Below, piece after piece: positions 1-10,441 of a stretch of 10,441 nucleotides of DNA. The translations under genes and the position numbers were made by a program. Every line of letters begins with the position of its first letter. Positions within the stretch are counted from its first letter, which is position 1. The DNA is from a virus. Lineage: Duplodnaviria; Heunggongvirae; Uroviricota; Caudoviricetes. The DNA lies in the IMG/VR virus record IMGVR_UViG_2681813269_000009; one strand, given 5' to 3'. Under the pieces are notes generated by a model. It did no database searches and was not told the origin of the DNA. It saw only the letters and a list, made by a program, of their open reading frames with translations.

Positions 1-54
1 AGGGATTTCTGCACCCTCAAATCATCAGGAGACCGCCCGAAAGGGCGGTAATGA

Positions 55-273
55 ATGGTTACATTATTTAGAAAAAAATATCCGCGAAAGAGTAGAACAA
101 CAGAATTCCTGTTTCTCATTCTGTTTATCGTGTTGATGACACCGATATCCCCGCTAATTTTTGTCTGGATAATCGGAAAAATAATTGAGCCAGTTATTGA
201 ATTGTATAACGACGTGGTATGGGCGTCATTCAACACACTGCACAATAAAATTAATCCGTATAAGGAAAGCTGA
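55..273 (+). CDS. Hypothetical small membrane protein (72 aa)
   Basis: ATG at 55 to TGA at 271-273, ending 1 nt before the next gene start. Hydrophobic stretch LFLILFIVLMTPISPLIFVWIIG. Upstream hairpin ccgcccgaaagggcgg (32-49) and only a weak SD. No family recognised. Confidence 0.3.
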   Translation: MVTLFRKKYPRKSRTTEFLFLILFIVLMTPISPLIFVWIIGKIIEPVIELYNDVVWASFNTLHNKINPYKES

Positions 274-274
274 T

Positions 275-640
275 ATGGCACTGACGAAAAAACAACGTGC
301 AGAACTGCGCATGAAGTTCGGTGGTCGCTGCGCTTATTGCGGCTGCGAACTTGGCGAAAAGTGGCATGCAGACCATGTAAAACCGGTCATTCGTTTTGAT
401 GGAAATATGCTTCACCAGGAACGTGACGATATATCCAACATGGTACCAGCATGCCACCCATGCAATCTGCACAAGCATTGCAGTAGCCTGGAAGATTATC
501 GACGAATTATCAGTGATGGTCGTCGTGAATTCCTTGCGTCCGGGAAAGGCAAAGCGCTGGTTCGTATGGGATTGGTTGAAATGAAATCTGACCCGGTTGT
601 GTTCTGGTTTGAAAAATATCAAGAAGGGGCTACGGCATGA
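275..640 (+). CDS. HNH endonuclease (121 aa)
   Basis: ATG at 275 with SD aaggaaag 7 nt upstream. Motifs CAYCGC ... HADHV ... N ... CHPCNLHKH match the CxxC/HxxH/N/CxxC HNH zinc-finger nuclease pattern. Start chosen at 275 rather than the in-frame ATG at 185. Confidence 0.8.
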   Translation: MALTKKQRAELRMKFGGRCAYCGCELGEKWHADHVKPVIRFDGNMLHQERDDISNMVPACHPCNLHKHCSSLEDYRRIISDGRREFLASGKGKALVRMGLVEMKSDPVVFWFEKYQEGATA

Positions 641-1302
641 CCACTATTACCAAAGAGCGACTGCAATGGCTGGCTAACATTTCTGGCCGCGATGATATTG
701 ACGATATAGACGGCGGTGAAATTCGTGAACTGGCGCTTATCGCTCTGGCATCACTGGAAGCAGAGCCTGTAGCGGAATGCATTGTTGAAGATGGGGGCAT
801 GTGTATTGACGGGTTCGGTGAGTATGTGGGTCACTCGCTGCCTGATGGAATGCATGAGCTTTATGCTGCCCCGCGAATGCGACAACCTGATGGATGGAAA
901 GCCGTAGCTGTAGCGTGGAAGGTGACGTTTACTCAAGTTGACCAGGAATCTAATACGTTCACTGCTATATATTTTGACAAAGCGGAAGTTGAGTGTTGGG
1001 TACGACTGCATAAAGCATGTGATTTTCGGGCAGATATAACACCGCTTTACGCAGCGCCGGCAGTGCCGGTTGCAGTAAACGACGACATGGCTTACGCATT
1101 CCATCACGCACTGTCAGATTCATCGCTTGGCTCTGATGAAATCGAAGAAATTAAAACCGGTTTGCGTGCTGCCTTTGCCAACGTCACTATCCAACCAGAG
1201 CCGATAGTGCCGGATGAAATCGGGCCAAACGATAGTAATACGTTTGATTATGTTGATGGCTGGAACGCCTGCCGCGCTGCCATGCTTAAGGGAGATAAAT
1301 AA
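637..1302 (+). CDS. Hypothetical phage protein, acidic (221 aa)
   Basis: ATGA overlap with the HNH stop (translational coupling). Long uninterrupted ORF, tightly packed in the operon. No family recognised. Confidence 0.7.
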   Translation: MTTITKERLQWLANISGRDDIDDIDGGEIRELALIALASLEAEPVAECIVEDGGMCIDGFGEYVGHSLPDGMHELYAAPRMRQPDGWKAVAVAWKVTFTQVDQESNTFTAIYFDKAEVECWVRLHKACDFRADITPLYAAPAVPVAVNDDMAYAFHHALSDSSLGSDEIEEIKTGLRAAFANVTIQPEPIVPDEIGPNDSNTFDYVDGWNACRAAMLKGDK

Positions 1303-1667
1303 TGATTAATCGAACCAAACTGGAGCACATTCTCGAATATGCCAGGCAGCAGAAATGTATTGGGCAACTTTGTAAAATTCCACCAGGAGATATGGTTGAA
1401 ATCGTGGAAATGGCCATGCGTAAGGCTGGCAACTCTCCGGTAGCTCCGGCTGGCTGGATAAGCTGTAGTGATGCAGTTCCTGCTGAATATTGCGATGTGA
1501 TTCTTCTCGATGATCTCGGGAATGTATTCCCCGGTTCCTGGGATAAGGTTTTTTGCCCCACTCGTGGCGGGAATAAGATGGCTTTTGTGGACAAAGACGG
1601 CGTTGAAGTAGAGAGCTCAACTCACTGGATGCCGCTACCGGAACCACCGCAGGAGGTGAATCAATGA
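1302..1667 (+). CDS. Hypothetical phage protein, possibly DUF551-like (121 aa)
   Basis: TAATG overlap with the preceding stop. SD aagggaga at 1288-1295. W/P-rich C-terminal region (WISCSDAVP ... THWMPLPEPP) recalled as typical of DUF551 nin-region proteins; family call is from memory. Confidence 0.65.
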   Translation: MINRTKLEHILEYARQQKCIGQLCKIPPGDMVEIVEMAMRKAGNSPVAPAGWISCSDAVPAEYCDVILLDDLGNVFPGSWDKVFCPTRGGNKMAFVDKDGVEVESSTHWMPLPEPPQEVNQ

Positions 1668-1747
1668 CCTGGCCTGAGGCATTCACCACGGTAGGAATTG
1701 CGATGGCGGTGGCGCTGGTGGTGTATTCGATTTGCCGCTGGGGATAA
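1664..1747 (+). CDS. Small hydrophobic peptide (27 aa), MTWPEAFTTVGIAMAVALVVYSICRWG
   Basis: ATGA overlap with the upstream stop (1665-1667). Single predicted TM helix. Below the 60-aa cutoff of the ORF track; found by reading the sequence. Confidence 0.4.
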   Translation: MTWPEAFTTVGIAMAVALVVYSICRWG

Positions 1748-1753
1748 AAACGG

Positions 1754-1782
1754 TTTGCGGGAAAAGGAGAGTTAAGTAGAAT
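1754..1782 (+). promoter_or_regulatory. Candidate sigma70 promoter for the hok mRNA
   Basis: -35 TTTGCG (1754-1759), 17-bp spacer, -10 TAGAAT (1777-1782). The predicted start at about 1789 coincides with the 5' fold-back element gggtgcttgagg (1789-1800). Confidence 0.4.
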
Positions 1783-1958
1783 TGCAGCGGGTGCTTGAGG
1801 CTATCTGTCTCAGGCATGAACACCAAAAGGCAGATAGAGAAAAGCCCCAGTTAACATTACGCGTCCGGCAAGACGCTTAACATTAATCTGAGGCTCAATC
1901 TATGAACGGCAAATCTAGGTTAGCCTCTTACGTGCCGAAAGGCAAGGAGAAGCAGGCT

Positions 1959-2114
1959 ATGAAGCAGCAAAAGGCGATGTTAATCGCCCTGATCGTCATC
2001 TGTTTAACCGTCATTGTGACGGCACTGGTAACGAGGAAAGACCTCTGCGAGGTACGAATTCGAACCGGCCAGACGGAGGTCGCTGTCTTCACAGCTTACG
2101 AACCTGAGGAGTAA
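1959..2114 (+). CDS. hokD: Hok/Gef-family type I toxin (51 aa membrane peptide)
   Basis: MKQQKAMLIALIVICLTVIVTALVTRKDLCEVRIRTGQTEVAVFTAYEPEE is the Hok/Gef signature and matches my recollection of E. coli HokD/RelF. SD aaggaga at 1944-1950. The in-frame ATG at 1902 gives an N-terminally extended, mok-like frame. Position is syntenic with hokD in Qin (hok, rem, ydfU, Q). Confidence 0.8.
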   Translation: MKQQKAMLIALIVICLTVIVTALVTRKDLCEVRIRTGQTEVAVFTAYEPEE

Positions 2115-2183
2115 GAGACCAGGCGGGGGAGAAATCCCTCGCCACCTCTGATGGGTCAGGCATCCTCAATGCACCCACACTTA

Positions 2184-2209
2184 ACCCGCTTCGGCGGGTT
2201 TTTGTTTTT
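2184..2209 (+). terminator. Rho-independent terminator of the hok transcript
   Basis: Stem acccgc (2184-2189), loop ttcg, stem gcgggt (2194-2199), followed by tttttgttttt. Confidence 0.65.
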
Positions 2210-2334
2210 ATTTTCAACGCGTTTGAAGTTTTAGATGGTGCCGGAATAGAATCAAAAATACTTAAGTAGCGCGCAGGGAGAAGAGGGATGGACCCCGAAC
2301 AGGGGAGTGCTATTTATCTGGAAGGATTCTGTTG

Positions 2335-2616
2335 ATGAAAATCGAAGAATTACGTGAAATTTTTAGTGAAGATGGCCTCTATACTGTGCGCGTTGAGAAT
2401 GGCGCTATTGTCAGCCACTGCCTTCCAGACTACACAATTCTGATAATTCAGCCGTCTTTGCCAGCAGGCACGGGCGGCGCTCTCACGCATTTAAATCTGA
2501 TTGGTACCAGCATCCCCCATGCACTGAAGAACAGGCCGAATGGCTCATTCAGTGTTACCGCAGGCGCGGATGCGAGGTTAAAAAAGCCCTTAGCCTCGAC
2601 TACCGTCACTGGATAA
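2335..2616 (+). CDS. Hypothetical protein (93 aa), at the rem position of Qin-like prophages
   Basis: ATG at 2335 with SD ggaagga at 2320-2326. Lies between hok and the DUF968 gene as rem does in Qin. Sequence not recognised, so the call rests on position only. Confidence 0.4.
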   Translation: MKIEELREIFSEDGLYTVRVENGAIVSHCLPDYTILIIQPSLPAGTGGALTHLNLIGTSIPHALKNRPNGSFSVTAGADARLKKPLASTTVTG

Positions 2617-2691
2617 TCTCCGTCAGGCTCCCTTACTCCGAACGGCCAACGCGTCCGTCCCGCACATTCCAGCAACGGATCTGGAGGTAAT

Positions 2692-3750
2692 GTGCGGGTA
2701 TTACTTCGACCTGTTCTGGTACCGGAACTCGGTCTGGTTATCGTTAAGCCAGGCCGTGAATCAATGTCAGCATTCCATAACGGCAGAATACTGGTGGAGC
2801 CGGAACCAAAAAGCATGCGTAATCTGCCGTCCGGGGTCGTTCCTGCCGCTCGCCAGCCGCTGGTGGAAGACAAAACATTGCTGCCGTTTTTCAGTAACGC
2901 ACGGGTGATTCGTGCTGCTGGTGGTGCTGGTGCATTGTCTGACTGGCTGTTGCGCCATATTAAATCCTGCCAGTGGCCACACGGCGATTATCATCACAGC
3001 GAAACCGTCATTCACCGTTATGGTACCGGCGCAATGGTGTTGTGCTGGCACTGCGACAACCAGCTGCGTGACCAGACATCCGAATCACTCGAGCAACTTG
3101 CTCATCAAAACCTGTCAGCATGGATGATTGACGTCATCGGTCACGCAATAAGCGGTACGCAGGAGCGTGAATTATCTCTGGCTGAATTATCCTGGTGGGC
3201 GGTCCGCAATCAGGTGGCGGACGCGCTACCGGAAGCGGTATTACGTCGTTCGCTGGGGTTGCGTGCGGAAAAAATTCGCTCTGTGTACAGTGAAAGCGAC
3301 ATCATACCGGGAGAGCAGACAGCCACCAGCATACTGAAGCAGCGCACAAAAAATATTGCGTTACTGCCTCACGTCCACCAGCAACAGAACCCACCACAGG
3401 AAAAGACGGTGGTCAGCATTGCCGTTGATCCGGAGTCACCGGCTCAGTATCTCCAGCGCCAGAAATCACAACGGGAAGAGATGCCTGTATACACGCGCTG
3501 GGTAAAAACGCAGAAATGCATGACGTGTGGCAATCAGGCAGATGATCCGCATCACATCATTGGTCATGGACTGGGAGGGATGGGAACAAAGGCTGATGAT
3601 TTGTTTGTTATTCCGTTATGCCGTAAATGCCGTAACGAACTACATGCCGGAGTAAAAGATTTTGAAGAGAAACACGGCAGTCAGCTGTTGTTGCTGATTC
3701 GTTTTTTAATGCACGCGAGAAATTCGGGTGTTCTGAAGTGGAAAGCATAA
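2692..3750 (+). CDS. DUF968 (YdfU-like) phage protein with C-terminal Cys/His zinc-finger-like motif (352 aa)
   Basis: GTG start at 2692 with SD ggagg at 2683-2687. C-terminal CMTCGN ... DPHHIIGHG ... CRKCRNELH motif. Size and position (between rem-like ORF and rusA/Q) match ydfU of Qin from memory. Confidence 0.7.
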   Translation: MRVLLRPVLVPELGLVIVKPGRESMSAFHNGRILVEPEPKSMRNLPSGVVPAARQPLVEDKTLLPFFSNARVIRAAGGAGALSDWLLRHIKSCQWPHGDYHHSETVIHRYGTGAMVLCWHCDNQLRDQTSESLEQLAHQNLSAWMIDVIGHAISGTQERELSLAELSWWAVRNQVADALPEAVLRRSLGLRAEKIRSVYSESDIIPGEQTATSILKQRTKNIALLPHVHQQQNPPQEKTVVSIAVDPESPAQYLQRQKSQREEMPVYTRWVKTQKCMTCGNQADDPHHIIGHGLGGMGTKADDLFVIPLCRKCRNELHAGVKDFEEKHGSQLLLLIRFLMHARNSGVLKWKA

Positions 3751-4131
3751 ATGACCGAGCGCATAGAATTTGTTTTACCTTACCCGCCGACGGTGAACAC
3801 TTACTGGCGTCGTCGTGGCAGCACATATTTTGTATCAAAAGCCGGGGAGCGTTATCGCCGGGCAGTGGCGCTTATTGTTCGCCAGCAGCGGCTGAAATTA
3901 AGCCTGTCCGGAAGGTTGGCAATAAAAATTATTGCAGAACCACCGGATAAGCGCCGCCGTGACCTGGACAATATTCTGAAAGCGCCGCTGGATGCGCTGA
4001 CGCATGCGGGGTTGCTAATGGACGATGAGCAGTTTGATGAAATCAATATCGTTCGTGGTCAGCCAGTATCTGGTGGACGTCTGGGGGTGAAGATTTACCC
4101 CATAATGCATGAAGAGCAGGTCAAAAAATGA
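3751..4131 (+). CDS. rusA: RusA-family Holliday junction resolvase (126 aa)
   Basis: Motifs PPTVNTYW, RRRDLDN and the acidic DDEQ region resemble E. coli RusA. Start abuts the upstream stop. SD ggaaag. Confidence 0.85.
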   Translation: MTERIEFVLPYPPTVNTYWRRRGSTYFVSKAGERYRRAVALIVRQQRLKLSLSGRLAIKIIAEPPDKRRRDLDNILKAPLDALTHAGLLMDDEQFDEINIVRGQPVSGGRLGVKIYPIMHEEQVKK

Positions 4132-4949
4132 AACTGGAAGATTTACCGAAATACTACTCCCCAAAATCCCCTTGCCTGACCGATGCATCGGCCTCAACGT
4201 CAAAAGATGCGCTGAGTATCACTGATGTGATGGCCGCGCAGGGCATGACACAGAATCGGGCTGAGATGGGGTTTTCTGCGTTCCTGGGGAAAATGGGCAT
4301 CAGTATGAATGACAGGGCGCGGGCAACAGAATTACTGGCAGATTATGCACTCAGTCGGTGCGATCGTGTGGCGGCGTTGAGAAAACTTCCGGCAGAAATA
4401 AAACCGGTAGTGATGCGCATTATGGCTTCGTACGCTTTTGAGGATTATGCCCGCAGCGCAGCGAGTAAAAAGCAGTGCCCTTGTTGCTATGGGGAAAAAT
4501 TTATTGAAAGCGTAGTTTTTACAAACAAGGTCCAGTATCCGGATGGTAAGCCGCCGGTATGGGCAAAGTGTACGAAAGGTGTGTATCCGTCTTACTGGGA
4601 AGAATGGAAAAAAGTCAGGGAGGTGGTAAAAGTTGCCTGTCCGGAGTGTGGCGGAAAGGGTGAGGTTTCCACCGCCTGTAAGGATTGCCGTGGGCGTGGT
4701 GTCGCCATTCATCGTGAAGAGTCGGTAAAACGTGGTATGCCTGTTATCAGAGACTGCCAGCGTTGTGGTGGTCGTGGCTATGAAAGACTACCATCAACGG
4801 AGGCATTTAATGCTATATGCGAGGTGACAAACCAGATAACACGCGCGTCATGGGAAAAAACAGTTAAGAAATTTTATGATGCGCTGGTGACCCGGTTTGA
4901 TATTGAAGAAGCATGGGCTGAGCGGCAGTTAAAAAAGGTAACTAGGTAA
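4128..4949 (+). CDS. Late-gene antitermination protein Q (273 aa)
   Basis: ATGA overlap with the rusA stop. Multiple CxxC pairs (CPCC, CPECGG, CKDCRG, CQRCGG) typical of zinc-binding Q proteins. Immediately followed by a promoter plus short-transcript terminator. Confidence 0.8.
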   Translation: MKLEDLPKYYSPKSPCLTDASASTSKDALSITDVMAAQGMTQNRAEMGFSAFLGKMGISMNDRARATELLADYALSRCDRVAALRKLPAEIKPVVMRIMASYAFEDYARSAASKKQCPCCYGEKFIESVVFTNKVQYPDGKPPVWAKCTKGVYPSYWEEWKKVREVVKVACPECGGKGEVSTACKDCRGRGVAIHREESVKRGMPVIRDCQRCGGRGYERLPSTEAFNAICEVTNQITRASWEKTVKKFYDALVTRFDIEEAWAERQLKKVTR

Positions 4950-4954
4950 CAAGG

Positions 4955-4982
4955 TTGATTTTTCCGGAATCTGTGGTAAATT
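4955..4982 (+). promoter_or_regulatory. Candidate late promoter PR' (with presumed qut region)
   Basis: -35 TTGATT (4955-4960), 16-bp spacer, extended -10 TGgTAAATT (4974-4982), directly downstream of the Q stop. Confidence 0.5.
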
Positions 4983-5030
4983 CGTCATAACGATGGGCGT
5001 TTTATGCCTGACGTTAGAAGAGTTTCTACA

Positions 5031-5053
5031 ACCCGCCGCCGAGCGGGTTTTTT
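5031..5053 (+). terminator. tR'-like Rho-independent terminator
   Basis: Stem acccgc / gcgggt with loop cgccga, then TTTTTT. Lies about 45 nt downstream of the predicted PR' start, as in lambdoid PR'-tR' modules. Confidence 0.6.
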
Positions 5054-5173
5054 ATGACTGAAATCGCGTCAGTACAGTAAACGCGCTGGTGGCGGTGAAT
5101 ACCTGTCTTTCAGCTTGCTGGCTTTTTCGACAAGAGTTATTGGTGTGTCACGTTAACCGGAAAAGGAAAAGAC

Positions 5174-5371
5174 ATGCTAAAACAGCAGGATATGACAGAA
5201 ACCGCCAGAGTGGTGTTTAATGAATTAAGCGTTACCGAACCGGCGACAGTCGGGGAGATAGCGCAGAATACTTACCTTTCACGCGAACGCTGCCAGTTAA
5301 TACTGACCCAGCTGGTTATGGCGGGTCTGGCAGACTATCAGTTCGGTTGTTACAGACGCCTTCCGCAGTGA
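5174..5371 (+). CDS. Small hypothetical protein (65 aa), HTH-like
   Basis: Strong SD aaaggaaaag before ATG at 5174. Segment ATVGEIAQNTYLSRERCQLILTQLVMAGL looks like a helix-turn-helix. Not recognised as a named family. Confidence 0.5.
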   Translation: MLKQQDMTETARVVFNELSVTEPATVGEIAQNTYLSRERCQLILTQLVMAGLADYQFGCYRRLPQ

Positions 5372-5382
5372 AGGCTTTTTTA
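5358..5382 (+). terminator. Candidate Rho-independent terminator overlapping the stop of the 65-aa ORF
   Basis: Stem gcctt / aaggc with loop ccgcagtg, followed by tttttta. Confidence 0.45.
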
Positions 5383-5398
5383 TTTGTGGTAAATGGGC

Positions 5399-5429
5399 GG
5401 CTGGTGGGTGTTAGGGGCACCCACCAGCC
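5399..5429 (+). promoter_or_regulatory. Perfect 12-bp inverted repeat (hairpin or operator candidate)
   Basis: ggctggtgggtg (5399-5410), loop ttagggg, cacccaccagcc (5418-5429). No T-tract follows. Confidence 0.4.
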
Positions 5430-5521
5430 ATCTGCTCATGCGTTGGGTTCACAAGCAAACCTCAGGCCCACTGCTTTGCGCAAAAGCAGAATGAGCCTAT
5501 CAGAGACAGGCTTAATGATCC

Positions 5522-6580
5522 ATGCTTAATACTGTAAAAATATCCAGTTGTGAGTTAATCAACGCCGACTGCCTGGAATTTATCCGGTCGTTACCCGAAA
5601 ATTCTGTTGACCTGATAGTCACGGACCCGCCGTACTTTAAAGTGAAGCCTGAGGGCTGGGATAACCAGTGGAAGGGCGACGATGATTACCTGAAGTGGCT
5701 GGACCAGTGTCTGGCGCAGTTCTGGCGGGTGCTGAAACCTGCCGGAAGTCTTTACCTGTTCTGTGGTCATCGCCTGGCATCTGATATCGAAATCATGATG
5801 CGTGAACGCTTCAGTGTGCTGAACCATATTATCTGGGCGAAGCCGTCCGGACGCTGGAACGGATGCAACAAGGAAAGCCTGCGGGCGTATTTCCCCGCCA
5901 CAGAGCGCATTCTGTTCGCGGAACATTATCAGGGGCCGTATCGTCCGAAAGATGCCGGGTATGCGGCGAAGGGCAGTGCACTGAAACAGCATGTGATGGC
6001 CCCGCTGATTTCTTACTTTCGTGATGCGCGAGCTGCCCTGGGGATAACGGCAAAACAGATTGCAGATGCCACAGGAAAGAAAAACATGGTGTCGCACTGG
6101 TTCAGTGCCGGTCAGTGGCAGTTGCCGAATGAAAGCGATTATCTGAAATTACAGGCGCTGTTTGCCCGGGTGGCAGAAGAGAAGCATCGGCGTGGTGAAC
6201 TGGAAAAGCTCCACCACCAGCTGGTGGATACGTATACCTCACTGAACCGGCAGTATGCGGAGCTGCTGAGTGAATATAAACATCTGCGGCGGTATTTTGG
6301 CGTGACGGTGCAGGTGCCGTATACCGATGTGTGGACGCATAAACCGGTGCAGTTCTATCCCGGGAAACATCCGTGCGAAAAACCGGCAGAAATGCTGCAG
6401 CAGATAATCAGCGCTAGCAGTCGTCCGGGTGACCTGATTGCAGATTTTTTCATGGGGTTGGGTTCGACAGTGAAAGCGGCACTGGCGCTCGGGCGTCGTG
6501 CAATTGGCGTTGAGCTGGAGACTGAACGTTTTGAGCAGACGGTTCGGGAAGTACAGGATTTAGTCAGCCAGAACGGATGA
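5522..6580 (+). CDS. DNA amino-methyltransferase (N6-adenine or N4-cytosine), orphan (352 aa)
   Basis: DPPY catalytic motif at aa 35-38 (nt 5624-5635) and a C-terminal FxGxG AdoMet motif (DFFMGLGST), the order seen in beta-class amino-MTases. No restriction endonuclease partner in the window. Confidence 0.85.
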   Translation: MLNTVKISSCELINADCLEFIRSLPENSVDLIVTDPPYFKVKPEGWDNQWKGDDDYLKWLDQCLAQFWRVLKPAGSLYLFCGHRLASDIEIMMRERFSVLNHIIWAKPSGRWNGCNKESLRAYFPATERILFAEHYQGPYRPKDAGYAAKGSALKQHVMAPLISYFRDARAALGITAKQIADATGKKNMVSHWFSAGQWQLPNESDYLKLQALFARVAEEKHRRGELEKLHHQLVDTYTSLNRQYAELLSEYKHLRRYFGVTVQVPYTDVWTHKPVQFYPGKHPCEKPAEMLQQIISASSRPGDLIADFFMGLGSTVKAALALGRRAIGVELETERFEQTVREVQDLVSQNG

Positions 6581-6620
6581 TATTGAAGAATTAATTACGC
6601 GTCGTTATTATGCGGCTCCC

Positions 6621-6696
6621 GGCCCTTTAGCTCAGTGGTGAGAGCGAGCGACTCATAATCGCCAGGTCGCTGGTTCAAATCCAGCAAGGGCCACCA
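6621..6696 (+). tRNA. tRNA-Ile2 (anticodon CAT, lysidine type; Met not excluded)
   Basis: Hand-folded cloverleaf: acceptor ggccctt / aagggcc, anticodon loop ctCATaa, T-loop ttcaaat, 3' CCA. Closely resembles E. coli ileX and the ileZ of Stx phages, from memory. Confidence 0.8.
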
Positions 6697-6703
6697 TCAC
6701 ATA

Positions 6704-6780
6704 CCGCCATTAGCTCATCAGGAAAGAGCGCCAGCCTTCGAAGCTGGCTGCGCGGGGTTCAAGTCCCCGATGGCGGTCCA
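6704..6780 (+). tRNA. tRNA-Arg (anticodon TCG)
   Basis: Acceptor ccgccat / atggcgg, D-stem gctc / gagc, anticodon stem ccagc / gctgg with loop ctTCGaa, T-arm cgggg-ttcaagt-ccccg, discriminator t, CCA. Confidence 0.75.
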
Positions 6781-6793
6781 TTATCTGCATCAT

Positions 6794-6833
6794 GCGTTGT
6801 TAGCTCAGCCGGACAGAGCAATTGCCTTCTAAG
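6794..6833 (+). tRNA. tRNA-Arg (TCT), 5' part only, truncated by assembly gap
   Basis: Identical to the first 40 nt of the complete tRNA at 7103-7179, then runs into N at 6834. Confidence 0.5.
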
Positions 6834-6982
6834 NNNNNNNNNNNNNNNNNNNNNNNNNNNNNNNNNNNNNNNNNNNNNNNNNNNNNNNNNNNNNNNNNNN
6901 NNNNNNNNNNNNNNNNNNNNNNNNNNNNNNNNNNNNNNNNNNNNNNNNNNNNNNNNNNNNNNNNNNNNNNNNNNNNNNNNNN
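6834..6982. other. Assembly gap (149 N)
   Basis: Run of N. Confidence 1.
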
Positions 6983-7002
6983 AAATCCAGCAAGGGCCAC
7001 CA
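6983..7002 (+). tRNA. 3' end fragment of a second tRNA-Ile2 copy
   Basis: aaatccagcaagggccacca is identical to 6677-6696 and emerges from the gap. Confidence 0.5.
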
Positions 7003-7009
7003 TCACAAA

Positions 7010-7089
7010 CCGCCATTAGCTTATCAGGAAGAGCAGACGACACGATAACAGGGTTGTTGGTGCGGGGGCGGGTCCCCGATGGCGGTCCA
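7010..7089 (+). pseudogene. Degenerate tRNA-Arg-like element
   Basis: Keeps the acceptor stem (ccgccat / atggcgg), a D-arm and 3' CCA of the Arg-TCG tRNA. The anticodon and T arms are replaced by gacgacacgataacagggttgttggtgcgggggcgggt, which has no canonical 7-nt anticodon loop or TTC T-loop. Confidence 0.45.
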
Positions 7090-7102
7090 TTATCGGTATT
7101 CA

Positions 7103-10441: not shown

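Follow-up and report, generated by a model that had tools for sequence, protein, structure and literature searches.

The 10,441-nucleotide stretch of viral DNA analysed here (a record of the Caudoviricetes; hereafter the window) contains, on its plus strand, an open reading frame of 27 codons that begins with the ATG at 1664, ends with the TAA at 1745–1747, and sits just ahead of a hok/sok locus. The question that it raises is whether so short a frame is a gene in its own right, a piece of the neighbouring hok/sok module, or no gene at all. By itself the frame is unremarkable, as 27 ORFs of 20 aa or more lie wholly or partly within positions 1000–2600, and we therefore built the case on comparison across genomes. 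An earlier note on this DNA had reported a 27-aa ORF at 1664–1747 that shares an ATGA with the stop of the preceding ORF, encodes one TM-like helix, and belongs to a prophage nin region. All four elements of that description hold: the frame and its overlap with the TGA of the DUF551 ORF lie where the note had placed them, the mean Kyte-Doolittle hydropathy of residues 7–24 is 2.13, a value compatible with a single transmembrane helix, and the genes of the window match the nin-type region of a lambdoid prophage (Table 1).

The small ORF follows a tightly packed string of overlapping or abutting accessory genes, of which the DUF551 gene is the final large member; junctions read from the sequence of this string include an ATGA overlap at 637–640 and a TAATG at 1302. 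Three tRNAs and one IS transposase are also present in the window. The ORF lies amid nin/ea-type genes 2.4 kb upstream of the gene for antiterminator Q, and not in the late operon downstream of Q beside an endolysin, where a holin, antiholin or spanin would be expected; in other phages it adjoins xis/int. It stands at the 3′ terminus of a mosaic Ea22/EaA/DUF551 chain, as a cistron whose translation would be coupled to that of the gene before it. The Shine-Dalgarno (SD) sequence AGGAGGTGA that precedes it occurs once across the 10.4-kb window, against 0.07 occurrences expected from shuffled sequence, and the GGAGG core of this SD is 7 nt 5′ of the ATG. A consensus-based scan of both strands from 1200 to 2400, of a kind that weak promoters can escape, returned just one promoter-like site, at 2223, and none over the small ORF.

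Table 1 Features of the window in and around the small ORF (positions in nucleotides from the first letter of the window).
Feature	Position	Strand	Basis or remark
DUF4014 gene	55..273	+	Pfam
HNH gene	275..640	+	Pfam
Ea22-like gene, 221 aa	637..1302	+	Pfam
DUF551 gene, 121-aa ORF (upstream cistron)	1302..1667	+	Pfam, E=3.4e-19
SD AGGAGGTGA	1651..1659	+	Within last codons of DUF551 gene
ATGA start/stop overlap, predicted termination-reinitiation junction	1664..1667	+	TGA of DUF551 ORF at 1665-1667
Small ORF, very probably a gene: 27 codons, MTWPEAFTTVGIAMAVALVVYSICRWG, and stop TAA	1664..1747	+	Frame conservation, selection tests, many contexts
N-terminal motif T-W-P-E-A-F, codons 2-7	1667..1684	+	Near-invariant; predicted short extramembrane tail
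Predicted hydrophobic transmembrane core, codons 7-24	1682..1735	+	Hydropathy, per-codon events, helical angles
Putative hok promoter and hok mRNA 5′ end	1754..1789	+	Outside the small ORF
hok/sok locus	1789..2200		
sok	1789..1964		Rfam model, 112 bits
hok/mok	1902/1959..2114		
DUF968 gene	2692..3750		Downstream of hok/sok
RusA gene	3751..4131		Downstream of DUF968
Antiterminator Q gene	4128..4949		
DNA methylase gene	5522..6580		

A first scan of viral contigs with the back-translated first seven codons of the ORF gave at least 120 stretches. Among the matches listed, 115 of 126 are members of one family, and exactly 27 codons are found in 112 of these 115 copies (51 distinct nucleotide sequences). 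The earlier note had named beforehand, as the observation that would count against a gene, loss of the frame in homologous prophages; the frame is conserved in them. A slightly wider pattern yielded the 122 loci from which the junction and downstream counts were made. The start codon overlaps the upstream stop at 116 of the 122, by ATGA at 113 and by a single nucleotide (TGATG or TAATG) at 3, so that there is no space for a promoter of its own. The genes upstream encode 75 distinct proteins, annotated in the records as Ea22, EaA or DUF551, which are mosaics of shuffled Ea22/EaA/DUF551 segments (IALASLEAEP, DGWNACRAAML and WMPLPEPPQEV among them) and whose C-termini belong to at least four unrelated modules (...PEPPQEVNQ, ...NGLISVEDILR, ...NIEQKVNQ and ...AAMLKKKGMNQ). 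Coupling to the upstream gene had also been proposed in the earlier note, and as regards the junction it is supported by the recurrence of the ATGA or 1-nt overlap behind these unrelated C-termini. Moreover, each of the three main junction classes retains an SD-like GGAGG or GGAGGA despite the differing upstream coding sequence. We considered and rejected a programmed −1 frameshift that would join the helix to the upstream protein, as a slippery heptamer is absent from every junction class and none of the 75 upstream proteins is an in-frame fusion.

What lies downstream of the ORF varies from locus to locus. At 60 of the 122 loci it is hok/sok, with the hok promoter at a fixed distance of 6 nt, at 33 it is a hairpin and T-run terminator, and at 4 it is a small gene (ORF4) followed by xis/int; 21 loci have some other sequence and 4 run to the end of the contig. 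With no promoter found by the scan and a terminator at 33 of 122 loci, the ORF does not have the make-up of a moron, which carries both. The block common to all contexts extends from about the SD and ATG through the stop codon and includes nothing more. Phage 933W, for instance, has this 27-codon frame (MTWPEAFANVGTVMAVVLVVYSICRWR) behind another gene, L0139, to which it is likewise joined by ATGA, and nucleotide homology to the window starts ~15 nt before the ATG, inside the SD. These comparisons establish that the small ORF is a self-contained conserved cassette consisting of SD, ATG, 27 codons and stop, and lead us to reject a chance frame. Mosaic accessory strings of lambdoid prophages, of P1-like phage-plasmids and of some Vequintavirinae have the cassette as their final cistron or a late one.

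A conserved cassette might nevertheless not be a gene, if the 84-bp block had been kept by recent descent or as a recombination linker and its frame were fortuitous. Lambdoid mosaics do carry short conserved boundary sequences, identity exceeds 90% for most copies of the block, two antisense frames (0 and 1) are largely open as well, and standard pipelines leave the ORF uncalled. Set against these points, the conserved block begins at the SD/ATG and ends at the stop codon, copies that have diverged to 59–67% identity still have 27 codons, and the pattern of substitution is that of a coding frame. Third codon positions are ~2.5 times more variable than first and second positions, and pairwise pN/pS is 0.36 in frame versus 0.96 and 1.29 in the other two forward frames. 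We placed 55 unique intact copies on a neighbour-joining tree, built without allowing for recombination, and by Fitch parsimony counted 73 synonymous, 77 non-synonymous and no stop-creating events in codons 8–27, which lie outside the search pattern, compared with 47.6, 96.4 and 5.9, respectively, when the positions of events were randomised. A total of 73 synonymous events was reached in none of 5000 randomisations. Stop-creating substitutions in codons 8–27 were absent among 60 unique copies, against the 5.9 expected, counts that are biased by the use of only intact copies in the event analysis.

The synonymous excess alone cannot separate the forward frame from the antisense frame that shares its wobble position, the synonymous fraction being 0.49 in the former and 0.47 in the latter, and for that reason we added a score of the conservativeness of replacements. 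Forward-frame replacements have a mean BLOSUM62 score of +0.30 versus −0.32 ± 0.16 under the null (P=0.0005), and those in the wobble-sharing antisense frame a mean of −0.5 (P=0.93). Forward and antisense coding are told apart only by this test together with the start/SD/stop architecture. An antisense gene was rejected on both grounds, as replacements there are not conservative and the frame has neither a start nor a stop inside the conserved block. An RNA element at 1664–1747 was ruled out as well, given the lack of any Rfam family over this interval and a fold z-score of 0.11. The comparison of synonymous with non-synonymous change, recommended in the earlier note as a check, thus returned a synonymous excess with conservative replacements in this frame only. 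These values point to moderate purifying selection on the amino-acid sequence, with omega roughly 0.4–0.5. We consider it very probable that the 27-codon frame is a true gene whose product is a very small membrane peptide with a single helix, and highly improbable that it is a fortuitous frame in a conserved linker.

The family is widespread and in part quite divergent. Members that differ from the window peptide include those of VT1-Sakai and BP-4795 (MNWPEAFTAVGVAIAVAFILYSLFRWG), Av-05 of the Vequintavirinae (MTWPEAFTTVGVVMAVAFAVYSVCRWG, with many synonymous differences), PhiR12_1 (MSWPDAIVTLGMVFAAAFVVYSICRWG), and the P1-like SJ46 (MSWPEAFAIVGVAMAIAAIFIFWG, 24 aa). Broken copies also occur: that of Shigella phage POCJ13 has an amber codon at W3, which spares the TGA upstream, that of E. 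coli EC-16-526 has lost 1 nt, and several others lack the stop codon or are rearranged. Among 5426 complete E. coli genomes, 1726 have the ORF, a single genome having as many as 7 copies; E. coli copies number ~3,300 overall, and 164 of the places found in the E. coli genome scan are on plasmids of ~95–100 kb. Carriers comprise Stx phages (933W, Sp5/VT2-Sakai, VT1-Sakai and BP-4795), P1-like phage-plasmids and Vequintavirinae. A strict fixed-length pattern, which misses variants such as that of SJ46, matched, among GTDB species representatives, E. coli and Shigella flexneri; a match in a 431-bp contig of 'Xanthomonas pisi' is probably contamination. The same seven N-terminal residues written in G/C-ending codons occur at 7 places in the whole viral collection, 4 of which are hydrophobic ORFs of 27–50 codons on contigs of 60–71% G+C. 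On the viral contig of 71% G+C the product begins MTWPEAFTTVGLAFAA..., in which 13 of 16 N-terminal residues are those of the window peptide, specified by a different codon usage. Examination of the neighbours of these high-GC relatives with PHROGs gave nothing informative. The high-GC relatives suggest that the family is a wider one.

These data also bear on the idea that the ORF is a spacer, one that is translated for an irrelevant peptide and serves to keep ribosomes on the mRNA, to block Rho, or to set read-through into hok. Such a spacer might well show the near-universal overlap with the upstream stop and the conserved SD, and might also stop where the ORF does, 6 nt short of the hok −35 hexamer or immediately ahead of a terminator. 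However, a pure spacer would not keep its amino-acid sequence, and here there is both a synonymous excess and a bias towards conservative replacements; the length is fixed at 27 codons, and MTWPEAFTTVG is retained on the contig of 71% G+C in different codons. We think it improbable that the ORF is a spacer.

The predicted peptide has two parts, an N-terminal tail and a hydrophobic core. In the tail, W3, P4 and A6 underwent no non-synonymous events and E5 changed to D only, an invariance that is due in part to the searches, because the retrieval patterns were built on the first seven codons (both seeds fixed W3-P4-E5, and the first seed also M-T and A6), which biases N-terminal conservation. 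Copies found independently by tblastn retain W-P-[ED]-A, and the full N-terminal motif is seen again in the high-GC viral contigs. Mean hydropathy over residues 7–24 is 2.04–2.44 in six divergent members, and with its 27 aa and a single hydrophobic helix, flanked by W3 and W26 and of sufficient length to cross the bilayer, the product matches in build the small single-pass inner-membrane regulatory proteins of fewer than 50 aa. The 23 residues from W3 to W26 are the spacing expected of interfacial anchors. Within and beside the core, G11, A15, L18, Y21, S22 and W26 had 0–1 non-synonymous events each, and T9, V10, M14, V16 and V19 had 5–9 each. G11, A15, L18 and S22 fall within 0–60 degrees of the helical wheel and would form a conserved stripe of mostly small residues. 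We note that the helix also has an alternating G-x-A-x-A-x-A pattern and that variability is period-2 as well, with more power at 160 degrees than at 100 degrees, so that the single-stripe reading is not unique. The placement of E5 on one side of the core and R25 on the other suggests, by the positive-inside rule and by analogy with the Pf3 coat protein, an N-out/C-in topology.

It is tempting to see in the tail and the stripe the two halves of a binding surface. On this reading there would be a broad microprotein family, from lambdoid, P1-like and Vequintavirinae phages of E. coli to phages of 60–71% G+C, built from an M-T-W-P-E-A-F 'hook' and a helix and binding one host inner-membrane machine; the near-invariant extracytoplasmic hook and the small-residue stripe may bind this conserved machine early in infection, and in a narrower variant the peptide may modulate Hok directly at the protein level. 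We offer this as a speculation that is rather doubtful as it stands; were it true, it would amount to a new mechanism of host takeover or exclusion.

How, then, does the ORF relate to hok/sok? The putative hok promoter, which scored below the threshold of our promoter scan, consists of a −35 element TTTGCG at 1754–1759, a 17-nt spacer and a −10 element TAGAAT at 1777–1782, and the hok mRNA would begin at ~1789, where the Rfam sok model starts, 42 nt past the end of the ORF. The ORF ends at 1747, before the −35 element, and is thus no part of an mRNA that comprises the mok leader, the sok target and the fold-back element. In addition, there are hok loci that have no such ORF: many E. coli hokD loci are homologous to the window only from ~1742 or 1769 on, so that the hok cassette overlaps the ORF by its last six bases only. 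These coordinates and the ORF-less loci exclude the ORF as a part of hok mRNA or as a hok leader. At the hokD locus of E. coli AR_0114 the ACGATGA junction survives, the body of the ORF has been swapped for an AT-rich insert encoding a two-helix protein of 60 aa, and a decayed remnant of the 3′ half of the ORF still abuts the hok promoter. This remnant argues that the junction between ORF and hok is old and common, yet that the two modules are separable. We conclude that the small ORF is independent of hok/sok, which is one of several items found downstream of it. The adjacency to hok noted earlier is therefore correct as a position and fails as a clue to function, since about half of the copies lack hok and hok loci occur without the ORF.

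Independence from the hok mRNA leaves a related proposal, namely that the peptide, made on induction, acts as a type I-like toxin that damages membranes or as a helper of lysis, depolarising or perturbing the inner membrane, possibly together with Hok. The peptide is small and very hydrophobic, and its residues G11, A13, A15 and A17 are small, as in oligomerising peptides; the 6-nt junction to the hok promoter is fixed at 60 of 122 loci, and location in a repressed early operon would let toxicity be tolerated. Furthermore, HokW aids lysis and phage release following mitomycin C (PMC8621323). Several observations oppose the proposal. The promoter scan, Rfam and the fold z-score gave no sign of an antisense RNA with its own promoter, as neither strand has a promoter-like site over the ORF and the ORF matches no RNA family. 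The SD of the ORF is strong, unstructured and exposed, and is combined with translational coupling, whereas type I toxins typically sequester theirs. A Pfam scan of the peptide with E-values up to 10 gave DUF883_C (0.042) and PTR2 (0.13), both far below their cut-offs, and did not give Hok_Gef (PF01848), the family to which Hok/Gef proteins of ~50 aa belong. Finally, ORF and hok each occur without the other, and the ORF lies upstream of Q, outside the lysis cassette. A toxin or lysis helper thus seems to us an unlikely explanation.

The explanation that we favour, and consider likely from the comparative data, is that the ORF is a genuine microgene, separate from hok/sok, for a 27-residue single-pass inner-membrane peptide that is made by coupled translation from an early operon and acts by helix packing. 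The gene would be co-transcribed with those upstream of it in a delayed-early operon, which here is the nin region upstream of Q and elsewhere the exo-xis region adjoining xis/int. Translation would take place by termination-reinitiation at the ATGA, aided by a strong SD that lies within the final codons of the upstream gene. The peptide would then insert into the inner membrane in the manner of the Pf3 coat protein, its short acidic tail (MTWPEA) remaining outside and its RWG end lying inside, and the G11-A15-L18-S22 stripe could pack on another transmembrane helix, either that of its own copies or that of a host inner-membrane protein, during phage development. The Vequintavirinae are a subfamily of virulent phages, and the presence of the gene there, together with the lack of a promoter of its own and the repression of such operons in lysogens, favours a role in development over one in lysogenic conversion.

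The gene has largely escaped annotation. RefSeq/PGAP leaves it unannotated, and all 12 of the phage records that we inspected omit it, those of 933W, Stx2 phage I, vB_EcoM-606R7, ArgO145, VT1-Sakai, BP-4795, Av-05, PhiR12_1, PhiR5_1, POCJ13 and SJ46 included. The term 'unannotated' used in the earlier note is accurate for these sources and needs amending for a few GenBank entries, which contain exact copies under the names 'hypothetical protein', 'prophage protein' or 'bacteriophage protein'. The peptide has no significant or consistent match in Pfam, NCBIfam, PADLOC, the PDB sequences or PHROGs, the last searched in two rounds that took in divergent as well as N-extended versions; the best NCBIfam match is KdpF (E=0.024; 14.7 bits versus a cut-off of 26.85). 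The peptide string occurs in none of the papers covered by a text search. The supplements of the EHEC Sakai small-gene catalogue, a ribosome-profiling study that took only ORFs of at least 30 aa, do not list the peptide, nor is it mentioned in the ea22 paper, a CFT073 Ribo-seq preprint, a review of phage small proteins, or the section consulted of the hokW-sokW paper (PMC8621323).

Since RefSeq and the phage records omit the gene, most analyses that draw on those annotations probably lack it; about one-third of complete E. coli genomes carry it, and Shiga-toxin phages are among its carriers. Conserved, translationally coupled and 27 aa in length, it makes a clean test case for the annotation of microproteins, which are expected to exist and of which this one is widespread in phages of pathogenic E. 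coli. Separating it from hok/sok corrects a tempting assignment of the ORF to that module, and the gene adds a candidate early-expressed membrane effector to phages whose induction drives the release of Shiga toxin.

Taken together, our analyses indicate that the peptide is probably a new and as yet unnamed addition to the small phage-encoded single-helix membrane proteins, and it may be compared with several known systems. Type I toxins such as Hok, Ibs, ShoB, DinQ and TisB resemble it in being small hydrophobic membrane peptides, and it is prophage-borne and, in the window, beside hok/sok. It differs from them in the lack of an antisense RNA, a promoter of its own, a mok-like leader and a fold-back structure, as well as in its exposed SD, its translational coupling, the lack of a Hok_Gef match and its place outside the hok mRNA. 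The Pf3 major coat protein, a 44-aa protein of N-out/C-in topology that depends on YidC for insertion, likewise has a short acidic N-terminal tail, one helix, a C-terminal basic residue with a Trp, and no signal peptide; the small-ORF peptide, in contrast, is no protein of a filamentous virion, has no sequence similarity to Pf3 coat, and has a topology that is predicted. T4 Imm is an early membrane protein that excludes superinfecting phage, and DicB is a cryptic-prophage protein that reportedly acts on ManYZ. As small phage or prophage products expected at the inner membrane these two are comparable, and the early-operon location of the gene and its presence in virulent-type phages would fit a role in infection such as theirs, although there is no homology, both proteins are larger, and DicB is soluble. 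The small inner-membrane proteins of E. coli KdpF (29 aa), CydX (37 aa), MgtS (31 aa), AcrZ (49 aa) and PmrR (29 aa) bind larger membrane proteins, and KdpF and CydX are encoded by cistrons of their partner's operon. The peptide has no sequence similarity to any of these, is phage-borne whereas they belong to the chromosomal core, and, unlike KdpF and CydX, has no membrane partner in its operon, the upstream proteins being soluble DUF551/Ea22-like modules. It nonetheless shares with them a similar size, one hydrophobic helix without catalytic potential, an operon-embedded gene that annotation routinely misses, and one conserved helix face.

The genes upstream of the small ORF (55..1667 in the window) overlap or abut at every junction of the chain, and their coordinates are given in the table together with those of the hok/sok locus and the late region. 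Across comparison loci L008-L127 and the window, the upstream proteins are extreme mosaics of common segments (among them IALASLEAEP, DGWNACRAAML, WMPLPEPPQEV, and KLPDKAMDYLERNGL) that recur in many orders and lengths, such that the protein ranges from 46 to 301 aa.

Features of the window around the small ORF and in the late region
Feature	Position	Strand	Detail
Chain junction	273/275		1-nt gap
Chain junction	637		ATGA
Chain junction	1302		TAATG
Chain junction	1664		ATGA
hok/sok-type locus	1789..2200		complete
sok (Rfam model match)	1789..1964		112 bits
mok	1902..2114
hok	1959..2114
Terminator hairpin of hok/sok locus	2183-2200
tRNA-Met/Arg/Arg cluster	6621..7179
STnc100 sRNA (Rfam match)	8005..8194		124 bits
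IS-type transposase ORF	8416..9234	minus	rve integrase core + HTH_21
STnc100 sRNA (Rfam match)	9474..9662		71 bits

Homology to the annotation of 933W would place the Sok antisense RNA on the minus strand at approximately 1840-1910. Because no terminator is present in the window between the upstream operon and hok, read-through from the early operon could yield 5′-extended hok transcripts on induction. Further downstream, the transposase ORF is flanked by the two STnc100 matches. No stx gene was seen in the window downstream of the tRNA cluster. The late region looks to be disrupted 3′ of the tRNAs by an insertion sequence.

At the hokD locus of E. coli AR_0114 (NZ_CP021732.1; L007 1100..1560) the ACGATGA junction is preserved, and an AT-rich insert takes the place of the small ORF. 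The insert codes for a two-helix protein of 60 aa (MKNALQFLFVAFWLFVSC...CIEYWR), whose gene has an SD of its own. The 3′ half of the small ORF persists as a decayed remnant (..AIGLVGYLLCR..) abutting the hok promoter. The slot 5′ of the hok promoter seems to be a collecting site for genes encoding small membrane proteins. Two other loci carry naturally inactivated copies of the small ORF: in the Shigella phage POCJ13 (L136 1501..1584) codon 3 is changed from TGG to TAG, and in E. coli EC-16-526 (L004 1501..) codon 2 contains a 1-nt deletion. The POCJ13 allele spares the upstream stop codon and would serve as a ready-made knockout design.

The record for Stx2 converting phage I (AP004402.1) annotates a 249-aa ‘ORF-38’ (L003 716..1465, minus strand) that lies opposite the final part of the upstream gene, the small ORF, and both the promoter and the leader of hok. 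This antisense annotation is probably spurious. The 431-bp contig NZ_JPLE01000323.1 (L133), from an assembly labeled Xanthomonas pisi DSM 18956, contains an E. coli-type small ORF and is most likely contaminating E. coli or coliphage DNA.

Several high-GC IMG/VR contigs (L142, L144/L054, L065, and L106) contain short hydrophobic ORFs, 27-50 codons long, that start with MTWPEAF, the first seven residues of the window peptide; some of these ORFs overlap an upstream stop. The ORF in L142 (GC 0.71; MTWPEAFTTVGLAFAA...) is identical to the window peptide at 13 of 16 residues. Genes neighboring these high-GC ORFs provided no functional clue. The microprotein family may be a much wider one. The small ORF is also found in Escherichia phage Av-05 (KM190144.1, 121 kb, classified in the Vequintavirinae; L131 2501..2584) and in three further large phages of 77-134 kb (TH18, 24-2-1, and 19-1-2), in all four of which it sits inside a string of Ea22/EaA-like genes. 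The presence of this string together with the small ORF in these large phages shows that these accessory modules are exchanged outside the temperate lambdoid phages as well.

Follow-up and report, generated by a model that had tools for sequence, protein, structure and literature searches.

The DNA analysed here, termed the window, is the whole stretch of 10,441 nucleotides from the viral record IMGVR_UViG_2681813269_000009 (Caudoviricetes). A small toxin gene, an overlapping reading frame, a candidate antisense RNA gene and the signals for their expression are packed at 1754-2209. These features are as follows.

1754-1782, plus strand: hok promoter, with -35 TTTGCG (1754-1759), a 17-nt spacer and -10 TAGAAT (1777-1782), assigned from the sequence and the conservation of the -10 element
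1789-2209, plus strand: full-length hok mRNA (~421 nt), from the predicted transcription start site to the terminator T-run, assigned from Rfam RF01794, the fold and the terminator
1789-1800, plus strand: tac element at the mRNA 5' end, GGGUGCUUGAGG, which pairs with 2164-2176 and shows covariation
1840-1910, minus strand: predicted gene of a 71-nt Sok antisense RNA, aligned co-linearly with sokW as annotated in 933W
1842-1848, plus strand: ucb-like box AAGCCCC, predicted to pair with tac instead of fbi after 3' processing of the mRNA, assigned from the fold of 1789-2163 and the RF01794 consensus
1890-1927, plus strand: Sok-target hairpin with the mok Shine-Dalgarno (SD) sequence (1890-1893) and the mok ATG (1902), predicted in the 3'-truncated fold only
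1902-2114, plus strand: mok frame of 70 codons, overlapping hok in frame, taken from the ORF list and equivalent to mokW
1917-1945, minus strand: Sok promoter, with -35 TTGCCT (1945-1940), a 17-nt spacer and -10 TAACCT (1922-1917), assigned from family conservation
1959-2114, plus strand: hok toxin gene of 51 aa with SD AAGGAG (1944-1949), assigned from PF01848 and identity with K-12 HokD
2164-2176, plus strand: fbi (fold-back inhibition) element, CCUCAAUGCACCC, assigned from the fold, a shuffle test, conservation and covariation
2183-2209, plus strand: intrinsic terminator, consisting of a stem (2183-2200) and a following T-run, found by a terminator search

All genes neighbouring hok are on the plus strand. 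Before it are genes for an HNH protein, a product without assigned function, a DUF551 protein and a 27-aa hydrophobic product; after it are a rem-like ORF and genes for a DUF968 protein, RusA, antiterminator Q and a DNA methylase, and then tRNAs. E. coli GF4 and strain 131 have a nearly identical gene order, which puts the module between the replication genes and Q. As judged from these sequences, the carrier is a lambdoid prophage, with the module in its early-right (nin-to-Q) region.

The 27-aa ORF (MTWPEAFTTVGIAMAVALVVYSICRWG; 1664-1748, plus strand) is unannotated. It starts with an ATG that overlaps the DUF551 stop codon (ATGA) and extends to the -35 element of hok. Both 933W and E. coli GF4 have this ORF upstream of their hok genes, conserved with synonymous and conservative changes, and it gives no match to Pfam or NCBIfam families. 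Its product may be a small membrane protein that accompanies the hok cassette. On the other side, a promoter-like sequence (TTGAAG-18-TAGAAT; 2223-2252, plus strand) is located just past the hok terminator and before the rem-like ORF (2332-2616, plus strand). The combination of the hok terminator and this promoter suggests that hok is an insulated unit between two other transcription units. The rem-like ORF encodes 94 aa in the window, compared with 83 aa for K-12 rem, and its GF4 counterpart is a pseudogene; no family match is found for the rem-like ORF, including in NCBIfam.

Several repeats are observed farther downstream. The tRNA cluster (6621-7179, plus strand), which follows Q and the methylase gene, contains tRNA-Arg(TCG), tRNA-Arg(TCT) and a CAT-anticodon tRNA that related genomes have annotated as tRNA-Ile. 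The cluster includes a duplicated unit of ~306-309 nt (6677-6833 and 6983-7142), partly under an N run. The cluster resembles ileZ-argN-argO, which is located upstream of stx in Stx phages; no stx genes are found in the window. Rfam STnc100 matches the plus strand twice, at 8005-8194 (123.6 bits) and 9474-9662 (71.2 bits). These two copies share a 126-nt direct repeat that is 99% identical (8044-8169 and 9512-9637) and bracket the orfB of an IS3-family transposase (8416-9234, minus strand), and the second copy is inside an apparent IS orfA frame (9270-9617, minus strand), which includes masked N. An 80-nt repeat pair is located at 7835-7914 and 7964-8043. Rather than a free-standing sRNA gene, the STnc100 matches may mark an element that is mobile or associated with repeats. 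N runs (masked sequence) interrupt the tRNA duplication at ~6840-6990, the 80-nt repeat pair at 7915-7960 and the IS orfA/STnc100 copy at 9500-9512.

The translation of the ORF at 1959-2114 is MKQQKAMLIALIVICLTVIVTALVTRKDLCEVRIRTGQTEVAVFTAYEPEE. It matches Pfam HOK_GEF (PF01848) with an E-value of 1.2e-23 and 82.9 bits (cut-off 22), and it is identical to K-12 HokD at all 51 residues (100%), in agreement with its initial annotation as a 51-aa Hok/Gef toxin. The NCBIfam Hok-family models match it below their curated cut-offs (48.5 versus 73 bits). The TR..LCE motif of the Hok family is seen in the toxin alignment that includes the window Hok. The in-frame mok-like extension that had been proposed to start at 1902 is found as a 70-aa ORF (1902-2114), which is preceded by the SD sequence GAGG at 1890-1893. 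This frame is equal to the annotated mokW in length and position, and an equivalent frame is present in related loci.

The mRNA 5' end gggtgcttgagg (1789-1800) pairs with cctcaatgcaccc (2164-2176) through 12 base pairs with one bulged U. The minimum free energy (MFE) fold of 1789-2209, a calculation suggested in the initial annotation, has an energy of -169.2 kcal/mol (z = -6.7), and its outermost helix is formed by these two segments. The energy of the tac-fbi duplex is -21.5 kcal/mol, and this value is reached within the 10.4-kb window only by tiles containing 2164-2176. An alternative explanation for this complementarity is that a GC-rich 3' UTR produced it by coincidence and that the ORF is a hok remnant without RNA-level control. 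Dinucleotide-shuffled 3' UTRs indeed give a mean duplex of -14.1 kcal/mol, and 11 of the 2000 shuffles equal the observed value. However, the pairing is also encountered far beyond the window. The conservation set consists of 65 hok loci from species-representative genomes together with plasmid and phage loci, in which the conserved 5' end of the hok mRNA was found by HMM. In ~55 of these independent loci, which come from many Enterobacteriaceae, the best 5'/3' duplex is located at the same relative position, +340 to +390. The duplex is GGGUGC/GCACCC in 21 loci and (U/C)GGCGC/GCGCC in ~35, with G-U variants in a few, such that position 4 of tac-fbi shows a compensatory U-A/C-G change between two clades. 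Loci with a degenerate hok or fbi, in a Citrobacter IncI plasmid (L006) and in L011/L024, were excluded from the covariation argument. Coincidence is also difficult to reconcile with the closure of the global MFE structure by this helix and with a leader that scores nearly twice the gathering score of RF01794. Chance complementarity is therefore rejected on the covariation, and we regard it as extremely improbable. The proposed pairing of the mRNA ends with a 1-nt bulge is thus confirmed, and its pattern reproduces the classical tac/fbi covariation of hok mRNAs.

Some enterobacterial hok loci of this kind (L018, L026, L031, L033-L035, L049 and L068) are found in assemblies with non-enterobacterial labels (Veillonella, Acinetobacter, Xanthomonas, Ferruginibacter, Streptomyces, Oscillibacter, Dysgonomonas and Vagococcus), mostly on short contigs. 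They most likely represent contamination or mis-binning, not real hosts.

Rfam RF01794 matches 1789-1964 over the full model (1-157) with 112.4 bits (gathering score 59; E = 1.5e-25). This family bears the name "sok", yet it models the sense-strand hok leader, and its position 1 corresponds to 1789. When the 3' end is removed, so that only 1789-2163 is folded, 1789-1796 pairs with 1842-1848, and the consensus structure of RF01794 agrees with this pairing. The local fold of the hairpin at 1890-1927 has an energy of -14.7 kcal/mol (z = -3.3). These folds predict a structural switch from tac-fbi to tac-ucb plus the target hairpin upon 3' truncation.

The hok promoter proposed in the initial annotation has its -10 element, TAGAAT, at a position-conserved site, and its -35 element, TTTGCG, is weak. 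TAnnAT is present at -12 to -7 of the conserved mRNA 5' end in essentially all related loci (~45 distinct ones), and the sequences upstream of this -10 element are otherwise unrelated among them. The terminator is likewise detected, as a hairpin (2183-2200) and a T-run. For the antisense RNA, only a candidate promoter, TTGCCT/TAACCT, had been given and was regarded as weak. Its location is correct, and it is indeed weak by consensus, but the doubt about it does not hold, because it is the Sok promoter conserved throughout the family. In hok loci of both clades, whether on chromosomes, prophages or plasmids, the -35 TTGCCT is invariant and TAnnCT follows at an unchanged spacing. The stretch at 1917-1945 is the only part of the locus that is still matched by blastn in distant Klebsiella plasmid loci. 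Both the hok and Sok promoters fit the sigma-70 consensus poorly, and a consensus promoter scan of 1600-2400 finds neither of them, its sole match being 2223-2252.

The predicted Sok consists of the 5' tail GCCGUUCAUAG, a long hairpin and CUUUU, overlaps the mok SD sequence and start codon, and folds with an energy of -33.2 kcal/mol (z = -5.9). Its predicted ends (1910 to 1840) are co-linear with those of the sokW misc_RNA of 933W (2637-2707 of locus L001, minus strand). The sequence comparison thus supports a Sok gene in the window that is not doubtful, with a predicted transcript from 1910 to 1840 on the minus strand.

The closest well-characterized relative is hokW/mokW/sokW of the Stx2 phage 933W and the Sakai prophage Sp5 (AF125520). 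The segment at 1703-2186 is 92.6% identical in DNA to this module and its Stx-phage relatives. The 933W toxin also consists of 51 aa and is 92% identical to the window Hok, and its mok frame also has 70 codons. Both modules have the same tac, fbi, Sok promoter hexamers and Sok hairpin, and in both a DUF551-type gene plus a tiny hydrophobic ORF is located upstream. Their differences are limited to the terminator, the location on the phage map, a few residues at the C-terminus and the Sok 5' tail/mok N-terminus. The 5' single-stranded tail of Sok, which corresponds to the first 5-6 mok codons, is GCCGUUCAUAG in the window and GUGUUCAGCAUGG in 933W, and this divergence suggests that the two Soks may not cross-react. 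The C-terminus of Hok is TAYEPEE in the window and VDYESEK in HokW. The terminator sequence of the window is replaced in 933W, where homology stops just past fbi, and the module is located near the prophage end in 933W but in the nin region in the window. The 933W module has been annotated since 1999, and experiments identified hokW-sokW of Sp5 as a toxin-antitoxin system of type I (Takada et al. 2021, PMC8621323). HokW is toxic and located to the inner membrane, and the 71-nt SokW counteracts it, partly via RNase III and Hfq (PMC8621323). An Rfam sRNA-Xcc1 match (69 bits) is located upstream of the hokW neighbourhood of 933W (L001 147-235, plus strand).

The segment at 1902-1920 (plus strand; 1910-1900 on the minus strand) is the only strongly diverged stretch relative to 933W, and other loci vary there too. 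It looks like a hypervariable specificity segment that would prevent cross-talk among the 2-11 hok copies of an E. coli genome.

The architecture of the window module is the same as that of R1 hok/sok (parB) and its plasmid relatives (represented by the Klebsiella/Atlantibacter IncF loci L005 and L007). The R1-type loci and the window share the fixed distance of the -10 element from the 5' end, the tac/fbi duplex, the mok overlap, the TTGCCT-17-TAnnCT Sok promoter and the terminator immediately after fbi, and the Rfam leader model fits both. However, the R1-type toxin is only ~40% identical to the window Hok, and tac is GGCGCUU in the R1-type loci but GGGUGCUU in the window, a difference compensated by a change in fbi. 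The bulge of the duplex is on opposite strands in the two types, and the carrier is a plasmid for the R1-type loci and a prophage for the window. The window Sok hairpin has an extra insertion of ~16 nt relative to the Rfam consensus.

The window locus is 95-98% identical to loci annotated as hokD in thousands of E. coli chromosomes, with 97.9% identity for the top full-length E. coli match. No identical copy is found among the 65 hok loci of the set based on species-representative genomes, the closest being 95.5% identical. Homology, structure and covariation all support the initial annotation, which described a complete type I module of the hok family that is inhibited by fold-back. The segment at 1754-2209 very probably represents a type I toxin-antitoxin module (hok/mok/sok, hokD/hokW subgroup) that is intact in sequence and belongs to a lambdoid prophage. 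The elements, structures, conservation and genomic context on which this assignment is based are shown by the analysis itself. It is an already known locus of the textbook type.

The initial annotation had contrasted this locus, which has no relBE upstream, with K-12 Qin, in which hokD follows relBE. No relBE is found upstream of the window hok in the ORF list or by Pfam; the DUF551 gene and the 27-aa ORF are located there. This absence stands, but its reading as an oddity does not, because the intact form is the commoner one in E. coli. K-12 hokD (relF), in the relBEF operon of the cryptic prophage Qin, encodes the same 51-aa toxin with an identical hok SD sequence, fbi box and terminator; this terminator is also present in GF4. 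K-12 Qin and the window also share the downstream genes rem, ydfU (DUF968) and Q. However, the alignment of the window with K-12 Qin shows homology only from ~1945, inside the Sok -35 element/hok SD sequence, upstream of which relE is located in K-12. In K-12, relE-relB stands in place of the hok promoter, tac and ucb, the mok start, the Sok gene and the greater part of the Sok promoter. The position of this breakpoint indicates that K-12 hokD is 5'-truncated and lacks the promoter, leader, mok start and Sok; it is an orphan toxin ORF co-transcribed with relBE. The window, which has the full leader and no relB-relE, does not have the relBEF-type arrangement of K-12 Qin. It has been reported that an ancestral ORF of ~70 codons was shortened to 51 by relBE integration (PMC6379469), and Pedersen & Gerdes 1999 are cited in PMC12214031 for the inactivation of hokD by rearrangement. 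The intact type, defined by at least 80% coverage of the probe 1700-2260, is present in 2990 of 5426 complete E. coli genomes, and the K-12 relE-hokD junction in 1173 of them. Rearrangement of the window locus as the cause of the absence of relBE is rejected, because the breakpoint analysis shows that the K-12 copy is the rearranged one. The sequence comparison identifies the window arrangement as the common, ancestral state and the K-12 relBE-hokD arrangement as a derived truncation, which accounts for the lack of relBE in the window.

Transcription, processing, host toxicity and physiological role of the hok/sok locus at 1754-2209 are what we infer by analogy. The mechanism is modelled on the plasmid R1 paradigm, and each element that this paradigm requires is found in the window. 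A stable mRNA of ~421 nt would be made from 1789 by the weak hok promoter. In the full-length mRNA, tac at the 5' end and fbi at the 3' end (2164-2176) would be paired, so that the mRNA is locked and is neither translated nor bound by Sok. Slow 3' exonucleolytic trimming would remove fbi, upon which tac would pair with 1842-1848 and the new hairpin at 1890-1927 would expose the mok SD sequence, the start codon and the Sok target. The unstable but abundant 71-nt Sok, transcribed from the convergent promoter at 1945-1917 and fully complementary to 1840-1910, would block translation of mok, hence the coupled translation of hok, and trigger cleavage by RNase III. When the supply of Sok ends, Mok and Hok would be translated, and the 51-aa Hok would enter the inner membrane and collapse the membrane potential. 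Its roles are likely prophage retention and/or assistance of lysis after induction, by analogy with hokW-sokW of Sp5.

An intact sequence is no guarantee of hok/sok activity. The locus may be physiologically silent, a decaying passenger of a defective prophage without a role in killing, maintenance or lysis. This is conceivable because chromosomal hok loci tested earlier failed post-segregational killing (PSK) assays: as summarised in bioRxiv 10.1101/2025.08.07.668861, hokA, hokB and hokC failed in PSK and rifampicin tests. In addition, both promoters are weak by consensus, and the many IS elements and duplications of the surrounding prophage downstream of the module suggest a degrading element. 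The toxin itself may be another weak point. The window Hok contains only Cys15 and Cys30 and has Tyr where other Hok toxins keep a C-terminal Cys, and the lack of a DNA-encoded C-terminal Cys might limit its toxicity. In K-12, the C-terminal Cys of HokD is reportedly supplied only through low-level A-to-I editing of the mRNA, in which TadA recodes Tyr to Cys at 6% (PMC12214031). The window contains the UACG motif of the TadA editing context at 2097-2100 (plus strand), formed by the Tyr47 codon UAC and the following G, and editing at Tyr47 would give the C-terminal Cys that other Hok toxins have in DNA. A second UACG is located at 2052-2055, at a synonymous position. No stable tRNA-Arg-like hairpin is predicted around the TACG motif at Tyr47 by local folding, a result consistent with the low hokD editing level in the literature but of little weight.

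Nevertheless, the regulatory elements are all kept, the mok and hok frames are open, and no disabling change is present relative to the functional hokW/sokW. The toxin is identical to HokD, which is toxic when overexpressed and has served as a toxic control (bioRxiv 10.1101/2025.08.07.668861). The paired elements also show purifying conservation with compensatory change across clades, which argues for selection on the RNA mechanism in the lineage. We therefore consider a silent locus rather unlikely. According to the same preprint, Hok is present in ~80% of Enterobacteriaceae genomes and is enriched in prophages.

If the module is active, it may be mainly a device of the phage cycle rather than an addiction module. 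N-antiterminated read-through from early-right transcription on the sense strand would then occlude the convergent Sok promoter and titrate Sok, and Hok would be made early after induction and aid lysis and release; alternatively, the module would be an abortive-infection defence against superinfecting phages. This possibility is suggested by the orientation of the genes, with hok co-oriented with the replication-to-Q operon and Sok antisense to it, and by the behaviour of Sp5, in which SokW vanishes on RecA-dependent induction, for a reason left open by the authors, HokW appears ~1 h before endolysin, and phage release falls to half when the locus is deleted (PMC8621323). R1 hok/sok is also said to lower the plating of T4, according to a work cited in PMC8621323. 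However, the read-through and interference step is purely conjectural, and the 933W module is located elsewhere on the phage map, so that the same logic would require transcription across attP in that phage. Moreover, hok loci are not enriched near defence systems (bioRxiv 10.1101/2025.08.07.668861). A device mainly of the phage cycle is thus possible but doubtful, and a hok/mok/sok module that works as in R1, with the likely roles given above, remains our preferred reading.

Two further proposals are tentative, and our confidence in them is low. One is that read-through upon induction silences the convergent Sok promoter and sponges Sok: the antiterminated early-right operon is transcribed in the direction of hok and against that of Sok, so that Sok could be shut off or titrated by induction itself. 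The other is that the divergent Sok 5' tail/mok N-terminus defines a separate specificity class.

For the region itself, 1754-2209 has little importance apart from its correct annotation: it should be labelled as a hokD/hokW-type hok-mok-sok locus, and the label should include the Sok RNA gene, which genome pipelines do not annotate. The region is also a reminder that K-12 relBE-hokD should not be taken as the reference. For studies on the role of prophage hok/sok in retention, lysis timing or phage exclusion, the form to consider is the intact one, which is found in over half of the complete E. coli genomes. If the proposals above are true, read-through upon induction would explain the RecA-dependent loss of SokW in Sp5, and Sok specificity classes would let several prophage hok/sok copies coexist without cross-neutralisation.

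What the first reader, a model, noticed from the sequence alone, without database searches (positions are those of the whole stretch)
2692..3750. DUF968 protein carries a C-terminal Cys/His nuclease-like zinc motif, alongside a separate HNH endonuclease at 275-640
One operon encodes a canonical HNH endonuclease and a DUF968 protein whose C-terminus (CMTCGN ... HHIIGHG ... CRKCRNELH) looks HNH-like, plus RusA. That is three putative nucleic-acid-cleaving activities in the recombination/late-control region. The function of DUF968 is, to my knowledge, unknown.
Basis: partly seen in the sequence, partly recalled or inferred. Interest (0 to 1): 0.35.

Follow-up and report, generated by a model that had tools for sequence, protein, structure and literature searches.

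The report
Known phage HNH-type nuclease, mutated copy
The gene is an ordinary member of a widespread prophage protein family (YdfU/DUF968) whose C-terminal end was already classified as an HNH-type nuclease finger, and this Shigella copy has lost the histidine that should hold the catalytic metal.

Summary
ORF 2692-3750 is a 352-aa DUF968/YdfU protein. Its C-terminus carries C276-x2-C279, H287-H288, D303, C310-x2-C313 and H318. A canonical HNH gene lies at 275-640, and RusA (3751-4131) and Q (4128-4949) follow directly.

The HNH-like reading is supported. Pfam HNHc_6 scores above its cut-off, PHROG 96 is annotated 'HNH endonuclease', the best PDB sequence hit is YbcO (3g27), and AlphaFold2 gives a beta-beta-alpha unit with H288 at the end of strand 1. 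It is not new: DUF968 plus DUF1364/YbcO were published in 2016-2017 as His-Me finger group 7, with the RusA and Q neighbours noted. No nuclease assay was found in the library searched.

Three additions:
- This exact protein (Shigella, at least 1000 contigs) has Arg314 where 118 of 118 close homologues and 66 of 73 representatives have His. That is the helix residue expected to bind the catalytic metal, so this copy is probably impaired.
- The N-terminal ~190 residues form a confidently modelled domain with no Pfam, PDB or BFVD match and a conserved four-ligand Cys/His site.
- Phage P1 PdcB is a full-length homologue with a degenerate active site and is non-essential.

Interest is low.

The parts
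2692..3750 (+). YdfU/DUF968-family gene, 352 aa, GTG start preceded by GGAGG at 2683-2687
   Evidence: ORF list. Pfam DUF968 2.6e-62 and HNHc_6 1.9e-6. phrog_96 1.1e-162. RefSeq annotation of the homologue. The exact protein is Shigella sonnei / Shigella MULTISPECIES on at least 1000 contigs.
2692..3261 (+). N-terminal domain, residues about 1-190. It has no family assignment. It contains a beta-hairpin (105-118) plus a helix (119-125) and a long helix (131-154).
   Evidence: AF2 domain model with pLDDT 90.2. No Pfam hit for any of 28 members. No PDB sequence hit. No Foldseek hit in PDB or BFVD, all E>0.5. phrog_11007 'unknown' covers residues 2-135.
2968..3054 (+). Putative zinc site of the N-domain: C93, H101, C118, C121, within the motif C-Q-x6-[HC]-x16-C-W-H-[CH]-D-N
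   Evidence: All four positions are Cys or His in 71 of 77 representatives covering them. Patterns: CHCC 36, CCCH 24, CHCH 11, never CCCC. C93 and C118 are invariant in the 28-sequence alignment. Metal binding is inferred, not shown.
3364..3417 (+). Low-confidence, variable-length linker, residues 225-242
   Evidence: pLDDT below 50 in the full-length model. This stretch is gapped in most homologues.
3454..3747 (+). C-terminal His-Me (HNH) finger domain, residues about 255-352: helix 265-271, knuckle C276/C279, strand 285-288, strand 306-309, helix 311-319, then two helices
   Evidence: AF2 secondary structure and pLDDT 93-97. HNHc_6 above cut-off. The profile's best PDB hit is 3g27 YbcO, E=0.037. 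20 of 25 members hit HNHc_6, 6 RecA_dep_nuc, 5 YbcO.
3550..3555 (+). H287-H288. H288 is the predicted general base at the end of strand 1. H287 is a predicted auxiliary metal ligand.
   Evidence: H288 in 76 of 79 and H287 in 74 of 79 representatives. Roles follow the general His-Me description in PMC5714182.
3631..3633 (+). Codon 314, CGT (Arg), where the family has CAT/CAC (His). This is the predicted primary catalytic-metal ligand, lost in this copy.
   Evidence: DNA read. 118 of 118 close homologues have His. 66 of 73 representatives have His, and the query is the only Arg. The pentad is HHDHH in 63 of 70 and HHDRH only here. 13 other members of the same 90% cluster all have His.
3751..4131 (+). 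RusA Holliday-junction resolvase gene, starting directly after the DUF968 stop codon
   Evidence: Pfam RusA 2.1e-16 and phrog_34 3.5e-57.
4128..4949 (+). Q-type late antiterminator gene, overlapping rusA by 4 nt
   Evidence: Pfam Antiterm 6.2e-55.
275..640 (+). Separate canonical HNH endonuclease gene (CxxC...HADH...N...CxxCN)
   Evidence: Pfam HNH 2.2e-6 above cut-off and phrog_2118 8.8e-57. RefSeq calls the homologue 'HNH endonuclease'.
2183..2200 (+). Intrinsic terminator after hokD, separating the upstream HNH block from the DUF968-RusA-Q block
   Evidence: Stem of 7 pairs (5 G-C) followed by a T-run. hok by Pfam. sok by Rfam at 1789-1964.

Best explanation
ORF 2692-3750 encodes a two-domain accessory DNA-metabolism protein of temperate phages, the YdfU/DUF968 family, which includes P1 PdcB. 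The N-terminal ~190-residue domain carries a conserved Cys/His site, probably zinc. I infer that it provides DNA or partner recognition. A flexible linker connects it to a C-terminal treble-clef His-Me (HNH) finger. In that finger, C276/C279/C310/C313 hold a structural zinc. H288 at the end of strand 1 is the general base. H287, H314 and H318 would hold the catalytic divalent metal, and D303 takes the place of the motif Asn. The gene is co-expressed with RusA and Q at the end of the delayed-early (nin) region. The family most likely nicks or cleaves branched or damaged DNA during phage recombination and replication, in the manner of lambda Rap/NinG or P1 Ref, and is dispensable in the laboratory. 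In this Shigella prophage copy the primary metal ligand His314 is Arg, so the nuclease is probably weakened or dead. Shown here: family membership, motif conservation, predicted fold, the substitution, and synteny. Inferred: zinc binding, nuclease activity, substrate, and the effect of R314.
For: Family and fold evidence:
- DUF968 scores 210 bits, HNHc_6 scores 28.0 bits against a cut-off of 26.6, and PHROG 96 'HNH endonuclease' scores 1e-162.
- The C-domain profile's top PDB hit is YbcO 3g27, aligning H288, K300, D303 and C310-x2-C313-H314.
- Diverse members hit HNHc_6, RecA_dep_nuc, YbcO, HNH_5, HNH and HNH_2.
- The AF2 model (pLDDT 85.5) shows strands 285-288 and 306-309 and helix 311-319.
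- 10 of the 37 Foldseek PDB rows are chains of HNH proteins (Cap5, HNH-Cascade, Gme HNH, IscB, ScoMcrA), though all have E>3.
- The pentad is HHDHH in 63 of 70 representatives.

Published classification:
- DUF968 is assigned to His-Me finger group 7, with RusA and Q as neighbours. The residue roles are described there.

Synteny:
- RusA lies within two genes in 8 of the 11 loci examined, and a late activator lies immediately downstream in most.
- The P1 homologue pdcB is non-essential.

This copy:
- R314 is unique to this sequence.
- The N-domain Cys/His quartet is conserved.
Against: No nuclease assay for any DUF968, YdfU, YbcO or PdcB protein was found in the library searched. All Foldseek hits to solved HNH structures are statistically insignificant (E>3). 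I could not superpose coordinates. The YbcO hit is only E=0.037. The P1 PdcB-like subgroup has lost H288, H314 and H318 yet keeps the rest of the protein. That argues that catalysis is not the only conserved function. Arg at 314 may be tolerated if H287 and H318 suffice. The recombination role rests on neighbourhood only. PADLOC gave no hit, but that does not exclude an unknown defence or counter-defence role.
Confidence: 0.6

Rival explanations
1. The family's conserved function is non-catalytic. It would be a zinc-finger DNA- or protein-binding factor, for example a modulator of RusA, of replication forks or of late-gene switching. The HNH finger would serve mainly as a binding scaffold, so R314 would matter little.
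For: P1 PdcB and three representatives (P0200, P0205, P0223) lack H288, H314 and H318 but keep the four Cys of the finger and a well conserved N-domain. The N-domain has more invariant columns across lambdoid, Vibrio and P1 members than the C-domain. The gene sits immediately upstream of the late activator (Q, Lpa) in very different phages. The R314 variant is found on at least 1000 Shigella contigs.
Against: The full catalytic pentad HHDHH is kept in 63 of 70 representatives. That is hard to explain without selection for catalysis. A Vibrio-type subgroup lost the zinc Cys ligands but kept all catalytic His residues. Shigella sonnei is clonal, so the many contigs carrying R314 do not show that the variant is selected.
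Confidence: 0.2
2. It is a packaging-associated HNH, of the HK97 gp74 type, that stimulates terminase cleavage at cos or pac.
For: HNH proteins assisting terminase are common in siphophages (established knowledge, not tested here). In P1, pdcB lies two genes upstream of pacA/pacB.
Against: In every lambdoid locus examined the gene lies in the early region upstream of Q and the lysis genes, not beside terminase. P1 PdcB has a degenerate active site and is non-essential, whereas pacA and pacB are essential.
Confidence: 0.05
3. It is a selfish homing-type HNH endonuclease, or a defence or counter-defence nuclease carried as a moron.
For: HNH domains are frequent in homing endonucleases and in defence systems. 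The other HNH, at 275-640, gives weak hits to Septu PtuB models.
Against: The DUF968 protein has no PADLOC hit. Its two-domain architecture and syntenic position are conserved across Escherichia, Shigella, Salmonella, Klebsiella, Pantoea, Serratia and Vibrio phages and P1. That pattern is unlike sporadic homing genes. No partner immunity or ATPase gene is adjacent.
Confidence: 0.08

Closest known systems
E. coli Qin prophage YdfU (Pfam DUF968, PF06147); His-Me finger group 7 of Jablonska et al. 2017
   Same: Same family (210 bits) and same two-domain length class (~350 aa). Same position after hokD/rem and before the Q-type antiterminator. The same C-terminal finger.
   Different: This copy has Arg314 instead of the conserved His. 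RusA is inserted between it and Q. My recollection is that K-12 Qin lacks RusA at this position. That was not checked here.
DLP12 prophage YbcO (Pfam YbcO/DUF1364, PDB 3g27)
   Same: Best solved-structure relative of the C-domain. The aligned residues are the catalytic His, K300, D303 and the CxxC-H at the helix start. Same published His-Me group. From my own knowledge of the DLP12 gene order, ybcO also sits beside rusA just before Q. That was not checked here.
   Different: YbcO is a 96-aa single-domain protein with no N-terminal domain. The similarity is weak: E=0.037, and only 5 of 25 members reach E<=0.1 against the Pfam model. YbcO has Asp where DUF968 has H318.
Pfam HNHc_6 (PF16784), the Orf-HNH fusion proteins of Listeria and Staphylococcus phages (Curtis et al. 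2014)
   Same: The C-terminal finger matches above Pfam's cut-off.
   Different: Those proteins have an N-terminal lambda Orf/NinB-like domain. No similarity to Orf (PDB 1PC6) was found for this protein by sequence profile or Foldseek.
Phage P1 PdcB
   Same: Full-length homologue: 25.6% identity over residues 32-348, E=7e-21. It has the N-domain motif and the four finger Cys, and it lies just upstream of the late activator Lpa.
   Different: The catalytic residues are degenerate: H288 becomes Tyr, H314 becomes Gln, H318 becomes Glu. It is non-essential.
Lambda Rap/NinG and P1 Ref (recombination-associated His-Me nucleases)
   Same: All are phage His-Me finger proteins. Rap occupies the analogous nin-region slot before Q. 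6 of 25 C-domains give weak hits to RecA_dep_nuc, the Ref family.
   Different: The DUF968 protein has no Pfam NinG hit. The Ref hits are below threshold. No shared N-terminal domain was found.

Membership tests
Pfam DUF968 (PF06147) / YdfU family | Match to the family HMM above the curated gathering score | tested here: met
   210.3 bits against a cut-off of 27.8, residues 160-344 on profile positions 1-169 of 171. phrog_96 matches full length at 1.1e-162.
His-Me finger (HNH) superfamily | [quoted passage not shown] | tested here: met
   The AF2 model has strands 285-288 and 306-309 and helix 311-319 at pLDDT 94-97. Superposition on a solved HNH was not possible. Foldseek hits to HNH proteins were all E>3.
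His-Me finger (HNH) superfamily | Nearly invariant catalytic His at the C-terminal end of strand 1 | tested here: met
   H288 is the last residue of strand 285-288. It is His in 76 of 79 representatives.
His-Me finger (HNH) superfamily | [quoted passage not shown] | tested here: not met
   The family has His314 (66 of 73 representatives, 118 of 118 close homologues). This copy has Arg314, codon CGT at 3631-3633. The role of this position is taken from PMC5714182. The fold membership stands, but the catalytic competence of this copy is doubtful.
His-Me finger (HNH) superfamily | Auxiliary ligands: a D/E/H before the catalytic His, and a polar residue at +4 on the helix | tested here: met
   H287 and H318 are present here and conserved, in 74 of 79 and 66 of 72 representatives.
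His-Me finger (HNH) superfamily | Omega-loop Asn (the middle N of H-N-H) | tested here: inconclusive
   An invariant Asp303 (78 of 78) occupies the expected place before strand 2. Equivalence to the motif Asn is inferred from spacing only.
His-Me finger (HNH) superfamily | Metal-dependent nuclease activity | not testable with these tools
   No assay was found for YdfU, YbcO, PdcB or any DUF968 protein in the literature library.
Treble-clef zinc finger | CxxC knuckle plus two ligands at the end of strand 2 and the start of the helix | tested here: met
   The ligands are C276-x2-C279 and C310-x2-C313. Patterns among representatives are CCCH 31 and CCCC 21. Zinc binding itself was not tested.
Pfam HNHc_6 (PF16784), Orf-HNH proteins | HMM match above cut-off plus an N-terminal Orf/NinB-like domain | tested here: not met
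   The finger matches (28.0 bits against 26.6), but only on profile positions 113-184 of 204. No Orf-like region was found.
Pfam YbcO/DUF1364 (PF07102) | HMM match above cut-off; single-domain ~96-aa protein | tested here: not met
   The window protein does not hit the model. 5 of 25 relatives hit weakly, best E=0.012. The PDB 3g27 hit is E=0.037. It is related but not a member.
Lambda NinG/Rap (PF05766) | HMM match above cut-off | tested here: not met
   The DUF968 protein has no hit. Only the other HNH, at 275-640, gives a sub-threshold 18.2 bits against a cut-off of 25.4.
Terminase-associated HNH (HK97 gp74 type) | Gene adjacent to terminase and portal genes | tested here: not met
   The gene lies upstream of Q and the lysis genes in all lambdoid loci examined.

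The most novel reading that the evidence does not exclude
The real unknown here is the N-terminal ~190-residue domain, not the HNH finger. It would be an unrecognised zinc-binding fold with a treble-clef-like element: C93, [H/C]101, hairpin, C118-x2-[C/H]121-D-N. It is conserved from lambdoid YdfU to P1 PdcB more strongly than the nuclease active site. It could be an ancient, inactivated duplicate of the His-Me finger, or a new DNA-structure or partner-recognition module. On this reading the family's core role, always encoded just before the late-gene activator, is partly non-catalytic.
Probability: 0.2. Interest if true: 0.4.

Novelty: already known. Interest (0 to 1): 0.15.

Why it matters
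DUF968/YdfU genes sit in thousands of Escherichia coli and Shigella prophages. 4546 of 5426 complete E. coli genomes match this stretch. They also occur in Stx-converting phages and in P1, yet no experiment on them was found in the library searched. Showing what the protein cuts or binds would fill one of the last blanks in the lambdoid nin region. It might also explain why a second nuclease is so often paired with RusA. For this window the practical message is smaller. The annotation 'HNH-type nuclease domain' is justified and already in the databases. This Shigella allele should not be assumed active, because it lacks the metal-binding histidine.

Tried and rejected
- Internal duplication: I tested whether the N-domain is a sequence-detectable duplicate of the C-terminal finger. 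hhalign of the N profile against the C profile found the expected register (W85/C93/HH102 against W270/C276/HH288), but at P=0.18 and probability 0.3%, so it is not supported.
- Fold of the N-domain: Foldseek of the pLDDT-90 model found nothing significant in PDB (best E=1.4) or in BFVD (best E=0.52). Pfam scans of all 28 N-domains and a PDB profile search were empty.
- Full-length Foldseek: the search of the whole model against PDB gave only E>3 hits.
- Orf/NinB-like region: Curtis et al. 2014 described one for 'DUF968' proteins of Gram-positive phages. No 1PC6 hit appeared by any method. Those proteins are now Pfam HNHc_6.
- Apparent fusions: some representatives join the N-domain to tail-tip, tail-fibre, capsid or portal domains. 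The one contig inspected shows the early region joined directly to a tail-fibre gene, which indicates a deletion or assembly chimera rather than a real architecture.
- Defence role: there is no PADLOC hit.
- Wider locus sampling: the search for related loci with alignments A1 and A2 failed because no stretch was conserved enough. Synteny therefore rests on 11 hand-picked loci.

Full report
**What is in the window.**
The window is the nin/late-control region of a lambdoid prophage, with every gene below on the + strand:
- a canonical HNH gene at 275-640;
- an unknown ORF at 637-1302;
- DUF551 at 1302-1667;
- hok/sok at 1789-2114, followed by a strong terminator at 2183-2200;
- a disrupted rem-like ORF;
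- the DUF968 gene at 2692-3750;
- rusA at 3751-4131;
- a Q-type antiterminator at 4128-4949;
- a DNA methyltransferase at 5522-6580;
- tRNA genes;
- an IS3-family element.

The exact DUF968 protein is on record as 'DUF968 domain-containing protein [Shigella sonnei] / MULTISPECIES [Shigella]' on at least 1000 contigs. Related DNA occurs in 4546 of 5426 complete E. coli genomes.

**Check of the observation.**
The ORF, its coordinates and the three quoted peptide strings are exact. They are CMTCGN at 276-281, HHIIGHG at 287-293 and CRKCRNELH at 310-318. Pfam DUF968 matches at 2.6e-62. The 275-640 gene is a genuine HNH by Pfam and PHROG, and RefSeq calls its homologue 'HNH endonuclease'. RusA is intact.

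The phrase 'one operon' holds only for DUF968-RusA-Q, which have a 0-nt gap and then a 4-nt overlap. The upstream HNH is separated from them by the hok/sok cassette and its terminator.

**Is the C-terminus HNH-like?**
Yes. The evidence is as follows:
- The protein hits Pfam HNHc_6 above the curated cut-off (28.0 against 26.6 bits), and 29.9 bits for the isolated C-terminus.
- It matches PHROG 96, annotated 'HNH endonuclease', end to end. It also matches three further HNH PHROGs.
- I collected diverse relatives by an exhaustive representative search, which gave 1270 hits at E<=1e-3, and aligned 28 full-length ones.
- Of 25 C-domains, 20 hit HNHc_6, 6 RecA_dep_nuc (P1 Ref), 5 YbcO, 3 HNH_5, 1 HNH and 1 HNH_2. 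All are His-Me families.
- A profile of the C-domain finds YbcO (PDB 3g27) as its best solved relative, at E=0.037. H288, K300, D303 and C310-x2-C313-H314 are aligned.
- AlphaFold2 on the 28-sequence alignment gave mean pLDDT 85.5. The C-domain has strand 285-288, strand 306-309 and helix 311-319 at pLDDT 94-97. This is the beta-beta-alpha core, with H288 at the end of strand 1.
- Foldseek of the whole model against PDB gave no significant hit (all E>3). Even so, 10 of the 37 rows are chains of HNH proteins: Cap5, HNH-Cascade, Gme HNH 4h9d (TM 0.44 on the target), IscB and ScoMcrA. I treat this as weak corroboration only.

**Residue roles.**
Jablonska et al. 2017 describe the active site as built from four elements:
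- the near-invariant His at the end of strand 1;
- the Asn or His in the first turn of the helix, which binds the metal directly;
- often a D/E/H just before the catalytic His;
- a polar residue at +4 on the helix.

These map to H288, H314, H287 and H318. Invariant D303 takes the place of the loop Asn. C276/C279/C310/C313 form the treble-clef zinc site. Among representatives the pentad at 287/288/303/314/318 is HHDHH in 63 of 70. The zinc quartet is CCCH in 31 and CCCC in 21.

**What is already known.**
- Kaur & Subramanian 2016 predicted a nuclease function for YbcO/DUF1364 from its treble-clef fold.
- Jablonska et al. 2017 placed DUF968 and DUF1364 together as His-Me finger group 7. They named YdfU and listed RusA, antiterminator Q and antirepressor as genomic neighbours. 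They proposed a recombination role like that of NinG and Ref.
- Curtis et al. 2014 had noted the 'zinc finger HNH endonuclease motif' in DUF968.

Searches for DUF968, YdfU, YbcO, DUF1364 and PdcB found no biochemical study. 'Function unknown' is true only in the experimental sense.

**First addition: this copy has lost the metal ligand.**
The window protein reads CRKC-R-NELH. All 118 close homologues that contain the motif read CRKC-H. So do 13 other members of the same 90% cluster, including other Shigella sequences. Among 50%-identity representatives, position 314 is His in 66 of 73, and the query is the only Arg. The codon is CGT where His would be CAT or CAC.

Because H314 is the residue expected to bind the catalytic metal directly, this allele is probably catalytically weakened or inactive. 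That fits a decaying Shigella prophage. The neighbouring rem-like ORF has lost its start at a mosaic junction, and an IS3-family element sits downstream. The effect of R314 is inferred, not shown.

**Second addition: an unassigned N-terminal domain.**
Residues 1 to about 190 are modelled confidently, at pLDDT 90.2 as a separate job. They have no Pfam match in any of 28 members, no PDB sequence match, and no significant Foldseek match in PDB or BFVD.

The domain contains a loop with C93 and H101, then a hairpin (105-110 and 113-118), then a helix (119-125) that opens with C118-W-H-C121-D-N. The four positions 93/101/118/121 are Cys or His in 71 of 77 representatives. The patterns are CHCC 36, CCCH 24 and CHCH 11, and never CCCC. 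This is the signature of a single metal site with treble-clef-like topology.

The order of elements parallels the C-domain, which suggests an old duplication. Profile-profile comparison does not support that, however (P=0.18).

**Third addition: family breadth and context.**
- Full-length homologues occur in Stx-converting phages, SfII/SfIV, ST64B, cdtI phage, phages of Klebsiella, Pantoea, Serratia and Vibrio, and in P1 and P7 as PdcB. In all, 175 phage records match.
- In 11 loci examined, RusA lies within two genes in 8, on either side. A late activator (Q, DUF1133 or Lpa) is usually the next gene.
- P1 PdcB keeps the N-domain and the four finger Cys but has lost H288, H314 and H318.
- PdcB is non-essential by CRISPRi, and an insertion mutant was recovered.
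- A Vibrio-type subgroup shows the opposite pattern: the zinc Cys are lost and the catalytic His are kept.

Most lineages therefore conserve a competent active site, but catalysis is dispensable in some.

**Mechanism and rivals.**
The best-supported reading (confidence 0.6) is an accessory two-domain phage nuclease co-expressed with RusA. It would act on recombination or replication intermediates, and it is probably impaired in this copy. The rivals are:
- a mainly non-catalytic zinc-finger binding protein (0.2);
- a homing-type, defence or counter-defence nuclease (0.08), which has no PADLOC hit and stable synteny against it;
- a terminase-helper HNH (0.05), which is in the wrong genomic position.

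**Verdict.**
Novelty is 'already known', with minor new details: the R314 allele, the N-domain metal site, and the degenerate PdcB. Interest is 0.15.

Noticed in passing
window 2332-2690: The small gene upstream of DUF968 looks disrupted. A rem-like reading frame (90% identical to the 92-aa product upstream of DUF968 in E. coli locus L001) runs from about 2424 to 2690 without a start codon. A different N-terminus (ATG 2335, MKIEELREIF...) runs in another frame to a stop at 2616. This points to a mosaic junction or frameshift near 2425.
   Followed up: partly
window 1789-2200: There is a complete hok/sok type I toxin-antitoxin cassette: Pfam HOK_GEF 3e-23 and Rfam sok 112 bits. A strong intrinsic terminator at 2183-2200 is followed by a promoter-like site at 2223-2252. 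Together they split the early region into two blocks.
   Followed up: partly
window 6621-7179: The tRNA cluster holds Met-CAT, Arg-TCG and Arg-TCT. A ~306-nt unit is duplicated (repeats 6677-6724/6983-7030 and 6763-6833/7072-7142), and an N-masked stretch lies between the copies. A fourth tRNA may be hidden there.
   Followed up: no
window 8005-9662: Rfam STnc100 sRNA matches twice, at 8005-8194 (123.6 bits) and 9474-9662 (71 bits). A 126-nt direct repeat (8044-8169 and 9512-9637) flanks the IS3-family transposase ORFs on the minus strand (8416-9234 and 9270-9617). This is an unusual long duplication around an IS, and short N-masked runs are nearby.
   Followed up: no
representative proteins P0146, P0174, P0176, P0160, P0127; locus L006 4894-6642: Several database proteins join the first 150-225 residues of the DUF968 N-domain in frame to tail-tip J, tail-fibre collar, capsid or portal domains. 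In the one contig inspected, the early region (RusA, KilA-N) runs straight into a tail-fibre gene. These look like prophage deletions or assembly chimeras rather than real architectures.
   Followed up: partly
locus L005 2405-3448 (phage P1 pdcB): P1 PdcB, listed as 'unknown function' and non-essential, is a full-length YdfU/DUF968 homologue. Its HNH active site is degenerate but its N-domain and zinc Cys residues are intact.
   Followed up: yes
locus L007 1989-2943 (Salmonella phage ST64B sb47/sb48): The DUF968 homologue of ST64B is annotated as two overlapping CDS. tblastn joins them in two pieces, which suggests a frameshift or sequencing error in that record.
   Followed up: no
window 4128-4949: The Q antiterminator gives a sub-threshold match to the DnaJ CXXCXGXG zinc-finger repeat over residues 171-218 (28.4 bits against a cut-off of 32.7). 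It is preceded by an N-terminal part assigned only to Q-like PHROGs.
   Followed up: no
window 275-640: The small HNH protein (121 aa) matches only positions 161-275 of the 301-position phrog_2118 profile, so many relatives carry an extra N-terminal region that is absent here. It also gives weak generic hits to Septu PtuB and IscB HNH models.
   Followed up: no

Follow-up and report, generated by a model that had tools for sequence, protein, structure and literature searches.

Temperate phages damp lytic or toxic functions in lysogeny with short antisense RNAs, such as OOP against cII and paQ against Q in lambda, sar against ant in P22, C4 in P1 and P7, and the CA RNA of N15. Two of these, paQ and OOP, are mentioned in PMC7547250, which describes the pR' promoter of Stx prophages as constitutively active and as terminated at tR'. 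The DNA methyltransferase M.EcoGII methylates adenine non-specifically, is silent in lysogens and is deleterious if constitutively expressed; its discoverers noted both the silence and the harm, and did not state the mechanism by which the gene is kept off (PMC5778455). M.EcoGII is a widely used reagent, and prophages with a methylase of this type are present in over one third of complete E. coli genomes, and many other enterobacterial and Vibrio phages carry one too.

We analysed a stretch of 10,441 nt (the window) from a Caudoviricetes virus (IMG/VR record IMGVR_UViG_2681813269_000009). An initial annotation, made from the sequence alone, had drawn attention to a small ORF resembling a helix-turn-helix protein, a terminator and a perfect hairpin directly upstream of an orphan methyltransferase, and had likened this arrangement to the controller-protein and methylase modules of restriction-modification systems.

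The methylase locus within a late operon

The window is the Q and late-promoter region of a lambdoid prophage, with the gene order Q, pR', tR', a winged-helix gene with its own terminator, an M.EcoGII-type methylase, tRNAs and late genes. The Q antiterminator gene (4128..4949, plus strand; PF03589 Antiterm, E=6e-55; phrog_127) is followed by a pR'-like region (4955..4998, plus strand), which we aligned with lambda pR' (GGTAAATT...AACGATGGG) and with the annotated late promoter of N15. This region contains a -35 element TTGATT (4955-4960), a -10 element TAAATT (4977-4982), a predicted +1 at about A4989 and a sigma-dependent pause box, AACGATGGG (4989-4997), and by this similarity it probably functions as the late promoter. 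The first intrinsic terminator after it is tR'-like (5030..5057, plus strand; a 7-bp GC-rich stem, then a T run) and occupies the position of the annotated terminator of N15 and phiKO2. A second terminator before the methylase, which the initial annotation had noted, lies over the stop codon of the small ORF (5358..5381, plus strand; stem at 5358-5375, then TTTTTT), and a hairpin is retained at this site in relatives with different sequences. In close relatives, the late operon carries Shiga toxin genes. Of the 5426 complete E. coli genomes searched, 3137 have a match to the module over its whole 651 nt. A copy of hok/sok is also present within the window.

The methylase directly downstream (5522..6580, plus strand; 352 aa) is an orphan beta-class N6-adenine DNA methyltransferase (PF01555, E=8e-42), with the motifs TDPPYF (DPPY, N-terminal) and FFMGLGS (FxGxG, C-terminal) in beta-class order. 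It is 95% identical to the methyltransferase of phage 1720a-02, which is in turn very similar to M.EcoGII (PMC5778455); on these resemblances we assign it to the M.EcoGII family, and by analogy with M.EcoGII it would be non-specific and toxic. The gene lacks a Shine-Dalgarno sequence at normal spacing. As the initial annotation had also noted, there is no endonuclease gene: we found none in the window or in 20+ relatives, the neighbours of the methylase being Q upstream, three tRNAs downstream, and late genes.

A winged-helix protein usually linked to the methylase

The small ORF (5174..5371, plus strand, ATG start; phrog_331, E=1e-37) is a genuine protein gene under purifying selection, with a dN/dS of about 0.10 across ten genera. 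The structure prediction that had been suggested for its stand-alone 65-aa product gave a confident AF2 model (pLDDT 89.5), in which three helices (residues 4-16, 26-33 and 37-49) are followed by the two strands (53-56 and 59-62) of a beta-hairpin wing, the H1-H2-H3-beta-hairpin order of a winged helix. Foldseek matched this model to the winged-helix domains of IclR, MarR, O-MTase and SelB, with TM-scores of up to 0.82 to IclR-type domains. The protein belongs to a narrow family of small proteins; its sole Pfam match was sub-threshold (TrmB wHTH, E=0.003), an NCBIfam search returned no family, and a sequence search of the PDB returned nothing significant.

The 65-aa protein is usually, not always, linked to the methylase. 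In species loci seeded with the ORF, the methylase was found downstream at a fixed spacing in 23 of 24, and the ORF was found upstream in 76 of 77 close relatives seeded with the methylase; homologues also adjoin the methylase in N15 and phiKO2 (gp51) and in Vibrio phages. The ORF is not kept wherever the methylase is kept, however, as 20 of 56 representative loci have the methylase and the hairpin element and no ORF. We regard the winged-helix protein as a conserved accessory, possibly a regulator of the late switch proposed below.

The likeness to a controller-protein and methylase module thus stands in part, in that an ORF of HTH type is tightly linked to an orphan methylase, and fails in its defining features, as the fold is a winged helix rather than Xre-type and there is no C-box. 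We found no C-box palindrome upstream of the 65-aa gene, the only palindrome lying downstream of the ORF, and the locus has neither the Xre-type C protein, nor the C-box, nor the linked endonuclease by which a C-protein restriction-modification module is recognised.

The palindrome had additionally been put forward as a possible protein-binding site, and it could be read as a DNA operator for a dimer of the winged-helix protein, with the methylase controlled in the manner of a C protein. Such a reading would suit the strong linkage between the two genes, the winged-helix fold, which is typical of DNA-binding regulators, and an inverted repeat that is perfect in the window. We nonetheless consider an operator very unlikely: the arms of the palindrome change completely between relatives while the most conserved helix of the protein, CQLILTQL, does not, the stem is imperfect in most relatives, with bulges and wobble pairs, and more than a third of the representatives, as noted above, have the hairpin and the methylase without the winged-helix gene. 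The hallmarks of C-protein control are missing, and a palindromic operator does not explain the long-range helix P1 of the covarying fold that surrounds the hairpin. A search for the palindrome arm elsewhere in the window yielded only chance-like matches with two mismatches.

A covarying RNA element on the opposite strand

The hairpin, which is perfect over 12 bp as first annotated (arms 5399-5410 and 5418-5429, 100% complementary, with a 7-nt loop), corresponds to P2, one of several helices in a covarying RNA fold encoded on the opposite strand. None of the ORF, terminator, hairpin and methylase is a chance feature. The non-coding 100 nt of the element show 87% nucleotide identity across ten genera, versus 73% and 74% in the flanking genes, and the element occurs in lambdoid, N15-like and Vibrio phages. 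In N15, phiKO2, and the Hafnia, Yersinia, Vibrio and VHML relatives, the hairpin sequences turn over completely, and pairing is retained despite this turnover (92-95% of cells paired, with many double changes).

We used two covariance models, R1 (built on the plus strand) and R2, with the seed alignments A3 and A6; in the window the models match a single place, the element itself. Covariation was computed on 56 non-redundant members, with shuffles and slid controls. Paired cells made up 86.5% of the element versus 68.5% in shuffles and 32-53% in slid alignments, and double-change cells numbered 421 versus 123 in shuffles, with 0 of 500 shuffles reaching 421; in reading these values, it should be kept in mind that alignments fitted with a covariance model are biased towards the structure of the model.

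The covariance models, MFE folding and wobble asymmetry delimit a predicted antisense RNA of about 100 nt (5388..5487, minus strand). Its helix P4 (5471..5489, minus strand; CUGCUUU with AAAGCAG) is paired in 87% of cells, with double changes in all 7 pairs. A three-way junction (5394..5470, minus strand) is closed by P1 and encloses P3 and P2. P1 (5394-5398 with 5466-5470) is 99% paired, and in one member (L027) a G to A change is matched by a C to U change. P3 (5430..5460, minus strand; 5430-5440 with 5450-5460) has 11 bp on the minus strand, of which four are G.U in the window, and is 93% paired, with a CG, UG and UA series between members, its minus strand being the more stable in 53 of 56; P2 (5399..5429, minus strand) is 94.7% paired, with double changes in 11 of its 12 pairs. 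Some unpaired stretches of the RNA are conserved too, and its 3' end is rich in U.

No Rfam 15 family matched the element at its gathering score, either in the window, where the sole overlap was P26 on the minus strand (24 bits versus a gathering score of 36, E=0.16), or in a set of 13 diverse member loci, and in the absence of an Rfam match the hammerhead and other known ribozymes, and riboswitches, were rejected. We also rejected a fifth helix, "P5", which is only 55-64% paired on either strand and whose stretch corresponds to the promoter described below, and a mini-ORF, MGGWWVL*, read as a Trp-Trp leader peptide over the hairpin, which is not kept in relatives such as Providencia.

A simpler view of the hairpin would be that it is a plus-strand terminator, or a hairpin that stabilises or processes the late mRNA, as its GC-rich perfect stem follows a terminator, and the leader is rich in terminators. 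We find this extremely improbable, since the stem is followed by ATCTGCTCATG, with no U-tract or T-run, the terminator scan does not flag it, and P1, P3, P4, the wobble asymmetry and the conserved minus-strand promoter would all be left unexplained.

The RNA was placed on the minus strand on the basis of wobble asymmetry, folding energies and a conserved extended -10 that abuts the first helix. The minus-strand alignment contains, across P1 to P4, 181 G.U versus 26 A.C pairs (7:1); the counts in the plus-strand alignment are 87 A.C versus 29 G.U. The MFE is lower on the minus strand in 53 of 56 members (p=3e-10), and the shuffle-corrected folding z is -4.27 for the minus versus -2.76 for the plus strand. 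Only on the minus strand does P3 form with 11 bp and its CG/UG/UA series. Within the window, the minus-strand MFE structure is the covariation-supported consensus fold (z=-5.07), and that of the plus strand is a different fold, not conserved in distant clades. P2 alone shows no strand preference, the minus strand being favoured in 28 members and the plus strand in 20.

These data bear on a further reading, in which the plus strand forms a sense 5' leader that acts as a cis-regulatory element (riboswitch, thermosensor, protein-binding operator or attenuator) controlling translation of the methylase mRNA. The element always stands in the same orientation just 5' of a methylase that has no Shine-Dalgarno sequence at normal spacing, the plus-strand MFE structure pairs GGUCA with UGAUC just before the AUG, and an ORF resembling the translational activator Com is present in the Vibrio clade. 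In the start-codon-proximal stretch the plus strand has 68 G.U versus 17 A.C, and some sense-leader structure is therefore also likely. As an account of the element itself, however, a sense leader is quite unlikely given the 7:1 asymmetry of P1 to P4, the poorer folding of the plus strand in nearly all members, and a plus-strand fold that distant clades do not conserve; moreover, some clades have dedicated minus-strand terminators, and the conserved box "GAGCCTATCA" corresponds position by position to a minus-strand extended -10. We dropped a plus-strand leader or riboswitch as the primary reading after the excess of A.C over G.U, the energies and the promoter match. An early plus-strand model (RNAalifold, window MFE) had box A paired with GCUCAU, and a long stem occluding the start codon.

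A predicted antisense promoter opposite the first late gene

We identified a predicted extended -10 promoter of the antisense RNA at 5494..5502 on the minus strand, consisting of TG (5502-5501), A and TAGGCT (5499-5494); its sequence, TGATAGGCT (5502-5494), conforms to the consensus TGnTAnnnT. A TAnnnT motif lies 2-9 nt from P4 in 54 of 56 representatives versus 22% in shuffles, and is accompanied by TG in 42 of 56 versus 1.9%. The T, A and T are invariant and the TG near-invariant, 5-6 nt ahead of P4. This conservation suggests that the antisense RNA has its own promoter on the opposite strand. The predicted promoter is without a good -35, and a generic promoter scan of the window found nothing.

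The predicted 5' end of the RNA is at about 5487 (+/-2), and the 3' end is predicted after UUUA, at about 5390-5388; the latter is uncertain because the U-run after P1 is short (3 nt long in the window, with 2-4 nt in the majority of E. coli-type members). In N15, P2 is followed by CCCACUUUUU and is flagged as a minus-strand terminator, and another member (L309) has a strong hairpin and U6 directly after the element. A candidate plus-strand promoter, TGnTAAAT, just 5' of the hairpin was rejected, as it is better read as the U-run (UUUCA) at the 3' end of the minus-strand RNA.

The element is tied to the first late gene. In methylase-seeded loci, full-length matches were found only just 5' of the methylase (62 of 89 and 55 of 80 loci), and the R2 model added 19 further element-bearing loci. 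In an RNA-seeded scan, the methylase was directly downstream of the element in 52 of 57 loci, and in the exceptions the element precedes a C5-cytosine methylase or holin/endolysin genes, that is, another first late gene. Four members have holin genes downstream and no methylase, so that "methylase-specific" would be too narrow a description. E. coli loci that have lost the methylase have lost the element too. In the Vibrio clade, an ORF similar to Mu Com (Com-family Zn-ribbon, PF10122) lies between element and methylase.

This distribution also bears on whether the minus-strand RNA might be mainly a trans-acting sRNA in lysogens, comparable to StxS, AsxR, HnrS and Pas, with host or other phage mRNAs as targets and its position opposite the methylase leader incidental or secondary. 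Many trans-acting Hfq sRNAs are encoded in the late regions of prophages of pathogenic E. coli (PMC4104026, PMC7547250, PMC13502914), and the conserved unpaired stretches, the U-rich 3' end and the four loci without methylase would be consistent with such a role. A mainly trans-acting RNA seems unlikely to us, however, because even very distant phages have the element in the same position and orientation relative to the first late gene, E. coli remnants have lost it together with the methylase, its U-tail is rather short for a ligand of Hfq, and no target could be named. Identity with StxS, Pas, HnrS, AgvB or AsxR was rejected, as the locations differ and the term "methyl" does not occur in the StxS paper or in two recent sRNA papers.

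A possible antisense layer in the late switch

The reading that we favour, and hold to be somewhat probable, is that the element encodes a cis-antisense RNA which acts with the two terminators to hold the first late gene silent in lysogens. The analysis shows the anatomy of the gene, its conserved and covarying structure, its strand, the conservation of its promoter and its linkage to the first late gene; production of the RNA, the repression and the mode of repression are what we infer. The extended -10 promoter, between the second terminator and the methylase, would fire at about 5487 on the opposite strand, facing pR', and the RNA of about 100 nt would fold into P4 and the three-way junction (P1 closing P3 and P2) and end in a short U-run. 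It would be complementary at every position to the methylase leader from about -35 to -135; a direct block of the ribosome is not obvious, as the methylase start codon lies outside the stretch that the RNA covers. In the lysogen, the antisense RNA would most likely neutralise transcripts leaking past both terminators, by pairing (leading to RNase III cleavage or a translational block) and by convergent-transcription interference, and the toxic first late gene would thereby stay off. After induction, Q-modified polymerase would read through in excess, overriding the antisense RNA.

A more speculative extension, which we would rate as rather doubtful, is an undescribed type of late switch made up of three parts: the winged-helix protein, the antisense RNA and the promiscuous methylase. 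The protein would, in lambdoid phages, be produced first from the Q-antiterminated transcript. It might shut the antisense promoter, whose sequence overlaps the region of the methylase start, or it might directly bind the RNA; RNA hairpins are bound by winged-helix domains such as that of SelB. In both cases, a leak-proof OFF would become a committed ON. More remote is the idea that the protein reads or shields m6A-modified DNA made by the methylase, some prokaryotic winged-helix domains being able to sense m6A (PMC11037411).

We found no prior description of the element in literature searches. It defines a new RNA family that is currently missed by genome annotation, and flags a narrow, uncharacterised family of winged-helix proteins of about 65 aa as the frequent partner of this RNA. 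An antisense RNA gene conserved at this place, with the late terminators on one side and the methylase on the other, would offer a concrete and testable answer to why the methylase is silent, and would add an unrecognised layer, beyond Q and tR', to the control of late operons.

Comparison with described regulatory systems

The C-protein and methylase modules share with this locus a small protein of DNA-binding fold whose gene directly precedes, and is co-oriented with, that of a methyltransferase. They differ in that the protein is here a winged helix, without C-boxes, an endonuclease or evidence of autoregulation, is dispensable in 20 of 56 lineages, and is accompanied by a palindrome that is an RNA helix. 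Mu com-mom is similar in being a toxic late phage function for DNA modification that is controlled at several levels, one of them post-transcriptional, and Vibrio relatives of our locus even carry an ORF of the Com family (PF10122); in contrast, the window has no Com, the proposed control is by antisense RNA instead of a translational activator, and the enzyme is a methyltransferase instead of Mom.

Lambda 6S RNA and StxS, transcripts of the pR'-tR' interval, come from the same regulatory neighbourhood (PMC7547250), and by analogy the lambda-like pR'-tR' at 4955-5057 should also give a short sense RNA. These RNAs are, however, of the sense strand, lie upstream and are unrelated in sequence, and the element described here is a gene of its own, encoded by the opposite strand.

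Type I toxin-antitoxin antisense RNAs (hok/sok, tisB/IstR-1, zorO/orzO) are likewise small, structured and constitutive, and lie opposite the 5' leader of a harmful gene, and in IstR-1 and OrzO the pairing region is upstream of the start codon and not on it. Here, in contrast, the target would be a DNA methyltransferase of 352 aa (sometimes a C5 methylase or a holin) rather than a small membrane peptide, and its expression depends on a Q-antiterminated late promoter; the RNA folds around a three-way junction and matches no Rfam family, and no role in post-segregational killing is implied.

Finally, OOP, paQ, sar, C4 and the CA RNA resemble the predicted RNA in being short antisense RNAs in the regulatory regions of temperate phages. 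They show no sequence or structural similarity to it. The present element also differs in its place, immediately following tR' and opposite the first late gene, and in its conservation, which extends over lambdoid, telomere (N15-like) and Vibrio phages.

Genomic setting of the methylase module

The window comes from a lambdoid, phiP27/Stx2-like prophage and corresponds to its late-regulatory region. The order of features is DUF551, hok/sok, DUF968/ydfU, rusA, Q (PF03589), the ORF-hairpin-methylase module, tRNA-Met/Arg/Arg, and STnc100 copies with an insertion sequence (IS). Among phage records, the window is closest to those of Stx2a phages, phiP27 and 1720a-02 (90-96% identity). The tRNA genes, tRNA-Met(CAT), tRNA-Arg(TCG) and tRNA-Arg(TCT), lie 3' of the methylase (6621-7179), as in several of the closest phage relatives, in which stx2AB follows directly; no stx gene was found in the window. 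The 651-nt module had a match in 3137 of 5426 complete E. coli genomes.

Immediately 3' of Q, the sequence at 4955-4998 can be aligned to both lambda pR' and the late promoter annotated in N15; all three share TTGAyT, GGTAAATT and the pause box AACGATGGG. This lambda-like late promoter (plus strand, from 4955, TTGATT...GGTAAATT, predicted +1 at ~4989) is followed by a tR'-like terminator (5030-5057, plus strand), placing the module in the Q-dependent late-operon leader, behind one terminator and with a second inside it. From these signals (4955-5057), a sense RNA of ~65 nt should be made, analogous to lambda 6S or StxS. In Stx-type lysogens, pR' is constitutively active and held by tR' (PMC7547250). 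The first 106 nt 3' of Q were found alone in many E. coli genomes, and the region 3' of tR' (5050-5070, TTTTATGACTGAAATCGCG) is similar to the tR'/RNA-element junction of N15 (L112:1860-1885, TTTTGTGCCTGAAAAAGTGGGCG).

Elsewhere in the window, we identified a complete hok/sok-type type I toxin-antitoxin locus (1789-2114, plus strand), which scores 112 bits against Rfam sok and is overlapped by a 70-aa mok/hok ORF. A weak isrK-like match lies just 3' of this locus (2123-2204). The STnc100 sRNA is represented by two good copies (8005-8194 and 9474-9662) and a weak one (8233-8421), and an IS3-type transposase gene lies between copies (8416-9234, minus strand); the arrangement at 8005-9662 suggests that an IS has inserted into a repeated sRNA locus of the late region.

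A winged-helix gene linked to the methylase

The features of the initial annotation are all present in the sequence: the 65-aa ORF (5174-5371, plus strand, ATG start), a terminator over its stop codon (stem 5358-5375, then T6, plus strand), an inverted repeat (5399-5410/5418-5429) that pairs perfectly over 12 bp around a 7-nt loop, and, further 3', the methylase (5522-6580, plus strand, PF01555). Across ten genera, the small ORF has a dN/dS of ~0.10 with saturated synonymous sites, indicating that it is a real gene. Its product matches phrog_331 (E=1e-37), and the AlphaFold model (pLDDT 89.5) has the layout H1-H2-H3-beta-hairpin, an HTH-type winged helix (wH) as the annotated HTH character implied. 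Foldseek returned generic winged-helix domains (IclR, MarR/OhrR, O-methyltransferase dimerisation domains, SelB), all with E>1e-3. The family is narrow, with only 84 clusters at 50% identity matching among 1.84 billion proteins, and its members are essentially all stand-alone (45-115 aa). Local jackhmmer searches related it to gp51 of N15 and phiKO2 and to 82-aa ORFs of Vibrio phages.

Among ORF-seeded species loci, the methylase stands at a fixed spacing of ~150 nt in 23 of 24, and 76 of 77 methylase-seeded close relatives carry the small ORF, confirming that a small HTH-type protein is linked to an orphan methylase; 20 of 56 representative loci nevertheless lack the ORF. The absence of an endonuclease was also confirmed. 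The likeness to a controller-protein module did not hold, as the fold is not that of a C-protein and both the operator and the endonuclease are wanting. The wH protein may act as a regulator of the module, for instance at the predicted antisense promoter described below. In N15 and phiKO2, the wH gene is separated from the methylase by the annotated late promoter and terminator. The similarity noted above between the region 3' of tR' and the N15 junction may mean that lambdoid phages gained the wH gene by insertion between tR' and the RNA element.

The hairpin belongs to a conserved RNA fold

Conservation is higher in the ~150-nt spacer (87% nucleotide identity) than in the genes on either side of it (73% and 74%). 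The hairpin arms of distant relatives nevertheless have entirely different sequences that still complement each other; the palindrome is thus an RNA helix, rather than a protein binding site of conserved sequence. We found it to be part of a larger structure, in which P1 closes a three-way junction of P2 (the hairpin) and P3, followed by P4. A first covariance model of this fold, built from 13 enterobacterial sequences, gave full-length matches only in the position directly 5' of the methylase (62/89 and 55/80 methylase-seeded viral loci), and a second model added 19 matches. Across 56 non-redundant members, 85-86% of cells are paired (68% in shuffles; 30-53% in slid controls), and double-change cells number 344-421 vs 111-123 in shuffles, with 0/500 shuffles reaching the observed value. 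No Rfam family matched the element in the window or in 13 diverse members.

P2 contains independent breakpoints from rearrangement or replacement in three loci (L002, ~4392; L003, ~4367; L031, ~2395-2405), and the perfect palindrome may be prone to recombination.

The structured RNA is predicted to be antisense to the methylase leader

The element was initially read as a sense leader, a model reversed by six results on strand. Non-Watson-Crick cells in P1-P4 are mostly A.C in the plus-strand alignment (87 vs 29 G.U), and mostly G.U in that of the minus strand (181 vs 26 A.C). Folding is more stable on the minus strand in 53 of 56 members (mean -45.2 vs -37.3 kcal/mol, p=3e-10; shuffle-corrected z -4.27 vs -2.76), with P3 favouring this strand in 53/56 and P4 in 20 (vs 1 for plus). 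Here P3 has 11 bp and is 93% paired, and its CG/UG/UA and GC/GU/AU series are of the textbook kind. The minus-strand MFE structure of the window is exactly the covariation-supported fold (z=-5.07), whereas that of the plus strand is a different fold, absent from distant clades. Together with the promoter and terminators below, these asymmetries favour a minus-strand RNA over the sense-leader reading.

Read on the minus strand, the conserved plus-strand box GAGCCTATCA becomes TGATAGGCTC, a predicted extended -10 promoter. Its invariant columns are exactly T-12, A-11 and T-7, with TG near-invariant; TAnnnT stands 5-6 nt before P4 in 54/56 members (22% in shuffles), preceded by TG in 42/56 (1.9% in shuffles). 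A candidate helix 'P5' was rejected, its poor pairing (55-64%) reflecting that this stretch is the predicted promoter instead. On the minus strand of the window, TG (5502-5501) and the -10 TAGGCT (5499-5494) precede a predicted +1 at ~5487, P4 (5471-5489), P1 (5466-5470/5394-5398), P3 (5450-5460/5430-5440), P2 (5418-5429/5399-5410) and a U-run (5393-5391). In N15, P2 is followed by CCCACUUUUU, a terminator after the element, and L309-type loci have a strong hairpin then U6 immediately after it (L309:2195-2171). In the window only UUUA follows P1, leaving the RNA 3' end uncertain.

Genes proposed to be guarded by the element

A pattern scan seeded on the RNA alone recovered 57 model-confirmed loci, 52 with an M.EcoGII-type methylase directly 3' and 50 with the wH gene 5'. 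At locus L283 (3297-4464), a C5-cytosine methylase (PF00145) follows the element, and at L296, L309 (2189-3051) and L322 (5427-6561) holin and endolysin genes follow it directly, L309 having Q and a plus-strand terminator just 5' of the element. Thus, the element goes with the leader of whichever late gene comes first after tR', usually a promiscuous methylase. Locus L308 keeps the ORF and element with a truncated C-terminal methylase remnant; E. coli remnants without methylase have lost the element too, with breakpoints inside P2.

The methylase, located just 5' of lysis genes in diverse phages, is 95% identical to that of phage 1720a-02. Murray et al. (PMC5778455) name the latter enzyme as very similar to M.EcoGII, which they describe as a non-specific adenine methyltransferase, unexpressed in lysogens and deleterious when constitutively expressed. 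The upstream region is not discussed in their paper. Between the predicted antisense promoter and the methylase ATG (5494-5521, plus strand), no Shine-Dalgarno occurs at normal spacing; across relatives, this stretch has more G.U than A.C cells on the plus strand (68 vs 17), so a hairpin may also form in the sense leader at the ribosome-binding region. In a Vibrio clade (Vibrio phage ST2-1pr, L113:1328-1438, and related L121-L135), a 36-aa Mu Com-family zinc-ribbon ORF (PF10122, E=5e-6) between element and methylase suggests additional translational control, likened to the activation of Mu mom.

Most economically, the element would be a safety catch on the methylase. Behind the two terminators, a convergent promoter would produce a stable structured RNA, complementary throughout to positions ~-35 to -135 of the methylase leader. 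The sequence analysis establishes the anatomy of the gene, its structure, strand, promoter conservation and linkage; we infer that this RNA is expressed and represses the methylase: read-through transcripts paired with it would be degraded or untranslated, and read-through polymerases would run into convergent transcription. On induction, plentiful Q-modified transcription would override the block. The element matters because its presumed target is M.EcoGII and its site is the late switch of Stx-type phages.

We found no prior description of this RNA in Rfam 15, in RefSeq/GenBank annotation of matching records, or in a limited full-text literature search, not proof of absence, covering N15/phiKO2 late control, StxS, antisense/methyltransferase and EHEC prophage sRNAs. 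It is apparently new, but of a kind already known, presumably a cis-antisense RNA guarding a toxic gene. The proposed control would resemble the upstream-pairing type I toxin-antitoxin systems tisB/IstR-1 and zorO/orzO, and the phage antisense RNAs OOP, paQ and sar.

Follow-up and report, generated by a model that had tools for sequence, protein, structure and literature searches.

The window that we analysed is a stretch of 10,441 nucleotides from a virus of the Caudoviricetes (IMG/VR record IMGVR_UViG_2681813269_000009), and at positions 5522..6580 of its plus strand it encodes an orphan beta-class N6-adenine DNA methyltransferase of the M.EcoGI/M.EcoGII type, a protein of 352 amino acids identified from Pfam, PADLOC and sequence identity. 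Genes of this kind have been described before, this one being in essence another allele of M.EcoGI/M.EcoGII, and it is extremely common; the value of the finding is that of a correction, in that the window methylase belongs to the enzyme family that is sold and used as M.EcoGII. We consider it probable that it is an AdoMet-using, context-free N6-adenine methylase, silent in the lysogen and induced through Q as a late gene, that protects phage DNA against restriction. Novelty may lie solely in a structured RNA leader that abuts the start codon, together with a small upstream gene, orf65, both of which appear to be undescribed.

The open reading frame is intact, running from an ATG through 352 codons to a stop codon within these coordinates and containing no frameshift. 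Pfam PF01555 (N6_N4_Mtase) matches residues 29–340 with 144.1 bits against a cut-off of 26.7 (E 7.9e-42), and the PADLOC model for Type II methylases, MTase_II, matches with an E-value of 5e-163. PF01555 is the sole Pfam match, the D12-class domain PF02086 not being matched. Motif IV, DPPY, lies near the N-terminus (residues 35–38; nt 5624–5635), while the AdoMet-binding motif I of the FxGxG form, here F-M-G-L-G, lies near the C-terminus (residues 310–314; nt 6449–6463), and this order of motif IV, target recognition domain (TRD) and motif I defines the enzyme as beta class. A Dam-type alpha-class (GATC) methylase is ruled out by the PF01555-only match and by the position of motif IV before motif I; in Stx2 prophages, M.EcoVT2Dam and the M.EcoGI/GII homologues are separate enzymes (O111 STEC study). 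Among 82 relatives, taken from 80 genome loci and the reference loci and sharing 61–97% identity with the window protein, D35–Y38, F310 and G314 never vary, and 81 have glycine at position 312. Relatives of solved structure, among them M.RsrI, CcrM, DpnA and M.MboIIA, align to the methylase over the two Rossmann halves alone (residues 8–140 and 270–345), the E-values for CcrM, M.RsrI and M.MboIIA being 1e-15 to 1e-25, and the central 130 residues are family-specific. A sequence-only reading of this DNA had proposed a DPPY amino-methyltransferase here, and the open reading frame, the PF01555 match and the order of the motifs all bear this out.

Membership of the M.EcoGI/M.EcoGII clade follows from similarity over both the full length and the TRD, and from a prophage late context that lacks a partner restriction endonuclease. 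The methylase is identical to M.EcoGII at 324 of 349 positions (~93%), the comparison sequence having been machine-read from the PDF of PMC11551740 Table S1 and containing a few evident errors, and within the TRD (residues 160–237, the limits being those modelled by the SUPREM authors) 71 of 78 residues are identical. A closer match, at 96%, is the 349-residue copy from an O104:H4 prophage, WP_000935536.1, whose locus shares with the window the order hokD, DUF968, RusA, Q, orf65, methylase, tRNA Ile/Arg/Arg and iraM. WP_000935536.1 has about 16 real differences from M.EcoGII, like the published count for M.EcoGI, and judged by this number, rather than from REBASE, it is probably M.EcoGI itself. 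Many Stx2-converting phages, and likewise phage 1720a-02, carry a 'DNA methylase' gene with 95% nucleotide identity to that of the window, whose protein recurs with 100% identity in four IMG/VR contigs. Of 5426 complete E. coli genomes, 2347 (~43%) contain the cassette, in up to 10 places per genome, and the best match among them is 98% identical to the window across it.

M.EcoGII methylates up to 96–99% of adenines in vitro and also acts on ssDNA, RNA and hybrids; its constitutive expression is harmful to the cell, and both it and M.EcoGI, a protein of the same strain with which it shares 333 of 349 residues, are unexpressed in the O104:H4 lysogen (PMC5778455). M.EcoGII and the methylase of phage 1720a-02 were also described as 'very similar', and it was proposed that M.EcoGII is turned on at induction and defeats restriction (Murray et al., 2018; PMC5778455). 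M.EcoGI is reported as non-specific in the account given in PMC4659465, and the primary report on both enzymes (Fang et al., 2012) is drawn on here through the results related in PMC4659465, PMC6602927 and PMC5778455. M.EcoMV of ST131, a 99% homologue of M.EcoGI, was untranscribed by RT-PCR and predicted to be inactive, and no pattern of methylation in ST131 could be traced to it (PMC4659465). Reconstructed ancestors of the family have been reported to be largely non-sequence-specific. The sequence-only reading had considered the target specificity to be unreadable; given 93–96% identity to the non-specific M.EcoGII and M.EcoGI, the expected target of the window enzyme would, by homology, be any adenine. 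Its non-specificity, its toxicity and its silence in the lysogen are likewise properties that we carry over from the literature on near-identical enzymes and that would be expected to hold for this copy.

No restriction endonuclease model of PADLOC or Pfam matched among the nine flanking ORFs, which are the annotated genes across the window. The window ORFs other than the methylase correspond to HNH, DUF551, hok/sok, DUF968, RusA, Q, orf65, orf117 (117 aa), an IS3-family transposase and IraM, and the only nuclease hit is the phage-type HNH protein, some 5 kb upstream of the methylase. In place of the adjacent cognate endonuclease that marks a Type II restriction-modification system, the neighbours of the methylase are Q, orf65 and tRNAs. 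In the literature its homologues, too, are regarded as orphans, and the earlier claim that there is no cognate restriction gene stands on both counts.

The methylase is the first long gene of the lambdoid late operon and is encoded on the strand of that operon, with Q upstream of it and the lysis genes further on. The gene for the Q antiterminator (4128..4949, plus strand; 273 aa) matches Pfam Antiterm PF03589 (E 6e-55) and the PHROG family 'anti-termination protein Q-like', and it is 93% identical to the Q gene found upstream of the O104:H4 methylase copy. Immediately behind it, at 4955..4997 on the plus strand, the sequence can be read as a pR'-like late promoter with a sigma70 pause-type element: a −35 hexamer TTGATT (4955–4960), a 16-nt spacer with TG at 4974–4975, a −10 hexamer TAAATT (4977–4982) and, 6 nt further on, AACGAT-GGG (4989–4997). 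In the window the −10 hexamer is followed after 6 nt by AACGATGGG, and lambda pR' for comparison has TTGACT, 17 nt, TAAATT, 6 nt and AACGATGGG, so that the two promoters share an identical −10 hexamer and an equal spacing to the sigma70 pause element; AACGATGGG also stands behind a promoter-like site in one further locus (L010). By analogy with lambda we infer that 4955–4997 is a pR' promoter with a promoter-proximal pause.

Between this promoter and the methylase a terminator scan places two stops on the plus strand: a first, tR'-like intrinsic terminator at 5030..5055, with a 7-bp GC-rich stem and a T run, and a second terminator-like hairpin and T run at 5358..5385, which overlaps the stop codon of orf65. 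A pR' transcript ending at the first of these is predicted to measure about 65 nt; its identification as a homologue of StxS is unsupported, StxS arising from a 258-nt transcript of another Q/pR' type. The two terminators are consistent with silence of the window copy in the lysogen. The methylase had been placed between tR' and the tRNA island and read as expressed with the late genes; the placement agrees with the terminators at 5030–5055 and 5358–5385, the ATG at 5522 and the first tRNA at 6621, and the expression agrees with a position behind Q, the pR'-like promoter and both terminators, from which the Q-dependence of this particular copy may be deduced.

What lies behind the methylase differs between loci. 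Holin, endolysin and Rz genes follow it directly in Salmonella, Enterobacter, Trabulsiella, phage Ayreon and an Aeromonas phage, and in Stx2a phages the cassette is followed by three tRNAs and then stx2AB. In the window a tRNA island (6621..7179, plus strand; ARAGORN and Rfam), comprising a tRNA with a CAT anticodon, Arg-TCG and Arg-TCT, begins 40 nt past the methylase and is partly duplicated and partly masked. Downstream tRNAs were seen in Escherichia loci only; they are an Escherichia-specific insertion behind the methylase, and the idea that methylase and tRNAs are functionally linked was rejected on this ground. An IS3-family transposase lies 1.8 kb downstream of the methylase, inside the late region, and it may be doubtful whether a prophage with such an element there can complete the lytic cycle.

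Upstream of the methylase, orf65 (5174..5371, plus strand) encodes a 65-aa winged-helix-like protein that matches PHROG 331 (E 1e-37), a family whose function is unassigned there. Of 83 loci compared (80 from genomes plus three from phages and E. coli), 66 have orf65 at a distance of 76–154 nt ahead of the methylase although their Q types differ, the range of orf65–methylase loci extending from Escherichia to Xenorhabdus, Photorhabdus, Providencia and Morganella, and the gene is also found in phages such as phiP27, SfV, mEp460 and cdtI. Weak winged-helix matches recur across the orf65 family, 13 of 24 members matching DprA_WH and 13 of 24 matching TrmB (best E-values 4e-6 and 3e-4, respectively), and the family profile matches the wHTH domain of DsyB (E 0.002). 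A single-sequence AlphaFold model gave three helices with a pLDDT of 53, which is unreliable and too poor for a fold search. The Pfam family Zn_ribbon_Com is not matched by orf65, so the small upstream gene is not of the Com type.

Between orf65 and the methylase, at 5386..5521 on the plus strand, lies a conserved structured RNA leader of five helices, defined by alignment, covariance model and folding, that abuts the methylase ATG. The leader is about 140 nt long, is usually preceded by orf65, and is conserved in nucleotide sequence across loci whose methylases are only 62–80% identical in protein. The five-helix structure was proposed by hand and tested on a MAFFT alignment of 33 sequences, in which 88.9% of cells are paired as against 30–42% when the partners are slid, and in which ten compensatory pairs occur as against 5.0 ± 1.3 in shuffles (1/500). 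One pair occurs as C-G, U-A, A-U and U-G, and the presence of G-U pairs assigns the structure to the sense strand. With a covariance model the leader was located immediately in front of the ATG in 48 loci, of which 13 lack orf65, and the alignment fitted to this model, which is structure-biased by construction, contains 20 compensated pairs against 7.3 ± 1.6. Folding of the window leader gives an MFE of −60.6 kcal/mol (z = −3.96).

The methylase ATG has no Shine-Dalgarno sequence ahead of it, and a GATC 2–3 nt before the ATG is near-invariant. A hairpin and a T-rich run precede the leader in every locus inspected, including those that lack orf65. Rfam, searched at gathering thresholds and at E ≤ 10, gave no family for the leader or for the pR' transcript; P26 was on the wrong strand (24 vs 36 bits) and isrK reached 16 vs 50 bits. 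A leader peptide (ATG GGC GGC TGG TGG..., MGGWWVL) was rejected, the peptide being unconserved in Providencia and Morganella where the helix is conserved, as was the reading of the conserved TGTGRAAAT as an extended −10 promoter, since its key second position varies (A, G or T). A candidate long-range pairing of GGUCA with the UGAUC that precedes the ATG has few variants, and these are non-compensating. A description of the leader or of orf65 was not found in the literature searched.

These elements can be arranged into a mechanism. In the lysogen, constitutive transcription from pR' would be halted at the terminators just past Q, and the toxic methylase would not be made. On induction, RNA polymerase modified by Q would pass both terminators, orf65 and the structured leader, and the methylase would be made together with the tRNAs and, in relatives, also with stx and lysis genes. 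Replicating phage DNA would then become heavily adenine-methylated ahead of packaging, and in the next host this methylation of the progeny DNA would blunt restriction by Type I and Type III systems and by many of the Type II systems. The proposal is founded on the family membership of the enzyme, the intact gene, its orphan status, the layout of promoter and terminators and the conservation of the leader and orf65, all of which are observed. Q-dependent expression of this copy, a benefit against restriction and regulation by the leader and orf65 are the steps that we infer from them. Protection from host restriction, one of the two roles offered in the sequence-only reading, is also the function favoured by those who characterised the family.

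A further and more tentative proposal, which we regard as possible but somewhat short of probable, is that the leader, fused to a start without a Shine-Dalgarno sequence and mostly accompanied by orf65, forms an undescribed cassette that gates the methylase after Q has acted, as an analogue of Com/mom built from unrelated parts. The arrangement suggests, by analogy, that the leader and orf65 could control the methylase in a manner like that of com over mom in Mu.

The alternative that survives best is that the gene is intact but the allele catalytically impaired by the substitution S313L, perhaps with the added decay of an IS-ridden prophage, leaving a functionless remnant of the M.EcoGII type. 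S313L results from a single TCG>TTG change and falls in the middle of FxGxG. Position 313 is serine in 158 of 162 relatives, namely in every one of the 82 from genomes and in 76 of the 80 from IMG/VR contigs, and the IS3-family transposase in the late region adds to the suspicion. Against this, the residue aligned to 313 is valine in CcrM and threonine in TTHA0409 (serine in M.MboIIA and DpnA), and because active CcrM carries valine there, a hydrophobic residue at 313 may be tolerable and compatible with activity in this fold, which weakens S313L as an inactivating lesion. The four contigs with leucine are independent and 100% identical to the window protein, and the methylase frame contains neither frameshift nor stop. 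Another substitution, S197G, is an ordinary shared polymorphism, position 197 being serine in 81 of the 82 genome relatives and glycine in 9 of 80 IMG/VR contigs. Nor is relaxed selection on the window lineage supported, as its seven non-synonymous and six synonymous lineage-specific changes in the methylase are no worse than the 13:12 of the Stx2a-converting phage Stx2_95 genome. We consider an impaired allele unlikely, though it is the alternative to be taken most seriously.

Less probable still is a lytic purpose other than anti-restriction, such as RNA methylation, interference with Dam-dependent processes of the host, or the timing of replication, packaging or lysis. M.EcoGII does modify RNA and DNA:RNA hybrids, but its initial velocity is ~90-fold lower on RNA than on DNA (0.12 vs 11.12; Table S3, PMC11551740). 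In favour of such a purpose, the methylase is kept directly upstream of lysis genes in many genera; its adjacency to tRNAs is confined to Escherichia, which speaks against it. Plasmid methylated by M.EcoGII transforms E. coli 10^4–10^5-fold less well (PMC5778455), which again favours a purpose of this kind and suggests that heavy adenine methylation may be costly. Set against such purposes are the Mu-like phages, in which unrelated non-specific methylases and Mom hold analogous late positions with documented protection from restriction: Mu Mom, Hia5, Hin1523 and Nma1821 are late, toxic, lysogen-silent and protective, and the last three replace mom behind com (PMC3299994).

A sequence-specific orphan methylase acting epigenetically in the lysogen, as a regulator like Dam or CcrM, is very improbable: host genes are indeed regulated by some orphan enzymes of the beta class, CcrM among them, and there are partial matches to the NCBIfam models for YhdJ and CcrM, but these lie far under the curated cut-offs (111 vs 292 and 71 vs 830 bits, respectively), the closest characterised relatives (93–96% identity) are non-specific and unexpressed in lysogens, two terminators separate the methylase from the sole promoter found, and an associated motif is absent from all reported lysogen methylomes. 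In O111 STEC lysogens with homologues, for example, the motifs were GATC, CTGCAG and CRARCAG only, none of which was tied to the homologue. The epigenetic role that had been suggested as the other possibility is thus unlikely in the lysogen, where near-identical genes are silent and published SMRT methylomes show no associated motif. The same considerations undo the check that had been put forward with it, in which the methylomes of a lysogen and a cured strain are compared and the lack of a new motif counts as refutation: with a gene that lysogens keep silent and an enzyme that recognises no motif, a null result would be expected whether the enzyme is active or not, and the published lysogen methylomes indeed show no motif associated with near-identical genes.

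On the favoured reading, that of a Q-induced and non-specific methylase protecting phage DNA, a lysogen methylome would by design miss the activity of the enzyme. The position of the gene also bears on Stx2 phages, in many of which the methylase lies upstream of stx2AB, on the same strand and downstream of Q. If the leader and orf65 do control expression, this would explain how prophages can safely carry a lethal genome-wide methylase, would provide a compact off-switch where M.EcoGII is used in biotechnology, and would add a class of structured RNA to the regulation of phage late genes.

Among the systems closest to the window methylase is M.EcoGII from the O104:H4 C227-11 prophage (PMC5778455), with which it shares the DPPY–TRD–FxGxG architecture, the setting in a prophage late region and the lack of a partner endonuclease. 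It differs in about 20 real substitutions, including S313L in motif I, and in a C-terminus that is three residues longer and reads VSQNG instead of IV. The M.EcoGI and M.EcoMV loci of the O104:H4 and ST131 prophages (PMC4659465) have the same neighbours, namely hokD, DUF968, RusA, Q, orf65, tRNAs and iraM, and downstream the window departs from the M.EcoGI locus by insertions of the IS3 family and a tRNA island duplicated in part. The 'DNA methylase' of Stx2a, Stx2c and Stx2d phages, phiP27, SfV, mEp460 and 1720a-02 is 81–95% identical to the window methylase, and the Stx2 phages, phiP27, SfV, mEp460 and 1720a-02 share the order of Q, orf65, leader, methylase and tRNAs with stx2AB or lysis genes; unlike the Stx2 phages, the window has no stx behind the tRNAs, where orf117, the IS element and iraM are found instead. 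Sequence-specific beta-class enzymes (CcrM, M.RsrI and M.MboIIA) align with the window methylase over the catalytic Rossmann core and both motifs but have a different TRD.

Hia5, Hin1523 and Nma1821 of the Mu-like prophages (PMC3299994) are alike in being near non-specific m6A methylases, silent in the lysogen and late, with a small regulator gene upstream; however, they belong to another methylase lineage (aligned with Dam and M1.DpnII) and their upstream gene is a homologue of the Com zinc finger. Mu com-mom itself likewise places a toxic, late, broad-specificity modifier of adenine behind a small ORF and a structured mRNA leader, although Mom is an enzyme of the acyltransferase fold that makes a different adduct and orf65 is no homologue of Com. 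The methylase of Aeromonas phage phiARM81ld, which is 55% identical to that of the window, is overlapped at its start by a genuine gene for a Com zinc ribbon (Pfam, 27.9 bits against a cut-off of 22.9), so that its locus has the layout of Mu com-mom. By analogy with these systems, we hypothesise that the M.EcoGII family of the Enterobacterales may be under an extra layer of post-transcriptional control, exerted by a device other than Com.

Abutting the methylase ATG in the window is a five-helix RNA leader of approximately 140 nt (5386-5521), which is conserved with compensatory changes and has no matching family in Rfam 15. The structured leader lies directly before the methylase ATG in 48 of the compared methylase loci (L005-L047, L066, L073, L075, L078 and L079), and in these it is always preceded by a terminator-like hairpin. 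A Shine-Dalgarno sequence is absent before the methylase start codon. A GATC, the site recognised by Dam, is found 2-3 nt 5' of the ATG (5514-5524) and is near-invariant across genera.

Further upstream is orf65 (5174-5371), a 65-amino acid winged-helix-like ORF belonging to PHROG 331, whose stop codon is contained within the second terminator hairpin. Of the 83 loci, 66 carry it ahead of the methylase gene; these span several genera, and the linkage is independent of the type of Q, the antiterminator. At 4955-5055 the window also has a lambda-type pR' (TAAATT-6 nt-AACGATGGG) with a strong terminator about 40 nt past it, a combination from which a lysogen would constitutively make an RNA some 65 nt long. 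The predicted RNA would be the same kind of antitermination by-product as gives StxS in other Stx phages, and a search for homology to StxS or isrK found none.

Within the methylase itself, the S313L substitution (codon 313, 6458-6460) falls in AdoMet motif I, at a position that is serine in 158 of the 162 relatives examined, the four exceptions being identical to the window. S197G (codon 197, 6110-6112), which 9 of the 80 viral contigs share, is a minor polymorphism.

Downstream, the tRNA island appears to be partly duplicated (6794-7179). It begins with a CAT-anticodon tRNA (6621-6696), which ARAGORN assigns to Met whereas PGAP labels the corresponding gene in several relatives as tRNA-Ile (ileZ type, read via lysidine). 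This is followed by Arg(TCG) and by a third tRNA that starts at 6794 and enters a 150-nt masked stretch (6834-6983), beyond which lie the 3' end of a second copy of the CAT tRNA and an Arg(TCG)-like sequence that has a disrupted anticodon arm and receives no ARAGORN call. The last tRNA of the island is Arg(TCT), at 7103-7179.

Between orf117 and iraM, the late region is interrupted (7820-9700) by an IS3-family element (OrfB on the minus strand, 8416-9234; NCBIfam transpos_IS3, E 1e-99) and two Rfam matches to STnc100 (8005-8194 and 9474-9662), together with short masked stretches; the related O104:H4 prophage carries no insertion at this place. Two other elements are placed likewise in that prophage. 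One is a hok/sok type I toxin-antitoxin pair (1789-2114), matched by Rfam sok at 112 bits and by Pfam HOK_GEF at E 3e-23, which sits in the nin-like region ahead of DUF968, RusA and Q. The other is a gene for a homologue of the anti-adapter protein IraM (9688-10023, minus strand; NCBIfam 162 bits against a cut-off of 121), which lies on the opposite strand inside the late region.

Aeromonas phage phiARM81ld (L085) encodes a distantly related methylase that is 55% identical to that of the window. It is followed by holin and Rz genes, and its start is overlapped by a Pfam-confirmed Com zinc-ribbon gene (L085 2329-2544), an arrangement that is the com-mom layout of Mu.
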